Source: an uncultured Gammaproteobacteria bacterium | Lineage (GTDB): Bacteria > Patescibacteriota > Microgenomatia > Levybacterales > UBA12049 | NCBI GenBank assembly: GCA_964635045.1 | Contig: CAZWMJ010000003.1 | Location: 12,011 to 76,010 of the forward strand | DNA: 64,000 bases | Reading direction: 5' to 3' | In this document: positions 1-64,000 of the stretch, one piece after another | Layout: every line of letters starts with the position of its first letter | Position numbering within the stretch: position 1 is the stretch's first letter | The notes under the pieces: model-generated | What the model was told of the DNA's origin: nothing | The model's database searches: none | The model's input: only the letters and a program-made list of their open reading frames with translations | Position numbers and translations under genes: made by a program

Positions 1-815
1 GCCACAACCACCTGTCAGCTTTACTGCTATTTGCCATCCCCATCGCCTTTTACTTTTTGAAAATCTATTGGCCAACCCCGCGTATTCGTTACTTGTTTCT
101 TGTTACTTGTTTCTTGTTACTTGTTAGTCTGTTTCTTACTTTAGGCCGCGCTTCGATGCTATCCCTGTTTATCGCTTCGATCATCGGTCTGTTGTTGGTG
201 AAACTAACTGTTAAACAGCGGATGGCGATAGCATTGACTATAGGAATTTTATTCACTCTTTTTGCTCTGCCGTTTGGCTTTGGCTTTGTCAAGAATAACT
301 TCCCCGCCAAAGCGAAAGTGGACATCGCAAGACAAGATATAAACAGGCCTTTGTACTGGAGGTGGGCGGTTAAGAATCTCACCTTCCATCCTTATTTTGG
401 CACGGGCCTTGATACTTTCGGCAAAGTCAGCAAAGTGTCCTCTTTTCTGGAGAAATCAACAGCTTTGCGCTCGGATCACGTTCACAACTTTTTCCTGCAA
501 ATGCTCTCCGACGCCGGCATTTTTGGCTTCCTAACCAGCACCATTCTTATCTCCTCCGTTCTATGGCAAGCGCTAAGAAAGTTCAAAGTTCAAAGTTCCC
601 CGGCCTCGCCAAGCGAAGCGGGGCGGGCAAAGTTGAAAGTTGAAGAACGAAGTTTTTATTTAGCTCTCTTTGTTGGCTTATTCGCTTCAACGCTTAACGC
701 TTTGGTTGACTACGACTGGCAGCTTCCCAGCGTATTTTTAATTTTCTGGATGATGGGGGGAATGCTCACTTCTGCCAGCCAAGACGTCTGGCCGCGAAGA
801 GAAGTAGAAGATTGA
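1..815 (+). CDS. O-antigen ligase/Wzy-like polytopic membrane protein, C-terminal part. The frame is open from base 1, so the gene is truncated by the window edge.
   Basis: Frame 3 is open from position 3 through the TTG at 57 to the stop at 815. The product has multiple TM helices. It contains in-frame heptamer repeat tracts at 88-126 and 577-652. Confidence 0.45.
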   Translation, partial: HNHLSALLLFAIPIAFYFLKIYWPTPRIRYLFLVTCFLLLVSLFLTLGRASMLSLFIASIIGLLLVKLTVKQRMAIALTIGILFTLFALPFGFGFVKNNFPAKAKVDIARQDINRPLYWRWAVKNLTFHPYFGTGLDTFGKVSKVSSFLEKSTALRSDHVHNFFLQMLSDAGIFGFLTSTILISSVLWQALRKFKVQSSPASPSEAGRAKLKVEERSFYLALFVGLFASTLNALVDYDWQLPSVFLIFWMMGGMLTSASQDVWPRREVED

Positions 816-1407
816 TTGGCAAGTAAACGAAAAACCCAAGCAGGCCTGTTACAAAAAATATTCGAAGCGAAGCCGGCTCAAATTGGTAAAAGTATGAAAA
901 ATAAAGACTGCAGCTGCCAACTCTTTCTCTTTGAATGCAGTTAATGTTTTCTGTACTGTCTGAAAAAATAAAGGAAAGCATGCCGATTATTAGTACATAA
1001 AAGGTCGCTCCAATCCAACCATGCGGATGAATCATGCGTGTCAAAAGAATTCCGGTAATAAGAGCAGGGATTATAGTAAGATGGTGCATGGTGACAACAA
1101 ATCTAAACGTGGGAAACGAGGGAGCGAAGGCGTAGGCGGCAACTTTGGTTGGGTCGCTTTGGAAAAAAATATTTCCCAAAAAACTCGGTATGTACATACC
1201 TTCCGGTATCAATAGAGCGCAGAACATAGCGGTAAGAAGGAAGCGGTTTCGTGTAAAAAGTCCAATTGTTGTTAAACCCAGTCCTGTTGAGGAAAGCCAG
1301 AAAATTCTTGATGGAGTGCCAAGAACAAATATCTTAAGGATGAAATCGGCAATCCAAAAAGCTCCCGTGACCAAACCAAGATAAAATAACGGGTCTTTCA
1401 GTTTCAT
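766..1407 (-). CDS. Polytopic membrane protein of unknown function
   Basis: A 213-aa ORF, strongly hydrophobic with at least 5 predicted TM helices. No recognisable catalytic motif. Confidence 0.35.
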   Translation of the reverse strand: MKLKDPLFYLGLVTGAFWIADFILKIFVLGTPSRIFWLSSTGLGLTTIGLFTRNRFLLTAMFCALLIPEGMYIPSFLGNIFFQSDPTKVAAYAFAPSFPTFRFVVTMHHLTIIPALITGILLTRMIHPHGWIGATFYVLIIGMLSFIFSDSTENINCIQRERVGSCSLYFSYFYQFEPASLRIFFVTGLLGFFVYLPINLLLLFAARRLGWQK

Positions 1408-1876
1408 TTTTTAATTGTACAACAAAAGTTTTTTCTTATCCATCCCGCGTTTATCGAATGGGCCACGGCCTTGAGTTTACCGAATGGGCTGGATTTTTTA
1501 GAAGCGGTCGAATATAATAGTAAATAGCAATCAATGTTTGAGTCAATAAAACAAATTTCTATACTTATTTCAAAAACTGACAAAATTTGGTTAATCCCAA
1601 TTTTACTTTTGCTTGTAATCATTGTGTTTTTAATTATAAGCGCGCAGATTACTCCCGTTCCAATATTTCTATACCCAATTATATGAGAAATACTATCCGC
1701 TGGATGAATCTGCTCTTTGTGTTAATCCTCTTGATTTTTTTTTACTTTGTTGTTGTCGGAATATCTTCAATAATTTACAGAATAGTAACTAATAGAAAAA
1801 ACAGGGAAAGCACTTCATACTGGAAAAACGCGAAAAAACAGATATTCAATAAAAAATATTTTGAATTTACCTACTG

Positions 1877-3565
1877 ATGTACATTTTAGGAATTTCTGCT
1901 TTTTACCATGATAGCGCTGCAGCGTTAATAAAAGATGGCCAAGTGATCTTTGCAGTAGAAGAAGAACGCTTTACAAGAATAAAACACGACAATGTGTTCC
2001 CTCTTCAGGCAATTAAAGCCTGTCTTTCGTACAAAAACCTATCGATTAATGACATTGCTTATATTGCTTATTATGAAAAACCGCTTCTCAAATTTGAAAG
2101 AATCCTGCAAACGTTTGTAGAAACGTATCCTTTTTCTCTCAAATTGTTCTTAAAATCGATCCCTGAATGGATTGGTGAGAAAATTAAAGTACAGCATATA
2201 CTTAGAAAAAAAGTTGGCTACAAAGGAAAGGTGTTTTTTATACCGCATCATTTATCCCATGCAGCTGCAGCCTTTTACTCCTCGCCTTTCAAGGAATCGG
2301 CAATTATTACAATTGATGCTATAGGTGAATATCAAACTACCGCCTTATGGCAAGCTAAAAATAATGACATCATGCTTCTTAAATCAATGAGCTTTCCCCA
2401 TTCCCTAGGTCTTCTATATTCAACCTTTACGGCGTTTTTGGGTTTTCGAGTTAACGAAGATGAGTATAAAGTAATGGGGCTTTCTGCTTATGGTAAGGCT
2501 ACATACAAAGATAAAATGCATCGAATCATTAATATGAAAAATGATGGAAGTTTTCATCTCGATATGAAGTATTTTTCGTTTCGGGAAAGCTTCCAAATGT
2601 GGAGCAAAAAATTTGAAAAATTATTTGGTAGACCTCGAAAACCCGATGATATAATCAGCCAGCGAGACAAAAATCTTGCAGCAAGCATTCAACAAGCAAT
2701 AGAAGAAGTTTATTTCAAAATTCTCAATTATCTTTATGGTTTAACCAAATCTCAAAATCTATGCATGGGCGGCGGTGTTGCGCTCAACGCATTAGTAAAC
2801 GGCAAAATATACAAAAAGACCCTATTTAAACATGTGTATGTTTTTGGTGCAGCTGGAGACAGTGGAGGAGCAATTGGTGCTGGGCTTTTTACATACCATA
2901 GTATTTTGGGATACACCAAGAGAATACAAATAAACAATTTATATTTTGGTTCTTCATATGGCAATGATGAAATTGAAGCTATTTTCAGAAATTATAACAT
3001 TCGATATCAAAGAATCGATAACGAAGATGAGCTTTTGGATAAGGTGGTTTCGTTACTGAGTCACGGAAATATACTTGGGTGGTTTCAAGGTCGGATGGAA
3101 TTTGGACCGCGAGCTCTCGGTGCTCGATCAATTATAGCCAAACCAAACCCGCGTTTTATGAAAGATAAAGTAAACAAGATAAAAATACGGGAGCTTTTCC
3201 GACCGTTTGCCGGTTCTATTCTGCAAGAGAACGTACATGAATACTTTGATGTCCCTGAAAAATATCATTCCTCGCCTTTTATGACTTTTTGCTTTCCAGT
3301 AAAGAAAGAAAAATCTGTACAATTAGCAGCTCTTGTACATAGAGACAGAACTTGCAGGATTCAGACAGTAACTAATGAAAATGGCCGATATTACAGACTA
3401 ATCAAAAAATTTTATGAACGTACTGGTATTGCCTGCATCCTAAATACCAGCTTTAATCTTAAGGGAGAGCCAATTGTAGAAAATCCAGAACAAGCTATTG
3501 AAGATTTCTTAAAAACTGATATAGATAACCTCGTTATTGGTAATTTAGTTGCTCAAAAACGTTAA
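1877..3565 (+). CDS. Carbamoyltransferase, NodU/CmcH/TobZ family
   Basis: The N-terminus MYILGISAFYHDSAAALIKDGQVIFAVEEERFTRIKHD is the typical Kae1/YgjD-like carbamoyltransferase start. Length 562 aa; HHLSHAAAAFYSSPF motif present. Confidence 0.85.
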   Translation: MYILGISAFYHDSAAALIKDGQVIFAVEEERFTRIKHDNVFPLQAIKACLSYKNLSINDIAYIAYYEKPLLKFERILQTFVETYPFSLKLFLKSIPEWIGEKIKVQHILRKKVGYKGKVFFIPHHLSHAAAAFYSSPFKESAIITIDAIGEYQTTALWQAKNNDIMLLKSMSFPHSLGLLYSTFTAFLGFRVNEDEYKVMGLSAYGKATYKDKMHRIINMKNDGSFHLDMKYFSFRESFQMWSKKFEKLFGRPRKPDDIISQRDKNLAASIQQAIEEVYFKILNYLYGLTKSQNLCMGGGVALNALVNGKIYKKTLFKHVYVFGAAGDSGGAIGAGLFTYHSILGYTKRIQINNLYFGSSYGNDEIEAIFRNYNIRYQRIDNEDELLDKVVSLLSHGNILGWFQGRMEFGPRALGARSIIAKPNPRFMKDKVNKIKIRELFRPFAGSILQENVHEYFDVPEKYHSSPFMTFCFPVKKEKSVQLAALVHRDRTCRIQTVTNENGRYYRLIKKFYERTGIACILNTSFNLKGEPIVENPEQAIEDFLKTDIDNLVIGNLVAQKR

Positions 3566-4560
3566 TTACAAGGAATCAAGTTAGTACTAGTCAAATAGTC
3601 AAAAATTTCATTGGCAAATAGTCTGTATCCTGCTTCGTTTGGATGCCAGTCTGGAAATGCCGTATCGGGTTTTATCAATTTTGGTAGCTGTCCATAAAAA
3701 TACACATTTGTATGTTCTCCAACAAATTTTTCTACGAGTTTTTTTTGGTGTTCATTAAACGCTTGAGGACTACCAGAAGGAGTACCTAGGATAACAAGAA
3801 TATTTTTATACATCCTGCGCAATGATTCCATAGCAGAGTACTGATACTGCAGTATTTTATCTTCTCCATATTGTTCTTCTAAATCACTTGCTGTTTTTGC
3901 GTTATAAGGATAAAAATTATCTCTATTCTGGTATTCTTCTAATTGTCCATTTTGTTCCATCTGTTTTCGGTATATTTTAGATTTTTCTAAATCTTGATCT
4001 AGTATGTGTCTAAAATCATCATTCTTTAATAGCCATAAAATTACATCTGGATTATATTTAAGACCTCGTTTTTTGAATCGTGTTATCGCATATTCAATAT
4101 CATACCCTCCCACTCCTAGATTTATCACTTCAAATTTTTTGATATTTTTGCATTGCAGTCTGCTGTTCAATAAATCTTCAAGTTTTTCTGGATAATTATC
4201 CTTTGTATTGACATATAGACCATATGTGAAAGAATCGCCGAGGGTAAGTATTCTAAACGTGTTTTGTGCTTTTTCAACCGAATATTCGTACCGCTCATTT
4301 AAACCTTCTGCATTTATAGTTATTTCATACTTATAGTCATCCGGTAACCAGGACGGTTTGTTGTTGATATTTCTGTTCGGTTTAAATTCATAAAAATATT
4401 TGAGATCGCCGTCTTCTGAAAAAATGAGATCGGTTTTCATTATTGGATTTATCCTCGTTGTGCTAAGGACATCTTTTGACTTCCTATACATGTTAAATCC
4501 AATCAAGGCAATCATTATCAGTTCAGTTGCAATAAAAAGTAAAATAAATTTCTTTTTCAT
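3562..4560 (-). CDS. SGNH/GDSL-family hydrolase with N-terminal membrane anchor
   Basis: GDSFTYG block (ILTLGDSFTYG) and an N-terminal TM helix. 4-nt overlap with the convergent upstream gene. Confidence 0.6.
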   Translation of the reverse strand: MKKKFILLFIATELIMIALIGFNMYRKSKDVLSTTRINPIMKTDLIFSEDGDLKYFYEFKPNRNINNKPSWLPDDYKYEITINAEGLNERYEYSVEKAQNTFRILTLGDSFTYGLYVNTKDNYPEKLEDLLNSRLQCKNIKKFEVINLGVGGYDIEYAITRFKKRGLKYNPDVILWLLKNDDFRHILDQDLEKSKIYRKQMEQNGQLEEYQNRDNFYPYNAKTASDLEEQYGEDKILQYQYSAMESLRRMYKNILVILGTPSGSPQAFNEHQKKLVEKFVGEHTNVYFYGQLPKLIKPDTAFPDWHPNEAGYRLFANEIFDYLTSTNLIPCN

Positions 4561-4729
4561 ATCTCATTTCTAATTATCCACTCTGAAAAAGGAGGAATAA
4601 GCTAGAAAGATCTTACTGTCTTTATCACTATAAATATGGTTTATGTACGATTCTCGGTTTTAAGACTTATATTTTTTGCATTATTTGAAAATAGGTTGTT
4701 CGCTTTTTGTGGCAAAAAGCAAGTAAATA

Positions 4730-5620
4730 CTAATCTTTTTTGAATCTCTGTATAACTCCTGATATCTCAAAGATAATAATTGCAAGGAGGAGTACGAATG
4801 GCAGTCGTATGAAGTCAATGCATCTCTTCTTTTTAAGAAGATACACGTTTATATTAATATAGGTTTTTGTGTGTTTCAGGAGAGTTGAATGATAAAAATG
4901 AAATCTCAAGTTTGGCCATCGCCGTTTTAGAACAATCGGTACTGCTCCATTACGGTATCTCTGCAGAAGAAAATCTTTTAGGTTTTTCCTTTCCTTATGA
5001 AACACGAGAATATCTTTATCAAACAAAATTACCCCCTTTTTTGTAAAAATTTGAGCGGCGACATCCATATCGTCTCCCGTATACCGTATTGTTTCATGAA
5101 ATGAGATTTCCATGTGCTCCAAGAAAATTTTTTTTATTGAGGCGTTATCTGTTCCTAAGTAAAGAATGCCGCTCGGTGTAACTCTGCTCATAGTTATCCG
5201 AACCTCTCTTTGCTTTTGTAAAATTAAAGAGTAGAGGCTCTCTTTTGGAATACTTATGACACGTCCTTGAATAGCAACTGCATGTGGATGTTTTAGATGA
5301 GAAGCAATAGTATTTTTAATCCAATTACGGGTAGCAACACAATCATCATCGGTTATAAGGAGTACATCGCCTTTTGCAAGTGCAATTCCAGCGTTTCTCG
5401 ATATAGAAATACTCACGATCGGTTGGTACAAATAGCGCAGATTTAATGTTTTAGAAAATTTCTCAACGACTTCTTTTGTTTCATCTACAGAAGCGTTATC
5501 TATGATAATCACTTCTGATGGTAACACAGACTGTTTTTCTATCGAACGCAAGCAGTTAACTAAGCTCTTGGCACGGTTGCGGGTAATTATGATTACTGAC
5601 GTTGTCACAGTTTTTCTCAA
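4730..5620 (-). CDS. Family 2 glycosyltransferase
   Basis: N-terminal VIIITRNRAKSL...IIIDNASVDET...LITDDDC are GT2 DxD-type motifs. Confidence 0.75.
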   Translation of the reverse strand: MRKTVTTSVIIITRNRAKSLVNCLRSIEKQSVLPSEVIIIDNASVDETKEVVEKFSKTLNLRYLYQPIVSISISRNAGIALAKGDVLLITDDDCVATRNWIKNTIASHLKHPHAVAIQGRVISIPKESLYSLILQKQREVRITMSRVTPSGILYLGTDNASIKKIFLEHMEISFHETIRYTGDDMDVAAQIFTKKGVILFDKDILVFHKERKNLKDFLLQRYRNGAVPIVLKRRWPNLRFHFYHSTLLKHTKTYININVYLLKKKRCIDFIRLPFVLLLAIIIFEISGVIQRFKKD

Positions 5621-5652
5621 AGTAGATAGAGTATATCATCATTCCCTAAAAC

Positions 5653-7668
5653 ATGGTAGAATCAGTAAAAATGATTAAGAGAGTTATTTTTATTCTTGCT
5701 GATACTCTGCGGGCAAAACATGTTGGTTTATATGGGAAAAATCCTTCCCCAACCCCAAATATAGATAGACTAGGAAAAAAGGGCGTGGTCTTTACAAATA
5801 CATATTGCTCTAGCACCTGCACAGATCCTTCCATTACGTCGATTATGGCAGGCAAATATCCTCTTTCTGTACAACTCGTAAATCATGGAAGATACGTGAC
5901 GCTTGATGAAGAGGAACAGGTGGCAAAAGTCCCCCTCCTTCCAGAGATTCTCAAATCGCATAGATATAAAACTGCCGCTATTGACTGGTTGGGAAGATGG
6001 CATAAAAGGGGATACGATTATTATAGTGGAAGAATCAACAAAGATTTTGATGAAGAGTATCCCATTTTTGATCGGCTTCCATTCCCTCTTTTTATAAGAG
6101 CTTTTGATAAACTACTAGTCAAAAACTTTAACCGAGTATTCTTAACTCGATGGTATTACTCCTTCTTAGCAAATCCAAAAATTCCTTATGATACTGCAAA
6201 TATTATTATCGATAAAGCAGTAGAAATATTGGAAAAAAGCCGGCAAAAACCATTTTTTCTCTATCTCCATTTCTGGGATATTCATACTCCTCACATAAGA
6301 CCTAGGGGACTCAGATCGTATCTTTTTGATAGTGTCGAACAAACGTATACTGCGGAAATTAAGTTTTTAGATGGGGAAATTGGGAGATTAGTAGCTTATC
6401 TGGATAAAACAAACCAAATAGACGATACGCTTATCGTTTTAACAGCTGACCATGGAGAAAATTTTTTTGAGCATGATATGCCCCTACATCACGAAAACCT
6501 TTATGAGGATGTCGTGCGGGTGCCTCTGTTTTTTTACTACCATCCCCTTGGAAGGAAAAGAGTAGATACATTAGTTCAGCAAGTGGACATTATGCCAACA
6601 GTCCTTGCCATACTCGGTTTTCCTATTCCTGCTAATATTGATGGGAAGAGTCTCTTACCTCTCATACGAAGTACAAAGAAAAAGATACGAGATTTCGCCT
6701 ATTTCGAAGACATTACGTATAGGAGGCTTCGTTTTATGCGTAACACAAGGCGACGAGGTATCCGCATAGGCCAACATAAGTATATAGAAACATTAAGTGG
6801 CGCTAACGGAGAACTTTATCAAATTACTCCACGAGAAGATTTGTTTCATGTTAAGGAAGAGTTGTACAATCTTCAAACAGATTCTTTGGAGAGGAAGAAT
6901 ATTATAAGGGAAAAAACATATATTGCAAAAAAACTTAGAGAAAAATTGCATGGGAAAATTTTGGAATTGAACAGAAAACGCTTGCGAAATAATCCTGACC
7001 TTAATAAAAAGGTTGAAAGGAGCCTTCAAGTAATTAGGAAAGCGGTAAAACGGTTTAAGGGAAAAGAAATCGCTCTTGCCTGGACCGGCGGGAAGGATTC
7101 TACCGCTCTTCTTCATCTTGCGCGCTTAGCTTTTGACGGCAAAATTCCTTTTAAGGTAATTTTTAATGACTCCACCATGGAGTTTGAAGAAATTTATCGG
7201 TTTATTGAAAAAATATCCAGGCTTTGGGGCATCAAAGTAATTACCATTAAACATTCGGACAAAGAACTGGCGGAATTTCACAATACCCGCGACCGTGAGA
7301 AGAAAAAAGAACTGTCAAGAATTATGAAAATTACCGCCATTAACAGCGCCTTAAAAAAATATAAACTAAAAGGATTTATGGCGGGTATCCGCTGGGACGA
7401 ACATGAAAGCAGGTCCAAAGAAAAATATTTCTCTCCAAGATCGGATCATATACGAATTCATCCTCTTCTTCATTTTACCGAAAGTGATATTTGGGAATAC
7501 ATCAAGTTTTTCGGCGTTCCCTTTGTTGATCTTTATTCGAAAGGCTATCGTTCTTTGGGAGAAAAACCCTTTACTCACAAGGCCGCGCCCGGACAAGGGG
7601 AGAGATCGGGCAGAGAACGCGATAAAGAACAGCTGATGCAGAGACTGCGGAAGATGGGCTACTGGTAG
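5653..7668 (+). CDS. Fusion protein: N-terminal sulfatase/alkaline-phosphatase-superfamily domain plus C-terminal PAPS-reductase/PP-loop (CysH/CysD-like) domain
   Basis: N-domain: ILADTLRAKHVGLYG...TPNIDRLGKKGVVFTNTYC..CTDPSITSIMAGKYP and DHGENFFEHD...VRVPLFFY, which are sulfatase-family blocks. C-domain (about 7030-7668): KGKEIALAWTGGKDSTALLHLARLAF, a PP-loop SGGKDS-type motif of the PAPS-reductase family. Confidence 0.7.
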   Translation: MVESVKMIKRVIFILADTLRAKHVGLYGKNPSPTPNIDRLGKKGVVFTNTYCSSTCTDPSITSIMAGKYPLSVQLVNHGRYVTLDEEEQVAKVPLLPEILKSHRYKTAAIDWLGRWHKRGYDYYSGRINKDFDEEYPIFDRLPFPLFIRAFDKLLVKNFNRVFLTRWYYSFLANPKIPYDTANIIIDKAVEILEKSRQKPFFLYLHFWDIHTPHIRPRGLRSYLFDSVEQTYTAEIKFLDGEIGRLVAYLDKTNQIDDTLIVLTADHGENFFEHDMPLHHENLYEDVVRVPLFFYYHPLGRKRVDTLVQQVDIMPTVLAILGFPIPANIDGKSLLPLIRSTKKKIRDFAYFEDITYRRLRFMRNTRRRGIRIGQHKYIETLSGANGELYQITPREDLFHVKEELYNLQTDSLERKNIIREKTYIAKKLREKLHGKILELNRKRLRNNPDLNKKVERSLQVIRKAVKRFKGKEIALAWTGGKDSTALLHLARLAFDGKIPFKVIFNDSTMEFEEIYRFIEKISRLWGIKVITIKHSDKELAEFHNTRDREKKKELSRIMKITAINSALKKYKLKGFMAGIRWDEHESRSKEKYFSPRSDHIRIHPLLHFTESDIWEYIKFFGVPFVDLYSKGYRSLGEKPFTHKAAPGQGERSGRERDKEQLMQRLRKMGYW

Positions 7669-9131
7669 GAAGAGGTTTTTCTATGTTGGGAAAGTATATT
7701 GATGAGAAGCCCTACTAGAAAAAAGAAAAGTAATCCAACACGATCAGTAAATAATCGTGGTTCCCATACGCCTCGAGTTACGAATGTAAGGAAGCAAACG
7801 AATAGTCCAATAGCAAGAAGCTTATGTTCACCTCTTAATGATCGTATTCCTTTCATAAAGTTCCGCATAATTTCAGCTATGATAGCCAATAAGAGTAATA
7901 GACCGAAAAACCCTAGTTCACTTGTGACTAAAAGATAAGTATTATGAACGGATGCTGGAAACCGTTGTGAAAGAAGATCATCTGTAAAATCATATGTAGT
8001 AAAAAAGATTGGGAAATTACCTCCTCCAATACCCAATAAAGGTGCGTATTGAATTGTATATTGGGCCTGTCTAATTAACTCTATTCTTACATTTAAACTC
8101 TCGTCATCCAAGGAAAAATTGACAAATCTATTAATAATAAATGGATTAAACAATGTTAATGTCATAAGAATAAATAACCAGATGATAAATTTTCTAACCG
8201 CCCCTTCCCAAAAGACCTTATGGGGTCTATTAATTCTTATTATGAGTACAAAAGTAATAAGTATGGAAAATATAGCTATTGCTGCCCCCCATCGAGATAA
8301 TGTAGCGATAATTATCATAACGCCAGCTATAGAGCCCATGATTGAGATAAGTCTTAGTGTAATATTCTGGTGAAATATCATTACAATGCTAACAGGTAAG
8401 AGAATACCAATATAAGCACTTAAAAGATTTGGATGTGAAAATGTGCCAATTGTTCTGAAGTATGGGTTGTCATTTATATATATCAAACTTCGTATAGAGA
8501 GTATAGTTTCTGCATTCTCGATTGGAATTCCAATCAAGCCGCCTTTTACGAATTGCATAGCTGTTATGATTGCTTCAAATACTATTGTACCTACAAGTGC
8601 ATAGATAATACCTCGGAGATCTTTTTGCGCCAGTGTTAGACGCGAGAATACGAGATATACCATAAGACCGTAGATTAGTTTTAACAACCATACGAGTGAT
8701 GCTTGAATGTTAAAACTAAAGATCGTGGATAATTCTGCGAGTGCAAGGAACAGGAAAAGTAGAATCTCAAGTCTCACTGCAAGAAAAGTACTTTTACGTT
8801 TGTAGTATTGATAGATAAGTATCATAATTAGTGGTAAGAAAAGTATGATAGATAACGAGATATTGATTCCAAATTGTCTATTGTTTAATACGCTTGCGGA
8901 GTCAAGCCTTGGGGTGGTAACGGTTGTCAGCTGCAAATCAGATTCAGTTGGTCCTATAGGTAATGCTAAAACAAACAAAAATATCAATATTAATTTCCAG
9001 GGGAGTTTTTTTAAGGATAAAATAAGAGAACTGGACTGGAAAAGTCTGAAAAGATGAAATGAGGAAACAGAATTAAGCAGTTTGTTAGACAGCTTGAAAA
9101 ATGAATTGATCAGCAGACTTTGATTATCCAT
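7659..9131 (-). CDS. O-antigen ligase (Wzy_C)-family polytopic membrane protein
   Basis: 490 aa with about 10-12 TM helices and a central periplasmic loop containing ...RWGAAIAIFSIL..., typical of O-antigen ligase/polymerase family. Confidence 0.6.
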   Translation of the reverse strand: MDNQSLLINSFFKLSNKLLNSVSSFHLFRLFQSSSLILSLKKLPWKLILIFLFVLALPIGPTESDLQLTTVTTPRLDSASVLNNRQFGINISLSIILFLPLIMILIYQYYKRKSTFLAVRLEILLFLFLALAELSTIFSFNIQASLVWLLKLIYGLMVYLVFSRLTLAQKDLRGIIYALVGTIVFEAIITAMQFVKGGLIGIPIENAETILSIRSLIYINDNPYFRTIGTFSHPNLLSAYIGILLPVSIVMIFHQNITLRLISIMGSIAGVMIIIATLSRWGAAIAIFSILITFVLIIRINRPHKVFWEGAVRKFIIWLFILMTLTLFNPFIINRFVNFSLDDESLNVRIELIRQAQYTIQYAPLLGIGGGNFPIFFTTYDFTDDLLSQRFPASVHNTYLLVTSELGFFGLLLLLAIIAEIMRNFMKGIRSLRGEHKLLAIGLFVCFLTFVTRGVWEPRLFTDRVGLLFFFLVGLLINILSQHRKTSSYQ

Positions 9132-9141
9132 TCGTAATTGC

Positions 9142-9915
9142 TCATTCTATATTCGCTATGAGAGCGTTTTTTACTTTGGTCTGGCCGATATTGAAAGAGA
9201 CGGTTTCGCCCGCAATCAGTCTTTTGTTTTTCTGGAATATCCACTCATTTTCAAACGCGCGTACTTGCATTTTTACCTTGAGAGTAAGGTCTGTTTTTCT
9301 GGGATCGGTTCTAAGCAGAGTTTCTCCACCGGCGGTGGTGACGGTTATTTCGGCCGGTTTTACTTCTTTTTCCAGCAGCTCAACAATTTTTTCTCCATTT
9401 TGATTCACCTCGCCGTCGCCCGCTTTAAGACTTTCGGCAAACCACGGCCATTGATCGTACAGTTTTGCGGTAATAATTTTGGTCTGAGTTGCCGCCTGAG
9501 AACCAATATTTTTCATTTCCAAGATTTTTCCCTGAATAATTCCCGAGTTAAATCTAAGCTCAATGGGAGAGCCTATTTTGATAATTTTATTTTTGTATTC
9601 CAAATCGCCGCTTCGATTGTTCACTTTGGCCAGAATTTTTGCCCGGATAAACAGGTCTTTGTTGGAGATTGGATTGTCGGGAGTGTCAAAGATGTCAATA
9701 TCTAAAAGTTGGGCAATCTTTTCGCCGGTTGGACTTTTCTCAATATCTCCTTTTTGCAAAGAATTGGCTTGATAAATAGTTACATTTTGGGTCAGTACAG
9801 AAATGTCGGTCCATTGCTCCTGCGGATTGAAAAACTTAAAAAGAATCACGCCCGCCAAGATGACGACGATGATAATGAGGTAGTCAAGCGGCCGCAGTTT
9901 TTTGACGAAGTTCAT
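9142..9915 (-). CDS. Hypothetical N-terminally membrane-anchored protein
   Basis: 257-aa ORF with a single N-terminal TM helix (LIIIVVILAGVILF) and a soluble domain. No identifiable motifs. Confidence 0.4.
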   Translation of the reverse strand: MNFVKKLRPLDYLIIIVVILAGVILFKFFNPQEQWTDISVLTQNVTIYQANSLQKGDIEKSPTGEKIAQLLDIDIFDTPDNPISNKDLFIRAKILAKVNNRSGDLEYKNKIIKIGSPIELRFNSGIIQGKILEMKNIGSQAATQTKIITAKLYDQWPWFAESLKAGDGEVNQNGEKIVELLEKEVKPAEITVTTAGGETLLRTDPRKTDLTLKVKMQVRAFENEWIFQKNKRLIAGETVSFNIGQTKVKNALIANIE

Positions 9916-9956
9916 GCTATTTTTGGTTTACCACGTCTAATCACGTCAGATGTGGT

Positions 9957-10382
9957 TTAACGTGGTTTTAATATCTTGACTGAAAAGACCGTGTCATTCC
10001 AGGCTCTTTTTTTAAGAAGGTAGGGGATGGTGATTTCCACTTTTTGATTAGTCATCAAGGCGGAGTTTGTGGCGACTTTTGTTTTGGAGGAGATTTTTGT
10101 TTTGTCTGTCACGATAAATTTGGGAATATTCGCTCCTTTAATATCGGTGATTAATTCTGTCCCTTTGGGATTTTTCCGTATTTCTTTGATGGTTGCGGAA
10201 AAGGTGTAGAAGGCGCTTACGGACTTGATTGACTTGTTTGACGGGAGAATCGGCAGAAGTTCGCTGATATACTGGACGTTTGATTTTGGTTTGTTCGCGC
10301 CTACTTTCAAAAAAGACCAGCCGGCCACAGATAAAACAATTAGTACAATCAAAACAATAAGCAAATTGTAGGAGTTTTTCAT
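9957..10382 (-). CDS. Hypothetical small membrane-anchored protein
   Basis: 141 aa with an N-terminal TM helix. Compact spacing with neighbours. Confidence 0.35.
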   Translation of the reverse strand: MKNSYNLLIVLIVLIVLSVAGWSFLKVGANKPKSNVQYISELLPILPSNKSIKSVSAFYTFSATIKEIRKNPKGTELITDIKGANIPKFIVTDKTKISSKTKVATNSALMTNQKVEITIPYLLKKRAWNDTVFSVKILKPR

Positions 10383-10431
10383 AAATATCTAAAATTATTA
10401 TGGCACAAAAATCGCCATTGTCAAAGGGTAT

Positions 10432-11022
10432 TTATTGGGCGGAGGGCGAAGCCGCGTTTGACGCGGGCGGGGCGGTAGCCGCGTTTGACGCTGCGGGTAA
10501 TATTAATATCACCCGTTCTACGTCGGTTTTGGCCCCGCCTGACGCTGAAAAAGAAACTACCACCAGCACATTATTTCCTATTTTAATATTATCGACGGTG
10601 GTGGGATTAAGTTTGGCGTTTGGCTCATCCAGTCTTATAAAATAATAGACTTTTTTCCCTCCGTCATTTCTTAGCGTTACGGTCTTGCCGTTTTTCTCCA
10701 GAGTCCAGCTTTGATTCTCCACCATGCTTTTAAGCGCGCCGCTGTAGGTCTGGGTGATTTTGGTTTGGGTAATAAGGCCTTTGGAGTTTTGGATGGCGTT
10801 TTGGGCTTTTTGAAAGCCGTTGGCCGGTTGTTTCAATTGAGTAAGAGAAGCTTTTGTTGTTTCCGCCCCCTTTTTACCAACCGATTGCTGAAGACCTAAA
10901 AAATATCCTCCAATAGCGATAATGAAAGCCATCACCCCCAGCGATAAATAGACCATAAAAACGTGTTTGGCGGAATTTTCAGAATTTGCCCCGCTCAGCG
11001 GGGTTGAGACTGGTTGATCCAT
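10432..11022 (-). CDS. Hypothetical membrane protein with Ala/Pro/Ser-rich C-terminus
   Basis: The internal Met at 11022 is the chosen start, because the longer ORF to 11157 would overlap the next gene. Single TM helix (VFMVYLSLGVMAFIIAIGGYFLG). The 3' end overlaps tandem GCGTTTGACGC hairpins. Confidence 0.3.
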   Translation of the reverse strand: MDQPVSTPLSGANSENSAKHVFMVYLSLGVMAFIIAIGGYFLGLQQSVGKKGAETTKASLTQLKQPANGFQKAQNAIQNSKGLITQTKITQTYSGALKSMVENQSWTLEKNGKTVTLRNDGGKKVYYFIRLDEPNAKLNPTTVDNIKIGNNVLVVVSFSASGGAKTDVERVILILPAASNAATAPPASNAASPSAQ

Positions 11023-11052
11023 GCTGTATTTTATAGTGTCACAGTCATTTTC

Positions 11053-11078
11053 AAATGTCAAGCCCCCGCCAAAGGCGG
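11053..11078 (-). terminator. Rho-independent terminator candidate
   Basis: Perfect 9-bp GC stem gcccccgcc-aaa-ggcgggggc immediately downstream of the stop of the 11117..11767 gene. On the minus strand it is followed by a T-rich tract. Confidence 0.45.
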
Positions 11079-11116
11079 GGGCGCAGACCCTGAGCGAACG
11101 AAGTGAGTCGAAGGGG

Positions 11117-11767
11117 TCAAGTATAAGATTTGAGAAGAGCGAAGGCTTTATTAACATATTCTTCTTTGACTACCAGCGTCAGTTCATTGTGAGTGGAGAT
11201 GATTTCAATAACATTGATGCCCTCCCAGGCCAGCAGTTTTAAGATGGCGTAGTAAACTCCCGGCCTTTCCACAGTGTTTCTTGGCAGAAGAAGGGTGATG
11301 GAGGATAAACCCTCTATCTTTGCCACCAGTTTTTCGTCCGCAAAAATGCCCTCCAATTTTTTGACAATGCCGCGGCTTATAATAAAGGTGGTTTCTCTTA
11401 CTCCCTGAGCCAAATTGCAAAGTATGTCGCGGTCTGTTTTTATAGCGGAAAATAATTCATGTTGTTTTTCGGTCATGGTTGCGGAGTTTATGAAGGTAAA
11501 TCCCACTAGATTGAGGCGAACAGTCAGATCTCCCAGATTTATTTTTTGATTCATCTTTGGGTTTGGATCGTTTTTGAGTTTATCGCTGACTCTTTTTAAG
11601 GCCATCACGATCGCCCCTCTTTTGACATCTTTGAGCAGTTTTTTTTGAATCTGTTCTCTCAGGTCTCTGGCCAGAGCGGAGAAGCTTATGATATCGCGAG
11701 TTAAAGCATACTCCAAAAAGGGAGTAGTTTTGACTATTTCTTCCACAACCTGTGCTGTGCTAATCAT
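11117..11767 (-). CDS. Uncharacterised ~215-aa protein, paralog of the 22043..22687 product
   Basis: 216 aa. Clear similarity to the 22043..22687 product in the N-terminal 45 residues (VVEEIVKTTPFLEYALTRDIISFSALARDLREQIQKK versus VSEIIKTDELGLEAFRAGILNLSAYAEKIQKRVEAI) and in overall length. Divergent from the lysW cluster. Confidence 0.45.
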   Translation of the reverse strand: MISTAQVVEEIVKTTPFLEYALTRDIISFSALARDLREQIQKKLLKDVKRGAIVMALKRVSDKLKNDPNPKMNQKINLGDLTVRLNLVGFTFINSATMTEKQHELFSAIKTDRDILCNLAQGVRETTFIISRGIVKKLEGIFADEKLVAKIEGLSSITLLLPRNTVERPGVYYAILKLLAWEGINVIEIISTHNELTLVVKEEYVNKAFALLKSYT

Positions 11768-11805
11768 ATTTTATTTTTACTCGCGGGTCCTGCCAATAAT
11801 ATCGC

Positions 11806-11907
11806 TCAGGGTCCTGTCGCGGGTTCCTTTCCCGCCAGTGCTCGTTCTAGTGAAGCAAGCTTCAACGAACTGCGCGCTGTCGGGAGCCCTTCCACCCGCG
11901 CCACCCC
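11806..11907 (+). repeat. RPE-like ~100-bp repeat element, copy A
   Basis: Core gggtcctgtc...cagtgctcgttctagtgaagcaagcttcaacgaactgcgcgctgtcgggagccc shared with the 26342, 28307 and 63659 copies. Flanked by direct repeats tttttactcgcg (11775-11786 and 11913-11924). Confidence 0.7.
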
Positions 11908-11980
11908 TCGCTTTTTTACTCGCGTCACCCGCCCTGCTTACCTAACTTCTGTGACAAGTGTAACACTTATTGTCAATTTT

Positions 11981-12030
11981 GTCAAAATTAGGCAAAAAGT
12001 TGACAAATTGTATGATTAGATATATAGTAA
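11981..12030 (+). promoter_or_regulatory. Candidate promoter/operator for lysW
   Basis: TTGACA(11999-12004)-N17-TATAGT sigma70-like pair. Motif gtcaaaattaggcaaaaagttgacaaatt is shared with 27808-27835 upstream of the wecB-like gene. Confidence 0.35.
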
Positions 12031-12038
12031 CCTGCATT

Positions 12039-12239
12039 ATGATAAATGGCAATGGTAATAAATCTTTAACTGGCGCCTGCGCTGTTTGCGACGCGCAGAT
12101 TTCCCACGCCGATTCGCTGGAACAATCGGAAATTATTCTTTGTCCCGAGTGCAAAAGCAGATTAGTGGTGGAAAGCATTAAAGGAAGTCAGTTTGTCTTA
12201 TCACAGGCTCCAGAGGTTGAGGAAGATTGGGGAGAATAG
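12039..12239 (+). CDS. lysW: Amino-group carrier protein LysW (alpha-aminoadipate/glutamate carrier)
   Basis: Four-Cys zinc ribbon CAVC...CPEC and the diagnostic C-terminal EDWGE tail. The ORF track gives 11970..12239. The internal Met at 12039 gives a 66-aa product of typical LysW size. Confidence 0.7.
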   Translation: MINGNGNKSLTGACAVCDAQISHADSLEQSEIILCPECKSRLVVESIKGSQFVLSQAPEVEEDWGE

Positions 12240-12246
12240 GATTTTC

Positions 12247-13089
12247 ATGAAACTTGCTATTCTTCACTCAACAATCAGGGCTGAGGAAAAACTCCTCATG
12301 GAAGCCTCCAAAGAACGCAAAATTGACATTGTTCTCATCGATATTCGAGATCAGATATTTAATCCTGCGACCTACAAAGTTGATTTTGACATCGCTTTGG
12401 AACGCAGTGTTTCCTCGGTTAAGGGCATGTACGCCACCCAATTTTTGGAGTCTTTGGGAGTGCCGGTGGTTAATACTTCCCGCATTGCCGCTATCTGCCA
12501 GGACAAATTTCTGACTTCTCTCTCTCTGAAAAGAGCCGGCGTTCCCACCCCCAAGTTTGCTCTGGTTTTTTCCGAACGGCAGGCGATTGAGGCGGTGGAA
12601 GAGCTGGGAGGATATCCGGTGGTAGTCAAGCCCAATTTAGGTTCGTGGGGCAGGCTGGTGGCCAAAGTGAACGATCAAGACGCGCTGGAGGCGATTATCG
12701 AACAAAAAACCACTCTGGGCGGCCCCCATCATCAGGCCATTTATGTGCAGGAGTATATTGAAAAACCGGGCCGCGATATCCGTATTCATGTGATTGGAGG
12801 GAAAGTAATAGCCGCCATTTATCGGCAAAGCGAGCATTGGATTACCAATACGGCCCGGGGAGCAGAAGCCATTGCCTGTAAAATAGACAATGAGCTCTCC
12901 GTTATTGCCGAAAAAGCGGCCGGCTCGATTGGAGTGGGTGTTTTGGGACTGGATATTCTGGAGACCAAGACCGGATATGTGGCTAATGAAGTTAATCATA
13001 CCATGGAGTTTAAAAACGTTCAGCGCGTGACCAAAATAGACATTGCCGGCACCATTCTTAATTACTGTATGTCTGTTGTCAAAAAATGA
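12247..13089 (+). CDS. lysX: RimK/LysX-type ATP-grasp ligase (LysW gamma-glutamyl ligase)
   Basis: MKLAILHS... start 8 nt after the lysW stop. ATP-grasp blocks: VVVKPNLGSWGRLV, IYVQEYIEKPGRDIRIHVIGGKV, YVANEVN. About 280 aa. Confidence 0.8.
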   Translation: MKLAILHSTIRAEEKLLMEASKERKIDIVLIDIRDQIFNPATYKVDFDIALERSVSSVKGMYATQFLESLGVPVVNTSRIAAICQDKFLTSLSLKRAGVPTPKFALVFSERQAIEAVEELGGYPVVVKPNLGSWGRLVAKVNDQDALEAIIEQKTTLGGPHHQAIYVQEYIEKPGRDIRIHVIGGKVIAAIYRQSEHWITNTARGAEAIACKIDNELSVIAEKAAGSIGVGVLGLDILETKTGYVANEVNHTMEFKNVQRVTKIDIAGTILNYCMSVVKK

Positions 13090-14135
13090 AAAAAATTACC
13101 GTTTCTATTATTGGGGCGTCTGGTTATGCCGGAGGAGAACTGCTTCGGATTTTGCTGTTTCACCCAAGTGTTGTGGTGGCGCAGGCGACGTCGAGAAAGT
13201 TGGCCGGACAGCCGGTCGGAACAGCCCATCCCAATTTAAGAGGAGTTACCGATTTGGTTTTTTGCGATCCCCAAGAGCTAAAAGCTTGCGATGTGCTTTT
13301 TGTGTCATTGCCCAATACCGTTTCCATGGGGCACATGAAAGATTATCAAAAAATTGCCCCCAAAATTATTGATTTGGGAGCGGATTTTCGGCTTAACACC
13401 GAGGAGTCATTTACCAATTTGTACAAAAAAGCGCATCCGCTGCCCGCTCTTTTGCCAAAATTTGTCTATGGACTGAGCGAACTGCATCGAGCGGAAATTA
13501 AAAAAGCCGACTATGTGGCCTGCGGAGGCTGTGAGGCCACCGTTTCCATTTTAACTTTATATCCGCTCATCAAGCATCATTTAATTGAAGAAACATCAAT
13601 TATCATTGACGCCAAAATGAGCAGCTCGCAGGGAGGCAATGAGGTTAATTCTTCTTCGCATCATCCGGAAAGAGCGGGGGTGGTGCGTTCCTACAAGCCG
13701 GTCGATCACAGACACTGGGCGGAAATTGAACAGGAACTTGCGCCTTTTGCCCCCCATATTAAAGTGGCGGTTTCTGCCACCACCATTGAGATGGTGCGAG
13801 GGTTGCTAGTGACTATTCACACTAAGCCGGTGAAAGGAGTTTTGGAAAAAGACATTTGGAGAGCGTACAGAGCAGAGTATGGTCAGGAGCCGTTTATCCG
13901 CATTATCAAAGAGGCCAACGGGAATTATCGCTATCCGGAGCCCAAAATTCTTACAGGAACAAATTATTGCGACATTGGTTTTTCCCTAAGCGAGCGGGAG
14001 GGCAGGCTGGTGGCTATTGGAGCTATTGACAATCTGGGCAAGGGGACGGCCGGGCAGGCGGTGCAGGCGATGAATTTGATGTGTGGCTTCACCGAAACAG
14101 CGGGCCTCACTTTTCCAGGAATTCACCCTATATAA
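13086..14135 (+). CDS. argC: N-acetyl-gamma-glutamyl-phosphate reductase family (ArgC/LysY)
   Basis: VSIIGASGYAGGELLRIL NAD-binding start, catalytic Cys region ACGGCEAT. 349 aa. 4-nt overlap with lysX. Confidence 0.85.
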   Translation: MKKITVSIIGASGYAGGELLRILLFHPSVVVAQATSRKLAGQPVGTAHPNLRGVTDLVFCDPQELKACDVLFVSLPNTVSMGHMKDYQKIAPKIIDLGADFRLNTEESFTNLYKKAHPLPALLPKFVYGLSELHRAEIKKADYVACGGCEATVSILTLYPLIKHHLIEETSIIIDAKMSSSQGGNEVNSSSHHPERAGVVRSYKPVDHRHWAEIEQELAPFAPHIKVAVSATTIEMVRGLLVTIHTKPVKGVLEKDIWRAYRAEYGQEPFIRIIKEANGNYRYPEPKILTGTNYCDIGFSLSEREGRLVAIGAIDNLGKGTAGQAVQAMNLMCGFTETAGLTFPGIHPI

Positions 14136-14138
14136 CTT

Positions 14139-14933
14139 ATGATTATCTTAAAAGTTGGCGGGGGTAAAAACATTAACTGGGATTATATTGCTTCGGATAT
14201 CAAAAATCTTGGCGAAAAAGTGGTTATTGTCCACGGCGCCAACGTGTGGATGAGAGAAATTTCGGAAAAATTGGGTCTGCCGGAGAAAATAATCACCTCC
14301 CCTTCCGGTTTTACCAGCCGCTACACAGATAGTAAAGTGATGGAAGGTTTGACGATGATTTACAGCGGACTGATAAATAAAAAAATTGTAGCCACTTTAC
14401 AAAAACACGGTGTTAATGCGGTAGGCCTGACAGGCGCGGACGGGAAATTATGGCTGGGAAAAAGAAAAGAGATTATTTACGAAAAAGCAGGTGACAAAGT
14501 AAAAATAATTCGCGATTCGCTGACCGGCAATGTGGTTTCGGTAAATGTCTCACTTTTAACGTTACTTATTAAAGAAGGTTATACGCCGGTTATAACTATT
14601 CCCGCTATTACCGACAAGGGCGAACTTATCAATGTAGATAACGATCGGGCGGTGGCGGTAATGGTCAAAGCGCTTTCCGTCGCAAAAGTGGTGATGCTGT
14701 TTGAGGCTTCGGGCCTTTTGGCAGATAATGAAGACGAATCTTCCAAAATATCATCAATTGAAAAGCAAAAGCTGGATAGTTTTTTGGAAAAAGCTCATGG
14801 CAGAATACGTAAAAAATTGTTGGGTGCCAAAGAGGCCATACTTCATGGCGCCAAACATGTTTATTTTGGCGATGGCAGAATTGCGCATCCTGTCAAAGAA
14901 GCGCTTTTGGGAAAGGGAACGGTGATTCAATGA
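14139..14933 (+). CDS. argB: Amino-acid kinase family, acetylglutamate kinase-like (ArgB/LysZ)
   Basis: MIILKVGGG...VIVHGAN start; carbamate/amino-acid kinase fold motifs. 264 aa. Confidence 0.8.
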   Translation: MIILKVGGGKNINWDYIASDIKNLGEKVVIVHGANVWMREISEKLGLPEKIITSPSGFTSRYTDSKVMEGLTMIYSGLINKKIVATLQKHGVNAVGLTGADGKLWLGKRKEIIYEKAGDKVKIIRDSLTGNVVSVNVSLLTLLIKEGYTPVITIPAITDKGELINVDNDRAVAVMVKALSVAKVVMLFEASGLLADNEDESSKISSIEKQKLDSFLEKAHGRIRKKLLGAKEAILHGAKHVYFGDGRIAHPVKEALLGKGTVIQ

Positions 14934-16075
14934 ACGATTATTTGGTGGCTTCTTATCCGAATCGGGGAGTGACATTTGTGTCAGGGGCGGGACCATATTT
15001 TTTGGACCAAAACAAAGTGAAATATCTTGATTTGGGAAGCAATTACGGCGTTAATATTTTCGGTTTCACTCACCCAAGAATAACAAAAGCTTTGGAAATT
15101 CAGCTGGGTAAAATTACCAACATTCACGGTTCGTTTGGCAGTGATGTCAGAAGTCGCGCGGCAGAAGAGCTGGTTAAGCGCTGTGGCGGAGGGCTTGCCC
15201 GGGTTTTTTTCTCCAATTCAGGTTCGGAAGCGATAGAGGCGGCGATTAAATTTGCCCATCTGTTTAGCGGTAAATCTCATTTTGTCGCCATGGAAAATGG
15301 CTATCATGGGAAGACATTGGGAGCGTTATCGGCTACAGGTAGCGGAAAATATCGCGTTCCCTTCCTGCCGCTGTTGTGGAATTTCAGCCATGTTGTTTTT
15401 GGCGATCAAAATTCCTTAAAGAAAAGTATTCGTCCGGACACGGCCGCTATTATTCTGGAACCGATTCAGGGAGAGGGAGGAATTGTTCTTCCTCCAAAAG
15501 GCTATCTTAAATTTGCGCAAAAACTGTGTCAAGAAAAAGGCATACTTTTGATTACCGATGAAATTCAAACAGGGTTGGGCAGGACCGGCACTTTTTTGGC
15601 AGGCGAGCAGGACAATTTAACGCCCGATATTCTGTGTTTGGGAAAAGGACTGGCAGGAGGAATTCCGATTGGAGCAACGCTCACGACAGAAGAAATTGCC
15701 CAAAAAATACCGCTTCATGTTCACACATCGACATTCAGCGGCAATCCACTCTCCTGCGCCGGCGTTTTGGCGGTTTTGAAAGAATTTGAAGACGGAAAAG
15801 TGCTTGCTCATGTCAGAGAAACAGGAGAATATTTTTTATCAGAGCTTAAAAAAATAAAACATCCAAAGATTGTAGCGGTTCGGGGAATTGGTTTGATGTT
15901 GGCAATAGAATTATCGGAGAATGCCACTCCCGTTCTTAAAGCTTTACAGAATGAAAAAATCATCGCCATTCCGGCCGGAGCAAATATCATTCGTTTCCTG
16001 CCCTCATACCTGATTACCAAAAAAGAAATAGACAGGGCAGTTTCAGTTTTACGAACTATTTTTAATAACTTTTGA
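14930..16075 (+). CDS. argD: Class-III PLP aminotransferase (acetylornithine aminotransferase ArgD/LysJ)
   Basis: GSEAIEAAIKFA, LITDEIQTGLGRTG, FSGNPLSCAGVLAVL are class-III aminotransferase blocks. 381 aa. 4-nt overlap with the upstream gene. Confidence 0.85.
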   Translation: MNDYLVASYPNRGVTFVSGAGPYFLDQNKVKYLDLGSNYGVNIFGFTHPRITKALEIQLGKITNIHGSFGSDVRSRAAEELVKRCGGGLARVFFSNSGSEAIEAAIKFAHLFSGKSHFVAMENGYHGKTLGALSATGSGKYRVPFLPLLWNFSHVVFGDQNSLKKSIRPDTAAIILEPIQGEGGIVLPPKGYLKFAQKLCQEKGILLITDEIQTGLGRTGTFLAGEQDNLTPDILCLGKGLAGGIPIGATLTTEEIAQKIPLHVHTSTFSGNPLSCAGVLAVLKEFEDGKVLAHVRETGEYFLSELKKIKHPKIVAVRGIGLMLAIELSENATPVLKALQNEKIIAIPAGANIIRFLPSYLITKKEIDRAVSVLRTIFNNF

Positions 16076-16108
16076 GCTTTAAGCTTTGCGCTTTGAGCTT
16101 TATTTACC

Positions 16109-16789
16109 GTGTGCAGATTTTTACTTGTCAGATCAGAAAAAAAGATAAAGCCGCAAAAATTACTTAGCCAGTTTGCCAGCATGTGTCAAAAAAGCCGGGC
16201 GCCGGACGGGGATTGGCAGGGAGACGGATGGGGAATGGCATACAAAACTCAAAACTCAAAACTCAAAACTCAAAACTGGCAAATACATAAATCACTAAAG
16301 CCGATATGGGAGGAACGAGATAAATTTGGGCAGTTTGAAGAAACCAATGTATTTGTAGCTCATGCCAGAAGCGCCGGCTTCCCGCAACACAAAGGAAATA
16401 TTGCGTTTAATCAGCCTTTTATCGATAATGACCTGTGTTTTGTTTTTAACGGTCTGATTCGTGGTGTCACCGTTCAAAGAAAACTCAAAGGAGAAATCGG
16501 GGCGCAGAAGATTTTTAGTCTTATTCTTGAGGAGTTAGGTAGCAGTAAACCCGATGAGGTTCTTAAAACAGTTGACAAGTTGATTGTTGCCAACTCCAAA
16601 AAAATTACGGGGATGAATATCGGCTTGGCCAGAAATAACAAATTTTACCTTTTGTGCGAGTATGACGGTAACGCTTCTTATTTTGCTGTCAGATATTTTC
16701 AAAACAATGATTTAACGATTGTTTGTTCGGAACCAATCGGCAAATACGAGTGGAAAACAATGCAAAAAGGCGAGATTCTGGTATTGTAA
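16109..16789 (+). CDS. YafJ-type class-II glutamine amidotransferase-like Ntn hydrolase
   Basis: N-terminal Met-Cys nucleophile (MCRFLLV). DGDWQGDGWGMAY and HARSAGFP...NQPF blocks are typical of YafJ/class-II GATase domains. Contains an in-frame (AAAACTC)n tract at 16238-16275. Confidence 0.55.
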   Translation: MCRFLLVRSEKKIKPQKLLSQFASMCQKSRAPDGDWQGDGWGMAYKTQNSKLKTQNWQIHKSLKPIWEERDKFGQFEETNVFVAHARSAGFPQHKGNIAFNQPFIDNDLCFVFNGLIRGVTVQRKLKGEIGAQKIFSLILEELGSSKPDEVLKTVDKLIVANSKKITGMNIGLARNNKFYLLCEYDGNASYFAVRYFQNNDLTIVCSEPIGKYEWKTMQKGEILVL

Positions 16790-16797
16790 CTCATCGT

Positions 16798-18597
16798 ATG
16801 AGAATAAAAGAAGAATTACAACGGGTAATTAAGCAGATTGTAAGCGATCTGGGGGTGGAGGGGATAGAGCCGGTGATGGAGACGCCGGCTGTGCCGTCAC
16901 ATGGAGACTATTCGACAAATATTGCTATGGCAATATTCTCTAATTCAAAATTCAAAATTCAAAATTCAAAACTACAAGTCAAAACTCAAAAATATAAAAG
17001 TCCACTAGAGCTTGCCGAAGCCATTGCCGAATTGCTTAATACTAAATACCAAATACCAAATACTGACCTCATTGAGGCGGTCGCGCCCGGTTTTATCAAT
17101 TTCCATCTCTCCAAAGACTATTTGGTCGGTCGATTAAATGATCCGCTGTCTGAAAAAGAAAAGTTTGGGCAAACCGCTAGATTAAAAGATAAAAGTATCA
17201 TTGTAGAATTTACCGATCCAAATCCATTCAAAGAGTTCCATATTGGACATCTTTACAGCAATGTTGTGGGTGAGTCTTTATGCCGGCTTTTGGAAGCAAA
17301 TGGAGCGCGGGTTATGCGGGCAAACTATCAGGGAGATGTGGGGATGCACGTTGCAAAAGCCCTTTATGGGCTTTTGCAAAACTTAGAACTTAGAACTCCC
17401 CACTTCGCTAAAGCTTCGCGGGGCAAGCAGAACTCAGAACTGGATAAGAAACCACTCGATGAACGGGCAAAACTTTTGGGCGAGGCGTATGCGTTGGGAG
17501 CAAAAGCTTACGAGGGAGATGAGACGGCCAAAAAAGAGATAAACGAGCTCAACAAAAAAATTTACCAGAAAGAGCCGGAGATAATGGATCTTTATGAAAA
17601 GGGGAGGCAGTGGAGTTTGGATTATTTTGAAACTATTTACAAGCGTTTGGGAACTAAGTTTGATTTCTATTATTTTGAGAGTAAGGTGGGAGAGATTGGC
17701 TTAAAACTGGTCAAACAGTATGTCAGTGAAGGAATTTTTGAGGAAAGCGAGGGGGCGGTGGTTTTTCCGGGCAAACAATTTGGTCTTCATACCAGAGTTT
17801 TTATTAACTCCCAGGGATTTCCGACCTATGAGGCAAAAGAGCTTGGGCTTGCTCCCACCAAATATGAGGATTTTCCCTACGATCAATCTATTATCGTCAC
17901 CGGTAATGAGATTATTGAATACTTCAAGGTGCTGATGGCGGCTCTTGCCAAGATTCGGCCCGACTTGGCTTTGAAAACCAAACATATTCCTCATGGCATG
18001 GTGCGGCTTAAGCAGGGGAAGATGAGTAGCAGAACCGGCGATGTGGTGACAGGGCAGTGGCTGTTGGATGAGACTAAAGGAAAAATAAAAGAGCGGTTTT
18101 CGGAAATTAAGGATGAGGTGGCAGAGCAGGTGGCGGTGGGAGCGGTTAAGTACGCTCTGTTAAAAAGCGGTTTGGGCAGAGACATCGTTTTTGATTTTGA
18201 AGAATCAATCAATTTAGAAGGCAACAGCGGGCCGTATTTGCAGTATACGTACGCTCGTACACGTAGTGTACTCGCAAAATCTAGAATTCAGAATTCAGAA
18301 TTCAGAATTAGCCTCGCAAGGTCTCACCTTGCGAGGCTAGAAGTTGAGGAATTAGTTCTTCTTCGTCTGCTTCATAGATTTCCGGAAGTAGTGGGGGAGG
18401 CGGCGGAGAAATTTACTCCCAATTTTTTGTGCAATTATCTTTTTAATTTAGCCCAAGCCTTTAATCTCTTTTACCAAAAACACCAAATTATCGGCAGTCA
18501 ACAAGAGGCTTTTCGTTTATCCCTCACTCGTGCTATCGGCCAAACTCTCAAAGAAGGATTAGATCTTTTGGGGATTGTCGCCCCCCAGAGAATGTGA
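16798..18597 (+). CDS. argS: Arginyl-tRNA synthetase
   Basis: Class-I HIGH motif FHIGHLYSNVVGESL; KMSSRTGD (KMSK-type) motif; DALR anticodon-binding C-terminus. Start moved to the ATG at 16798 just after the upstream stop. Carries several in-frame heptamer tracts and a 13-bp palindrome. Confidence 0.9.
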   Translation: MRIKEELQRVIKQIVSDLGVEGIEPVMETPAVPSHGDYSTNIAMAIFSNSKFKIQNSKLQVKTQKYKSPLELAEAIAELLNTKYQIPNTDLIEAVAPGFINFHLSKDYLVGRLNDPLSEKEKFGQTARLKDKSIIVEFTDPNPFKEFHIGHLYSNVVGESLCRLLEANGARVMRANYQGDVGMHVAKALYGLLQNLELRTPHFAKASRGKQNSELDKKPLDERAKLLGEAYALGAKAYEGDETAKKEINELNKKIYQKEPEIMDLYEKGRQWSLDYFETIYKRLGTKFDFYYFESKVGEIGLKLVKQYVSEGIFEESEGAVVFPGKQFGLHTRVFINSQGFPTYEAKELGLAPTKYEDFPYDQSIIVTGNEIIEYFKVLMAALAKIRPDLALKTKHIPHGMVRLKQGKMSSRTGDVVTGQWLLDETKGKIKERFSEIKDEVAEQVAVGAVKYALLKSGLGRDIVFDFEESINLEGNSGPYLQYTYARTRSVLAKSRIQNSEFRISLARSHLARLEVEELVLLRLLHRFPEVVGEAAEKFTPNFLCNYLFNLAQAFNLFYQKHQIIGSQQEAFRLSLTRAIGQTLKEGLDLLGIVAPQRM

Positions 18598-18620
18598 TAT
18601 GATACGATACCTTTTGATAT

Positions 18621-19895
18621 ATGAATTTTCATAGGACTGTCTTGCCAAATGGTCTTCGTTTAATTCTTATTCCGATGGAGTCGGTGAAAAGCGTCACCGC
18701 GCTGGTGATGGTGGGGGCGGGCAGCCGCTATGAAACCAGAGACAACAACGGAGTCTCTCATTTTCTGGAACACATGGCCTTCAAAGGCACCAAAAAAAGG
18801 CCCTCCGCAATTTTAATTTCCAGTCTGATTGACGGCATCGGCGGAGAATTTAACGCTTTTACTTCCAAAGAAACCACCGGTTACTATATCAAATCATCAT
18901 CAAACCATATCAATTTACTGCTGGATGTGCTTTCCGACATGCTGAGAAATTCGCTTTTTGACGCCAAAGAGATTGACAAAGAGCGGGGAGTAATCCTCGA
19001 AGAAATAAATCTTTACGAGGATACGCCGGTCCGCAAAATCGGCGATGTCTATGAACAGCTTCTGTACGGGGACACGCCGATGGGGTGGGATGTGGCAGGC
19101 CAAAAAGAAATTATCAAAAAAATAGACCGTCAAAATTTCATTTCTTACATGGAAAGTTTGTACAGCCCGCACAATATGACAGTGGTGGTGGCCGGAGGGT
19201 TTAAATCGTCGGCAGTAACAGAACTGGTCCAAAAATATTTTGGGCAGATGGCGCGTTTCAAAACTAAGCCGGCTGAAAAGGTTATTGAAAAGCAAATAAA
19301 ACCCAGCCTTTTCATCAAACAAAAAAATACCGAACAGGCGCATCTGGCTTTGGGCGTTCGCACTTTTCCGGTACACGACAGCCGCCGCTACATACTGTCT
19401 GTTTTGGCCACCATTTTGGGTGGGGGAATGAGCAGTAGGCTCTTTCATGAAGTGCGGGAAAAACGCGGCCTTGCCTATTATGTCCGCTCCAGCAATGAAC
19501 ATTATGATGATTGCGGAAGTTTGGTTTCCACCTCCGGCGTTGATCCAAAGCGCATCGAAGAAGCGATAACCGTGATACTTGATCAGTATCACAGAATTTC
19601 CAATTTCCAATTTCCAATTTCCAATGAGGAGTTAGCAAAGGCCAAAGAATACATGAAAGGGCATCTTATTTTGGAGTTGGAAGACAGCCGGGCGGTGGCC
19701 GGTTTTTACGGCTCGCAGGAGATATTGGAGAGGAAAATAGAGACGCCGGATGAGGCGATTGCCAAAATTAAAGCGGTGACTGTGGAAGAGCTGGAAGCAG
19801 TGGCCAAAGAGATTTTTAGGCCGGAAAGATTAAACCTGGCCGTGATCGGCCAATTTGACTCTGGACAAAGATTTGAAAAACTGCTACAAATGTAA
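18621..19895 (+). CDS. M16-family (insulinase-like) zinc peptidase
   Basis: Inverted zinc motif HFLEHMAFKGT (HxxEH). 424 aa. Contains the (TTCCAAT)n tract at 19596-19626. Confidence 0.8.
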   Translation: MNFHRTVLPNGLRLILIPMESVKSVTALVMVGAGSRYETRDNNGVSHFLEHMAFKGTKKRPSAILISSLIDGIGGEFNAFTSKETTGYYIKSSSNHINLLLDVLSDMLRNSLFDAKEIDKERGVILEEINLYEDTPVRKIGDVYEQLLYGDTPMGWDVAGQKEIIKKIDRQNFISYMESLYSPHNMTVVVAGGFKSSAVTELVQKYFGQMARFKTKPAEKVIEKQIKPSLFIKQKNTEQAHLALGVRTFPVHDSRRYILSVLATILGGGMSSRLFHEVREKRGLAYYVRSSNEHYDDCGSLVSTSGVDPKRIEEAITVILDQYHRISNFQFPISNEELAKAKEYMKGHLILELEDSRAVAGFYGSQEILERKIETPDEAIAKIKAVTVEELEAVAKEIFRPERLNLAVIGQFDSGQRFEKLLQM

Positions 19896-19975
19896 ATAGG
19901 ACTTAAGGAATAAAGGATTAAAGCGATAAGTATTTATTATTTATCACTTAAATCTTTTAATCTTAAATTCTTAAT

Positions 19976-20440
19976 ATGGAGCATTCTGTTGTACTAGTTA
20001 AGCCCGATGGTGTGCAAAGAGGTTTGGTGGGGGAGATTATTCACCGCTTTGAACAAAAAGGATTAAAGCTGGTTGGCTTGAAGATGACTGTCCTTGATGA
20101 TTCGCTGCTTGATAAATGGTACGCTCATCACAAAGACAAGTCCTTTTTTGGAAAGCTTAAAACCTACATGAAGTCGTATCCGGTGGTGGCCATGCTGTGG
20201 GAAGGGGTGGAGGCGGTGGCAGTTATTCGCCAGATGACGGGAGTAACTTTGGGCCGTCAGGCCGCGCCCGACACCATTCGGGGCGATTTGTCCATGAGCC
20301 AGCAATTTAATCTTGTTCATGCCTCGGAAAGTAGGGACACTGCCCAAAAAGAAGAGAACCTGCTGTTTAGTCCAACGGAGATTTTTAAGTGGGAAAAACT
20401 GGACCGCAGTCAAATCTATACCGAAGAAGAACTGGGATAA
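19976..20440 (+). CDS. ndk: Nucleoside diphosphate kinase
   Basis: MEHSVVLVKPDGVQRGLVGEIIHRFEQKGLKLVGLKM; active-site region NLVHASES. Confidence 0.9.
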   Translation: MEHSVVLVKPDGVQRGLVGEIIHRFEQKGLKLVGLKMTVLDDSLLDKWYAHHKDKSFFGKLKTYMKSYPVVAMLWEGVEAVAVIRQMTGVTLGRQAAPDTIRGDLSMSQQFNLVHASESRDTAQKEENLLFSPTEIFKWEKLDRSQIYTEEELG

Positions 20441-20445
20441 GATGT

Positions 20446-21930
20446 TCACGCAGCGGGAAATGGTAAACCGAGCCTTCGACGAGCAATATATTGGGCTGCT
20501 AAATCTAAGGGATCAACAGGAATTTTTCCTCTGTAGTCTTTTAACCCTTTCCATATTTGGGAAATTTCTGTAAGTGCAAAAACAACATAGGTAGATTCAA
20601 GTTTTTCTTCTTTTAGTAATTGACCTTTTTTGTCGTGTTCTCTATGGACGTGGAAAAGGATATCACGAAGATAGGTAAGCGCTCTTTCTGGGGGAGCCCC
20701 TGTTTTAACAGCATGTGCAAGCGCTACTACTTTTTCCAAAGCCCAGGGATTCAACATCTCAACTGCGATGCCCGCTTTACGAAGTTCTTCTAGGTATGGG
20801 CCATGTTCATCTTGTGCGACTTCAGGGATACCAATTAAGGCTACTTGGTTTACTCCCATAGTTTTAAGATATCTTGCAGTTACTTCCGGTAAAGTCACTA
20901 CTTCCGTCTTCGACCCCTCCAACAAGTCTCGAATAGCGGGTGTAAATACAGGCGTTGTATTACACGCAAGAGTTATTACATCAGGATCATGTTTCATCAT
21001 TTCTAAAATCTCTCTTGAAAGGCCTGCCCAAACTAAAGGACTGCGAACACGATTTTCGATAGAATATCCCATTTCGGGGATAGAGATAGTTTCTATGCGA
21101 GGCATATAGATATCTCGTGCTGGAACACCCATTTCTCTAAGTAACTGTCGAGTATGAAAGTTAATAAGTGTTTTGAATAGATCGCCGGATTCAGGTGGAT
21201 TGCCAGTCACAATGTTTATTTTTCCACGTAAGTGCGATCTTTCTAAAGTGTTCTCCGTTTCTTTTGCAATATCTGATATTTGGGTATCGACTATACTAGA
21301 AAATAGTTGCTGAGGATTAAATTCAACCCCCCACGTATATCCTCCTGCATTAGTTGTAACTGTAAAAGGCTCAACAGTTAGGGGTGATAAGACATCTGGG
21401 TCAACAATATGAATAAAAGGAGTTTTTATCATATGTCTTTCACCGTTTCTTCCACGGACAAGTTTAGCATTTGACAAAGGATGTACTAGTCCGCGACCTA
21501 CGCCTAATTGATCTAGGGTTTCGTTACTAGCAAACATTATAGGGTTATTTAGACCTAAAACTTTGTTTAGTTTTTCAAAATCAACTTCTTCATCGCCCCG
21601 AACATGAGTCATGATTAGAATAGGTTTTCCAGCCCGATCAAATGATTGCCATAAACCTGTTTTTAATTCTTGGGCAAGGAGCACACCTCTCTCTCCATAC
21701 TGAAATCTATTATGTGCTGCCTCAGCGCAGCCTTCTGAATGAGGATTTCGGCTTAATAAGAACCAGATGTTAGCCCCAGTCAAAACATTAATTGTATTTC
21801 TGACCTCGTAGGGGACATATCTTTCTCCCTTTGAGCGATCGAGTAAGGTCTTAGCCGCATCCAATTGCCACTCACGGTAAGACCTTGGATCACCAAGACC
21901 TAATGAAAATTCAACCCCACCTCGTTGCAT
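20446..21930 (-). CDS. Asp/Glu/hydantoin-racemase-family domain (C-terminal) fused to an unidentified ~230-aa N-terminal domain
   Basis: C-terminal half carries IVTGNPPESG..., LACNTTPVF (ACNTAH-like) and IGIPEVAQDE blocks. N-terminal half is unassigned. 494 aa is about twice normal racemase length. Confidence 0.35.
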   Translation of the reverse strand: MQRGGVEFSLGLGDPRSYREWQLDAAKTLLDRSKGERYVPYEVRNTINVLTGANIWFLLSRNPHSEGCAEAAHNRFQYGERGVLLAQELKTGLWQSFDRAGKPILIMTHVRGDEEVDFEKLNKVLGLNNPIMFASNETLDQLGVGRGLVHPLSNAKLVRGRNGERHMIKTPFIHIVDPDVLSPLTVEPFTVTTNAGGYTWGVEFNPQQLFSSIVDTQISDIAKETENTLERSHLRGKINIVTGNPPESGDLFKTLINFHTRQLLREMGVPARDIYMPRIETISIPEMGYSIENRVRSPLVWAGLSREILEMMKHDPDVITLACNTTPVFTPAIRDLLEGSKTEVVTLPEVTARYLKTMGVNQVALIGIPEVAQDEHGPYLEELRKAGIAVEMLNPWALEKVVALAHAVKTGAPPERALTYLRDILFHVHREHDKKGQLLKEEKLESTYVVFALTEISQIWKGLKDYRGKIPVDPLDLAAQYIARRRLGLPFPAA

Positions 21931-21984
21931 AGTGCACCCTCCTACTATAGGATAGGAAAGTATTTAACCATACCAGTTGTTTTT

Positions 21985-22030
21985 TGTAAAATTTATGCTA
22001 TAATATTACAAACATTACAATTTGTAATAA
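21985..22030 (+). promoter_or_regulatory. Candidate promoter plus palindromic operator upstream of the 22043 gene
   Basis: TATAAT at 21989-21994, followed by perfect inverted repeat attacaa-t-ttgtaat (22012-22026) flanked by additional TTACA repeats. Confidence 0.35.
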
Positions 22031-22042
22031 ATATTACATATT

Positions 22043-22687
22043 ATGGTTACTGTGGCCAAGGCTGTTTCGGAAATTATTAAGACAGACGAATTGGGTTTAG
22101 AAGCCTTTCGTGCAGGAATATTAAATTTGAGCGCCTACGCAGAGAAGATTCAAAAACGGGTTGAGGCCATTACTTTTAAACAGGTAAAAAAGGGGACAAT
22201 TACCGTGGCGCTATCTAGAACCACTAAAGGTTTACCTACGGTTCCTTTACACTCCCAGCTTATAGTTAGTAATATTGCTGTTAAGTCTTCTTTATCGGCG
22301 CTCACGTTTGATAAAACACCCGAGGTTTATAGAAAAATATCTATTTTAAATCCTTTTATTTTACTTTTGCACGATTTATTCGCTGTGGTGGAGGGCCCGT
22401 CTGAAGTAACAATAGTCTATTCCGAAAGATCAAACGAAACCATTTTAAACCACTTTGCCACCAAACCCAAAGCGGAATATGATAATTTAGCTGCTATTAC
22501 GGTGCAAATACCCAAGAAATTAGCAGATACCCCAAACGTTGTTTATAGCTTCCTAAGCGTTCTTGCGGTAAAAAGAATTCATGTGATCCAGATAGTGACA
22601 ACATTTGCAGAGACTTCCTTCATTATTAAAAAAGAAGATATGGAAGAATCGTTGAAATCTTTAAATACCTTTTATGAAAAATCCTAA
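22043..22687 (+). CDS. Uncharacterised ~215-aa protein, paralog of the 11117..11767 product
   Basis: See the 11117..11767 entry. 14-nt overlap with the downstream asparaginase-like gene indicates co-transcription. Confidence 0.45.
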   Translation: MVTVAKAVSEIIKTDELGLEAFRAGILNLSAYAEKIQKRVEAITFKQVKKGTITVALSRTTKGLPTVPLHSQLIVSNIAVKSSLSALTFDKTPEVYRKISILNPFILLLHDLFAVVEGPSEVTIVYSERSNETILNHFATKPKAEYDNLAAITVQIPKKLADTPNVVYSFLSVLAVKRIHVIQIVTTFAETSFIIKKEDMEESLKSLNTFYEKS

Positions 22688-23198
22688 TTCTATTCATTTT
22701 ATTATGACCGGAGGAACTATTGATTTTATATGGGATAGTAGGCAGGATAGTATGATCGTAAACAAACAATCAAGAGTTCCAGATTTTTTTGCAAAATATT
22801 ATCTGGACAAAAATATGATGTTTACGCAAGTCTGTATGAAAGATTCGCGCGCATTAACAACGGACGACTTAAAAGCAATAAAAAAAACGGTTGAGGAAAG
22901 TCCTTGCACTAAAATAGTAATTACTCATGGAACATATACCATGCCTGACACTGCTCAGTTTTTGACAAAAGGATTAAAAAGGACTGACCAAACGATTGTT
23001 TTAACCGGTTCTTCAACACCGCTGATTGGGTTTGAACTGTCAGAGGCCGTTTTTAACTTGGGTTTTGCAGTGGCAAAGGTGCAAGATTTACCCAACGGAG
23101 TCTATGTATCTATATTAGGTCGGACATTAACTTCACAAGAGATGGATAGAAGCATAAAGGCGGGAAAGTTTTTTGAAATTTTTGGTATTAATGGATAA
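22674..23198 (+). CDS. L-asparaginase-family N-terminal domain protein (short, 174 aa)
   Basis: HFIMTGGTIDF (TGGTIA block) and ITHGTYTMPDTAQFL (HGTDTM block) of asparaginase/GatD N-domain. The C-terminal domain is absent. Confidence 0.5.
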   Translation: MKNPNSIHFIMTGGTIDFIWDSRQDSMIVNKQSRVPDFFAKYYLDKNMMFTQVCMKDSRALTTDDLKAIKKTVEESPCTKIVITHGTYTMPDTAQFLTKGLKRTDQTIVLTGSSTPLIGFELSEAVFNLGFAVAKVQDLPNGVYVSILGRTLTSQEMDRSIKAGKFFEIFGING

Positions 23199-23981
23199 TT
23201 AAACTTGATTTTGAAGTACAAATTTATAGAGAAGAATTGCAAACAAGACCGTTATTAGATAAGAAATTATCACTCCTAAAAAAATTCCATACAAAGGTAC
23301 AAAAAAATAAAAAGCTACTGCAAAAAGAATAGTTCCTATAGTCCCATGAGGGATTGTGCGAGCGGTTGATGCTGTATAGTTAATGCCGTGGGTTTTTGAC
23401 AGTAATATGAGTGAAGAAAAAATACCAGCCGGAAAACTTCCCATTAAACCACCCCAAAGTGGTCCTAACAATTTAGCTAATAAAACAGCAGTTGCTATAA
23501 CTCCTCCTGAAAATAATACTCGAAAAAGGAAATTTTGTAGCGTTGATTTAAAAGCAGTAGGTTTTCTGTGGGGATAGCTATTAAGAAAAAGAATTGTAAT
23601 GAGAGTAATAATAGCGGCAAGAAGCAGTGATATCCAGATATTCTTTAAATTTATTAGAAGTAGTGGGAGGGTAAAAATAAACCAAACAAGCGCCCCGCCC
23701 CCAGATGCTAAAATTCGACCATATTTGTAGAAACGAATGAACGCTATGATGAAAAAAGAGTTTAGCGCCACGGCTACAGGTACAATTGGGATGGCGGCAA
23801 CAGCTTCTTTGGAGCTTTGGGTCCAGGCAAGAAAAATAAGAGTGAGAAGGATGGTAGAGGGAAGACCAATAAAGAGTCCGCCAATTTTTGATCCGTATCT
23901 TTCTGATAGCCAAATTGTTGTCGCAATATAGGTGCCACCAAAAAGAAAAGACAGTAATAATTTAATCGCGAATAGGTCCAT
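23199..23981 (-). CDS. Polytopic membrane protein of unknown function
   Basis: 260 aa with about 8 TM helices and no motifs. Stop abuts the asparaginase-like gene stop. Confidence 0.4.
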   Translation of the reverse strand: MDLFAIKLLLSFLFGGTYIATTIWLSERYGSKIGGLFIGLPSTILLTLIFLAWTQSSKEAVAAIPIVPVAVALNSFFIIAFIRFYKYGRILASGGGALVWFIFTLPLLLINLKNIWISLLLAAIITLITILFLNSYPHRKPTAFKSTLQNFLFRVLFSGGVIATAVLLAKLLGPLWGGLMGSFPAGIFSSLILLSKTHGINYTASTARTIPHGTIGTILFAVAFYFFVPLYGIFLGVIISYLITVLFAILLYKFVLQNQV

Positions 23982-24117
23982 AAATAGTATTATAACACTT
24001 TTTATCTTCCCGCATTCTCACACAAATTCAATAATTAATCGCCACCCCTCTTTTTAGTAGGGAGTTTCAGTCAAAAAATGGATGCCAAACTTGATAGACT
24101 TCAAAATATTCTTGATG

Positions 24118-24165
24118 GATTTGTTGGGCGGGGTAACTGGATTCGAACCAGTGACCTCTCGGTCC
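24118..24165 (-). pseudogene. tRNA 3'-half remnant (anticodon-loop to CCA; Pro-like)
   Basis: Sense strand GGGACCGAGAGGTC-ACTGG-TTCGAAT-CCAGT-TACCCCGCC-CA. The anticodon-stem 3' strand and variable loop are identical to the adjacent tRNA-Pro, but there is no 5' half. Confidence 0.45.
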
Positions 24166-24182
24166 CGCCCGCCTAAATTCTG

Positions 24183-24254
24183 TCGGGGATGACAGATTTG
24201 AACTGTCGACCTCTCGGTCCCGAACCGAGCGCGCTACCGCTGCGCCAATCCCCG
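24183..24254 (-). tRNA. tRNA-Pro (anticodon CGG)
   Basis: Manually folded: acceptor CGGGGAT/ATCCCCG; D-arm GCGC-AGCGGTA-GCGC; anticodon stem CTCGG/CCGAG with loop TTCGGGA; T-arm GACAG-TTCAAAT-CTGTC. Confidence 0.8.
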
Positions 24255-24428
24255 AATTTTTGGCGGGCTACCGACCCGCTTCGCCCAAGCTTCAGCGAGG
24301 CGAGTGAACTAGTCTCCGCAGCTTTTTTCATTGTATTTTATTGTATCTTCAAATGCAAATTATTACATGATGGATAGAGCAGTCCCGTTCTAGTTAACAA
24401 ATGAGGTTTTATATAGTACTTTAGAATA

Positions 24429-25091
24429 ATGAGTAAAATAAGGTTAACACAGATAAAAATTCAGAAAATTAAAAAATTGAGAAGTCAGGGATGCAGTTTG
24501 CCTGAAATTAGCAATGAATTACATATTCCGAAGACAACGGTATTTAGATATGTTCAAGACGTCGAGATTTTGCCGGAGTTTTTAAGAGACTGGTCGATTA
24601 AGCGGGGAGGAAGCAGAAAAAGAAAGTTGCTAAAAGAAACAAAAGCATATGAAGAAGGCAAAAAGCTGGTTGGAAAATTGTCTGATAAGGAGAAAGCACT
24701 ATTTTTATCAGCTCTTTACTGGGCAGAAGGCAGTAAAGGAGATTTTGGATTATCTAATACAGATGGGATGCTTATTAAGATATTTGTAACAGGATTGCGA
24801 GAAGTATTTCATGTTACAGATGAGAGGTTAAGAATAAGCGTGCGTTTATATGAGGATTTAGATAAGGAAAAAAGCTTGTCTTTTTGGTCGCAAATTGTTA
24901 ATATACCAAAGGAAAGGTTCGTGGGAGTTAACATTCTTGCTGGAAAGAAAAAAGGAAAGCTTGAGCATGGAATGTGTAGAGTTAGAGTGTTAAAAGGAGG
25001 AGACCTGCTTAAAAAGGTAAATGGAATCAATAAGGCTGTTATTGAAGCGTTTGTCCCTATAGCTCAATTGGATAGAGCACCCCGGTCCTAA
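24429..25091 (+). CDS. HTH-domain protein with LAGLIDADG-like motif (possible homing-endonuclease-like protein)
   Basis: N-terminal HTH (LRSQGCSLPEISNELHIPKTTVFRYV); central LSALYWAEGSKGDFGL resembles a single LAGLIDADG block. The 3' end overlaps tRNA-Arg by 39 nt. Confidence 0.3.
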   Translation: MSKIRLTQIKIQKIKKLRSQGCSLPEISNELHIPKTTVFRYVQDVEILPEFLRDWSIKRGGSRKRKLLKETKAYEEGKKLVGKLSDKEKALFLSALYWAEGSKGDFGLSNTDGMLIKIFVTGLREVFHVTDERLRISVRLYEDLDKEKSLSFWSQIVNIPKERFVGVNILAGKKKGKLEHGMCRVRVLKGGDLLKKVNGINKAVIEAFVPIAQLDRAPRS

Positions 25092-25126
25092 CGGGGAGAT
25101 TCCCAGTTCGAGTCTGGGTAGGGATA
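25053..25126 (+). tRNA. tRNA-Arg (anticodon CCT)
   Basis: Acceptor GTCCCTA/TAGGGAT (G1-U72); D-arm GCTC-AATTGGATA-GAGC; anticodon stem CCCCG/CGGGG with loop GTCCTAA; T-arm CCCAG-TTCGAGT-CTGGG. Confidence 0.75.
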
Positions 25127-25128
25127 CA

Positions 25129-26325
25129 TTATTTTAGACTCACCGTGTACAGATTGGGGGAAATGGCGGGATTGCCAAGATTAGTCAGTACGACTACCTT
25201 TGATCCATTAGGCCATGGAAATACATAGTTATCCAAAAAGGGTCCGGCATAGATGGTGGTGGCATTGGTGCCGTCATATTCCATCACCTCTATTTTTTTA
25301 TCGTGAACATAAACAAGATGTCTTGAGTCGGGAAACCAAGTTAGAGGAGATGGGGAATTAGCCAGAGAATCAAGCGCTTTGAAGTTTTTATCCTCTTTAA
25401 TGTCATAGACATAAACAGCGTCTTTTTTTATATCTCTCTGCTCCGCTGTCGAATCAGCGCCTATCAGTCTGGGGGAGATGATGATGGGGAGAGTGGCGGA
25501 ACTACTTGCCTGATAAAGAATCTTTGTCTCATCCGGCGACCAGGAGACGATATTGAAATTATCATTAATTTGTTTTTGCAAAGCGGGTTTAAGGCCGCTG
25601 AGGCGGGCTTTTTCTTTTTCGTTTTTTTCCTGCTGCTGAGCTTCTTTGAGGCTGGCAATAGTGGCCGTCACATCTTTGGGATCCTGATTAAAGCCCCCGG
25701 CGCTTAATAAATATATGGTTTGATCGCTGTTGTCCCGGGAAATGGTGGTTAATAATTCTTTACCGTCAGGAGACCAGACAAAGTCGGCTTTGGAAAATAA
25801 GTCTGCCGTGTCGTCAGTTATTTGGCTTGCGGCCGATTGCAGGGTTAAAATGGGTTTTTGGGTCATATCCAGCACATAAATGCCGTTTTTTCTGGCCGAT
25901 TGGGAAGCGACCCGATAGGCAAGTCTCGTTAAAGATGGATCAACCACCGGATTTTCCACACCGCTTGAGGTAATATTTTCCAGTTTGGGGGCGGTGGGGA
26001 AAAGAAGTGCCTGAGCTTTCGCCACCACCTCTTTTTGGACGGTTATTTCTTTTTCCCACGGAAAATATCCTTCCTTAAAGATGCGGACTTTGTATTTTCC
26101 CGGGGATAGATTGATGGTGTTGTCGGTGGCAGTGGTCAGGTGGCCGTCAATAAATACCGAAGCGCCGTCCGGATCGCTGGTGGCCACCAAAAGTCCCGTT
26201 CCCAAAAACTCCGGCCTTCCGCTGATTATGCCGAAACGGTAGCCTCTGCCGTATAAAACAACAATGGTTGTGCCCAAAAGCAAGAATAAGAAAATTAACA
26301 GCGGGATAAGTATTTGTCTTTTCAT
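25129..26325 (-). CDS. Membrane-anchored PEGA-domain plus TolB-like beta-propeller protein
   Basis: N-terminal TM; GASVFIDGHLTTATDNTINLSPGKYKVRIFKEGY is a PEGA-type motif. Repeated WSPDGKELL / WSPDETKILY / WFPDSRHLVYV blades. Confidence 0.5.
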   Translation of the reverse strand: MKRQILIPLLIFLFLLLGTTIVVLYGRGYRFGIISGRPEFLGTGLLVATSDPDGASVFIDGHLTTATDNTINLSPGKYKVRIFKEGYFPWEKEITVQKEVVAKAQALLFPTAPKLENITSSGVENPVVDPSLTRLAYRVASQSARKNGIYVLDMTQKPILTLQSAASQITDDTADLFSKADFVWSPDGKELLTTISRDNSDQTIYLLSAGGFNQDPKDVTATIASLKEAQQQEKNEKEKARLSGLKPALQKQINDNFNIVSWSPDETKILYQASSSATLPIIISPRLIGADSTAEQRDIKKDAVYVYDIKEDKNFKALDSLANSPSPLTWFPDSRHLVYVHDKKIEVMEYDGTNATTIYAGPFLDNYVFPWPNGSKVVVLTNLGNPAISPNLYTVSLK

Positions 26326-26341
26326 TAAATGGTGGGCTTAC

Positions 26342-26437
26342 GGGGTCCTGTCAGAAGTTTTTCCCGTCAGTGCTCGTTCTAGTGAAGCAAGCTTCAACGA
26401 ACTGCGCGCTGTCGGGAGCCCTAACTTCTGCCACCCC
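26342..26437 (+). repeat. RPE-like repeat element, copy B
   Basis: Near-identical to the 63659-63756 copy, with terminal inverted segments cagaagtt...aacttctg. Generates the spurious ORF 26264..26452. Confidence 0.75.
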
Positions 26438-26569
26438 CTATATTATACTTAATCAAAATGCTTATTGCAAGATAAAAGATGTGAGGATATAATCAAGATA
26501 GTATAAGGCTAACAAGCATTTTTGATAGAGAAGATAGATATTTTGATATAGATATTGATTTAATCGCGT

Positions 26570-27595
26570 ATGTTATTTAAGCGCATCGGCATAGATTTGG
26601 GTACGGCTAATACTTTAGTTTATCTGGTAGGCGAAGGCATTGTGCTTAACGAGCCCACGGTAGTGGCTGTCACCGCAGAAGAAGATAGAGTAGTGGCGGT
26701 GGGACGCGAGGCTAAAGAAATGCTGGGCAGAACTCCCGGCAACATTGTGGCTTTAAGACCTCTTCGTGACGGTGTGATTGCCAACTACACTATAACTGAG
26801 GCCATGCTTTCTTATTTTATTGACAAGGCTGCAGGTAAGTCGCGTTTCTTTAAGCCGGAGGTAATGGTCTGTATTCCCAGCGGAGTGACACAGGTGGAGA
26901 GACGGGCGGTTTTGGACGCCACCATGTCGGCCGGAGCCAAAATTGCTTATTTGATTGAAGAGCCTCTGGCCGCCGCCATCGGAGCTAAAATTCCCATTGC
27001 TCAAGCGGCCGGACACATGGTGGTTGATATAGGTGGCGGATCAACGGAAGCGGCAGTTATTTCACTGGGTGGTGTGGTGGTGCACAGCTCGGTTAGGGTA
27101 GCGGGCAACAAAATCGATGAAGCGATAGCCAACCACACAAAAAAGAAATTCAATTTGCTAATAGGCGAGAGAACGGCCGAGGAAATAAAGATTACCATCG
27201 GAAATGCCCTGCCGGAGGGAGGAGCGTCTAAATCAATTGCCGGGCAGGATAAAATGGAAATAAGAGGCAGAGACAGTGTGTCCGGCCTTCCGCGAACGAT
27301 AGAGTTGAGCTCGGTTCAAATCAGCGAGGCCATAAAGCCGGTCCTGTTGGATATTATCCAATCGGTCAAGGCCGTTTTGGAGCAGACACCGCCTGAGTTG
27401 GCATCGGACATTATTGATAAAGGTATTGTGATGACCGGCGGAACCTCGCTTGTCAAAAATTTTGATAAATTGATGACCCAAATAACCGGTGTTCCTTGTC
27501 ATGTGGCCGAAGATCCGCTTTTATGCGTGGTAAGGGGAACGGGAGTAGCGCTTGAGAACATAGAACTTTACAAAAGAAGTATTAGCAAAAAATAA
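26570..27595 (+). CDS. mreB: Rod-shape-determining actin homolog MreB
   Basis: IGIDLGTANTLVY phosphate-1 motif, VVDIGGGSTE, MTGGTSL. 341 aa. Confidence 0.85.
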   Translation: MLFKRIGIDLGTANTLVYLVGEGIVLNEPTVVAVTAEEDRVVAVGREAKEMLGRTPGNIVALRPLRDGVIANYTITEAMLSYFIDKAAGKSRFFKPEVMVCIPSGVTQVERRAVLDATMSAGAKIAYLIEEPLAAAIGAKIPIAQAAGHMVVDIGGGSTEAAVISLGGVVVHSSVRVAGNKIDEAIANHTKKKFNLLIGERTAEEIKITIGNALPEGGASKSIAGQDKMEIRGRDSVSGLPRTIELSSVQISEAIKPVLLDIIQSVKAVLEQTPPELASDIIDKGIVMTGGTSLVKNFDKLMTQITGVPCHVAEDPLLCVVRGTGVALENIELYKRSISKK

Positions 27596-27607
27596 ATAGA
27601 TGGTGAA

Positions 27608-27632
27608 GGGTCCTGTCAGAAGTTTTTCAGAG
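27608..27632 (+). repeat. RPE-like repeat element, 5' fragment (copy C)
   Basis: gggtcctgtcagaagtttttc matches the first 21 nt of copies B and E, then diverges. Confidence 0.5.
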
Positions 27633-27807
27633 TTTTATCCTATAACATTTTTATGATATTTGCAGGATATGATAAAAAGGGGAGAGATTAAAAAACTTTC
27701 ACAAAAGAGATGACGTATAGTAATTATATTGAAGCGACAAAAAGAATTGATGATTTTATAGGTTGGCAGGCGTGAGTGTTAGGATAGAAATTTGAGTACT
27801 GAAATTG

Positions 27808-27835
27808 TTCAAAATTAGGCAAAATGACAATTATT
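27808..27835 (+). promoter_or_regulatory. Candidate promoter/operator motif shared with the lysW upstream region
   Basis: ttcaaaattaggcaaaatgacaattatt versus 11981-12010 gtcaaaattaggcaaaaagttgacaaatt. Confidence 0.3.
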
Positions 27836-27842
27836 AACTAAG

Positions 27843-28682
27843 TTGGTTAGAACTTATAGTAAAAATGATATGCTGGACAAAAAAAAATTGCTTGGAGTTG
27901 GTGTCACCGACGCCACCGGAGAACAAATCCTAGAGTATATCTTACAAAGTCTAAAAAAATCCGCCGAAAAGTACTACATTGTGACCCCCAACCCGGAGTT
28001 TTTAGTGTTTGCCGCCACCTCCCCGACCTTCAAACAAATTTTAAACGATGCACGATTAGCCCTCTGTGACGGGATAGGTGTATTTTGGGCCGGCAAGGTT
28101 TTGGGGAAAAACTTTAAAGAACGCACAACAGGAGTTGATTTGATGGAAAAGCTATGTTTGGCGGTTGCGGAAAAGCCTATAACGGTAGGATTTTTGGGAG
28201 GAGGGTCAAAAATAGCAGAGAGGACTGCCGAGTGCTTAAAACAGAAATATCCGGGTTTAAAGGTAGTTTTCGCAGGTGAAGAGTGGTCGAAAGACAAATT
28301 TGCTCAGGGTCCTGTCCCGCCTTTTCTTCCCGTCAGTGCTCGTTCTAGTGAAGCAAGCTTCAACGAACTGCGCGCTGTCGGGAGCCCTTCTAGGCGTGCC
28401 ACCCTTCGTTCTATCGATCTCCTCTTTGTCGCTTTCGGCTTTCCCAAGCAAGAGGAGTGGATTGTTGAAAATTTACCTCATTTACCGGTCAGAATAGCCA
28501 TGGGGGTGGGAGGAGCGTTTGATTATTTAAGCGGCGCCGTGCCCCGAGCCCCATTATTTATTCGCAAAATCGGCTTGGAGTGGCTGTTTCGTTTAATTAT
28601 CCAACCCTGTCGGCTCAAACGTCAACTGGCTCTTTTGCGGTTTGTTTTGCTGGTTTTGAAAGAGAAATTATCGAATAATTGA
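27843..28682 (+). CDS. WecB/TagA/CpsF-family glycosyltransferase carrying an in-frame repeat-element insertion
   Basis: Family blocks DGIGVFWAG, VGFLGGG, LLFVAFGFPKQEEW, AMGVGGAFDYLSG. Residues ~PVPPFLPVSARSSEASFNELRAVGSPSRRATL are encoded by repeat copy D (28307-28404). Confidence 0.7.
   Translation: MVRTYSKNDMLDKKKLLGVGVTDATGEQILEYILQSLKKSAEKYYIVTPNPEFLVFAATSPTFKQILNDARLALCDGIGVFWAGKVLGKNFKERTTGVDLMEKLCLAVAEKPITVGFLGGGSKIAERTAECLKQKYPGLKVVFAGEEWSKDKFAQGPVPPFLPVSARSSEASFNELRAVGSPSRRATLRSIDLLFVAFGFPKQEEWIVENLPHLPVRIAMGVGGAFDYLSGAVPRAPLFIRKIGLEWLFRLIIQPCRLKRQLALLRFVLLVLKEKLSNN
28307..28404 (+). repeat. RPE-like repeat element, copy D (inside a CDS, in frame)
   Basis: gggtcctgtcccgcc...cagtgctcgttctagtgaagcaagcttcaacgaactgcgcgctgtcgggagccc...gccaccc. 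The ORF stays open across it. Confidence 0.75.
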
Positions 28683-28698
28683 TGTTATAATATTATAT

Positions 28699-29874
28699 AT
28701 GAGAATTCTTTATCTTCAGACTTTTCCTTTGTACGGATCCGGTTCCGGCACTTACGCTCGGGAATTAGCATGCGAAGTTGCCAAAAAACATCAGGTGGCA
28801 ATGGTGGCTCCGGAAAACAGACAAATCCCCGGAGTTAAGATGTATAAAGTTGATTTACCTGTAAAAATAGCTTTTACCGGTCATCCCGAATGGCCGGATT
28901 GCAAGCTTTATACAAAAGTAGGCGGAAAAGAGCTGTCAGCGAATTATCTGTCTTACTTTCAAAGAACAATAGAGGCTGTTAATGACTTCCAGCCAAATAT
29001 TATCCATGTTCATCATCTGATGCCGCTAACTTGGATTGCCCGTTTTATAAAAATAGCCTATGGTCTTAATTTTATGGTAACGGTTCATGGATCTGAGCTA
29101 CCAACTCTGGAAAATGACAAACGATATCCTTATTTAACAGCAGAAGCATTGCACAAAGCCGTTCGTATTATTCCAAACAGTTTTTGGACACGCGATTGGA
29201 TGAAAAGGGTGCTGGGGGAAGGCTTTGAAAATCAAATAAGAGTCATTCCGGGAGGGGTGGATCTTTCACAATTTCCGGAAAAAATGGATACAACGGAAAT
29301 TGATAAAAAATACGGTTTGAAGGGAAAGAAAGTAATAATGTTCTCCGGTAAGTTAACAAAATATAAGGGTGTCCGCTATCTTATTCAAGCCGCCAAAAAT
29401 ATTGACGGCACGATTATTATTGTTGGCGATGGTCCGCAACGCCCGGAATTGGAAACTATCAAAAAAAATCTTAAAATATCAAACGTTCTTTTCTTAGGTT
29501 ACATTAATAACCACGCGTTGATCAAGCTTTATTATAGAGCGGATGTCTGCGTGGTGCCCAGTATTTGGGATGAACCGCTGGGATTAGTAGTTTTGGAAGC
29601 AATGGCAACCAAAACGGCGGTGGTGGTTACCAGAAAAGGGGGAATTCCTCTTATGGTAAAGGATGGGGTAAATGGTTTTTTTGTGAGGCCTAAAAATGCC
29701 AAAGAAATTGCTCTAAAAGTAAATACTTTGTTACAAAACGATACATTAAGACATAGGATAGGAGAGAAAGCTAGACAGACGATTTTGGAGCGGTTTACGT
29801 GGGAAAAGATTGCCTTGCGATTTACGAGAATGTATGAAGAATTTAGAAAAAAAGAAAAAATAGTTAGCACATAA
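28699..29874 (+). CDS. GT4-family (GT-B) glycosyltransferase
   Basis: EPLGLVVLEAMATKTAVVVTRKGGIPLMVKDGVNGFFV is the E-x7-E GT4 signature region. Confidence 0.8.
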   Translation: MRILYLQTFPLYGSGSGTYARELACEVAKKHQVAMVAPENRQIPGVKMYKVDLPVKIAFTGHPEWPDCKLYTKVGGKELSANYLSYFQRTIEAVNDFQPNIIHVHHLMPLTWIARFIKIAYGLNFMVTVHGSELPTLENDKRYPYLTAEALHKAVRIIPNSFWTRDWMKRVLGEGFENQIRVIPGGVDLSQFPEKMDTTEIDKKYGLKGKKVIMFSGKLTKYKGVRYLIQAAKNIDGTIIIVGDGPQRPELETIKKNLKISNVLFLGYINNHALIKLYYRADVCVVPSIWDEPLGLVVLEAMATKTAVVVTRKGGIPLMVKDGVNGFFVRPKNAKEIALKVNTLLQNDTLRHRIGEKARQTILERFTWEKIALRFTRMYEEFRKKEKIVST

Positions 29875-31028
29875 TGAGAATTGGATTACTGCTTCCATCA
29901 ATTTACATGTACGATAGGTTTGGGAAAAATCGTATTTTTGCACCGGGGGAGCTTGGAAGATCACTTGCGGACGGTTTAGTTAAAAAGGGGCATGAGGTTT
30001 ATTTCTACACAGCGCCAGGAGTGGAAACAGAAGCAAAGTTAATTGCCGGAGACGAAGAACTTTTATCGAAAGACCCTTTTTATTATCTTTTTCGAAATCG
30101 ATCAAAAGAAGAACAAGACTTTACAACAGCAGAAATTAGAAAAAGGGATTATGAATATACATTAACACTTAAGGCCTATCAAGATGCAACAAGAGGAAAA
30201 CTGGATATAGTTCACTCATATCACGATTTTGGGGCGCATTACTTTAATGAACTAACAGGTTTTCCAACCGTGTATACGCTGCACGATCCGCTTCCGCAGA
30301 CAACAGATACAATTGAATATCATCGTTTTTCCCAATTTAAAAATCATAATTATGTTTCAATTAGCAATTCGCAAAGAAGAGGATTAGTAGACCTCAATTT
30401 TGTCGAAACAGCATATCATGGATTAGAAATTAATAATTATATTTTTGGCGAGGGGAAAGGAGGATATCTTATTCACTTCGGCAGGATTTTGGAAGATAAG
30501 GGCGCCCATATTGCAATAGAAGTAGCAAAGCGAACAGGATTTCCTTTAAAAATCGCATCGAGTTCTATTAAGGCGAATATATCGGAATTATATTATAATC
30601 AAAAAATAAAACCGCAAGTTGATGGAAAAGTAATTTCCGAAGTAGGATTTCTCGAAGGGAAAGAAAAGTCGGATTACATTAATAATTCAAAAGCTTTTCT
30701 TTTCCCGATCAACTGGGAAGAGCCGTTTGGTTTGGTAATGATTGAGGCGATGGCTTGCGGCACACCGGTTGTTGCCTTTAACAGGGGCAGCGTTTCTGAA
30801 ATAGTGCGAGATGGTTTTACAGGGTTTGTTATAGACCCCGATAACGAAGACAGGCCGGGTATTGGTTCATGGGTTATTAAGAAGAGGGGAATAGAAGGTT
30901 TAATAGAAGCAGTTCAAAGAATTGGAGAAATAGATAGATCTGCTTGCCGCAAACACGTTTTGGAAAATTTTACCATCGAAAAGATGGTGGAAGGATACGA
31001 AAAAGTGTATCAGAAAGTTATAGATTAG
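29874..31028 (+). CDS. GT4-family (GT-B) glycosyltransferase
   Basis: EPFGLVMIEAMACGTPVVAFNRGSVSEIVRDGFTGFV. Start overlaps the upstream stop. Confidence 0.8.
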   Translation: MRIGLLLPSIYMYDRFGKNRIFAPGELGRSLADGLVKKGHEVYFYTAPGVETEAKLIAGDEELLSKDPFYYLFRNRSKEEQDFTTAEIRKRDYEYTLTLKAYQDATRGKLDIVHSYHDFGAHYFNELTGFPTVYTLHDPLPQTTDTIEYHRFSQFKNHNYVSISNSQRRGLVDLNFVETAYHGLEINNYIFGEGKGGYLIHFGRILEDKGAHIAIEVAKRTGFPLKIASSSIKANISELYYNQKIKPQVDGKVISEVGFLEGKEKSDYINNSKAFLFPINWEEPFGLVMIEAMACGTPVVAFNRGSVSEIVRDGFTGFVIDPDNEDRPGIGSWVIKKRGIEGLIEAVQRIGEIDRSACRKHVLENFTIEKMVEGYEKVYQKVID

Positions 31029-31078
31029 CCGCAGTTGCCGCTTGACAAAAGATGTATTAAGGTGTATATTCAAAATAT

Positions 31079-31327
31079 ATGTTAAGAACACAAGTAAATT
31101 TACGCGAAGATCAATATCAAATTTTGAGAATCCAAGCCAAAAAAGAAAATGAGTCTTTATCTGAAATCGTGAGGAAACTGATTGATTTGGGGGTTAAATC
31201 GCACAGGCAGGAAAACAACGCCTACATTCTTTTAGAAATGGTCAAAGAGGCCGGAAAAAGCGGGGAAAAACACCTAGCAACTACTTACAAAAGATTATTG
31301 TATGGTCAAACAAGTAGTAAAAAATGA
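31079..31327 (+). CDS. Ribbon-helix-helix antitoxin (VapB/CopG-like)
   Basis: 82 aa; N-terminal NLREDQYQILRIQAKKENESLSEIVRKLI is an RHH-type pattern. 4-nt overlap with the PIN gene. Confidence 0.5.
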   Translation: MLRTQVNLREDQYQILRIQAKKENESLSEIVRKLIDLGVKSHRQENNAYILLEMVKEAGKSGEKHLATTYKRLLYGQTSSKK

Positions 31328-31713
31328 CTATTTTTATAGATTCCAGCGCCTTTATTTCCATTTGGGACAAAGATGATTCCAATCATCGGGCTGCCATTAA
31401 AATTTCCCAAGAACTGCAAGCAAAAAAAGCCACTATTTTAACTTCCAATATCGTAGTGGGAGAAGTGTTGACTGTTTTAAGCATGAAGCTTGGTATAACA
31501 ATAGCCAATGAATGCGGAGAATATTTGCAGCGATTAAATACCATTTTTGTGAATGAAAATCTTCACCAAAAAGCTTGGGAAGCCTTTCAAAAAAGAACCA
31601 GCAAGAATTTAAGTTTTTTTGACTATACCAGTTTTGTTATTATTAAAGAATTCAAAATTGATAAGGCGTTTAGTTTTGACAAAGATTTTAAAAAATTAGG
31701 AATTAGGCAATAA
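31324..31713 (+). CDS. vapC: PIN-domain toxin (VapC-like)
   Basis: IFIDSSAFISIWDKDD (Asp1), TSNIVVGEVLT (Glu), SFFDYTSFVI...FSFDKDF (Asp3/4) are PIN acidic residues. Confidence 0.65.
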   Translation: MTIFIDSSAFISIWDKDDSNHRAAIKISQELQAKKATILTSNIVVGEVLTVLSMKLGITIANECGEYLQRLNTIFVNENLHQKAWEAFQKRTSKNLSFFDYTSFVIIKEFKIDKAFSFDKDFKKLGIRQ

Positions 31714-31740
31714 ATTTTCGATAAGAGCATCAATTTTTTT

Positions 31741-33180
31741 ATGGCAAACTTGCGGGTACTGATGACCGGTTATGAATCTGCGCCATACTATAAACGCGGG
31801 GGGTTGGGGGATGTGATGGAGTCTCTCCCAAAAGCGCTTGCGGGTATTGGTATTGACGCGAGAGTTGTTATTCCTTATTACGATGAGATAAGAAAGAAAT
31901 ATCATTTTGAGAAAGAGGGGGAATTTGTAGTTCGATTCTATAAAGAAACAGAACACATAGGGGTATATTCTTCGGTACTTCCCGCCACTAAGATCCCTTT
32001 TTATTTTTTACAAAACAGCAATTATTTGTCTTTAAGCAGAGCGAAAGATAAGACTAAACGGATGGGTCAGTTTGCATTTTTTGATCTGGCGATTGTTAAT
32101 TTTATCCACTATCTTTCAAAACATCACAAATGGACTCCATCTATAATTCATTGCAATGATTGGCATACGGCTTTAATTCCTCTTATCTTAAAGAAAATGA
32201 AGCTTGCGATTCCAACTCTTCTCACCATCCATAATCTTCTTTATCAGGGAATTGGATCTTTAAAAGTTTTGGATTTACTTGACATTAAGGATGAAGAGGC
32301 AAAAGAGCTGAAAAGAGGAGTTCCCGCAAATGAAATGAATGTTTTGGGAGAAGGAATTGTTCATGCGACTTACGTTTCAACTGTTTCTCCAACTTACGCC
32401 AAAGAAATTGCGCAGACAGAACACGACCATAATCCAATCTCACCATTTCTTCTTAAGAGAGAGCACGAAAGATTAGGAGGAGATGGAAAGATCATAGGAA
32501 TTCTTAACGGCATAGATTATGATATTTGGGATGCGGCCAAAGACGAGTTTATTTTTCATAAATTCGATGTTTCTAATTGGCAAGTTGGCAAGAAAGACAA
32601 CAAAGAAGATTTATTGAAAAGTTTGGGTTTACCGGATAAGCCGACTTTTTGTTTTGTGGGCAGAATGGCTATTCAGAAGGGTTTGGACGTTTTGATAAAA
32701 GCCATAGGAAGAATTTCACACCTTGATGCTAATCTGATAATTTTAGGCTCGGGTGATTCGAGAATTCAAGCCGGTATTTTACAAACAGCAGAAAAATTTC
32801 CCTGGGTCAAGCCGGAGTTTGTTTACAGCGAAGAACTGGCTCACAAGATTTACGCCGGATCGGATTTTATTCTTATTCCTTCTCACTACGAGCCTTGCGG
32901 ACTGATTCAGATGATTGCCATGCGTTATGGGACTCTGCCGATTGCTTCCAAAACCGGGGGACTGGCAGATACGATTGATGATGGGGAAAATGGTTTTCTT
33001 TTTAAGAACGGTTCATCACTCTCTTTAGTCAACACTATTCATAGGGCGATAAAAGTATATAATAGTTTAGAGAGACGTCAAAAGATGGCGGAGAGGGCTA
33101 TACGGACTGATTTTTCCTGGGACAAAAGCGCGCTCTTGTATAAAAAGCTGTATTTAGATATGTTAAAGAGTAGTCGATAG
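31741..33180 (+). CDS. glgA: Glycogen/starch synthase (GT5)
   Basis: MANLRVLMTGYESAPYYKRGGLGDVMESLPKALAGIGIDARVVIP is the KxGGL motif region. 479 aa. Confidence 0.8.
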   Translation: MANLRVLMTGYESAPYYKRGGLGDVMESLPKALAGIGIDARVVIPYYDEIRKKYHFEKEGEFVVRFYKETEHIGVYSSVLPATKIPFYFLQNSNYLSLSRAKDKTKRMGQFAFFDLAIVNFIHYLSKHHKWTPSIIHCNDWHTALIPLILKKMKLAIPTLLTIHNLLYQGIGSLKVLDLLDIKDEEAKELKRGVPANEMNVLGEGIVHATYVSTVSPTYAKEIAQTEHDHNPISPFLLKREHERLGGDGKIIGILNGIDYDIWDAAKDEFIFHKFDVSNWQVGKKDNKEDLLKSLGLPDKPTFCFVGRMAIQKGLDVLIKAIGRISHLDANLIILGSGDSRIQAGILQTAEKFPWVKPEFVYSEELAHKIYAGSDFILIPSHYEPCGLIQMIAMRYGTLPIASKTGGLADTIDDGENGFLFKNGSSLSLVNTIHRAIKVYNSLERRQKMAERAIRTDFSWDKSALLYKKLYLDMLKSSR

Positions 33181-33183
33181 TTT

Positions 33184-34086
33184 ATGGCTGATTGGCAATT
33201 TTTACAAAATCCGCTTTCCAAAAAATGGGTGATTTTGGCGCCCCGACGTTCCAAGCGCCCCGACGTGGCCAAGGGAACTGAACCGGTTTGTCCGTTTTGT
33301 TTGGGCCGGGAAAAAAACGAGCAGGAGGTGTATCGTATTGGCGGAACAGTGGGTGAAGCAGACTGGCAAGTTCGCGTTTTGCCCAACAAATTTCCTTTTG
33401 CCCCGATTCATGAAATTGTTGTCCATTCCCCCGACCATCACAAAAACTTTGATGAGTTGCCGCTTGATCAAATTGAGCTTATTTTGCAAGCTTTCAGACA
33501 GCGCTATATCACTCATAAAGACAAAGGTCAGGTGTATATCTTTCATAATCGGGGAGAGGGAGGGGGAGAAAGTCTGCCTCATCCCCATACTCAGATTACA
33601 GTTATACCGCCTGAGGTCAGATTGGATATTCCCCGTTTAGATCCGTCATCATCAATTGGAGTGGGGCCGGGAAGCGAGGAGCAGATGCAGGTTGAAACAG
33701 CACATTTTTATCTTTTCTGTCCCAAAACCAGTCAATGGCCCGATGAAGTGTGGGTGGCCCCAAAGCTTCGGGGAAGAACATTTGATGAGATTACCGATCC
33801 GGAAATAGCGGATCTGGCTTTTGTACTTGCTCGTCTTGTGCAAATTATGGATCTTCGTCACGGCAGGGAATTTCCATTTAATTTTTATATTTATCCGGGA
33901 GGAGACTGGTACTTGAGACTGATTCCGCGAAGTAAATCTCTGGGCGGATTTGAGATTGGAACCGGTGTTTTTGTTAACACACAGGATCCAAAAGAAACAA
34001 TACTATTCATAAAAGAACATTTTGCGATTCCCAATGAGGAAAAAATAAGAAGCGAACATCAGGCGGAGTACGGGAAGGGGGTATAA
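33184..34086 (+). CDS. galT: Galactose-1-phosphate uridylyltransferase (HIT superfamily)
   Basis: CPFC zinc site; LPHPHTQI HxHxQ catalytic motif. 300 aa. Confidence 0.7.
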   Translation: MADWQFLQNPLSKKWVILAPRRSKRPDVAKGTEPVCPFCLGREKNEQEVYRIGGTVGEADWQVRVLPNKFPFAPIHEIVVHSPDHHKNFDELPLDQIELILQAFRQRYITHKDKGQVYIFHNRGEGGGESLPHPHTQITVIPPEVRLDIPRLDPSSSIGVGPGSEEQMQVETAHFYLFCPKTSQWPDEVWVAPKLRGRTFDEITDPEIADLAFVLARLVQIMDLRHGREFPFNFYIYPGGDWYLRLIPRSKSLGGFEIGTGVFVNTQDPKETILFIKEHFAIPNEEKIRSEHQAEYGKGV

Positions 34087-34095
34087 GGACTTTTT

Positions 34096-34305
34096 TTATT
34101 CTTGCTTTTGCGGAATTCCCAACAACCAAAGGACGGCTTCTTTTTTGTAGCGGCGATCGCCGCGGGAGTTTATTCTTATCGCCGGAAGTTTGCCTCTTTT
34201 GCCCCAGCGTTTGATAGTCAGAGGCGAAACCCGCAGAACCTGAGCCACTTCTCGCACCGTTAGCAGATCTGGAAGATTAGAGATTGATATTGTTTGTTCG
34301 CTCAT
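34096..34305 (-). CDS. Excisionase/MerR-type HTH DNA-binding protein
   Basis: 69 aa; LLTVREVAQVLRVSPLTIKRWGKRGKLPAIRI is an Xis-family HTH. Confidence 0.5.
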   Translation of the reverse strand: MSEQTISISNLPDLLTVREVAQVLRVSPLTIKRWGKRGKLPAIRINSRGDRRYKKEAVLWLLGIPQKQE

Positions 34306-34403
34306 AGCCTTGGGACTATAACTTTTATAATCGTTGTAATTGTTTTATGATTATAAAGTAACAGAGTATATCAGTATTTGTCAATACCCCAAAATGAGTA
34401 ATT

Positions 34404-35465
34404 TTAGGTTTTTCCGTATTGATAGACAGAAGCCGAGGCGTACATGCCTGCTCCAAAACCGACAAATAAGATGGTATCGCCGTTTCTTATTCTTCCTTCT
34501 TTAACAGCTCGTATCAAGGCCTTGGGAATAGAAGCGGAGGATAAATTACCTTGCTCAAGATCATAATATAGTTTTTCCGCAAGATTAGGCGGGAGATGGT
34601 GAGTTAAGGACTCAAGCATTGGTCCGCTGGCCTGATGGGGGATAATAATATCAATGCCGTCTGGCGGCAGTTTTGCCGCTTCTATGGTTTTTTCCATAAG
34701 CCGGGCAATTTCTGCCGCGCTTTTGATAACAGCTCTGCCGTTCATTCTGAATTTTCCTGTTAGAGATGGGGGAACCGGTACCACCATTGCCGGCTCAACA
34801 ACCTGGTCATCATCAAAGGGCATTTCTATAGCTTGTGATTGTGGCTCGGGAAAATGATAATTGAGTGAAGCCAAAGGTAAAAGACCGTCTTTGCCGACGA
34901 TAAAACTTACAGCCACCGCCCCATCGCCAAAAATTGCCTGGGAAAGGGAGGGATCTTGTTGTGCGCCCTGCGGATTTTTTAGATCAACCAGGGTGGGAGA
35001 GTATTTTTCCGAGGAAACTATCAGAACCCGCGCGCCGGCAAAAGCTTCCCGGTATTGATGCAAATGCGAAAGGACTTGAGTAAATCCGGAACAGGCGGCG
35101 TACACATCCAGGGCAATATCGGGATCAAGACCATAGACATGTTCAACTAAATAAGAAGCGTTGTGTTCTTCGGTGGGGTAGCTGGTAGTGAAAAAGACCG
35201 CATCTATTTTGCCACCCGTTCTTCTAACCAGCGGCTCTGCCGCAGCCACACCCATGGAAAGAACTGTTTCGTCGGCATCGGCTTGCGGCCGTTCTATGAC
35301 GCCCAGTTTATCAAAAAAATCTTGCGCTGTTAAAACTCTACCCCCGTTTGTGGCGATATTCCAAGAAGCCAATATATCATTTGTTAAGCGTCCTGTGGGC
35401 AGATATAAACCGCAAGACAAAAGAGGAGTTTCGCTATAAGGCGCGCGCTCAACTCTAATTGTCAT
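34404..35465 (-). CDS. Beta-ketoacyl-ACP synthase III (FabH)-like condensing enzyme
   Basis: Active-site Cys in AACSGF; His in IIPHQASGPM; Asn in FGAGMYASA. GC content visibly higher than surroundings. Confidence 0.6.
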   Translation of the reverse strand: MTIRVERAPYSETPLLSCGLYLPTGRLTNDILASWNIATNGGRVLTAQDFFDKLGVIERPQADADETVLSMGVAAAEPLVRRTGGKIDAVFFTTSYPTEEHNASYLVEHVYGLDPDIALDVYAACSGFTQVLSHLHQYREAFAGARVLIVSSEKYSPTLVDLKNPQGAQQDPSLSQAIFGDGAVAVSFIVGKDGLLPLASLNYHFPEPQSQAIEMPFDDDQVVEPAMVVPVPPSLTGKFRMNGRAVIKSAAEIARLMEKTIEAAKLPPDGIDIIIPHQASGPMLESLTHHLPPNLAEKLYYDLEQGNLSSASIPKALIRAVKEGRIRNGDTILFVGFGAGMYASASVYQYGKT

Positions 35466-35470
35466 ATTGT

Positions 35471-35869
35471 TTACTTCAATTCTACAGTCGCGCCTGCGGC
35501 CGTAAGTTTAGCTTTGGCCTCTTCCGCTGTTTTTTTGTTGACCGCGGTCATCACTTCTTTGGGCGCGGCGTCAACTAAATCCTTGGCCTCTTTAAGACCC
35601 AATGTTGGGACTAATTCTCGCAGAGCTTTAATAACGGCAATTTTGTTGGCTCCCGAACTTGCCACCACCACATTAAAGACCGTCTGTTCTTCTTTAGGTT
35701 CGTCCGCGTCAGACGCGGTTGCATTTCCAGCGTTTGCCGGCGCTGCGGCTGCCATTGCTTGGGCCGAAACTCCAAACTTTTCCTCCAAAGCTTTCACCAA
35801 CTCGGAAAGCTCCAAAACGGACATCTCCTCAACTGTTTTGATTAAATCATTTTTGCTAAGTTTAGACAT
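35471..35869 (-). CDS. rplL: Ribosomal protein L7/L12
   Basis: [34 protein letters not shown]...[12 protein letters not shown]. Confidence 0.9.
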
Positions 35870-35927
35870 TTATAATCACCTCCATTCGTTATCAGCAACT
35901 AGCCATTAGCAACTAGCCCTCAGTTAT

Positions 35928-36473
35928 TTAACTGATGGCTGAAGGCTGATTACTAGATGCTTTCTTATTTTCAATTATCTTTAGCGTCATCACAAATTTC
36001 TGTAGATTCCAACTCAATGCTCTGTGCAAGCTATAAATGGGCGCTTTCAATCCGCCCACCAACTGAGCAAGCAAGACCTCGCGGGCGGGGAGAGCGGATA
36101 ATTTTAGCAGTTGATCAGCCGTTAGCGCTTGACCCTCCACAATGCCAAATTTAATAACAGGCAGTTTGAGAGTTTTTATTGTCTTGGCAAGCGCTTTTAG
36201 GGGAGCGATAATGTCATTGTAGGCGAACAATGTTGCCGTCGGCCCGTCTAGCGAACTTCCAATTTCCAATTTCCAATTTCCAATTTCCAATGCGCGTTTA
36301 AGTAGAGTATTCTTCGTTACAACGATCTCGGCATCAACAGCCTTGACCATCTTTTTAAGCTCCTCGAGCTGTTTATGAGTCAGGCCCTGATAATCGGCAA
36401 AAACCAAACTTTTGGCGCGGCCGACCTTATCTTTAAGTTTAGCAACAATATCAATTTTCTTCTGACTAGCCAT
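35928..36473 (-). CDS. rplJ: Ribosomal protein L10
   Basis: L10 fold residues upstream of rplL. Contains the in-frame (TTCCAAT)n insertion encoding EIGNWKLEIG (36256-36292). Confidence 0.85.
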   Translation of the reverse strand: MASQKKIDIVAKLKDKVGRAKSLVFADYQGLTHKQLEELKKMVKAVDAEIVVTKNTLLKRALEIGNWKLEIGSSLDGPTATLFAYNDIIAPLKALAKTIKTLKLPVIKFGIVEGQALTADQLLKLSALPAREVLLAQLVGGLKAPIYSLHRALSWNLQKFVMTLKIIENKKASSNQPSAIS

Positions 36474-36479
36474 AATAGT

Positions 36480-36640
36480 AAATTAAAAGTTAAAAGTTCA
36501 AAGTTAAAAATTAAAAAAAACACTCCGAAGAGTGCGCAAAACTTGCTTCTCCTCGGTAGGCTTTATTCCTTTTGGGATCCTACTGTCTCAGGTTTGTCAC
36601 GTTTGACGTGATTTATTAAAGTTTACCACAGAGGGGAGAG
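36480..36640 (-). promoter_or_regulatory. rplJ upstream leader region with heptamer repeats and a CACGTTTGACGTG hairpin
   Basis: aattaaaagttaaaagttcaaagttaaaaattaaaaaaaa tract, then gtcacgtttgacgtgat (36597-36611). Location corresponds to the L10 autoregulatory leader in other bacteria; its structure is not verified here. Confidence 0.3.
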
Positions 36641-36645
36641 AGCTG

Positions 36646-37008
36646 TCAAGAAGAATTTTTCAGAGAAAGCATATTGCCCATGTTAAGCTGACCTCGTATT
36701 TCATTTTGTCTTCTAAGAGCATCTCCGGGCTGTTCGCCCGTTGGAGGGCAAAGCGCCGCCAAAAGCGCATCAAGAGTTCCAATTGAAAGTCCTACTGTTA
36801 TTCTTCCTACAGAAAGAGCGGCTTTGTGTTGATTTGGACAATCTTCATCCGGTCCACGAAGACTGGCGCTTTTTCCGGGGACTAAAAATAATTCTAGAAA
36901 ATCAGTTAAACCAGTTTGGTCAATTTGTTTTAGTGCAGCGAGATGATGAGGCGTAACATATAGCATCCCTGGATTTTGTGATCTTGGGGCCTCTATTGCA
37001 GCCGACAT
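36646..37008 (-). CDS. Hypothetical protein (GC-rich insert between rplA and rplJ)
   Basis: 120-aa ORF with no motifs. Composition differs from neighbours. Confidence 0.3.
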   Translation of the reverse strand: MSAAIEAPRSQNPGMLYVTPHHLAALKQIDQTGLTDFLELFLVPGKSASLRGPDEDCPNQHKAALSVGRITVGLSIGTLDALLAALCPPTGEQPGDALRRQNEIRGQLNMGNMLSLKNSS

Positions 37009-37034
37009 AAATTATATTAAGTATATTATGGTAT

Positions 37035-37559
37035 TTATATTAAATCAAGATGTCGTTTTGGCCTCTGTCTAGCTTGAGGCTTGATTTTAACAGAGTAACC
37101 GTCTGTTAATAAATTTGTTGCAGTTTGTATATGGTTTGATGGATTCTTTTGTTGACTGTCTTCGGGGAAGCAAATCGCCAGAAAGACAGTGATCGCTCCT
37201 AAATCATACAAGGTGGATACAGCTTCTCCGCGGCCATCCGTTGCGACTATACAAGTAGGTTTATGCTTGGGATTTTTCAAGCCGGCGGGATAGACAATAG
37301 GGATAAATCTAACCTCTCTTGTATTAGTTACTGCGGAAGCAAAAGCTACTAATAGCCATTTATGAGTTGAAGCTTGTCGAGCTAATTCCGAATCGGGATT
37401 AAGACCTAATCTTTCTGCGACAGAATCTTTTTTTTCTAAGGTTGTTAGACCGGTTAGTCCTTTAAGAGTAATTTCAGACACAGTAAGAGATGCCGGTCTT
37501 GGCGAATCCGTATGAAACGGAGAACGTCTTATTTCATCAATTTCTCCTAAAGCAGTCAT
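37035..37559 (-). CDS. Hypothetical protein (GC-rich insert between rplA and rplJ)
   Basis: 174-aa ORF with no motifs. Confidence 0.3.
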   Translation of the reverse strand: MTALGEIDEIRRSPFHTDSPRPASLTVSEITLKGLTGLTTLEKKDSVAERLGLNPDSELARQASTHKWLLVAFASAVTNTREVRFIPIVYPAGLKNPKHKPTCIVATDGRGEAVSTLYDLGAITVFLAICFPEDSQQKNPSNHIQTATNLLTDGYSVKIKPQARQRPKRHLDLI

Positions 37560-37760
37560 AGTGACGGGAATAATACCACATATTGTGTCTGATTACAAAT
37601 AGAGTAAGGCTAGCTTAGAGAGGAAATGTCCAGCTTTATTCCCGGGGACCCCACACAATGCTTCCTTGCTCCCATGGTCCTACGTCCATGCGGGACGTCA
37701 AACGTCCCAGCCACGTTTGACTGTGGCGTCGCAAGAGCGCATATGCGGGGGCAAGCATGG

Positions 37761-38657
37761 TTAGGATAATGTTGAAAAATCTATTCTTATTCCAGGAGAC
37801 ATAGTACTTTTTAGTGTTACGCTTTTGATTTTCCCGTTGCCGATGGCTGATAGAACAGCTTGAATGTTGTCTGTCAACTGGTTATCCGTCATGGATAGTT
37901 TGCCCACCGATAGATGGATGATAGGAGCTGTTTCTGTTTTGAAGCGAAGCTGATTGCCTTTCGATAAGCTCAGGGCAAGTTTCCCCGGATCATTGGTGAT
38001 GGTGCCGTTTTTGGGATTGGGCATGAGCCCTCTGGGGCCCAAGATTTTGGCCACTTTGGCTAATTTCGCCATCATGTCCGGCGCGGCAAGGAGCACATCA
38101 AAATCAATCTTGTTTTTTTCAATTTTACCGATTAACTCATCCGTAGCAATCGCCACTCTAATTTGTTTGCCGGTGCCATGGGGAAGATTTACATTGCCGG
38201 AAAGACCTTTTTCTGTGGTATTAACATGCAGTTCAACCGTGCCGTCAATCCGCCAGCTGGCGGATACCTTCCTTAAAAGCTCAAGTGCTTCGGCGAGAGG
38301 ATAGCGTTTAGTTCGGTCAACTGCCACCAATGCCTGTTTGTAGCGGCGGCCTCGCTCACGGGGATGGGTATCACGAGGGGTACGGGTATCACGAGTATCA
38401 CGGGGAATTTCTCCCTGTGGTACCTGTGGTACTTTTTCACCCTGTGATACCTCTATTTTGGCCTGCCCGCCAGTTGCTTCGCCGTCAGGCGATGGCAGGC
38501 GGGCCAGCTCTTCCTCGCTTGGTCCGACAGCCACCACTCTCTCTCCGCCATGAGCGCCTTTGACCAATTTTTTAGCCTCTTTTCTTTTTTTATCCTCTTT
38601 TTTTTGTTCTTTCTCGGCTTCTTCAATGCCGAGAGTCTTAACACGAATTTTTCCCAT
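37761..38657 (-). CDS. rplA: Ribosomal protein L1 with ~100-aa Lys/Pro/Arg-rich N-terminal extension
   Basis: Conserved L1 core (YPLAEALELL...GNVNLPHGTGK...LGPRGLMPNPK). The extension (38340-38657) contains the PRDTRDTRTPRDTHP repeat and is GC-rich. Confidence 0.8.
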   Translation of the reverse strand: MGKIRVKTLGIEEAEKEQKKEDKKRKEAKKLVKGAHGGERVVAVGPSEEELARLPSPDGEATGGQAKIEVSQGEKVPQVPQGEIPRDTRDTRTPRDTHPRERGRRYKQALVAVDRTKRYPLAEALELLRKVSASWRIDGTVELHVNTTEKGLSGNVNLPHGTGKQIRVAIATDELIGKIEKNKIDFDVLLAAPDMMAKLAKVAKILGPRGLMPNPKNGTITNDPGKLALSLSKGNQLRFKTETAPIIHLSVGKLSMTDNQLTDNIQAVLSAIGNGKIKSVTLKSTMSPGIRIDFSTLS

Positions 38658-39079
38658 TACGCTACCTCCACTCCCATCGATCTGGCTACTCCGCCAACTA
38701 TTTTTGATGCAGCGTTAAGGTCATCGGTATTCAAATCTTCCATTTTGGCTTTGGCGATTTCCTCAACTTGAGCTTTGGTTAAACTTCCGACTGTTTCCTT
38801 GCCCGGCTTTTGGGCGCCCTTTTCTTTCATTAGCGCTTTTTTGATCATCTCGGCAACCGGAGGTTTTTTGGTGATGAAAGAAAAAGTGCGATCCACGTAA
38901 ACAGTGATGATTACCGGAATAATGGTGCCTTTGGCCTCCGCTGTTTTTTCGTTGAAAGCCTTGACAAATTCCATGATGGGCAATCCATGCTGTCCCAGAG
39001 CCGGACCAACCGGCGGCGCGGGAGTAGCCTCTCCAGCGGGGATGTTTAGTTTAATTAAAGTTTTAATTTTCTTAGCCAT
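38657..39079 (-). CDS. rplK: Ribosomal protein L11
   Basis: [43 protein letters not shown]. Confidence 0.9.
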
Positions 39080-39089
39080 AATACTTCTA

Positions 39090-39205
39090 GACGATAGAAG
39101 ATAGAAAATAGAGGGTAGTTTTTTGATGCTGGAAGGTTGAAGGTAGATTTCTTGTTATCTAACTTCCATCCTCTATATTCAAAATACTATCTTCTACCAT
39201 CTATC
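39090..39205. repeat. Imperfect long inverted repeat at the boundary of the dnaA-like insertion
   Basis: atagaagatag...atagagggtag on the left, against ctctat...ctatcttctacc on the right, plus ggaagg/ccttcc sub-palindromes. Confidence 0.4.
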
Positions 39206-39268
39206 ATCTACCGTCAAAGTTATCTATTGATTTTAGCATAAAAGGGGAAAGTTATGCAATGAGGATAG

Positions 39269-40390
39269 ATGTTAAGAGAAAAATTTATATTGCAGGAGTA
39301 TAATTGCGATATGAGAGAGCGTGAACATAGAAGGAGACGGGAGATAATTGGACTACCTCTTTCTTCCCGATACACATTTGGAAATTTTGTGGTAGGAGAC
39401 GGTAATCGTGAAGCATCCAGCGCAGCGTTGGAGGTGGCCAGACAGCCAGTCTTTGGCTATAATCCACTCGTTTTTTATGGTGGCGTAGGCATGGGTAAAA
39501 CTCATTTACTTGAGGCTATTGGTAATTACGTTTGCGATCAAGGCGGACAGGTCTTTTACGTAAATGCTGCACAGCCGGAAGCACTGATGGATTTAATTCA
39601 TCAAAGAAGGTCTGCTCATAAATCAATTCGTCAAGCGCGAGTGGTGCTTATTGATGAAGCGCAATTATTTCCAAAAGACAGAGTGATTCGACAAGGTTTG
39701 AGAACCCTAGTCAATAATTTGAATGAGCGACTTGTTCAGTTGGTTTTTGCGGCTGATCGGGGCTCGCAGTTTACAGTATCTTTAGAAAATCCTTCCGGAG
39801 ATCGTTTAAGAGAGAGCGGGGGATTAGTTGTCCGGATTAGACCGCCCGATTTATCAACGCGCATTACTATTTTAGAAAAGAAGGCAGATGAGAAACAGAT
39901 GAAGATCGCTCCGTCGCTTCCAGAAGTTTTTGATTATCTTGCCCGTCGATTTACCGGTAGTATTCGTGAGTTGGAAAGGGGATTAGAGCAAGTTGTAGTT
40001 TATGCGGCAACTCATAATGAGCTTCTTACTCTTGAGACGGCTGTAGCTGCCGTTGAGGAGTTTTTTCAACGATCAAGGCTCACGGCTGAAAGTATTTTGG
40101 CGGCAGTTGCAGAAAAGTATGGCATATCAAGAGAAGCTATGACCACTCATGGACGTGGTGATCCGCAAATTCTTCAAGCGCGTCATGTAGCAATGTATCT
40201 ATTAAGCATAGATACAGAACTCTCACTTGCGGAAATTGGTGAATTACTAGGCGGATTCGAATATTCCACAGTTATCAACGCTTGCGCAAGAATTAGGGAC
40301 GAGCTTGATGCCAATTCAACCTTGAGCAGATGGATTGGCGATATTCGTGGAACCCATGGAGTAAAACTAGATAAAAGTTTATCAGCGTAG
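39269..40390 (+). CDS. DnaA-like AAA+ protein (domains III-IV only)
   Basis: YNPLVFYGGVGMGKTHLL Walker A, VVLIDEAQLF Walker B, C-terminal DnaA domain-IV-like HTH region (ILQARHVAMYLLSI...YSTVINACARI). Lacks DnaA domains I-II. GC-rich. Confidence 0.55.
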   Translation: MLREKFILQEYNCDMREREHRRRREIIGLPLSSRYTFGNFVVGDGNREASSAALEVARQPVFGYNPLVFYGGVGMGKTHLLEAIGNYVCDQGGQVFYVNAAQPEALMDLIHQRRSAHKSIRQARVVLIDEAQLFPKDRVIRQGLRTLVNNLNERLVQLVFAADRGSQFTVSLENPSGDRLRESGGLVVRIRPPDLSTRITILEKKADEKQMKIAPSLPEVFDYLARRFTGSIRELERGLEQVVVYAATHNELLTLETAVAAVEEFFQRSRLTAESILAAVAEKYGISREAMTTHGRGDPQILQARHVAMYLLSIDTELSLAEIGELLGGFEYSTVINACARIRDELDANSTLSRWIGDIRGTHGVKLDKSLSA

Positions 40391-40394
40391 AAAA

Positions 40395-40673
40395 TTATGG
40401 CTTTGGTTTTATTTCTTGTTCAGATTTCAAAAGCATATGAGTGACGACACAAACTGTCCCTGCTGTCATAAAGATTCCATAAGCCGCATAGAAGTCTCCT
40501 GTAGGTCCATTCAACATTCTTTCCTGCATTTTCACTAAGGAAGCAATAGCTGTACCATCTACGGCAGCTCTTGTTACGGTTTCCTTCCAAGAAGAGTTTT
40601 TGGGGACTACTAAATCCCAGCCTTTTAAAATCGCAGCACTAGTTCTAGTAAATGCTGGTTTTAATCTTTCCAT
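40395..40673 (-). CDS. Hypothetical small protein
   Basis: 92-aa ORF inside the same island. Confidence 0.25.
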   Translation of the reverse strand: MERLKPAFTRTSAAILKGWDLVVPKNSSWKETVTRAAVDGTAIASLVKMQERMLNGPTGDFYAAYGIFMTAGTVCVVTHMLLKSEQEIKPKP

Positions 40674-40688
40674 AAGTTTTCTAAGTTT

Positions 40689-41279
40689 CTACAGTTTGCT
40701 GACTTGGAGGAAGTCGAGCTCAACCGGGGTTTCGCGGCCGAAGATGGAAACCAGCACTTTGAGTTTGCCTTTTTTGTCATCGATTTCACTGATGGTTCCC
40801 AAAAAATCGGCAAAGGGGCCGTCCACAATTTTTACCGCTTCATTGACGGAGAAAGCGGTTTTGTAGAGCGGCTCTTCCACTTTCATAAATTTTTGGATTG
40901 CCTCCACTTCTTTATCGGAGATGGGAGTTGGTTTGTTGCCTACACCCACGAAAGCGGTTACTCCCTGGGTGGTTCGAACCAACAGCCATGTTTCATCATC
41001 CAAAATCATTTTTACCAACACGTAGCCGGGGAAAATTTTTTCTTTGACCGTGTCTTTTTTTCCCTGCGAAACTTTAATAGTATTTCTGGTGGGAACGATG
41101 ATGTCAAAGATTCTCTCGGTAAAGCCCAAGGTTTGTATTCTCTGCCATAGCTGTTTGGCAACTTTATCTTCGTGTCCCGAATAGGTATGCACGATATACC
41201 ATCGGCCGTCATTGGGTTTGGCATCTGCTTTCGCTGTTTCTTCTTTTGTTTGTTCAACCGGTATTATTTGTTTGTCCAT
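40689..41279 (-). CDS. nusG: Transcription antitermination factor NusG
   Basis: [21 protein letters not shown] domain and C-terminal KOW region ([19 protein letters not shown]). Confidence 0.85.
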
Positions 41280-41284
41280 ATTAT

Positions 41285-41470
41285 TTATTTTACTATTAAT
41301 TCCATTAATTTGGTAAAGATAAAATCAGCTCCCCCTAAAAAAAGACCAACTATCAAACTTGTCAAAATAACTACAATAGTCAGCCGTGTCACCTCGGCCC
41401 GTGTCGGCCAGGAAACCTTTTTCAGTTCATCCTGAGTTTCTTTTAAAAAAACAATTGGATTTTTTACCAC
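41285..41470 (-). CDS. secE: Preprotein translocase subunit SecE
   Basis: 61 aa. ...[36 protein letters not shown] is typical SecE. Immediately upstream of nusG. Confidence 0.7.
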
Positions 41471-41562
41471 TGCGGGTTATTGTATCAAAGATGCAACGAG
41501 TTGTAAATACTTGCAATAACATGTTACAATAAAACTAACCACGTCAAACGTGGCAAGCTCTT

Positions 41563-42435
41563 ATGAAGATAAGAAAAGCTGTAATTCCCGCCGCTGGATT
41601 TGGAACGAGGTTTCTTCCCCAAACCAAGGCTATGCCCAAAGAGATGCTGCCGATTGTGGACAAGCCTGTTATTCAATATGTGGTGGAGGAGGTAGTTGAT
41701 GCCGGCGTGGAGGATGTAATTATAGTTACAGGGGCGAACAAACGGGCGATTGAAGATCATTTTGACACTCCGGCCGCCGAGCTTTCTTCGTGGTTGGAAG
41801 TGGGAGGCAAAGAAAAGGCGCTTTCGGAAATAAAAAGAATTTCCGAGATGGCCAATTTTATCTATATTCGTCAAAAAGGTCCTTACGGCAATGCCACCCC
41901 CATTAGAAGCGTTAAGCATCTGGTTAACGGAGAGCCCTTTTTAGCTTTTTGGGGAGATGAGTTTACCAAAGCAGATCCTTCCCGGGCAAAACAAATGATT
42001 AAAGCTTATGAAAAATATAATGGAGCGGTTTTGGGCGGAATGAAGCTGTCGCGGCCGGAAGATTTCAAGCGTTATGGATATGTCAAGGGAAAAGAAATTG
42101 AGCCGGGAGTGTGGATTGTAGATGGTCTGGTGGAAAAACCCGGCAAGAACAGCGCCCCCTCGGATCTGGCAATTGTGGCCAATTATCTGCTGACGCCCGA
42201 TATTTTCCCGGTACTTGAGGATCAAAAGCCGGGGACGGGAGGAGAATATTATTTGCCGGAGGCGATAGATACGCTGGCCCGGGAAAAACCGGTTTATGCT
42301 CTGGAGATAAAAAACGCCAAATATTTTGATACGGGAAATAAGCTGGAATATATGCGAACAGTGGTGGAGTTTGCTCTGGAACATCCGGAAGTCAACGGAG
42401 AATTCCGTCAGTTCCTCAAGGGGTTGAAGTTGTAA
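41563..42435 (+). CDS. galU: UTP-glucose-1-phosphate uridylyltransferase
   Basis: KAVIPAAGFGTRFLPQTKAMPKEMLPIVDKPVIQYVVEE. Confidence 0.85.
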   Translation: MKIRKAVIPAAGFGTRFLPQTKAMPKEMLPIVDKPVIQYVVEEVVDAGVEDVIIVTGANKRAIEDHFDTPAAELSSWLEVGGKEKALSEIKRISEMANFIYIRQKGPYGNATPIRSVKHLVNGEPFLAFWGDEFTKADPSRAKQMIKAYEKYNGAVLGGMKLSRPEDFKRYGYVKGKEIEPGVWIVDGLVEKPGKNSAPSDLAIVANYLLTPDIFPVLEDQKPGTGGEYYLPEAIDTLAREKPVYALEIKNAKYFDTGNKLEYMRTVVEFALEHPEVNGEFRQFLKGLKL

Positions 42436-42467
42436 ATAGATTCTTTTTTTGATAAAATAGGGTACTT

Positions 42468-42842
42468 ATGGATAGGAGAGAAAGAGATTATGGTGGAAGA
42501 CCTCGTTCAATACTCCCAGTAAGTAGAATAGTTGATAAAGCTATACCGACAGTAGATCGCGTGATAGGTTTTTTTGACCGGATTCGTCACCCAAACGGAG
42601 CAGTCAACCCCCATGCATCTGCAATAGAAGAGGTGATGAGAGCGGCAAAAAGAGATAATATGGATGTGCTTTTAAGACCGACCGGTCAGCATCTGGAAGT
42701 TGTTGTTGGCAGATTTGTCAGTGAACATGAGCGGATTGTTAAAGTTGGAGCTGGCGTTGTTTTGACTGCCGGTTTAGTGGCAGGAGCGGCAGGATTTTGG
42801 CTTCGCAGACATCGTCGTGAGCCCCCAAAACCAAAAAAATAA
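42468..42842 (+). CDS. Hypothetical protein with C-terminal TM helix
   Basis: 124-aa ORF with no motifs. Confidence 0.3.
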   Translation: MDRRERDYGGRPRSILPVSRIVDKAIPTVDRVIGFFDRIRHPNGAVNPHASAIEEVMRAAKRDNMDVLLRPTGQHLEVVVGRFVSEHERIVKVGAGVVLTAGLVAGAAGFWLRRHRREPPKPKK

Positions 42843-42871
42843 TAGTAAAATTTGCTATACTATAATTTATC

Positions 42872-43507
42872 ATGACAAAACGATTATCGATTTTCTTTCT
42901 GGGAGTTTTTCTTTTTGCTTCTTTTGTCGCTTTTTCCTATTTTGTTCATAAAGACCTTTTCACCCAATTTGATTTTGATACTACGGTCAAAATTCAGGAT
43001 CACGTTTCGGATAGACTCAGTAGTTTTTTTTCCTACTTTAGTTTAATGGGAAGCGCTGAAGTGATAACAGCCGTTTTGATTGTTGTGGTTTTTTTCCCCC
43101 GTCAGATCCTGCGGAAATTATTTATGCTGCCGGCCTATGTTTTAGTTTTCTTTTTCGGTATTTATGGCAAGACTTTTGTTGAACACAAAGGCCCGCCGTT
43201 TTTGTTTTATCATTACAAGCTAAACTTTCTTTTCCCCACCAGCTATGTGCAGACAGCCAATTCTTATCCTTCCGGACATTCGGCCAGAACCATATTTTTA
43301 AGCGTAATTCTCATCGCGCTTTTGCTAAAAGATGGGAAGTTCACGCCGCTGAAGATATTTTTAGTACTGTTTATTTTATCTTTTGATTTGATCATGCTGG
43401 TTTCCCGAGTGTATCTGGGCGAGCATTGGACAACGGATGTCGTTGGGGGAGCGCTTCTGGGAGCCAGTCTGGGGCTTTTAGCAACTTATGTTATTATAGA
43501 TGGGTGA
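42872..43507 (+). CDS. PAP2-family membrane phosphatase
   Basis: PSGHS and SRVYLGEHWTTDV (SRx5Hx3D) are PAP2 motifs 2 and 3. Confidence 0.7.
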   Translation: MTKRLSIFFLGVFLFASFVAFSYFVHKDLFTQFDFDTTVKIQDHVSDRLSSFFSYFSLMGSAEVITAVLIVVVFFPRQILRKLFMLPAYVLVFFFGIYGKTFVEHKGPPFLFYHYKLNFLFPTSYVQTANSYPSGHSARTIFLSVILIALLLKDGKFTPLKIFLVLFILSFDLIMLVSRVYLGEHWTTDVVGGALLGASLGLLATYVIIDG

Positions 43508-44868
43508 AGTGGTTGGTTTTTATCCTATTTTTATTATTTACCATATCTTCAACGCTTGTTTCTCTCAACCGCTTTTGGCAGTACGAGGTGTTTTATTATG
43601 ATTTTGGTATTTTTGACAGAGCCATTTGGCAGGCGGCGCACTTTCAGGCTCCCATTATCGATCATTTGGTGGTGGGAGGAAAATGGATTTTTGCCGATCA
43701 TTTCAATCCCAGCATCTTTATTTTTTCTCCTCTTTACTGGTTGACCAACAGAAGCGAGATTTTGTTGATTGCTCAGGCGGTGGTGGTGGGACTGTCCGGA
43801 CTGGTGATTTATCAAATAGGAAAAATCGTTACCAAACACTCATTTTTTTCTTTGGGCGTGGTAGTTTGTTACTATCTTTTTATCGGTCTGCAAAACGCGG
43901 TGATTTCCGATTTCCACGAAACTACGCTGACCACTCTTTTTATAACTCTTGCTTATTATTTTTTTCTGAAAAACAGAAAGATTTGGTTTCTGATGTTTTT
44001 TATTTTGATACTTGGTTTTAAGGAAAGCAATTTTTTGCTGGGGATGGGGATGGCGGTAAGTATAGCTCTATTAAATAAAACTTGGCGCAAGTTTTCGTTT
44101 CACTTAATAATTCTCTCAATTATTTGGGGGATAGTGGCGATTAAACTGTTGATTCCTTATTTTTCCGGAGGGATATTTCAGTATGAGGTGGTGTTTTCCT
44201 GGGATAAGTTAAATATTATAGCCGATCTATTTGATAGTGAGATGAAAAGGTCGGTCGTTTTTGACAGCCTATTTGCTTTTGGCTTGTTACCGATTGTCAA
44301 TCCGGCATTTTGGTTTGTGATAATTCAGGATTTTCTGGTGAGATTTCTTTCAGGCAGAGTCAGTCTTGGTCTTCACTACAGCGCCATGTTGGGCTCTATT
44401 ATGGCGATTGCCTCCATTTATAGTTTTTCTCTCATCATAAAAGTTAGAGATATCAGAAGACATTTTTATTTGGTACCTATTATTTTGATTCTAACTTCTT
44501 TTTTTCTTTATCGCTTCGTCATGCACGGACCGCTGGCTCTTTCTTATCATCCTCAGTTTTACAGCCACACCGGCGATTTTAAATTTTTGGATAGTCTTCT
44601 TTCCAAAATTCCCAAAAATGCCACAGTGATGACTCAAAACAATCTGGCCTCTCACCTGACTCATCAAAAAAAGATATGGGTGTTAAAAGATAATTATGAA
44701 GTTTATAAAGCAGATTATATTATTATGGATTTGCGAAGTGGTCAGAGCGCCAATAATTTTTTCCCCACCAAAAATCCGAAGGAAATCTTAAAAAAACTGA
44801 TAGCCGATCCCGATTATTCTTCGATGTTTAACAACAAAAATCAATACATCTTCCAAAGAAAACCATAA
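43504..44868 (+). CDS. Large polytopic membrane protein (DUF2079/GT-C-like)
   Basis: About 12 TM helices. YDFGIFDRAIWQ block. Probable GTG start at 43504 overlapping the PAP2 stop by 4 nt; the ORF track starts at 43426. Confidence 0.45.
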   Translation: MKWLVFILFLLFTISSTLVSLNRFWQYEVFYYDFGIFDRAIWQAAHFQAPIIDHLVVGGKWIFADHFNPSIFIFSPLYWLTNRSEILLIAQAVVVGLSGLVIYQIGKIVTKHSFFSLGVVVCYYLFIGLQNAVISDFHETTLTTLFITLAYYFFLKNRKIWFLMFFILILGFKESNFLLGMGMAVSIALLNKTWRKFSFHLIILSIIWGIVAIKLLIPYFSGGIFQYEVVFSWDKLNIIADLFDSEMKRSVVFDSLFAFGLLPIVNPAFWFVIIQDFLVRFLSGRVSLGLHYSAMLGSIMAIASIYSFSLIIKVRDIRRHFYLVPIILILTSFFLYRFVMHGPLALSYHPQFYSHTGDFKFLDSLLSKIPKNATVMTQNNLASHLTHQKKIWVLKDNYEVYKADYIIMDLRSGQSANNFFPTKNPKEILKKLIADPDYSSMFNNKNQYIFQRKP

Positions 44869-44906
44869 TTTTTTCCCCAAGTTTTGATAGAATAGGGGAA
44901 AATCTT

Positions 44907-47474
44907 ATGGCTAATTGGGAAAGAGGCCCGTTTGGTCTTAGAACAACACAAGAGGGGTTGCCTATTGCGCAGCAGAGAGTAGAGATAAGAGAGGCGATTC
45001 TGCGCAGTCATACTATTATTGTGGTTGGTGAGACTGGTTCAGGCAAAACAACACAAATTCCTCTCATGTTTCTTGATGCACTTTCTCCCAGAGCAAAAAT
45101 CGCCATTACAGAGCCAAGACGTCTTGCAGCAACTTCGGTGGCACGGTTTGTAGCTGGACAAAGAGGTTCAAGATTAGGTGGGGAGGTGGGTTATCAGGTT
45201 CGTTTTGACGATCAGACTGGTCTTGGTACCAGACTTAATTTTTATACAGATGGTTTATTACTAAGAAAAATACAAGCCGATCCACAACTTTTAGAATTCG
45301 ACGCTGTGATGGTAGATGAAGCACACGAGAGAAATTTGGATACTGATTTCTTGTTAGGACTTTTGAAAAGCATTCAGCGCAGACGAAAGGAAGGAGCAAG
45401 AGAGTTAAAAATCGCGGTGGCCTCCGCCACCATGGAAGAAAGTAAGTTCGCCGCCTTTTTGGATGATGCTCCCATTATCCGTATTCCGGGAAGACAATAT
45501 CCGGTTGCCATTCATTATGAAGCGCCAGGATTTGATTACGTCTCCACAGCCACCCAAAGAGCAATAGCCATTGTTCAGAGTGGAGATGATGGAAATATTC
45601 TCATTTTTATGCCCGGTGTGGAGGAAATAAATAGGACTATAAGAGTATTACGGCAACATGGAGTATATGGATCAATTATTTTGCCGCTCCATGGACAGCT
45701 AACGGCTGAAGAGCAAGATAGGGTTTTTGAAGATGGATCCCAGCGAAAAATTATTGTGACCACCAATATTGCTGAAACTTCGGTCACTATCCCTAATGTC
45801 CGATTTGTGATTGATGCTGGATTTATTCGACAGATTGAGTTTAATCCAGAGACAGGCATAGAAGCTTTAGTCACGGTACCACATGCTCAAAGCGGAGCTA
45901 TTCAGCGAGCAGGCAGGGCAGGAAGAACGGCCCCGGGGGAATGTTATCGTCTTTATTCGGAGCAAAATTATCAGCAAAGACCACCCTTCCAACGGCCGGA
46001 AATACAACGGGTGAATTTGGGACGGGTAGTGCTTTTGATGAAAAAATTAGGCATCAACGATATTGAGAAGTTTGAATTTGTCGATCAACCACCAAAAGAA
46101 TTATTAACACAAGCTATTGAAACATTACAATTCCTCGGTGCTTTGGATGATGAGGGTAATTTAACGCAGGTAGGCAGTCTTATGGCTGAGTTTCCGCTGG
46201 AACCGCATGCTTCACGAACTGTGGTGGAAGCCATCAAAAAATCCTGTATAGATGAGGTTTGTACAATCATGGCCTTTAATGGTTTGCGATCGGTTTTTGC
46301 AGTTCCTTTTGGCCAAAAGGAGCAAGCGGAGCAAGCGCATCGCCGGTTTAGAGTAGATGGTTCCGACTTTTTAACACTTCTTCGTGTTTGGAAATTGTTT
46401 GTTGAGCAAAAGATGGATGAAGGGTGGGCGCATGATAATTTTCTTAATTATTCCACTTTAAGAGAAGCAGGAAATATTCGCTTACAGCTTCTGGCCATTC
46501 TGGGGAGATTTGGTATAAAACCGAACAGAGAGGCTGCTCCCGAGGCAATTGCCAAGTCGATTATTGCCGGTCATGCCGATAATTTATTGGTTGCCACCAA
46601 AAGCCGTTCTTATAAAGATAGCTATAAACTGATTCGAGGGGGCAGTACTGTTTTTATCCATCCATCATCGGTTTTATTTGGTAGCAATGCTACCTTTGCT
46701 GTGGCCTCGCAAATTGTTAGAATTGATAATGGTGTTCGGGCTCATCTTTGTCAAGTTGTTGAACCTGGCTGGATTTCTGAGGTGGCTTCGCAACTTCTCA
46801 TCAAAGAACAAAAACCTCAACTTCATTATTCTAAAACAGGAGAAGTGGTGGAGAGAGTTCCTGTTTGTCTAAAAGGTGACCCTGATCACCCCATTTCTTT
46901 TTTTGAAAAACCAGCTGTTAGTCCTTTAGCAGCCAGAGTATTTGCCAATGCGCTGGCTCAAGGGATTGTTTCTTTACCAGAGGAGATAATAAGACATAAT
47001 AAAGGCGTAATGGAACGAGCGAGGGATTTTTGGATACGTTCAGCCGGCAGGATACCAAGAGATTTTGATCCAGCCAAAGTCTTTACAGCCAAAGAGTTGA
47101 CAGCAGTATTTGTTGGAAGAATTGGAAATATCACTTCCAGACTGGCTCTTCTTAAGGCAATGAAAGAGGGGAGAGTGGATATCCGACTTCAGATGGAAGA
47201 TTATATCCCTTCCGATTTACAGGAAGAAATAGTTTCAGGTAATCCTGATACAATTACTATTGGAGGTAGAACATATTCAATTGGATACACACGTAAGGGA
47301 AGATTTTCCGCTCATATCGTCGTTGGACTTGAAGATTTACCTTTATTGCCGGATGACCTTGCTCTTCCTAATGGCCGTCAAGTATATGTTAGCGTGCGGA
47401 TTGAGAATGAACAATCAGGAAGACCTCTTTCCGTAAGCCAAGCAAAAGAAAAACACACCCCCAATTTGCTATAG
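44907..47474 (+). CDS. DEAH-box ATP-dependent RNA helicase, HrpA/HrpB-like
   Basis: VVGETGSGKTTQIP (motif I), DEAHER (motif II), TNIAETSVTI, QRAGRAGR (motif VI). 855 aa with HA2/OB-like C-terminal region. Confidence 0.8.
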   Translation: MANWERGPFGLRTTQEGLPIAQQRVEIREAILRSHTIIVVGETGSGKTTQIPLMFLDALSPRAKIAITEPRRLAATSVARFVAGQRGSRLGGEVGYQVRFDDQTGLGTRLNFYTDGLLLRKIQADPQLLEFDAVMVDEAHERNLDTDFLLGLLKSIQRRRKEGARELKIAVASATMEESKFAAFLDDAPIIRIPGRQYPVAIHYEAPGFDYVSTATQRAIAIVQSGDDGNILIFMPGVEEINRTIRVLRQHGVYGSIILPLHGQLTAEEQDRVFEDGSQRKIIVTTNIAETSVTIPNVRFVIDAGFIRQIEFNPETGIEALVTVPHAQSGAIQRAGRAGRTAPGECYRLYSEQNYQQRPPFQRPEIQRVNLGRVVLLMKKLGINDIEKFEFVDQPPKELLTQAIETLQFLGALDDEGNLTQVGSLMAEFPLEPHASRTVVEAIKKSCIDEVCTIMAFNGLRSVFAVPFGQKEQAEQAHRRFRVDGSDFLTLLRVWKLFVEQKMDEGWAHDNFLNYSTLREAGNIRLQLLAILGRFGIKPNREAAPEAIAKSIIAGHADNLLVATKSRSYKDSYKLIRGGSTVFIHPSSVLFGSNATFAVASQIVRIDNGVRAHLCQVVEPGWISEVASQLLIKEQKPQLHYSKTGEVVERVPVCLKGDPDHPISFFEKPAVSPLAARVFANALAQGIVSLPEEIIRHNKGVMERARDFWIRSAGRIPRDFDPAKVFTAKELTAVFVGRIGNITSRLALLKAMKEGRVDIRLQMEDYIPSDLQEEIVSGNPDTITIGGRTYSIGYTRKGRFSAHIVVGLEDLPLLPDDLALPNGRQVYVSVRIENEQSGRPLSVSQAKEKHTPNLL

Positions 47475-47503
47475 GCCTTAATTTTTGATATACTTAACGC
47501 CTC

Positions 47504-48565
47504 ATGACAGCAGAAAGACCATCTGGTCCAGATCAAGGCACCCGACTTGCCGAAAGTCTACTAGGCAGTGAAAAGGTTTTGTCTGGGCTTTTAGCTGGAG
47601 ATAAAAGAAAAAGGCCAATTTTGCAAGTAATGGTTTCCAAACTCATGGATGATCCTCTAGGACAACGTGGTTTCATAGAAACAATTTTTAGTGAGTTAGC
47701 CGGAGAAGGTGATTTTAGGGATATAAGAAGACGCAATGCGGCACTGGCAATTCTGGTGGATGATGAAGGTGATAATATCAGTTTACCAAAGGATATAAGA
47801 CCGATTGTAGAGGCTAATCCAACAGTGGTATGTGTTGCATATCAAAGGGCAGTTGCCCGACAGACAAAATTGAATAATCCTTTTTCTGGTTCTATTTATA
47901 GGCTTCTTAAAGTCGGACAAGCTATAGCTTCTTACCTTGGCAAAGATGCACAAAAAGGGCAAGAAATTGTAGATGGGTGGGAACAACTGGCAGGACAGTT
48001 TCCTGGAATTGATGTTCGAAATTATATACGCGCAGAAGTTCAAAAAATTAAAGACGGAATGTTTCCTCACGCTCAACTTGATTTTAGGGTGGAACAATTA
48101 AGGAAAGAGGGATTAACAAATCTTCAAATAGCAGAGAGGTTAGCAAGGACACTGCCGGTCATTGCGGCTTCAGCCAGCCGTTTGATTGCCCAGGGAAGAA
48201 TAGAACGAAGGGACAATGTTTCAGCGGCTAAACTCCTGCAGATTTTACAAGAATTTAAAGCTGCTTATCCGGTCGGGGCACTCTCTTTAAAAGAGATGGG
48301 AAAAAAACTGGGAGAAGCACTTGGTAAAGGGCCAAGAACCCGGGAACGGGCAAGACAGATTTATGATAAGTTAAAAGCGGCGCATGATGATCTTCCTCCG
48401 ACAAGGGGAGTCGGTGTGGAAAAACTTCCTTCAGAATACCGAGAGCGTTTAAGTCGGGAAGTTTCAGCAAGGATTAATCAAGGCATGGACAAAAAACAAA
48501 TAGCGGATGAACTGCATGTTCCAGCCACTTGGGTTGAGAAATTATCACCTCCCAAAATGATCTGA
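47504..48565 (+). CDS. Hypothetical protein co-transcribed with the helicase
   Basis: 353-aa ORF 30 nt after the helicase stop. No confident motifs. Confidence 0.35.
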   Translation: MTAERPSGPDQGTRLAESLLGSEKVLSGLLAGDKRKRPILQVMVSKLMDDPLGQRGFIETIFSELAGEGDFRDIRRRNAALAILVDDEGDNISLPKDIRPIVEANPTVVCVAYQRAVARQTKLNNPFSGSIYRLLKVGQAIASYLGKDAQKGQEIVDGWEQLAGQFPGIDVRNYIRAEVQKIKDGMFPHAQLDFRVEQLRKEGLTNLQIAERLARTLPVIAASASRLIAQGRIERRDNVSAAKLLQILQEFKAAYPVGALSLKEMGKKLGEALGKGPRTRERARQIYDKLKAAHDDLPPTRGVGVEKLPSEYRERLSREVSARINQGMDKKQIADELHVPATWVEKLSPPKMI

Positions 48566-48628
48566 TTTCACATCTTGCCGCTTTTATACCTTTGTTTACA
48601 CACCTTGGGGGTGTGCTAGGTTCATATT

Positions 48629-49320
48629 TTACAACTTAGCTTCTGGCGGAAGATCTGTATCAACTATCTTGTTAATTATTTCCAAAGCAGTTTTCATAAG
48701 GACAAAATCTCTTGCTAACATAGGAGCCTGCACAGATATCGTTCCGCCAATGGGGTGCCCTTCAATTTGCAAATCTGCCCTACCATCAGCAAGTTCTTCA
48801 GGAAGGCGAATTACTTTTGCAAAGTTACCAGTTTCGTCTACCAGATAATAAGTATGATATCTATCCGAAAAAGCAATGCCCGGGAAGGTCATATCGTTAA
48901 CCTCTTCTTCTGTAAAGACGCCTGCGACACGTTCTTTCACTTCATCAAGTGTTAATCCAAATCGTTCTTCCCAATCATAGGCATGATGCCGTCTGACTGC
49001 TTCCCAGGTTTCTCTGTCGGTATGTAAACCGAGACTTACCATTGTGGGAGTATTGACTCCAACCTTCGAAAGTGCTCTGGCGCTCCGTTGAAGGAATGAA
49101 TGACACCAATACTGACTTCATCAATACCCTGAAATGTACAATCAGTATAAAACCAGAGCATTTCACTATCACGATATCCACCCATGTCTTCAAATCTTTC
49201 AGGGGATTTATCAGCAAATCTAATTAGTTTTTCAACAACTTTTTGTTGTAAACGCGCTAGATCCCTTGCAAGCTCTTTATTTCTCGCTTGTTCGATAAAA
49301 ACTTCTTTTGCGGGAAACAT
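48629..49320 (-). pseudogene. Frameshifted gene (two overlapping ORFs 49036..49320 and 48629..49042)
   Basis: Adjacent minus-strand ORFs in different frames overlapping by 7 nt. A third frame is also open across the junction. Confidence 0.3.
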
Positions 49321-49356
49321 TGTTTTGTCAAGAAAGCGGGCAGGCCAGATTCGATG

Positions 49357-49429
49357 TGGCAGGGATGCCAGGATTCGAACCTGGAAAAGCAGTTTTGGAG
49401 ACTGCCGTGATACCGTTTCACCACATCCC
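49357..49429 (-). tRNA. tRNA-Trp (anticodon CCA), CCA encoded
   Basis: Acceptor AGGGATG/CATCCCT; anticodon stem GCAGT/ACTGC with loop CTCCAAA; T-arm CCAGG-TTCGAAT-CCTGG; 3' GCCA. Confidence 0.85.
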
Positions 49430-49484
49430 TACGTTGCTAGTTTCTCAGGGTAAAACCTATTCATATTAAAAAGCTAGGAAATAT

Positions 49485-49660
49485 TATTTCAGTTTTTCTG
49501 TTTCTTTGTGATCGGTGCGTTTGCGGCAGTGTCGGCAATACTTTTTCAACACCAGCTTTTCCGGCGTGTTTAATTTATTGCGGCTGGTAATATAATTTCT
49601 GTTTTTACAAACAGCACAAGTGAGTCCCAAAGTAACTCTGTGTTCGCCTTTTTTCGCCAC
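49485..49660 (-). CDS. rpmG: Ribosomal protein L33
   Basis: Translation (GTG start) MAKKGEHRVTLGLTCAVCKNRNYITSRNKLNTPEKLVLKKYCRHCRKRTDHKETEKLK, with two CxxC pairs. Not in the supplied ORF track because it is under 60 aa. Confidence 0.7.
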
Positions 49661-49820
49661 TTCGTCGCTTTGCCAAGTCAGACTTGGCTTTGCTTCTCAG
49701 CGCAAGCATTTAATCGCTTGAACTAAAAAGCTACCTCCTTCTTTAGAGTTTACACCGATGTTGCTTAAAAAGCAACAGAATGTGAGCCGGCGATGGGAAT
49801 CGCCCGCCTTGCCATTTTTG

Positions 49821-49892
49821 AGCCGACAGTGGGAATCGAACCCACGCTCAATTCATTACCAATGAATCGTTTTGCCACTAAACTATGTCGGC
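49821..49892 (-). tRNA. tRNA-Thr (anticodon GGT)
   Basis: Acceptor GCCGACA/TGTCGGC; anticodon stem ATTCA/TGAAT with loop TTGGTAA; T-arm GTGGG-TTCGATT-CCCAC. Confidence 0.8.
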
Positions 49893-49937
49893 TAAGTTAA
49901 TATATTTTACTTGAAGATTTAAAAAAAACAAGTACGG

Positions 49938-50021
49938 TGCTAAGGGAGGGAATTGCACCCCCGAAGCCCTTTCGGACGTCTGGTCTACAGCCAGATGCGA
50001 TTGCTACTCCGCCACCTTAGC
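49938..50021 (-). tRNA. tRNA-Tyr (anticodon GTA) with long variable arm
   Basis: Acceptor GCTAAGG/CCTTAGC; D-arm GCGG-AGTAGCAA-TCGC; anticodon stem TCTGG/CCAGA with loop CTGTAGA; long variable stem CCGAA-AGGGC-TTCGG. T-loop TGCAATT is atypical. Confidence 0.7.
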
Positions 50022-50069
50022 CTAATTAGCCACTAGCAACTAGCCGCTAGCGTTTAGTTTGAGCCTCCT

Positions 50070-50140
50070 GACAGAATCCCCGCCTGCCAAAGCTTCCGCC
50101 GCTAACTGCGTAAGCTGTAGGCGGATGCGGGCAGGGAACT
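50070..50140. other. Structured GC-rich spacer between tRNA-Tyr and tRNA-Thr
   Basis: Nested hairpins ccccgcctgcc...ttccgcc-[loop]-ggcgga...gcgggcagg. The same CCCGCCTGC / GCGGGCAGG pair recurs at 50325-50373. Confidence 0.25.
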
Positions 50141-50177
50141 GTCGTCATATGTTTATCCCAGAAAATTCAGCCGACTC

Positions 50178-50251
50178 TGGAGCCGACTGTCAGACTTGAA
50201 CTGACGACCTGCTGTTTACAAAACAGCTGCTCTACCACTGAGCTAAGTCGG
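50178..50251 (-). tRNA. tRNA-Thr (anticodon TGT), CCA encoded
   Basis: Acceptor GCCGACT/AGTCGGC; D-arm TAGCTCAGTGGTAGAGC; anticodon stem GCTGT/ACAGC with loop TTTGTAA; T-arm GTCAG-TTCAAGT-CTGAC; 3' TCCA. Confidence 0.85.
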
Positions 50252-50680
50252 CTAGAATTTACGGGATCCCGTAAATCTAAGCCAATTTTATCAAAATTGG
50301 CAAGATTTTACTGGGGCAAAACAGCTGCCCCGCCTGCAATTGCCTTCGGCAAAAAGCCGATGGCGGGCAGGCTGGAACATTTTCATTTTACCAAACAATA
50401 TACTGGGGGACAAGTCCTTGCTCAGGAAGTAAAAAAAGAAGAATAAGTTCATCTTTGGTACAGAGTGCGACTTGGATTTTCCCCAAAACAGACAATTAGG
50501 AAGACTCATCTGCTGACCAAGGCCAACAAATATGCGTCTTGTCATCCGCCATCACTTTTAAGATGTTGGCGGACTACCTCATTAGCGCTGAATTTGTGGA
50601 GGAAAATACTCCAAACTTACTCTTATACCAAAGAACAATAATAGCATATAAGAAATAAAGGCGGATGTCAAGATTTTGGT

Positions 50681-51307
50681 TTAAAATCCCAGCAGTTTCA
50701 TGGCAAAACTGACTATGTCGAAAATAACTCCGCCTAAGCTCACCCCGCCGATTGGAAATAGCAGTAGAAAGAATAGTATAAACATGCCCATTGAACCAAA
50801 CGATAGATAAACTGCCGCTTCGCGCTCCGGCAGGAGAAAGGCGAATATTTTGGAGCCGTCAAGAGGAGGAATGGGAGTAAGATTGAGAACGGCCAGAAGT
50901 AAGTTGTATTTGACAGTCAAAAAAAGAAACCAACCAATAAATGAGGGAAAGACCATGGGGATAGTAGAGAGGGTCTTAAAAATAATTGCCGCGATAGTAG
51001 CAATGAGTATGTTAGTTAGAGGTCCGGCAAGAGCGACAAGGGCTACATCTTTTTTCCCCTCTTTCAGATTAAATGGATCAACCGGAACCGGCTTGGCGGC
51101 GCCAAAAATAATGGGGGAGCCGGAAAGAAGGAGAAGGAGGGGAAGAGCGATACTCATCATAGGGTCAATATGGGATTTGGGATTAAGCGTTAATCTTCCC
51201 ATCAGTCTGGCAGTTGGATCGCCTAGGCGGTCTGCCACAAATCCATGAGCTACTTCATGGAGAATGGCGGAGAAGATTAAAATTACTAAACCCAAAATAA
51301 GCTCCAT
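50681..51307 (-). CDS. Site-2-protease-family (M50) intramembrane metalloprotease
   Basis: HEVAHG (HExxH) in TM1, multiple TM helices, second zinc-ligand region. Confidence 0.7.
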   Translation of the reverse strand: MELILGLVILIFSAILHEVAHGFVADRLGDPTARLMGRLTLNPKSHIDPMMSIALPLLLLLSGSPIIFGAAKPVPVDPFNLKEGKKDVALVALAGPLTNILIATIAAIIFKTLSTIPMVFPSFIGWFLFLTVKYNLLLAVLNLTPIPPLDGSKIFAFLLPEREAAVYLSFGSMGMFILFFLLLFPIGGVSLGGVIFDIVSFAMKLLGF

Positions 51308-51478
51308 ATTGTTTACTCTATAGTTCTATGATATCATATATAATACAGAATTTTTGAAGTGAGATATGAGATTTTTTTGATTCAGAATTCTTGAAATTTT
51401 GATTTTTTGGATTCAAGATTTAAAATATTCAAACTCAAGGATATCAAAAAGATCCCACGTCAAGAAATCCAAACGAAT

Positions 51479-51736
51479 ATGGCAATGAAGTGTTTTAATT
51501 GCGGCAAGGGGGTCATGTTTGGTCGTCAGCATACGCATCATCCTGGGGTGGCGGGAGGACGATGGAAAAAAAGAGCTCCTAAAACACCGAAAATTTTCAA
51601 GCCTAATTTACATTATGCTCGTATTAAAGTTGAAGGAGGGATGAAAAGAGTCAGACTTTGCACAAAGTGCCTTAGGAGAGAGAAGAATAAACAAATTACC
51701 AATAAACCAATAAACAAATCAATGCAAAATATCTAA
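51479..51736 (+). CDS. rpmB: Ribosomal protein L28
   Basis: MAMKCFNCGK...KIFKPNLHYARIKVEGGMKRVRLCTKCLR matches the L28 pattern (C-x2-C ... PNL ... RV-x-C-x2-C). Start moved to the internal ATG at 51479. Confidence 0.6.
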   Translation: MAMKCFNCGKGVMFGRQHTHHPGVAGGRWKKRAPKTPKIFKPNLHYARIKVEGGMKRVRLCTKCLRREKNKQITNKPINKSMQNI

Positions 51737-52470
51737 ACGATTGGTAGTATTACCTTTTCAAGGTCGGGGTATCCGTTTATAAAATCTTTAACGCTCATCG
51801 GTTTTCCGCCTTCCACCTGAAGTTTTTGATGAGGCAGAAACTTAATAATCCGATTGTTGATTGTTGATTGTTGATTGTTTGAAGTTGTGATTTGGACTTT
51901 GGTCCAAACGCTGGGCCAGGGGTAATAAGCCCTGATCATTCGATCAAGAATTTCTGGCGGTGGGGGATTATTAATGTCGAAATACCCATCTTGACGGGTC
52001 AAACTTTTAGTAAAGGTGGTCCGGGAATGGTTTTGAGGCGTTAGTTTAATTTTTCCAGCAGCAAAATCCTGAATAATTTTAGGCAGAATTTCACCAGCTC
52101 GCTGAAACATTTTTTTACTCAAAGTATCAAAATTATCACTGTCAGAAAGTACTATTTCTTCTTGCCATATTATTGGTCCATGATCTACTTCCTCGTCCAT
52201 TTTAATAATGGTGATGCCGGATCTTTTGTCGCCGTTTAAGATGGCAGTTTGAATGGGCGAGGCGCCGCGGTATTTAGGTAAAAGCGATGGGTGGACATTG
52301 ATAAATCCATATTTTGGGGCATTAAGTTCTTGTTTTGTTAAAATCCTGCCATATGAAGCAACAACTCCCAGATCGGCTTCGTTTAATGAGTCAACTAGTA
52401 CAAAATGTTTTACCAGCTGGTTTTTGATGGGTTGGACAAATAATGGAGTTCCCAAAAAAACTATTTTCAT
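51733..52470 (-). CDS. fmt: Methionyl-tRNA formyltransferase
   Basis: MKIVFLGTP...FINVHPSLLPKYRGASPIQTAILNGD. Contains the in-frame (GATTGTT)4 tract at 51849-51885. Confidence 0.8.
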   Translation of the reverse strand: MKIVFLGTPLFVQPIKNQLVKHFVLVDSLNEADLGVVASYGRILTKQELNAPKYGFINVHPSLLPKYRGASPIQTAILNGDKRSGITIIKMDEEVDHGPIIWQEEIVLSDSDNFDTLSKKMFQRAGEILPKIIQDFAAGKIKLTPQNHSRTTFTKSLTRQDGYFDINNPPPPEILDRMIRAYYPWPSVWTKVQITTSNNQQSTINNRIIKFLPHQKLQVEGGKPMSVKDFINGYPDLEKVILPIV

Positions 52471-53024
52471 AACTCAATTTCTTCGAACACGTCATTGCCT
52501 TTTTTGTCTTTTTTGCTTTTGAACAGCTTTTCTTTTTGTTCCAGCACTCGTTGGGTAAAGAGAATGCCGTTGAGATGGTCTGTTTCATGCTGGATAATGG
52601 TGGCCAGAAAACCCGTGAACACACGGGTTTTAGTTGAAAGTTGAGAGTTGAAAGTTGAGAGTTGCTGATAGCGAACCTTAATTTCTTTTGCCCGATGGAC
52701 CATGCCCCAGACATTGTGGATAGAAAGACATCCTTCCAGTTTTTTCGAGCGTCTGGGAACGCCTTTTGTTTTTTCCAAAGAAACCTCAAGTATTTGCGGG
52801 TTTAGAAAAACAGAAATGGGGGATTTCAGATATGGTTTGGCAAGGAAAATTCGAAACGGACTGCCAACCTGTGGCGCCGCCAGGCCGACTCCGATTGGGT
52901 CTTTGGTTGCCAGCAAGGTTTTTTTCATTCCCTCAATTAATTCCAGAGTTTTTTTATCAATAGCTTGAACCGTCTTTGCCGGAGTAGTTAAAACCGGATT
53001 AGGCACCTTAACAATCTGCAACAT
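52467..53024 (-). CDS. def: Peptide deformylase
   Basis: GVGLAAPQVG, EGCLS, HETDHLNGILF motifs. In-frame (GTTGARA)4 tract at 52621-52660. Confidence 0.85.
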   Translation of the reverse strand: MLQIVKVPNPVLTTPAKTVQAIDKKTLELIEGMKKTLLATKDPIGVGLAAPQVGSPFRIFLAKPYLKSPISVFLNPQILEVSLEKTKGVPRRSKKLEGCLSIHNVWGMVHRAKEIKVRYQQLSTFNSQLSTKTRVFTGFLATIIQHETDHLNGILFTQRVLEQKEKLFKSKKDKKGNDVFEEIEL

Positions 53025-53210
53025 TGCCTTACATTATATCATAGAATAATTTTTATTAAAGGTCGTCATGATGTTATTATGGACGTTATTAAGGCTAGAT
53101 TTAACACCAAAAAAAGCTGCAGCTTGATTTTGTGTTAATTTTATTGTAGTGTGCATATTGTATAGTGCAATAGCGTATTTGACATTTATTAATATAATAT
53201 AGGATGTACG

Positions 53211-53834
53211 ATGGAAACAGTAGAATGGAATAAAGCATACAAAATTTTTTATAGCGATAAAGAAGCAATTCTTGCCGACCTTAAGAGAGAAGTTAACAGA
53301 TATCCTTATCTTAAGGAAATTCTTGTTATCTTAGCCGCGGGGACGCTTATTTCTGCAGCGCTTGTTATGCCGGATATTGCAAAACTTATTAACCCCAGAA
53401 TTTGGCGGGGAGAAGGTTATCGGAAAGATAGGTTGCGACAGACGCTGAAACGATTACAAAAGAAAAAACTGATAGAGGTGGTGGAGACGAAAGATGGACA
53501 GGTAGTTAAGATTACGGAAAATGGTCTAACTCGCGCCATGAAATATAAACTTGATGAGATGAAGATTAAAGAACAAAAATCATGGGATAGGAAGTGGAGG
53601 ATTGTAATTTTTGATATACCGGATGATAAAAAGAGAGTTCGTGACGAGTTTAGGGAGCGGTTAAAACAATTGGGATTTTTTCGATTGCAGGAGAGCGTTT
53701 TTGTGCATGCCTTTCCCTGTTTTGACGAGGTAGAGTTCTTGCGGCAGATTTATGAGGTTAATATCAACGTTACTTACATTCTTGCAATAACAATAGAAGG
53801 GCAAGAGGGTCTTCAAGATTTTTTCAAACTTTAA
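53211..53834 (+). CDS. PaaX-like protein: membrane/wHTH N-terminal part plus Cas2-fold C-terminal domain
   Basis: C-terminal WRIVIFDIPDDKKRVRDEFRERLKQLGFFRLQESVFV follows the Cas2/PaaX_C pattern (vvvYDv..kRR.kv.k.L..yG.rvQ.SVF). N-terminus has a hydrophobic helix and a winged-helix-like segment. No cas1 or CRISPR array nearby. Confidence 0.45.
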   Translation: METVEWNKAYKIFYSDKEAILADLKREVNRYPYLKEILVILAAGTLISAALVMPDIAKLINPRIWRGEGYRKDRLRQTLKRLQKKKLIEVVETKDGQVVKITENGLTRAMKYKLDEMKIKEQKSWDRKWRIVIFDIPDDKKRVRDEFRERLKQLGFFRLQESVFVHAFPCFDEVEFLRQIYEVNINVTYILAITIEGQEGLQDFFKL

Positions 53835-53870
53835 AGAGTTTGATTTAAAGATTTTAATTTGTCTTAAATT

Positions 53871-53982
53871 TTAGCTTCAGGTTCAACACCAATTTCAGCT
53901 GCAGCATAAATTGGTGTTGGTTTGATATTCAAATTCCGCGTAAAATCCACACCTAAAATCCAGCGGTTGGGGAAAATGGGTT
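53871..53982 (+). repeat. 112-bp direct repeat, copy 1
   Basis: 109/112 identical to 54476-54587. Contains perfect 11-bp inverted repeat aacaccaattt-cagctgcagcat-aaattggtgtt. Confidence 0.8.
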
Positions 53983-54039
53983 GGTTTTTGTTCAATTGAC
54001 TCTGCAGTAATAATTTGCTTAAATAGAATTTAGCTTAAT

Positions 54040-54450
54040 ATGGAAAGCCAGTCTGAAGCAAGGCCGAGAATTCCAGTTTCTCCTTCGGAACAAAGGCTTT
54101 TGGATCGTTTCATTCACGTTGGAGTTGCAATATTTATGGCAGGAATAGTTACAGCTAAATCTGGATTTGAAGATGAAGCCAAGTATGAAAAGCTTAACGG
54201 CGCTATCGTGGTCATGCAAACAGAACGTTCATTAGGAGAGGGAAGTCATCATGAAACAGAAGGGCCTGGGCTAGAGAAGTTGATAGAGAGACGCGATCAG
54301 TTGAGTAAGTTTGCGGATAAAAAAGCACTTTTTAGCAGTGCACTTTTTGTCTTAGGTTCTATGTTTGCTGGACTTGGAGATCGTCAGAGGAGAGGGCTTT
54401 CGATGGTGCACCCTGGAGTAGAAGAGGAATTAACGAAGAAGAGAGATTAA
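54040..54450 (+). CDS. Hypothetical protein with 2 TM helices, flanked by the 112-bp direct repeats
   Basis: 136-aa ORF. No motifs. Confidence 0.35.
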   Translation: MESQSEARPRIPVSPSEQRLLDRFIHVGVAIFMAGIVTAKSGFEDEAKYEKLNGAIVVMQTERSLGEGSHHETEGPGLEKLIERRDQLSKFADKKALFSSALFVLGSMFAGLGDRQRRGLSMVHPGVEEELTKKRD

Positions 54451-54475
54451 AAGAATTTTTTAAAGTTGAGTATAT

Positions 54476-54587
54476 TTAGCTTCAGATTCAACACCAATTT
54501 CAGCTGCAGCATAAATTGGTGTTGGTTTAATATCCAAATTCCGCGTAAAATCCACACCTAAAATCCAGCGGTTGGGGAAAATGGGTT
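54476..54587 (+). repeat. 112-bp direct repeat, copy 2
   Basis: See copy 1. Confidence 0.8.
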
Positions 54588-54594
54588 AAAATTA

Positions 54595-55071
54595 TTAGAG
54601 AGGATTTTGGAGGGGTTTGGGGAGATTTTTGAAATATTTTTTGACCACGGATTTTAGGCTCCAGAATTTTTCAGCGTCGAAAATTATCAGAGTAAGAAAA
54701 ACCAGACTAAAAATCACGTGCTGGTCAACCAGAAAAGAAGCCGTTCCTTTGCCAACATAAGGGAAATGCAGAATAGGGAGGTAATAAAGAACCATCATTA
54801 TTATGCCGCCAACCGCGGCGGGACGAATAAAAACCCCCAAAATCAGAGCCGCCCCAATTAATGTTTGTCCCCAGGAATTAGACAGATTAATCCAACCGAT
54901 GTTATTTGCATTGGCAAACCAGTCATAAAGAAAGGGTAATGTTTGAGAGCTTTTAAGATACCCGGCGGCGCTCCAGTTGGGATCTAAAATTTTGGTCACG
55001 CCGGAATACAAGAAAATCCATCCCAGAGAGAGCCGGAGAGCCAGCAAAATTATTTTTTGCCCTTTATTCAT
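54595..55071 (-). CDS. DoxX-family membrane protein
   Basis: LRLSLGWIFLYSGVTKILDP is the DoxX signature. 4 TM helices. Confidence 0.6.
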   Translation of the reverse strand: MNKGQKIILLALRLSLGWIFLYSGVTKILDPNWSAAGYLKSSQTLPFLYDWFANANNIGWINLSNSWGQTLIGAALILGVFIRPAAVGGIIMMVLYYLPILHFPYVGKGTASFLVDQHVIFSLVFLTLIIFDAEKFWSLKSVVKKYFKNLPKPLQNPL

Positions 55072-55148
55072 ATTCCGTCCTTCATCATTTATACTTCATC
55101 CCCCGCCTGCATCGCTTTGCGAAGCATTGCGGGCAGGTTAATCCTTAG

Positions 55149-57482
55149 TCAATATCCTCTCCAGTCAAGTAATTTCTGTTTGGCTTGGGCGTCATCGGTG
55201 GCGATGTTGGTTAATATATATTGCAAAGACTCGATCGCTTTTTGCTCAAGCTCAGGCTTGACGACATTTTTTGCTTTATCCAAAGACAAATCATGGTAGA
55301 AAAGCCCAAGGGCATAGTAGGCGTCGCGGTAGTCAGGTTTGAGTTTGACTGTTTTTTCAAGAGCAGATATGGCGTCCCTGCCTTTGCCGTTTTGACCATA
55401 CAGCAATCCCAGATTGTAGAAAATTTTGGCATCGGTGGGAGCCAGCAGGCTGGCTTTTTTTACCGCCTCAAGATCCTCGGCCAGATATTTCGGGTCGGTT
55501 TGAGATAGAGCATAAAACATACGGACGCGGGTTTTCCAAAAGACAACATTGTTGGGGTGTTTCAATACAATATCGTCGCTTAAAGCAATTGCCTGCTCTT
55601 TTAATAATAATGCTTGTTGTCCGGCTTGGCTGGCAATAGTGGGATCTGTTTGATTGGCAAGCGCCGCTGCCAAAATGGCGCTATTTATAGAAAACTCATC
55701 GGCAAAGGTCGGTTCATCGCCTCGTACTTGCACGGCCTCCTGCAGTTTGGGATAGGCCTCCTGATACTGCCCAGATCGATCCAGATTGTAGCCCAAAGCG
55801 AAGGCTTTATCGGCCAGCCAGAAACGAAGCAAAGTAAATTGTAAATAAAAAATAACAAATAAAAGTATGACGATTGCCAGCCATTGATAACTTTTTATCT
55901 CTTCTTTTGGAGATACAGGAGGGTTTTGGGGTTTGATTTGCTCGTTCAGGACAAAGGCGAAGGCGGGGATGAGGAAGAAATAGAGATTGATGATGACCAC
56001 CGAGAAGCCGAAGAAGTTGGAAACTAAAATGGAGAGGTAAGCGCTCAAAAGCGCAATTTCCAATTTCCAATTTCCAATTTCCAATGATTTAGATTTGAGA
56101 TTTTTAAAGATTAGCCAAAGGAATGACCCAATCATTATAAGGTAACTTCCCAAACCAAAAATTCCAGTAGTTGCCAGATAATTTAGGTATTCGTTGTGGG
56201 CTTTGTTGTAGAGAAAATCCCATTCGCTGGTTAGATTATGATTGGTCGGGCGATACTGATAATAGGCAAAGGCGAATGTTTCAACTCCCGATCCAAAAAG
56301 GGGGTTATGGCGGGCGATATCAAGCGCTCCCTGCCAGACAAATCTGCGAATATCTCCCGACTCCGTCCCGCCGGTTTCAAGGGCAGGACCCTGTGGTTTA
56401 ACTTCTAACTGCTTACTACTAACAGCTGACTTTTTGAGACCGGAAAGAGTCCATTTATTCAATTGTTCAAAAGGAGAACCGACCACAAAAGTAATACTAC
56501 CAATAAATATAAATAAAAGTATTAAGTATTTAGTATTTAGTATTTTGTATTTGTTAATCAAACGCGTTTGCCAAATGTAGATTGCAATAAAGAAGGCTAG
56601 TCCTACCCAAAGACCCAAGAAGCCTGAGCGGGAGTTGGTGAAGAGAAAAGCGAGGTAGAATAATATAACAAGTAACACGTAACAAGTAACACGTAACAAT
56701 TTTTTTCGCGTCACGTTTTTCGTGTCACTCGCCACATTGATAACAAAAGCTATGGCAATAGGTATTAAAATAGACAAATACGCTGCCAGCCAGTTGGGCT
56801 GGCCAAGGGTGGAGAAGATGCGCACGCGCGGCTGAAAAGCCTCGGTCCAGCAGGAAACATCCAAATTTCCCCGCAGCATCAAACAAGTTGGATCATAGCC
56901 AAAATGAGAAGGCAGTCCCCAGAGAGTCACGATGAGACCGGAGATAAGACTAACAAAGAGTAATCGTTTAACCATTACTATCGCTCGGGGTTCTGCCGCT
57001 CGCTCGTCCAAAGGTGCTCCTTCTAGTGAGCCACTACTCAACGAAGATGCGCCCCTTTGGACGCCTCCGCTCGCGTCACCCCTAGCTCGATGCCATCCCT
57101 CATTAACCACAAAATTACTTAAAAAAGCGTAGTATAAAAATATATAGGAGATGATGGAAAGCAAGCCTCCGTTAAATCTTGAATAAAATCCCCAAATGGA
57201 AGTATGGGTGTCCAGAGAATGAAAAGTTGCGATAATTTGAGAAATCAGGAAAAGAATAATTGGGATATCAAGCGGTGTTCTTTGAATTGAGATTCTTCTC
57301 TGAGTAATCATTTTTACCAGCCAAGCTCCCGCAATCACCAAAGTCAGAGCAAAGGTCAGCCACATCTTGTTAAATTCAAAAAGCTCATAGGTATCCCCGG
57401 CCATGGTCAAAGGGATAAGTAAAAAGATCAGATAGAAGCAGTATTCGATGGCGCGGTTTACGATTTTGGTCAAAGTTTCCAT
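55149..57482 (-). CDS. O-antigen-ligase-like polytopic membrane protein with C-terminal TPR repeats and two in-frame repeat insertions
   Basis: Wzy_C-like loop (NSRSGFLGLWVGLAFF). C-terminal TPR (YNLGLLYGQNGKGRDAISALEKTVKLKPDYRDAYYALGLFY). Contains the (TTCCAAT)n tract at 56051-56092 and a diverged inverted RPE-like copy at ~56985-57110 encoding ...GASSLSSGSLEGAPLDERAAEP... Confidence 0.55.
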   Translation of the reverse strand: METLTKIVNRAIEYCFYLIFLLIPLTMAGDTYELFEFNKMWLTFALTLVIAGAWLVKMITQRRISIQRTPLDIPIILFLISQIIATFHSLDTHTSIWGFYSRFNGGLLSIISYIFLYYAFLSNFVVNEGWHRARGDASGGVQRGASSLSSGSLEGAPLDERAAEPRAIVMVKRLLFVSLISGLIVTLWGLPSHFGYDPTCLMLRGNLDVSCWTEAFQPRVRIFSTLGQPNWLAAYLSILIPIAIAFVINVASDTKNVTRKKLLRVTCYVLLVILFYLAFLFTNSRSGFLGLWVGLAFFIAIYIWQTRLINKYKILNTKYLILLFIFIGSITFVVGSPFEQLNKWTLSGLKKSAVSSKQLEVKPQGPALETGGTESGDIRRFVWQGALDIARHNPLFGSGVETFAFAYYQYRPTNHNLTSEWDFLYNKAHNEYLNYLATTGIFGLGSYLIMIGSFLWLIFKNLKSKSLEIGNWKLEIALLSAYLSILVSNFFGFSVVIINLYFFLIPAFAFVLNEQIKPQNPPVSPKEEIKSYQWLAIVILLFVIFYLQFTLLRFWLADKAFALGYNLDRSGQYQEAYPKLQEAVQVRGDEPTFADEFSINSAILAAALANQTDPTIASQAGQQALLLKEQAIALSDDIVLKHPNNVVFWKTRVRMFYALSQTDPKYLAEDLEAVKKASLLAPTDAKIFYNLGLLYGQNGKGRDAISALEKTVKLKPDYRDAYYALGLFYHDLSLDKAKNVVKPELEQKAIESLQYILTNIATDDAQAKQKLLDWRGY
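56985..57110 (-). repeat. Diverged RPE-like repeat element (copy F) inside a CDS
   Basis: The reverse complement gcgcatcttcgttgagtagtggctcactagaaggagcac aligns to the element core gcgcagttcgttgaagcttgcttcactagaacgagcac. It is a GC-rich island in an otherwise AT-rich gene. Confidence 0.5.
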
Positions 57483-57538
57483 GAATGATTTATTCTAACA
57501 CATTGGTAAAACAGTGGGCAAGATAGTATAATCCAAAC

Positions 57539-58504
57539 ATGGATAAAAGGGCGCGGGTTATTAAATATTTTCAAAATGCCGATCAATTGACGCTGAAAAA
57601 CATCCGCTATCGGCAGTCTTTACACGCTTTATTTAAATGGCTTCTGCAAAATGATGCGGTGGAAAGGGACATTACCACCAAGTTATTCTTTTCCGATTAC
57701 TCCCAAAAGTCAATCGCCCGCATTTTGGCCAGATCGGACACGGTTGTTGCTGGAGCCTTGGAAATAAGTTTTTTTTTGAAAACTTTTACTCGTCTTGATT
57801 ATAAAATTTTAGCAAAAGACGGCGCTTTTATTAAAACGGGAGAAGGTGTTTTAGAACTTACCGGTGAAGCTTACGAAATACTATCTTTTGAACGGGTGAT
57901 GCTGAATATCCTACAGAGGCTTATGGGTATTGCCACCCAAACGCAAAGGGTTGTGGCAAGATTAGACGGGCTCAAACTGACTGAAAAACCTTTGATTGCG
58001 GCCACCCGAAAAACCGCGTGGGCGGCCTTAGATAAAAAGGCGGTGGCGGTGGGAGGGGGAGTGACGCATCGGCTAACACTCTCTGATTGGGCGCTGGTGA
58101 AAGACAATCATCTGGTTCTCATGGAAAAAATGTTTAATTTATCAGGCGAGAAAGAGACGGCGGTAAAAGCGCTTTCGATATTTTTGAAAAAATCCCGCAA
58201 GTCTTTTATGGAAATTGAGGTGGAGAAAAAAGATACCATCGAGGCATTAATTAAAACTTTTCTTTCGCATAAAACGGATAATGTTCTTGGCATCATGCTG
58301 GATAATTTTTCAGCCGCTCTGGCCAAAAATGCGCTTACGGAGTTGAAAAAAAAATACGATCTAAGCCGCATTATCTTTGAGGCCTCGGGAGGCATAACTG
58401 CTGAAAATCTTATGGAGTGGGCCCAAAGCGGAGTGGATGTTATTTCTCTGGGGGCGCTGACTCACTCGGTTAAATCAGCCGATTTATCTTTAGGTGTAAG
58501 ATAG
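57539..58504 (+). CDS. nadC: Quinolinate/nicotinate-nucleotide phosphoribosyltransferase family (NadC/ModD-like)
   Basis: GIMLDNFS block and C-terminal TIM-barrel motifs (EASGGIT). 321 aa. Confidence 0.6.
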   Translation: MDKRARVIKYFQNADQLTLKNIRYRQSLHALFKWLLQNDAVERDITTKLFFSDYSQKSIARILARSDTVVAGALEISFFLKTFTRLDYKILAKDGAFIKTGEGVLELTGEAYEILSFERVMLNILQRLMGIATQTQRVVARLDGLKLTEKPLIAATRKTAWAALDKKAVAVGGGVTHRLTLSDWALVKDNHLVLMEKMFNLSGEKETAVKALSIFLKKSRKSFMEIEVEKKDTIEALIKTFLSHKTDNVLGIMLDNFSAALAKNALTELKKKYDLSRIIFEASGGITAENLMEWAQSGVDVISLGALTHSVKSADLSLGVR

Positions 58505-58544
58505 TACCTGTAGCCTCCCAGGCCAGGCCTGGGAACGTAATAAT

Positions 58545-59435
58545 TTATTCTTTAACGCACTTCCCCCCGGCGTCGGGGTGGGAGCTATCCAATTCGCAGG
58601 TGTATTCTGTCGGACACTTTGCATCGGTAATCCTCCCGCAAGATTGACCTGATTCTATTTTTAATATGCATATGCCATCGGCACATTCCTTATCGTTTTG
58701 AATGATTTCATCTTTCGGGATTATTGCTGATTTTTGATTAGAATCTATAAATTTAAAGGTGGAGAGAATTTGATCCAATAATTTTATGTTATTTACCGGA
58801 TCTTCATAAAAGACAAACTGAATTATTTTGTCGCTTATAGAAAAAGATACTTCTTGATGGTAGGTGCCTGCAAGATATTGATTTTCCGGGATTATTCCGC
58901 TGACTTTGACAGCATTAACACCGTCAATAATTATGTTTTCGCTCTTTAGATATTTATCTTGCTGTGGATAGCCAGCTTTTTGAAATTCGTTTTTATTCCA
59001 AATTGCAACAGTTACAAGCGCAAATGGTCCTTCGTTGACCTCGTTGATATCAATATCGTTTTCTGTTAAAAAAATCTGGTCGCCAAATTTTGGTGATTGT
59101 TTTAAGTATACCGTTGGCGGATATCTAAATTGGAATTTATATTTCTCGTCCTTATACGTTTTCCAGTTGGCAGTTGGGTCTGTGGTGGGGGTTGGAGTTA
59201 GTGGAGAGGAAGGCTTGATTGAAGTTTGCGGAGAAGGTTTCGGGGTTTGTTTATTTGCTTGATTTTTAACAGCGGACATGATTACTGTGGAAAAGATGAC
59301 AACAATAATTAATATTATTAAAATCAAGTTTAACGGAAATATTTTGGGAGAGGGCGGTTGAGTGGAGAGAACCGGAGATGGAGCAACAGGAACCGGATTG
59401 ACAGGAACCTGGGGCTGCGGCAAATTTTCTTCCAT
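58545..59435 (-). CDS. Type-II membrane surface protein with Pro-rich N-terminus and Cys-rich C-terminal module (paralog 1)
   Basis: The N-terminal 58 aa and C-terminal ~75 aa are near-identical to the 59863..60789 product. The central ~160 aa are unrelated. Confidence 0.5.
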   Translation of the reverse strand: MEENLPQPQVPVNPVPVAPSPVLSTQPPSPKIFPLNLILIILIIVVIFSTVIMSAVKNQANKQTPKPSPQTSIKPSSPLTPTPTTDPTANWKTYKDEKYKFQFRYPPTVYLKQSPKFGDQIFLTENDIDINEVNEGPFALVTVAIWNKNEFQKAGYPQQDKYLKSENIIIDGVNAVKVSGIIPENQYLAGTYHQEVSFSISDKIIQFVFYEDPVNNIKLLDQILSTFKFIDSNQKSAIIPKDEIIQNDKECADGICILKIESGQSCGRITDAKCPTEYTCELDSSHPDAGGKCVKE

Positions 59436-59588
59436 AACTTTACTTTACCATATTGGGAAAATGAGAGCAAGGAAAGATATTATCGGCGATGAGATTTAGA
59501 AGATAGTTTGTAGGCGATATAAAGAAGAAGTCCTGTGATTAGAACTAGAGATACGGCGATTTGTGCAATAGCATTACTAACCCAAAAA

Positions 59589-59807
59589 TTATTCATTTTC
59601 TAACTTTTTCTCAAACAACACTGTTAATAGTAAGAATATTGTACCCAAGGCAATGTCTGCTGTCAATATGAAGATGTCATATATGCTTTGGGGAAGCGAA
59701 ATTGCTGATCCGACAAACGGGACTACAAAGAAAGCGGCAGATATGTTAATTGATAAACCAGAAAGAGCTTTAAGCCAAGGATTGGTTAAAACTATTCTCA
59801 TAAACAA
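59589..59807 (-). CDS. Small 2-TM membrane protein between the paralogs
   Basis: 72-aa hydrophobic ORF. Weak. Confidence 0.2.
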   Translation of the reverse strand: MFMRIVLTNPWLKALSGLSINISAAFFVVPFVGSAISLPQSIYDIFILTADIALGTIFLLLTVLFEKKLENE

Positions 59808-59862
59808 TTTTATCAGGTATTAACCTTACTTTAACATATTGGCAAAAGGGGAGCAAGATTTT

Positions 59863-60789
59863 CTAATAAATTCTAACGCATTTCCCTCCGGCGTCGGGGT
59901 GGGATCCATCTAATTCGCAGGTGTATTCTGTCGGACACTTTGCATCGGTAGTCCTCCCGCAAGATTGACCTGATTCTATTTTTAATATGCATATACCATC
60001 GGCACATTCCTTATCGTTTTGAATAACTTTATCTTTCGGGGTTATTGCTGATTTTTGATTAGAATCTATAAATTTAAAGGTGGAAAGGATTTGATCCAAT
60101 ATTGACAACAGCTCTTTATCGTAGTTAATAGGAGTTTCATACCATGTTTTTCCAAATCCGGCTGCCGTTGAGAACATTTCTAAATTAGGTTCTTTTTTAC
60201 ATATAGTCCATATTAGATTATTGGTTGAAGCTGATTCGGTGGTTTTGGGTCTTCTAAAGGTAAATTCAGCAGCTTTTATTTCGACAAAATCTTTGAATTT
60301 GTCAGACGGAATTTCGGATGGTGGACTATCCGGGAATCGGCAAACATCTGGTCCCCAAGCCATTGGGTTATAGCTCCTAAAAACGTGACCATTCTTGGAG
60401 ATTGAAATATCTTGACTAAGTTGAATGTTTCCATCTTTATAGAGATCTACTTCTTTTGACTTGTCTTCTAAAACCCAACTTTCCGGATACTTGATTGAGG
60501 ATTTGCCGTCTTTAATGATGTAAGTTTTCCAATTTGCTGTTGAATCTGGCGTGAGAGTTGGTGTGGATGTGGGGGATGGTTGGATAGATGGCGATGGGGT
60601 TTGTTTATTTGGTTGATTTTTAACAGCGGACATGATTACTGTGGAAAAGATGACAACAATAATTAATATTATTAAAATCAAGTTTAACGGAAATATTTTG
60701 GGAGAGGGCGGTTGAGTGGAGAGAACCGGAGATGGAGCAACAGGAACCGGATTGACAGGAACCTGGGGCTGCGGCAAATTTTCTTCCAT
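59863..60789 (-). CDS. Type-II membrane surface protein with Pro-rich N-terminus and Cys-rich C-terminal module (paralog 2)
   Basis: See paralog 1. The 5' ~200 nt (60590-60789 versus 59236-59435) are identical at the nucleotide level. Confidence 0.5.
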   Translation of the reverse strand: MEENLPQPQVPVNPVPVAPSPVLSTQPPSPKIFPLNLILIILIIVVIFSTVIMSAVKNQPNKQTPSPSIQPSPTSTPTLTPDSTANWKTYIIKDGKSSIKYPESWVLEDKSKEVDLYKDGNIQLSQDISISKNGHVFRSYNPMAWGPDVCRFPDSPPSEIPSDKFKDFVEIKAAEFTFRRPKTTESASTNNLIWTICKKEPNLEMFSTAAGFGKTWYETPINYDKELLSILDQILSTFKFIDSNQKSAITPKDKVIQNDKECADGICILKIESGQSCGRTTDAKCPTEYTCELDGSHPDAGGKCVRIY

Positions 60790-60884
60790 AACTTTACTTT
60801 ACCATATTGGCAAAAGACTAACAAGCTGTTAGAATACTACCAAATCCAAATAAACAAATAAACCAATCAATAAGTTAATGTTTA

Positions 60885-61262
60885 ATGAAAAATATAGAGA
60901 AAATAAAGGATATCCATGAAAGAATTTACCAGTTTGTAGTGCGTGTTCTAAAAGTTACTAAAGAGCTTCCAAAAACACCTCAAAACATCATTCTTATAGA
61001 ACAGCTTACAAAATCAGCGACATCAATGGGAGCTAATGATCAAGAAGCTGATGGGACGGATAGTAGGAAAGATTTTATTGCCAAATATGCCATTGTTCGA
61101 AAAGAAAGTAAAGAGACTAATTTCTGGTTATTATTAATTTCTGACACTAACCTGCCTTTGATAAGAGCAAAAGCATTAGAAATACTTCAGGAAGGACAAG
61201 AAATAGTTGCTATTGTTAGTAGCATTTTAAATAAAACTCGAAATTACAAAAAAAATTCATGA
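60885..61262 (+). CDS. Four-helix-bundle protein (23S rRNA intervening-sequence protein family)
   Basis: 125 aa. IYQFVVRVLKVTKELPKT...LTKSATSMGANDQEADGTDSRKDFIAKYAIVRKESKETNFWLLL fits the four-helix-bundle family pattern. Confidence 0.55.
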   Translation: MKNIEKIKDIHERIYQFVVRVLKVTKELPKTPQNIILIEQLTKSATSMGANDQEADGTDSRKDFIAKYAIVRKESKETNFWLLLISDTNLPLIRAKALEILQEGQEIVAIVSSILNKTRNYKKNS

Positions 61263-61281
61263 TGGTAACTTTACTGTTTTA

Positions 61282-62472
61282 TTGGTAGTATTGGTATGTA
61301 TTGGTAGTATTTTTATGTTAAATCGTTTTTTCTCTCTTTTTTCTCACGACATCGGGATCGATTTGGGGACTTCCAATACTCTGGTTTATGTTACCGGCCG
61401 CGGCATTGCCATTCGCGAACCCTCAGTGGTGGCTCTGCACAAAAAGACCAAAAAAATTATTGCCATTGGCACGGAAGCGAAAAAAATGGTTGGTAAAACG
61501 CCGGCCACCATCACAATAGTCAAACCGCTTCGAAGCGGAGTGATTTCCGATTTTGACGTGACGACGGCCATGATTTCCCATTACATCAAAAAAGTTCACG
61601 AGACCGGCGCCCTCATGCCGTCTTTTGCCAGACCAAAGGTGGTTATTGGTATTCCCTCATCAGTTACCGAAGTAGAAAGAAGAGCTGTGTGGGAGGCGGC
61701 GCTGGTGGCAGGGGCGCGCGAGGCCTTTCTTATCGAAGAACCGATGGCGGCGGCCATTGGCGAAGGCGTGTCTGTTTTTGCTCCGACAGGGGTGATGGTG
61801 GTTGACATAGGAGGAGGGACGACTGAAATTGCTATTATTTCTCTGGGAGGGATTGTGGTGGGAAAGTCGTTTCGGATGGCCGGAAACGAGATGGATCAGG
61901 CGATTTTGCATTATGTCAGACTCCGTCATGGATTGCTGCTGGGGGAGCCGACGGCGGAGGAGTTAAAGATAAAGATTGGCAGTGTATATAAAAGTAACTC
62001 AAAAGTCAAAACTCAAAAGTCAAAACTCAATCAGGTAGAGTTAGATGGAGCAAACTTAAAACAGGAAGAGGGGGAGGGGGGGGAGAAAGTTGTAACGGAG
62101 GTGGAAAGGGGAGAGAAAATGGCAATTGTTCGGGGACGAGACATAGAAACGGGACTACCCAAAAGCATCCGTCTCAACGAGACAGAGGTGAGAGAGGCTT
62201 TGGCGCCGGTTATTAGCAGAATCATTGAAGAAATCGCCGATGTTTTAGAAGAGGCGCCGCCCGAGCTGGTGGGCGATATTTTGGAACACGGCATTTTGTT
62301 AACAGGAGGAGGGGCAATGCTGAGCGGATTTGATCACTTAATTATGGAGAGGACTCATATGCCGGTAATTATTGCAGCGGATCCTCTCACCGCTGTGGTT
62401 CGGGGGGCGGGAAAGGTGCTGGAAGATTCTGCTTTTTTACAGCGGGTAAAAGTAACAGGCGGTTTAAAGTAA
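61282..62472 (+). CDS. mreB: MreB paralog with large in-frame insertions, first gene of mreBCD
   Basis: IGIDLGTSNTLVY, VVDIGGGTTE, LTGGGAML. Possible true start at MLNRFF (61315). About 45-aa insertion including the (AAAAGTC/AAAACTC)n tract 61983-62030. Confidence 0.8.
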   Translation: MVVLVCIGSIFMLNRFFSLFSHDIGIDLGTSNTLVYVTGRGIAIREPSVVALHKKTKKIIAIGTEAKKMVGKTPATITIVKPLRSGVISDFDVTTAMISHYIKKVHETGALMPSFARPKVVIGIPSSVTEVERRAVWEAALVAGAREAFLIEEPMAAAIGEGVSVFAPTGVMVVDIGGGTTEIAIISLGGIVVGKSFRMAGNEMDQAILHYVRLRHGLLLGEPTAEELKIKIGSVYKSNSKVKTQKSKLNQVELDGANLKQEEGEGGEKVVTEVERGEKMAIVRGRDIETGLPKSIRLNETEVREALAPVISRIIEEIADVLEEAPPELVGDILEHGILLTGGGAMLSGFDHLIMERTHMPVIIAADPLTAVVRGAGKVLEDSAFLQRVKVTGGLK

Positions 62473-62479
62473 TAGTTTT

Positions 62480-63274
62480 ATGCGGGAGCGAGAAAAATTT
62501 TTGGGCGTTTTTTTTATCTTCTTTTTTTTGTCAGTAACTCTTTTAGTCTTAGCAAAGAGCCAAAGAGCAGGCGGCGTGCAGACATTTTTGGAAAAAATAT
62601 TCCAACCATTTCAAAGCAGTGTTTTAAATTTAACTCGCGCAGTAACATCTCTCACTAAAGATTCAAATTCTGATTTGCGGGAAGAAAATCTTAAATTAAG
62701 ACAGCAATTGGTAGATCAAAAAGCGCTTATTGAAGATAATAAGGCGCTTCGGGATCAATTCCAAACTTCAATTCCTCGATCTCAAAGTGTTCTGCCGGCG
62801 AAAATAGTTGGAGCTCCCAGTCTTGTGCCGGGTATTTCCGAGCCTGAAACTTTTGTAATTGACAAGGGGGCAAATGATGGGATTACAGTTGGGCAGGCGG
62901 TTGTTTTCAAAAATTATCTGGTGGGGAAAATTACCAAAGTGACAGCTCTTTATTCTTTGGTAATACTCTCTATTAATCCGGATTTTTCTATCACCGCCAA
63001 AGACGTGGAGACGCAAGCTCCGGGTGTGGTAAAAGGAAGAGGTAGCGGCACGATGATTTTTGACAATGTAATACTATCCGATCGGCTTACCTTATCCGAT
63101 CTTGTGGTGAGCAAAGGTGAAATGGATATAAATGGGGGGGGAATTCCCAAAGATATTATAGTTGGAAAAATTACATCGATTGATAAAAAACCAAGCGCTC
63201 TTTTTCAAACAGCTTCTGTGAAAAGCTTACTTGATTTTTCCAGAATGGAGACGGTTTTCGTATATCTTCGATGA
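62480..63274 (+). CDS. mreC: Rod-shape-determining protein MreC
   Basis: N-terminal TM, coiled-coil (LREENLKLRQQLVDQKALIEDNKALRDQ), beta-rich C-terminal domain. Position after mreB. Confidence 0.7.
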   Translation: MREREKFLGVFFIFFFLSVTLLVLAKSQRAGGVQTFLEKIFQPFQSSVLNLTRAVTSLTKDSNSDLREENLKLRQQLVDQKALIEDNKALRDQFQTSIPRSQSVLPAKIVGAPSLVPGISEPETFVIDKGANDGITVGQAVVFKNYLVGKITKVTALYSLVILSINPDFSITAKDVETQAPGVVKGRGSGTMIFDNVILSDRLTLSDLVVSKGEMDINGGGIPKDIIVGKITSIDKKPSALFQTASVKSLLDFSRMETVFVYLR

Positions 63275-63657
63275 AAAATTGGTTTCTGCTGTTAATCGCA
63301 ATTTTACTGGCTATTTTTGAAGGCACAACTTTGATACTGCCGATAGTTTTTATTTATCTAAACATTTTATTTATCAAGAAAAGAAATCTTTTTATGTTCG
63401 TTATTGCTTTTGTCTGCGGGCTGATTTTGGATGTAATAATGCTTAAACCAATTGGGCAAAGCAGTCTTTTTTTTGTCGTTTCGCTTTTTGTGATTGAACT
63501 TTATGAGAGAAAATTTGAAACAAGGACTAATTGGTTTATCCTGCTGTCGTCATTCTTAGGCAGTTTTGCCTATCTGCTTTTGGCGGGAAACCACGATATA
63601 ACAAAACTGTCGTTGATAAGCAGTATCGTTGGGTTTTTATTGTTTAAACTATTATAG
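63271..63657 (+). CDS. mreD: Rod-shape-determining protein MreD
   Basis: 128-aa polytopic membrane protein overlapping the mreC stop by 4 nt. Position-based call. Confidence 0.55.
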   Translation: MKNWFLLLIAILLAIFEGTTLILPIVFIYLNILFIKKRNLFMFVIAFVCGLILDVIMLKPIGQSSLFFVVSLFVIELYERKFETRTNWFILLSSFLGSFAYLLLAGNHDITKLSLISSIVGFLLFKLL

Positions 63658-63658
63658 A

Positions 63659-63756
63659 GAGGGGTCCTGTCAGAAGTTTTTCCCGCCAGTGCTCGTTCTA
63701 GTGAAGCAAGCTTCAACGAACTGCGCGCTGTCGGGAGCCCTAACTTCTGCCACCCC
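63659..63756 (+). repeat. RPE-like repeat element, copy E
   Basis: ggggtcctgtcagaagtttttcccgccagtgctcgttctagtgaagcaagcttcaacgaactgcgcgctgtcgggagccctaacttctgccacccc. Confidence 0.75.
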
Positions 63757-63763
63757 TGATTTT

Positions 63764-64000
63764 ATGAAAACAGGAGTAGCTTTTGGGGATTTTATAAGAA
63801 CTGAGAAATTGTCGCGAAGACACGATGATGATTTTTCCATGCGAAGAGCCAGAATGCGCGATTCTCTGATGCTGCTGTCTTTTATTTTGGTTTTTACCCT
63901 TCTTTTTATCAGACTTTTTTATATTCAAATTTTTCAAGGAGTCTACTATCGCAATCTTTCCGACAATAATCGTTTGCGAACAACCGTTATTCACGCTCCC
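63764..64000 (+). CDS. mrdA: Penicillin-binding protein 2 (MrdA), N-terminal fragment running off the window
   Basis: MKTGVAFGDFIRTEKLSRRHDDD...LLSFILVFTLLFIRLFYIQIFQGVYYRNLSDNNRLRTTVIHAP has the typical PBP2 N-terminal TM and R-x-x-x-x-NR-x-R motif. No stop before the end of the window. Confidence 0.65.
   Translation, partial: MKTGVAFGDFIRTEKLSRRHDDDFSMRRARMRDSLMLLSFILVFTLLFIRLFYIQIFQGVYYRNLSDNNRLRTTVIHAP

Follow-up and report, generated by a model that had tools for sequence, protein, structure and literature searches.

We examined the locus between the genes rplK and nusG in a stretch of 64,000 nucleotides (hereafter the window, meaning the whole of the DNA analyzed) from a Patescibacteria (Microgenomates-like) genome. 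The features of the locus, in window coordinates, were as follows.

38657–39079, minus strand: rplK (L11; Pfam Ribosomal_L11_N and Ribosomal_L11), the left flank of the insertion hotspot.
39066–40420: block shared at 100% identity by four independent Logan assemblies.
39090–39215: palindrome of 126 bp, with arms of about eight degenerate heptamers (RRTAGAA) and termini GACGGTAG...CTACCGTC.
39228–39310, plus strand: conserved upstream region of the dnaA-like gene, from alignment with relative L005.
39269–40390, plus strand: ORF as called mechanically (373 aa), a longer form of the dnaA-like gene.
39311–40390, plus strand: dnaA-like gene, encoding a 359-aa DnaA-family AAA+ ATPase with domains III and IV only (Pfam and NCBIfam).
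40395–40673, minus strand: orf92, an orphan ORF of 92 aa that converges on the dnaA-like gene and encodes one hydrophobic stretch.
40689–41279, minus strand: nusG (Pfam NusG and KOW), the right flank of the hotspot.

The sequence-only reading had described a short DnaA-like ORF on the strand opposite to the flanking rplK and nusG, and this gene is indeed present, with its start revised. Conservation places the start at the ATG at 39311, which corrects the length from 373 to 359 aa; the corresponding Met begins both an identical public protein (P0001) and an 80% identical relative (P0002). The reported lack of domains I and II was also borne out. Pfam detected Bac_DnaA (domain III, 3.4e-29) and Bac_DnaA_C (domain IV, 6.8e-17), and no DnaA_N (PF11638), which is domain I, for helicase and partner binding. 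Because an in-frame TAG stands immediately 5' of 39269 and the gap between rplK and the ORF is only 189 bp, there is no room for domains I and II. Against the DnaA equivalog model TIGR00362, the protein scored 247.2 bits (cut-off: 343.9), matching model positions 100–433 of 437. When positions 39200–39420 were aligned to L005, mean column identity was 89% from 39228 on, and similarity was lost to the left of 39228. A TATAAT read directly in the sequence (39299–39304) lies 6 nt 5' of the ATG, and this spacing makes a near-leaderless transcript possible. The convergent orf92 had no match in Pfam, NCBIfam, PHROGs, or PADLOC; it is absent in L005 and belongs to the insert in the window genome only. 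Its identity as a detached DnaA domain I was rejected for want of a DnaA_N match.

Compared with chromosomal DnaA, the window protein is homologous across domains III and IV (33–41% identity to many DnaAs) and has the common fold, whereas it lacks domains I and II, falls under the family cut-off, and has several invariant motifs replaced. Alignment with canonical motifs bore out the Walker A, Walker B, and sensor motifs recognized earlier, and the domain IV helix-turn-helix (HTH) is likewise retained: the AAA+ motifs read GGVGMGKTHLL (Walker A, consensus GxxGxGKTHL), VLIDEAQ (DE-type Walker B), and GSIRELE (sensor II arginine). The helix after Walker B, TQEEFFHTFN in canonical DnaA, reads IRQGLRTLVN, and the ISM region for single-strand DNA engagement, SExFTN in canonical DnaA, reads AAQPEALM; these positions are 85–100% conserved among the 27 canonical DnaAs compared. 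The sensor I serine of canonical DnaA is also replaced. Box VII (DRLRESGGL) has a 2-residue length difference, and HMMER and MAFFT disagree on which arginine occupies the finger position; the window protein has R as its candidate finger and P0002, under one of the two alignments, has G, within a loop of pLDDT <50. Domain IV retains the R399-equivalent and the AMYL helix, and canonical RDHTTV..H is represented by FEYSTV..N in the window protein and FDHSTV..H in P0002, such that the base-contacting residues are unstable even between the two known orthologues. The shifting domain IV contacts and arginine finger fit drift to loss of function as well as new function.

The AlphaFold model of the 359-aa protein (mean pLDDT: 81.9) had its best PDB match in Bacillus subtilis DnaA (8btg, E = 3e-21), with 1l8q and 2hcb among the others, as against E = 3e-9 for Hda. 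The N-terminal tail, REREHRRRREIIGLPL (candidate clamp-binding peptide: REIIGLPLSSRY), is conserved and contains IIGLPL without the glutamine of the clamp motif; the last L of its "LPL" aligns with the L of canonical DnaA "LNPKYTF".

The protein is a near-orphan: among 15 billion proteins, we found one relative (80% identity), which likewise adjoins nusG. HMMER, run exhaustively against 1.84 billion representatives, returned one close cluster (605 bits), with the next match at no more than 205 bits (41% identity). A scan of genome collections with the protein alone recovered no relatives, and a metagenome scan for the family-specific peptide LIDEAQLFPKD recovered no matches. In plasmids and phages, tblastn found only chromosomal-type dnaA at ≤36% identity. 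PHROGs gave nothing specific (a weak DnaC-like match, 2e-9), nor did the PADLOC and IMG/VR scans (the latter empty), and the IstB model scored 46 bits (cut-off: 200). The insert contains no integrase or transposase. The window protein has no specific affinity to plasmid, phage, defense, or Hda proteins, and these searches lend no specific support to the suggested plasmid- or phage-derived initiator.

We then considered the position of the gene relative to a replication origin. Neither dnaN nor a second dnaA homologue was found within the 64-kb window, DnaA boxes were not enriched in it (21 matches vs. 16.4 expected), and cumulative GC skew climbed monotonically through it with no turn and, at this locus, no minimum. 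A search for DnaA-box-like 9-mers in 39080–39270, suggested earlier, found no boxes. Since dnaN, a DnaA-box cluster, and a GC-skew turn are all missing, the score is below the cut-off, and invariant motifs are lost, the locus is not the chromosomal dnaA/oriC. The gene is almost certainly not the real initiator of the chromosome, in agreement with the earlier view that it is not simply the chromosomal dnaA; that a canonical dnaA lies elsewhere in this genome is our assumption. Patescibacteria generally possess a canonical dnaA–dnaN pair (PMC12102498). P0004, the best full-length match, was discarded as a lead to the canonical DnaA of the host, as its relatives are Anaerolineae/Chloroflexi DnaAs from another lineage and other samples.

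The insert splitting the normally adjacent nusG–rplK pair proved lineage-specific: relatives have the pair adjacent or carry other cargo between the two genes. An empty spacer of 30 bp separates the two genes in L011, and one of about 100 bp does so in L008. In L009 and L010, the spacer contains two small ORFs; L013 has a 662-aa orphan there, and L005 has the dnaA-like gene together with a 23S_rRNA_IVP gene. In the clade of the window genome, the nusG–rplK spacer is a hypervariable cargo site. The rplA–rplJ spacer showed no sequence conservation among relatives. In the window, neither terminal inverted repeats nor att-like direct repeats were found to bracket the insert.

Evolutionary rates separated the dnaA-like gene from its surroundings. 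Its dN/dS was 0.40 (CI: 0.28–0.56), 4-fold above that of the flanks (0.10; 0.07–0.13), and its dS was 0.28 (0.21–0.36) compared with 0.60 (0.50–0.72) in the flanks; the nusG genes of the window and L005 are 95% identical. Three of the four contigs carrying the identical block at 39066–40420 break at both of its ends, and the fourth runs left into a 19% divergent rplK. In L001, the insert showed 0 differences in 1,506 bp beside 40 differences in 196 bp of rplK (dS of about 1.15). Additionally, L005 has two degenerate nusG 3' ends, with codon choices matching the nusG end of another relative. The separate dN/dS and dS values, together with an identical 1.5-kb block beside divergent rplK in another sample, point to recent horizontal exchange of the insert between related genomes, as judged from short-read k-mer assemblies and about 200 bp of divergent flank; the L001 breakpoint would also arise if rplK had moved instead of the insert.

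The inverted repeats noted earlier at 39090–39205 are real and form the 126-bp palindrome, which lies on one side of the gene only; no inverted repeats flank both ends of the insert. The arms (39090–39148 and 39157–39215; 59 nt each) are 73% complementary and spaced 8 nt apart. Fold z-scores were −6.0 and −5.4, and no shuffled sequence folded equally well. The palindrome was rejected as an origin or island boundary and as a DnaA-box/DUE region: it has no DnaA box within 1 mismatch, it is not beside the dnaA-like gene in L005, and its family is dispersed. A homologue of 77% identity lies at L011 491–609, between rplK and rplA. In metagenomes, the arm pattern had at least 120 matches, among which were 100 full hairpins (80 distinct; median: 122 nt). 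The copies, up to three per 12-kb contig, are non-coding and mostly intergenic and stand beside many unrelated genes; they also recur before the same genes (e.g., mreB, radA, trxB, and rplL) in different contigs. The palindrome is one copy of a widespread dispersed repeat family of about 120 bp. In the region searched, Rfam recognized only the L10 leader, and the palindrome is in no Rfam family; we found no description of the family in the literature searched, to which it is apparently new. A sense-strand RNA leader (e.g., an L1-binding site) was also tried and rejected: two-sequence covariation gave no double changes, and among 33 oriented copies neither strand was favored, with 11 more stable as sense and 22 as antisense (G·U pairs: 150 vs. 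142).

Our preferred reading, to which we assign a probability of roughly 0.55, is that the dnaA-like gene encodes an accessory, horizontally exchanged DnaA paralogue and not the chromosomal initiator. Its recent transfer among related genomes would be most simply explained by homologous recombination via the conserved flanking genes. The protein retains an ATP-binding AAA+ core (Walker A, DE-type Walker B, sensor II arginine, and an arginine in box VII) and the domain IV HTH. Without domains I and II, it presumably cannot recruit the helicase or partner proteins as DnaA does, and the Walker-B-following helix and ISM residues, used by canonical DnaA on single-stranded DNA, are replaced. From what the protein keeps and lacks, its most likely mode would be ATP-dependent binding of double-stranded DNA as a regulator, rather than origin opening. 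Such a regulator may compete with or cap host DnaA at DnaA-box-like sites (e.g., TTATCCACA-type boxes), or act as a transcription factor. The palindrome would then be an unrelated copy of a dispersed, DNA-level heptamer repeat, and orf92 further orphan cargo.

An accessory paralogue has to be weighed against a gene that is simply decaying: a dnaA fragment, now without function, that was duplicated or acquired too recently to have lost its reading frame. Such decay would be in line with a dN/dS four times that of the neighbors, the loss of many residues invariant in canonical DnaA, DNA-contact residues that differ between orthologues, a very narrow distribution, and a low GC3 (0.33). However, dN/dS is clearly below 1 even at its upper confidence limit of 0.56, and across three lineages that differ by 13% in nucleotide sequence the ORF stays intact from a common start. 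Conservation extends to Walker A, Walker B, sensor II, the R399-equivalent, and the N-terminal tail, as well as to the upstream region with its −10 box, and we consider decay unlikely. It is scarcely credible that the short gene is the only DnaA of the organism, a minimized chromosomal initiator moved off dnaN. The window holds no other dnaA homologue, Patescibacteria genomes are reduced, and the AAA+ and HTH cores are still present, but the gene is missing at the same site in five relatives, and its 4-fold relaxed dN/dS and horizontal exchange are unexpected for an essential single-copy initiator. The lack of a DnaA-box cluster, a GC-skew turn, and dnaN at the locus, the lost initiator-invariant motifs, and a score of 247 bits against the equivalog cut-off of 343.9 also speak against it.

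Two further readings, both very improbable in our judgment, draw on known DnaA relatives. In one, the block of 1.35 kb descends from a plasmid or phage and survives as a relic or minimal replicon, whose iteron-type origin would be the palindrome and whose Rep would be the short DnaA. Plasmids can carry DnaA-like initiators, as in Rickettsia, and Rhodobacterales DnaA-like replicons are further plasmid-borne cases. The window protein resembles them as a DnaA homologue outside the chromosomal origin on mobile DNA, the 100%-identical block consists of the palindrome and the gene plus about 30 bp and nothing else, and the palindrome is AT-rich with about 16 short repeats. Nevertheless, members of the palindrome family stand next to unrelated housekeeping genes in at least 100 cases, with no such dnaA-like gene there, and L005 has the gene with no palindrome beside it. 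The insert, only 1.6 kb within a ribosomal gene cluster, has no integrase, relaxase, or terminal repeats at both ends and no partition or plasmid gene near it. The protein has no specific similarity to plasmid or phage proteins, being no closer to them than to chromosomal DnaA (≤36% identity), and lacks domain I for helicase recruitment. A relic replicon integrated into the chromosome, as raised by the sequence-only reading, is thus not specifically supported, with the palindrome being neither origin nor island end. In the other, the protein is a negative regulator like Hda/HdaA (TIGR03420), which inactivates DnaA: its N-terminal tail would bind the sliding clamp, and it would stimulate ATP hydrolysis by host DnaA. 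Like Hda, it is a DnaA-derived AAA+ protein that begins with a short tail just ahead of the AAA+ core. The tail resembles the Hda hexapeptide, QLSLPL, whose spacing to the (Y)TF motif is similar, and a box VII arginine is present. A negative-regulator role is conceivable. Conversely, it scored 72.3 bits against the TIGR03420 cut-off of 194.8, it retains domain IV, which Hda lacks, and its predicted fold is far nearer DnaA. The tail has no canonical QL[SK]LPL, as the key glutamine is missing and the "LPL" leucine has a counterpart in canonical DnaA. The Hda-like identity suggested earlier therefore found no specific support.

A bolder extension of the accessory-paralogue reading, which we regard as a long shot, is that the short DnaA, lacking domain I, serves as a mobile "anti-initiator" and passes from one Patescibacteria species to another by recombination into the conserved nusG–rplK spacer. 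It would occupy DnaA boxes or cap DnaA filaments, or use the sliding clamp via its IIGLPL tail in the manner of Hda, thereby throttling or timing chromosome replication. If true, replication control would gain a new class of factor that can be transferred horizontally. Patescibacteria (CPR) are tiny, often epibiotic cells whose replication control is essentially unknown, and we know of no initiation regulator in them. A short DnaA that keeps the ATPase and DNA-binding domains without the helicase-recruiting end, and that is passed between species, would be a natural candidate for a trans-acting initiation modulator; it is also a ready-made separation-of-function variant for the study of DnaA. 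In addition, even the highly conserved secE–nusG–rplK–rplA cluster can be a recombination hotspot, and flanks of such high conservation may provide homology arms for gene exchange across species.

The palindrome family invites comparison with known dispersed palindromic repeats, among them the Correia-like MITEs. Like REP/MITE-type repeats, it is short, non-coding, multi-copy, and mostly intergenic, with several copies per contig, and its termini hold GTAG and CGTC, the tags of two groups of REPs (PMC3733652). It differs in length (about 120 bp vs. 20–40 bp), in arms built of about eight degenerate heptamers, in having these motifs paired rather than as unpaired tags, in its recurrence at the same gene starts in different contigs, and in its absence from Rfam. 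By eye, no target-site duplications were obvious in the flanks; no accompanying transposase was noticed. That copies recur ahead of the same genes favors old or functional elements over transposition. Separately from the mobile anti-initiator, and as an equally long shot, the palindromes could be a phylum-wide cis-element bound by an unknown DNA-binding protein rather than selfish DNA. The palindrome result may matter more widely than the dnaA-like gene itself: in groundwater-type metagenomes, the repeat is abundant and directly precedes many housekeeping genes, and it will affect assembly, gene calling, and promoter/UTR interpretation in such genomes.

The insert that separates nusG from rplK carries a gene of the DnaA family on the strand opposite to both, as the sequence-only reading had described, and the locus is organized as follows.

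Features of the nusG–rplK locus and adjoining cluster (window coordinates)
36504-36610, minus strand: ribosomal protein L10 leader, RF00557 (40.9 bits; gathering score 44; E = 3e-4)
36646-37008, minus strand: orphan ORF in the rplA-rplJ spacer, no family match
37035-37559, minus strand: orphan ORF in the rplA-rplJ spacer, no family match
37761-38657, minus strand: rplA
38657-39079, minus strand: rplK
39269-40390, plus strand: dnaA-like ORF, between nusG/orf92 and rplK
40395-40673, minus strand: 92-aa orphan ORF (orf92)
40689-41279, minus strand: nusG
41285-41470, minus strand: secE

We found that the dnaA-like ORF matches Pfam Bac_DnaA (3.4e-29) and Bac_DnaA_C (6.8e-17), with no DnaA_N match, and scores below the cut-off of the DnaA equivalog TIGR00362 (247 vs. 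343.9 bits), aligning to model positions 100-433 of 437. Domains I-II, reported earlier as missing, are not hidden upstream, because a TAG codon immediately precedes 39269 and the gap to rplK is 189 bp. The 373-aa ORF described earlier opens at 39269, but this start does not hold: P0001 (an identical public protein, 359 aa) and P0002 (a relative encoded at locus L005, 351 aa) both have the Met at 39311 as their first residue. Conservation with L005 extends over the 83 bp 5' of this Met, including a TATAAT 6 nt ahead of the ATG. The shared start and the conserved upstream DNA indicate that the truncated form, which several assemblies recovered independently, is real. The GC3 of the gene (0.33) is low, yet inside the range of other window genes.

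In an alignment with 27 full-length DnaAs, the protein retained Walker A, a DE-type Walker B, the sensor II arginine, the R399-equivalent, and the AMYL helix, which bears out the AAA+ motifs recognized from sequence, whereas residues 85-100% conserved across canonical DnaA were replaced. The helix after Walker B changes from TQEEFFHTFN to IRQGLRTLVN, the SExFTN (ISM) region to AAQPEALM, and the sensor I serine to alanine, while the DNA-contact signature RDHTTV..H reads FEYSTV..N in the window protein and FDHSTV..H in P0002. Box VII differs in length by two residues, and two alignment methods placed the finger on different arginines.

Close homologs were scarce: a word-indexed search (5.8 billion protein clusters) and an exhaustive HMMER search (1.84 billion representatives) each returned one close cluster (605 bits), with P0002 (80% identity) as the sole close relative, followed after a gap by generic DnaAs (≤205 bits, ≤41% identity). 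The relatives of P0004, the best full-length match, are Anaerolineae/Chloroflexi DnaAs, and the best full-length matches are thus not host-specific. The host belongs to the Patescibacteria and is probably Microgenomates-like: among its NusG relatives is one from a 'Patescibacteria group bacterium' MAG, and those L1 relatives that carry a name are labelled 'Patescibacteria group' or 'Candidatus Microgenomates'. In addition, P0252, P0254, P0335, and P0339 (~650-700 aa; one annotated 'AAA family ATPase' from a Gemmatimonadota MAG) carry a DnaA-type domain III at the extreme N-terminus plus a second matched stretch, and represent another DnaA-derived class without domain I.

The insert has a history of its own. 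Between the window and L005, the dnaA-like gene had a dN/dS of 0.40 (95% bootstrap CI: 0.28-0.56) and a dS of 0.28 (0.21-0.36), vs. 0.10 (0.07-0.13) and 0.60 (0.50-0.72) for nusG, NTP-transferase, and PAP2 pooled; the gene is thus under purifying selection, relaxed about four-fold, and diverged more recently than its neighbors. In L001, a Logan contig (SRR12113384) sharing the insert, all 40 differences from the window are confined to 196 bp of rplK (mainly third-position; dS ~1.15; 63/70 residues identical), with none over the adjoining 1,506 bp, which span the palindrome, the gene, and part of orf92. Contigs from three more Logan assemblies are 100% identical to the window and end at 39066/39069 and 40420/40422, as expected from graph branch points at block edges. 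The simplest reading, drawn from only ~200 bp of divergent flank in k-mer assemblies, is that related genomes recently exchanged DNA through recombination in the conserved flanks, and either the insert or rplK may be the part that moved.

The nusG-rplK spacer acts as a hotspot for cargo. It is empty in L011 (30 bp) and L008 (~100 bp), holds two small same-strand ORFs in L009 and L010, a 662-aa orphan gene in L013 (4245-6233), and the dnaA-like gene plus a 23S_rRNA_IVP (four-helix-bundle) gene in L005, and carries the palindrome, the dnaA-like gene, and orf92 in the window. L005 also contains two degenerate tandem nusG 3' ends (1564-1697), each with a 14-15-nt hairpin-forming insertion, whose codon choices match the nusG end of L011/L013 and not that of L005 itself; these copies are probably footprints of recombination with relatives' DNA.

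The ~115-bp nested inverted repeats reported earlier do exist, as a single imperfect palindrome of 126 bp (39090-39215), whose arms comprise ~8 degenerate heptamers (RRTAGAA) with termini GACGGTAG...CTACCGTC. A copy with 77% identity lies between rplK and rplA in L011 (491-609) and, like the window copy, stops 10 nt ahead of a start codon. A degenerate 29-nt arm pattern, without chance matches in window shuffles, matched at least 120 metagenome stretches (L014-L133); 100 of those listed contain complete hairpins (80 distinct; median length 122 nt), several contigs among them hold more than one copy, and a few matches in gut metagenomes are simply arrays of heptamers that form no palindrome. 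On different contigs, copies repeatedly precede, by 7-60 nt, the start codons of mreB, radA, trxB, rplL, ndk, pnp, dinB, an EF-G-like gene, and a galU-like gene. The window itself holds, besides its one full copy, a decayed half-copy (26525-26560) ~10 nt ahead of the mreB start (26570); in L023, L039, and L094, a full copy precedes the mreB start by 17-18 nt. Since the family is dispersed beside many unrelated genes, and is absent next to the L005 gene, the palindrome is neither an origin nor the island boundary it had been taken for. Among 33 copies oriented by the adjacent gene, folding favored the sense strand in 11 and the antisense in 22, and G.U pairs were equal (150 vs. 142); this lack of strand bias favors a DNA-level element over an RNA leader on the sense strand. 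Rfam has no entry for the element, and a literature search found no description; of the kinds already described, REP/MITE-type repeats come closest, among them the GTAG- and CGTC-tagged REPs (PMC3733652). This family may be a more broadly useful result than the dnaA-like gene. Perfect or near-perfect 7-bp tandem repeats also occur at 36257-36291, 36483-36516, and 16943-16965, one of which (TTCCAAT x5) falls inside the rplJ coding sequence, and heptamer periodicity seems to recur in the source genome.

With its domain III-IV architecture, loss of initiator motifs, near-orphan distribution, hotspot site, and history apart from the flanks, the protein is an unusual but genuine variant of the DnaA family, encoded on an insert that was probably exchanged horizontally. 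For its function, we infer an ATP-dependent double-strand DNA-binding regulator, which might be a competitor or modulator of DnaA, or a transcription factor, and which would neither recruit helicase nor handle single-stranded DNA in the manner of canonical DnaA. The relaxed constraint could instead mark a decaying remnant, to which we give the most weight among the alternatives while considering it unlikely, as purifying selection is relaxed but real. A relic minimal replicon is improbable: the insert has no recombinase and no repeats at both ends, and the palindrome is not an origin. The searches also gave no specific similarity in favor of the plasmid- or phage-derived initiator proposed earlier: in 72,556 plasmids and 50,697 phage records, tblastn returned only chromosomal-type dnaA (≤36% identity), PHROGs gave only weak DnaC-like and clamp-loader matches, PADLOC gave nothing meaningful, and the IMG/VR scan was empty.

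Just as improbable as a relic replicon is an Hda-like clamp-dependent regulator, also suggested earlier. Hda membership fails by both score and architecture, and the AlphaFold model (mean pLDDT 81.9; AAA+ fold plus domain IV) fits B. subtilis and A. aeolicus DnaA (E = 3e-21 to 1e-14) much better than Hda (3e-9). The N-terminal tail REREHRRRREIIGLPL is conserved, but its likeness to the Hda clamp motif is only loose, and its final leucine aligns with the L of canonical DnaA LNPKYTF. That the gene is the sole chromosomal initiator deserves the least credence. Neither a second dnaA nor dnaN, the neighbor expected of an ordinary chromosomal dnaA, occurs in the 64-kb window; TTATCCACA-like DnaA boxes are at chance frequency (21 vs. 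16.4 expected), with none in 39080-39270, where the sequence-only reading would have sought them; and cumulative GC skew rises monotonically, without a minimum or turn at 39-40 kb. The locus is almost certainly not the chromosomal initiator locus. A published survey reports that virB4 commonly has canonical dnaA and dnaN as neighbors in most classes of Patescibacteria, Microgenomatia among them (PMC12102498).

Elsewhere in the ribosomal cluster, the rplA product L1 has a ~100-aa N-terminal extension rich in lysine/glutamate and PRDTRDT-type low-complexity repeats, and extensions of similar length occur in relatives (e.g., L008, L1 = 299 aa). The ~1.15-kb gap between rplA and the L10 leader/rplJ (36611-37760) contains solely two orphan ORFs; in relatives this spacer is long and unrelated in sequence, and L011 holds there a 681-aa orphan gene (1447-3492), which, like the L013 662-aa orphan, has no Pfam match, the two being mutually unrelated. 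This spacer looks like a second cargo hotspot. The L10 leader match is slightly under the gathering score, at the expected site upstream of rplJ.

What the first reader, a model, noticed from the sequence alone, without database searches (positions are those of the whole stretch)
58545..60789. Tandem surface-protein paralogs with identical termini and swapped central modules
Two type-II membrane proteins share a 100%-identical 5' ~200 nt (Pro-rich cytoplasmic tail, TM, Pro/Thr linker) and a near-identical Cys-rich C-terminal ~75 aa (C-x3-C...C-x...C-x4-C...C). Their central ~160-aa domains are unrelated. Perfect nucleotide identity of the ends implies ongoing gene conversion or recombination. 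This is a module-shuffling arrangement reminiscent of variable surface-antigen systems, which is plausible for a host-attached or episymbiotic lifestyle.
Basis: partly seen in the sequence, partly recalled or inferred. Interest (0 to 1): 0.6.

Follow-up and report, generated by a model that had tools for sequence, protein, structure and literature searches.

The report
Tandem surface-protein paralogs with recombined ends
Two neighbouring genes in a candidate-phyla-radiation bacterium (probably Daviesbacteria) encode membrane-anchored surface proteins whose beginnings and ends were copied between them by recombination while their middles differ, which is a familiar way for bacterial surface-protein families to evolve, seen here in a little-studied lineage.

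Summary
Gene A (58545-59435, -) and gene B (59863-60789, -) share 198 perfectly identical nt (21 nt upstream plus 177 nt coding). They also share a 3' block that is 94% identical over about 225 nt. Their cores are 19% identical.

Both belong to a narrow Daviesbacteria gene family that occurs in tandem arrays. Each member has:
- a conserved promoter-like element 6 nt before the ATG;
- an 'MEENLPQPQVPV' Pro-rich tail, a TM anchor and a Pro/Thr linker;
- a core framed by 'ANWKTY..YPxxW' and 'LDQILSTFKF';
- an optional C-terminal module.

A's core models as a PsbP/Mog1 fold. B's core is a separate small family. Its orthologues elsewhere have unrelated N-termini and no Cys-rich tail, so B is a chimera.

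The 5' block is significantly younger than the 3' block (0/198 vs 13/225 differences, p=3e-4). Paralogues in other arrays are only 59-73% identical there. This points to recent, repeated gene conversion rather than selection.

Across genomes, anchor types, cores and C-terminal modules are reassorted.

I found no silent cassettes, phase-variation repeats, recombinase or reverse transcriptase. It is therefore an ordinary recombining paralogue family resembling H. pylori babA/babB, not a demonstrated antigenic-variation system. Function is unknown. I infer a surface binding role.

The parts
58545..59435 (-). Gene A, 296 aa: Pro-rich tail, TM anchor, Pro/Thr linker, PsbP-like core, 6-Cys C-terminal module
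   Evidence: ORF. Orthologues P0002/P0003/P0004/P0007 have cores 63-78% identical. AF2 model has pLDDT 81.6 and its top Foldseek hits in the PDB are PsbP.
59863..60789 (-). Gene B, 308 aa: same tail, TM anchor and C-terminal module as A, with a different core
   Evidence: ORF. Core orthologues P0121/P0122 are 63-68% identical but have unrelated N-termini and no Cys tail.
59259..59456 (-). 5' identical block, copy in A (-21 to +177 relative to the ATG)
   Evidence: Direct comparison, 198/198 identical.
60613..60810 (-). 5' identical block, copy in B
   Evidence: alignment.
58553..58780 (-). 3' shared block, copy in A (LDQILSTFKF frame plus Cys-rich module)
   Evidence: Repeat family D2, 94% identical. 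13 differences in 225 nt; 6 synonymous and 5 non-synonymous codons differ.
59874..60101 (-). 3' shared block, copy in B
58782..59153 (-). Core of A (aa 95-218), PsbP/Mog1-like fold
   Evidence: Foldseek hits to PsbP 4rth/1v2b at E 2e-5, also CyanoP, BT_1490, Apa, MTC28, DcrB, LpqN, Tsi3 and Mog1. 72 of the 113 sequences of the gene-A homologue alignment hit Pfam PsbP_2.
60103..60519 (-). Core of B (aa 91-229), a distinct small family with two conserved Cys; fold unresolved
   Evidence: 50 representative clusters in an exhaustive search. AF2 pLDDT 68.6 with no significant PDB match. Only the first hairpin aligns to the A family.
59442..59470 (-). Promoter-like element of A: TTGCTC, 17 nt spacer, TGgTAAAGT, then 6 nt to the ATG
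   Evidence: Sequence read directly. TGnTAAAnT followed by 6 nt and ATG is conserved in 9 family genes from 6 loci. The consensus scan did not pick it up, so promoter function is inferred.
60796..60824 (-). Promoter-like element of B: TTGTTA, 17 nt spacer, TGgTAAAGT, then 6 nt to the ATG
59828..59856 (-). Third copy of the promoter-like element, in front of the small ORFs between B and A
   Evidence: Repeat family D3; sequence.
59589..59801 (-). Small ORF, 70 aa, with two hydrophobic segments, lying between B and A
   Evidence: No family match and no counterpart in related loci. Whether it is a real gene was not shown.
59480..59596 (-). Second small ORF, 38 aa, one hydrophobic segment, overlapping the stop of the 70-aa ORF
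   Evidence: Sequence read; no family match.

Best explanation
A and B are two members of a lineage-specific tandem multigene family found in a narrow clade of Candidatus Daviesbacteria (CPR/Patescibacteria).

Each member is built from three parts:
1. A 5' module: a promoter-like TGnTAAAnT element 6 nt before the ATG, a Pro-rich 'MEENLPQPQVPV..' tail, one TM helix and a Pro/Thr/Ser linker.
2. An extracytoplasmic core framed by a conserved N-terminal beta-hairpin (ANWKTY..F.F.YPxxW) and a conserved C-terminal helix (LDQILSTFKF). This core has the PsbP/Mog1 fold in A.
3. An optional small C-terminal module, here a 6-Cys variant of the family's common 4-Cys 'CGGIAGxxCPxGYxCxLDGxYPDAGGKC' knob.

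Homologous recombination (gene conversion) between the two neighbouring paralogues has overwritten their ends. The junctions fall just after the TM segment and at the LDQILSTFKF frame. The 5' event is very recent (0 differences in 198 nt). The 3' event is older (5.8% divergence).

The outcome is that two different ectodomain cores are displayed on the same anchor with the same C-terminal knob.

Shown: the anatomy, the chimeric status of B, the unequal ages of the two blocks, and the reassortment of modules across genomes.

Inferred: that RecA-type gene conversion is the mechanism, the N-in/C-out topology, that the conserved upstream element is a promoter giving leaderless or near-leaderless mRNAs, and that the proteins act as surface ligand- or partner-binding proteins.
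For: - Identity figures are.
- Segment identities: A versus B gives tail 100%, TM 100%, linker 61%, core 19%, C-terminus 88%. The next-best family member reaches only 67% (tail) and 70% (TM).
- A's core is 76-78% identical to P0002/P0003/P0004/L014_337. B's core is 63-68% identical to P0121/P0122, whose tails are 24-25% identical and which lack a Cys tail.
- The 5' and 3' blocks diverge differently: Fisher p=2.7e-4. The probability of 0 differences in 198 nt at the 3' rate is 8e-6.
- The 5' blocks of paralogues in other arrays are only 59-73% identical, apart from one orthologous pair from two samples at 90%. Identity is therefore not a family-wide constraint.
- Tandem arrays of 3 or more members occur in L013/L001, L014/L011 and L015.
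- Reassortment across genomes: two anchor types each combine with several cores. P0126 has a non-A core but shares its linker with P0003 and, by my reading of the sequences, about 90% of its C-terminal module with P0006, both of which have A-type cores. L015 carries a member with no core at all.
- Fold of A. 72 of the 113 sequences in the gene-A homologue alignment hit PsbP_2.
- The 4-Cys tail sits at the extreme C-terminus in 22 of the 216 homologues held.
Against: - No read-level or strain-level data are available. Recombination is therefore inferred from one assembled sequence plus comparison with other genomes.
- A metagenome assembler could have smoothed a few real SNPs in the 5' block. 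It did, however, resolve 13 differences in the similarly sized 3' block.
- B's fold is not established: pLDDT is 68.6 and there is no significant PDB match.
- Neither protein reaches the Pfam PsbP_2 gathering score (18.6 and 17.8 bits against 27).
- The promoter-like element fails a plain sigma-70 consensus scan.
- NCBI's annotation starts both proteins at a TTG four codons downstream.
- The direction of conversion, and whether cores or ends were the moving part, cannot be decided.
Confidence: 0.75

Rival explanations
1. This is a programmed antigenic or phase-variation system. An expression locus swaps ectodomain cassettes at conserved junctions to vary the cell surface, for example for host attachment or phage evasion.
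For: - Conserved junction motifs flank hypervariable cores.
- Anchors, cores and tails are reassorted across genomes.
- Arrays are interleaved with toxin-antitoxin genes, which suggests a plastic region.
- The 198-bp perfect direct repeats are good RecA substrates.
Against: - Both genes are full-length, each with its own promoter-like element.
- No truncated or promoterless cassettes occur in 64 kb.
- No third protein with either end appears in the large protein search.
- I saw no homopolymer or short-repeat tracts at the 5' ends when reading them; this was not a formal scan.
- No recombinase, invertase or reverse transcriptase was found among the ORFs scanned. These were most ORFs of 210 aa or more plus the ORFs next to the two genes; four ORFs of 210 aa or more between 39.3 and 44.9 kb, and most ORFs shorter than 210 aa, were not scanned.
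- The repeats are direct, so recombination between them deletes DNA rather than switching cassettes.
Confidence: 0.1
2. This is an assembly artefact. The tandem arrangement or the perfect identity was created by repeat collapse or by joining two strain variants of a single locus.
For: The sequence comes from a metagenome-assembled contig. A 198-nt repeat exceeds typical k-mer sizes and read lengths. Contigs carrying the related gene P0004 often end just after that gene.
Against: - A unique 427-nt spacer, with its own promoter copy and small ORFs, links B's 3' end to A's 5' end.
- The 3' block retains 13 differences, so the assembler did separate the two copies.
- Independent assemblies of related genomes show the same tandem organisation.
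Confidence: 0.06
3. A recent tandem duplication of one gene was followed by very fast divergence of the centre under diversifying selection, with no recombination.
For: The genes are adjacent and in the same orientation, with very similar ends.
Against: The cores are unalignable at 19% identity. Each core has its own orthologues at 63-78% identity in other genomes. That cannot arise by divergence within the time in which 198 nt accumulated no change.
Confidence: 0.02
4. Purifying selection on the nucleotide sequence itself, acting on the promoter, a 5' mRNA element or a leaderless start, keeps the 5' ends identical without any exchange.
For: The upstream TGnTAAAnT-N6-ATG element and the MEENLPQ tail are conserved across genomes.
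Against: Between genomes, and between paralogues in other arrays, the same 198 nt are only 59-73% identical with many synonymous changes. Selection therefore does not hold the DNA sequence fixed.
Confidence: 0.03
5. This is a diversity-generating retroelement target, with the 3' blocks acting as a template/variable repeat pair.
For: DGRs are common in CPR genomes (from my own knowledge). The 3' blocks form a near-identical repeat pair at gene ends.
Against: The 13 differences are mostly transitions in both directions (G>A 4, T>C 3, C>T 3, A>G 2, C>A 1), not adenine-specific. Both copies are in-frame parts of full genes. No reverse transcriptase was found among the ORFs scanned.
Confidence: 0.01

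Closest known systems
Helicobacter pylori BabA/BabB/BabC outer-membrane adhesin paralogues
   Same: [quoted passage not shown] Intragenomic gene conversion makes chimeric genes, with junctions within about 60-240 bp of the start codon and in the 3' homology region (PMC4552749). This is the same evolutionary mechanism and the same end-middle-end anatomy.
   Different: The proteins are unrelated: Bab proteins are beta-barrel OMPs of a diderm, whereas these are single-pass anchored PsbP-like ectodomains of a CPR bacterium. The bab loci are dispersed and use CT-repeat phase variation. Here the genes are adjacent and no such repeats were seen. For bab, switching has been observed in isolates; here it is only inferred.
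Pfam PsbP_2 (PF18933) and the PsbP/Mog1 fold of secreted or anchored bacterial proteins (CyanoP, M. tuberculosis LpqN, MTC28, Apa, Salmonella DcrB, Tsi3)
   Same: A's core models as this fold. 72 of the 113 sequences of the gene-A homologue alignment match PF18933. The architecture is an N-terminal anchor followed by an ectodomain.
   Different: A and B themselves score below the Pfam threshold, and only over the TM, linker and first strands. B's core is not detectably related beyond the first hairpin. The conserved MEENLPQ tail, the promoter-like element and the Cys-rich C-terminal knobs are not part of that family's definition.
Mycoplasma variable lipoprotein families (Vlp/Vsa type), recalled from my own knowledge and not tested here
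   Same: These are clustered surface-protein genes that share a highly conserved promoter, 5' UTR and N-terminal anchor-coding region followed by divergent external regions.
   Different: Those systems switch by homopolymer-tract or site-specific inversion mechanisms and vary by internal tandem repeats. I saw none of this when reading the 5' sequences and repeat output or among the neighbouring ORFs.

Membership tests
Pfam PsbP_2 (PF18933) / PsbP-Mog1 fold | Whole-protein HMM score at or above the gathering threshold (27 bits) | tested here: not met
   A scores 18.6 bits and B 17.8 bits. Both matches cover only the TM, linker and first strands.
Pfam PsbP_2 (PF18933) / PsbP-Mog1 fold | PsbP/Mog1 alpha-beta-alpha sandwich fold of the ectodomain (gene A) | tested here: met
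   The AF2 core has pLDDT above 90. Foldseek finds PsbP 4rth/1v2b/2vu4 at E 2e-5 to 6e-5, plus CyanoP, DcrB, LpqN and Mog1.
Pfam PsbP_2 (PF18933) / PsbP-Mog1 fold | The same fold for gene B's ectodomain | tested here: inconclusive
Pfam PsbP_2 (PF18933) / PsbP-Mog1 fold | Sequence homologues are members of the family | tested here: met
   72 of the 113 sequences of the gene-A homologue alignment match PF18933, with a best E of 1.5e-14.
Gene-conversion-homogenised surface paralogues (Bab-like) | Near-identical 5' and 3' regions flanking a divergent middle in paralogues of one genome | tested here: met
   198/198 nt at the 5' end, 94% at the 3' end, cores 19% identical.
Gene-conversion-homogenised surface paralogues (Bab-like) | End similarity within the genome exceeds that between orthologues (concerted evolution or chimerism) | tested here: met
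   A versus B tail and TM are 100% identical, against at most 70% for any other family member. B-core orthologues carry unrelated tails. The 5' blocks in other arrays are 59-73% identical.
Gene-conversion-homogenised surface paralogues (Bab-like) | Recombinant or chimeric variants observed among strains or within a population | not testable with these tools
   No reads are available. No second copy of this strain was found in the genome or metagenome scans. The window's proteins are not in the contig index.
Programmed antigenic-variation cassette systems (pilE/pilS, vlsE, msp2 type) | One expression site plus several promoterless or truncated silent cassettes | tested here: not met
   There are only two copies, both full-length, each with its own promoter-like element. 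No further copies occur in 64 kb, and no third protein shares either end. Other contigs of the genome could not be read.
Phase-variable surface gene families (slipped-strand or invertible promoter) | Homopolymer or short tandem repeat in the promoter or 5' CDS, or inverted repeats plus an invertase | tested here: not met
   No such tract was seen in the 5' regions read by eye; this was not a formal scan. The inverted repeats found are short and imperfect. No recombinase was found among the ORFs scanned.
Diversity-generating retroelement | Template/variable repeat pair differing at adenines of the template, with a reverse transcriptase nearby | tested here: not met
   The differences are mixed transitions with no adenine bias. 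No RT was found among the ORFs scanned, which were most ORFs of 210 aa or more plus the ORFs next to the two genes; four ORFs of 210 aa or more at 39.3-44.9 kb and most shorter ORFs were not scanned.

The most novel reading that the evidence does not exclude
Daviesbacteria may carry a three-module combinatorial surface-protein system. In it, a fixed expression-and-anchor module (leaderless promoter, MEENLPQ tail, TM) and interchangeable C-terminal knobs would be recombined with a library of ectodomain cores. The two conserved junction motifs (ANWKTY..YPxxW and LDQILSTFKF) would serve as recombination sites, letting these ultra-small, probably partner-dependent cells change binding specificity on short timescales.
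Probability: 0.12. Interest if true: 0.6.

Novelty: new member of a known kind. Interest (0 to 1): 0.35.

Why it matters
CPR/Patescibacteria have tiny genomes, and many depend on other cells. How they recognise partners or surfaces is largely unknown. This locus shows that a narrow Daviesbacteria clade invests in an expanding, recombining family of anchored ectodomain proteins with conserved expression and anchor modules and reassorted cores and tails. That gives a concrete candidate set for surface-interaction proteins. It also gives a clean natural example of concerted evolution in a CPR genome. The mechanism itself, gene conversion between paralogues with conserved ends, is well known from other bacteria, so the finding extends a known principle rather than establishing a new one.

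Tried and rejected
- **Further copies in the window.** tblastn and blastn with both end modules found none, apart from a third copy of the leader.
- **Source genome and extra cassettes.**
  - The exact-protein contig look-ups failed.
  - The leader+MEENLPQ pattern found 1 locus in genome contigs and 6 in metagenome contigs. All come from other strains and none from this one.
- **Homology of the two cores.**
  - hhalign with shallow profiles, deeper profiles and an exhaustive-search-derived profile aligns only the first hairpin.
  - B's model has no significant PDB match.
- **C-terminal Cys module.** Pfam gives only a sub-threshold Lustrin_cystein match (E 0.004). There is no PDB sequence match and no NCBIfam match. 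A homologue search with the module alone returned nothing because of the word filter.
- **Synteny.** None of the window's neighbouring genes (nadC, IVP, mreBCD, Wzy/TPR) occur in the related loci.
- **DGR, shufflon, phase variation, duplication-plus-divergence and nucleotide-level selection.** I considered and rejected each of these; the reasons are given under the rival explanations.
- **Literature.** No paper links PsbP-like proteins with CPR, or gene conversion with Patescibacteria surface proteins.
Full report
**1. The observation.**

Two ORFs lie on the minus strand: gene A (58545-59435, 296 aa) and gene B (59863-60789, 308 aa). Direct comparison shows that the 21 nt before the ATG and the first 177 coding nt are identical, 198 nt in all. 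One mismatch and 16 further identical nt follow, giving 220 nt at 99.1%.

The 3' ends share a 228-nt block at 94% identity. That is 13 differences in 225 aligned coding nt, with 6 synonymous and 5 non-synonymous codons differing. At the protein level the tail and TM segment are 100% identical, the linker 61%, the core 19% and the C-terminal region 88%.

tblastn and blastn find no further copy of either end in the 64-kb window. The one exception is a third copy of the ~30-nt leader at 59821-59857 (family D3).
- The identical block includes upstream non-coding sequence.
- The Cys pattern is C-x4-C-x9-C-x7-C-x5-C-x12-C.
- The non-alignable centre is about 120-140 aa.
- Both centres are bracketed by shared motifs.

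**2. What the genes are.**

A search of 5.8 billion proteins finds both proteins on one 79.4-kb NCBI contig (P0001 and P0005). There they are annotated from a TTG four codons downstream.

A small set of close relatives all begin MEENLPQPQVPV... and then have a TM helix, a Pro/Thr/Ser linker, the motif (T)ANWKTY..F.F.YP, and later LDQILSTFKF(I/L)D. One is named as Candidatus Daviesbacteria (P0004). The only hit among GTDB representative genomes is also a Daviesbacteria MAG. I therefore infer that the window comes from that CPR lineage.

72 of the 113 sequences in the gene-A homologue alignment match Pfam PsbP_2. A and B themselves score below threshold, and only over the TM, linker and first strands. 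An AlphaFold model of A's ectodomain (pLDDT 81.6, core above 90) matches PsbP, CyanoP, BT_1490, Apa, MTC28, DcrB, LpqN, Tsi3 and Mog1. A's core therefore has the PsbP/Mog1 fold.

B's model is weaker (pLDDT 68.6) and has no significant PDB match. Its order of strands and helices parallels A's, but the fold is not established. An exhaustive HMMER search with the 122-aa middle of B finds only about 50 representative clusters. The family has two nearly invariant Cys. Profile-profile comparison with the A family aligns only the TM, linker and first hairpin.

The last ~30 aa of A and B are a variant of a 4-Cys module, (F)CGGIAGxxCPxGYxCxLDGxYPDAGGKCVK. This module sits at the extreme C-terminus of 22 of the 216 homologues held. 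It has no significant match in Pfam, NCBIfam or the PDB.

**3. Family organisation elsewhere.**

Related contigs carry tandem arrays:
- L013/L001 holds three members. One has an A-type core with a Fervidolysin-prodomain-like tail, one is P0012 with the 4-Cys tail, and one is P0010 with no tail. DUF5678 and aspartic-protease genes lie between them.
- L014/L011 adds a fourth member upstream, which has a different Cys-rich tail.
- L015 has three in a row, including a 135-aa member with the anchor and 4-Cys tail but no core.
- Toxin-antitoxin pairs (PIN/PhdYeFM, PIN/HTH_17, HepT/MNT) are interleaved with family genes.

Upstream of nearly every member sits TGnTAAAnT followed by exactly 6 nt and then the ATG. 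In the window, a TTG-type hexamer lies 17 nt further upstream of it. This looks like an extended -10 promoter and would give leaderless or near-leaderless mRNAs. That is an inference: the plain consensus scan does not score it, and a GGAAGA...TTG alternative start exists.

**4. Why recombination.**

- B's core orthologues (P0121, P0122, P0124) have unrelated N-terminal tails, 24-28% identical, and no Cys-rich tail. B's own tail and TM are 100% identical to A's. B is therefore a chimera of a B-type core and family-type ends.
- A's tail and linker resemble those of A-type orthologues in other genomes (L014_337: tail 67%, linker 82%). This suggests that A's 5' module is native and was copied onto B. 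The direction is inferred.
- The same 198 nt are only 59-73% identical between paralogues in other arrays and between genomes, with many synonymous changes. Selection on the DNA or protein therefore does not explain perfect identity.
- The two blocks differ in age: 0/198 against 13/225 differences, Fisher p=2.7e-4. There were at least two events, and the 5' one is very recent.
- The 6-Cys tail variant was seen only in A and B among the sequences I held. That fits a change arising in one copy and then being spread to the other.
- The differences in the 3' block are mixed transitions, not adenine-specific, which excludes a DGR-type origin.

**5. Module reassortment at family scale.**

Two anchor types exist: LILIILI..KNQ and WILIIALLAG..KSQS. 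A-type cores occur with both, and each anchor type occurs with several other cores.

A-type cores carry at least five different C-terminal modules: 6-Cys, 4-Cys, Fervidolysin-prodomain-like, an 'NCEIIGDYIYHSGEKG' module and an 'FKENRASARDIMRK' module. P0126 has a different core, yet it shares its linker with P0003 and, by my reading of the sequences, about 90% of its C-terminal module with P0006, both of which have A-type cores.

The junctions coincide with the two conserved frame motifs.

**6. What was not found.**

- There are no truncated or promoterless cassettes.
- No third protein with either end appears in the large database.
- I saw no homopolymer or short-repeat tract at the 5' ends when reading them; this was not a formal scan.
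- No recombinase, invertase or reverse transcriptase was found among the ORFs scanned. These were most ORFs of 210 aa or more plus the ORFs next to the two genes. Four ORFs of 210 aa or more between 39.3 and 44.9 kb, and most ORFs shorter than 210 aa, were not scanned.
- The scanned neighbours are housekeeping or envelope genes: QPRTase, a 23S-rRNA-IVS protein, MreBCD and a Wzy_C/TPR membrane protein.
- The repeats are direct, so crossing-over between them would delete a core rather than switch it.

A programmed antigenic-variation system is therefore not supported, though it is not excluded without population data.

**7. Mechanism and function (my commitment).**

I conclude, with confidence about 0.75, that these are two paralogues of a recombining family of single-pass anchored extracytoplasmic proteins. 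I conclude that their ends were homogenised by homologous gene conversion between neighbouring copies. I also conclude that the consequence is two different ectodomains presented on an identical anchor and C-terminal knob.

By analogy with other PsbP/Mog1-fold envelope proteins, the most likely role of the cores is binding a ligand or partner at the cell surface. This is inference only.

The closest known analogue in mechanism is H. pylori babA/babB/babC. [quoted passage not shown] The proteins themselves are unrelated.

**8. Verdict.**

This is a real feature, correctly observed, and a new member of a known kind of phenomenon. The interest is moderate and lies in the lineage (CPR) and in the clean three-module organisation, not in the mechanism.

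Noticed in passing
window 59442-59470, 59828-59856, 60796-60824 (-); L013, L015, L016, L003 upstream of family genes: A conserved TGnTAAAnT element lies exactly 6 nt before the ATG of family genes in several genomes. In the window a TTG-type hexamer lies 17 nt further upstream. It looks like an extended -10 promoter that would give leaderless mRNAs. NCBI instead starts both proteins at a TTG four codons downstream, behind a GGAAGA motif.
   Followed up: partly
window 59480-59801 (-): Two overlapping small ORFs (70 aa with two hydrophobic segments, 38 aa with one) sit between B and A behind a third copy of the family promoter-like element. They have no family matches and no counterpart in related loci.
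   Followed up: partly
L015 1184-1591; L013 1100-1951: L015 carries a 135-aa family member with an anchor, a Cys-containing insert and the 4-Cys tail but no PsbP-like core. P0012 has the same insert together with a core. This looks like a product of deletion or recombination within the family.
   Followed up: no
L015, L016, L017, L001: In related genomes the family genes are interleaved with toxin-antitoxin pairs (PIN/PhdYeFM, PIN/HTH_17, HepT/MNT) and a retropepsin-like gene. In two loci (L001, L017) a yebC/TACO1 gene lies just downstream, and in L003 and L017 a TPR gene lies upstream. This suggests a plastic region that differs in location from the window's locus.
   Followed up: no
window 58517-58533: A perfect GC-rich hairpin (CCCAGGCC-T-GGCCTGGG) lies between the convergent ends of gene A and the QPRTase gene. 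It may be a bidirectional terminator, but it has no T-run.
   Followed up: no
window 26570-27595 and 61282-62472 (+): There appear to be two MreB-type genes in one window. The first is a canonical 341-aa MreB by Pfam. The second is a 396-aa ORF upstream of the ORFs I take to be mreC and mreD. I named it MreB from its sequence without testing it, and it appears to carry a Lys/Glu-rich insertion.
   Followed up: no
window 49360-50252 (-): A cluster of four tRNA genes lies in a 0.9-kb stretch.
   Followed up: no
window 53211-53834 (+): A 207-aa protein has a PaaX_M / Cas2-like domain. No other CRISPR-associated family turned up among the ORFs scanned, and I did not search for a CRISPR array.
   Followed up: no
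P0123 (404 aa, JGI): One B-core relative carries two framed domains in tandem: a generic PsbP-like domain followed by a B-type core. The framed unit therefore also duplicates within a single protein.
   Followed up: no
window 57-815, 7659-9131, 55149-57482: Three Wzy_C (O-antigen-ligase-like) membrane proteins lie in one 64-kb window, one of them fused to TPR repeats, alongside many glycosyltransferases. This is an envelope-polysaccharide-rich region.
   Followed up: no
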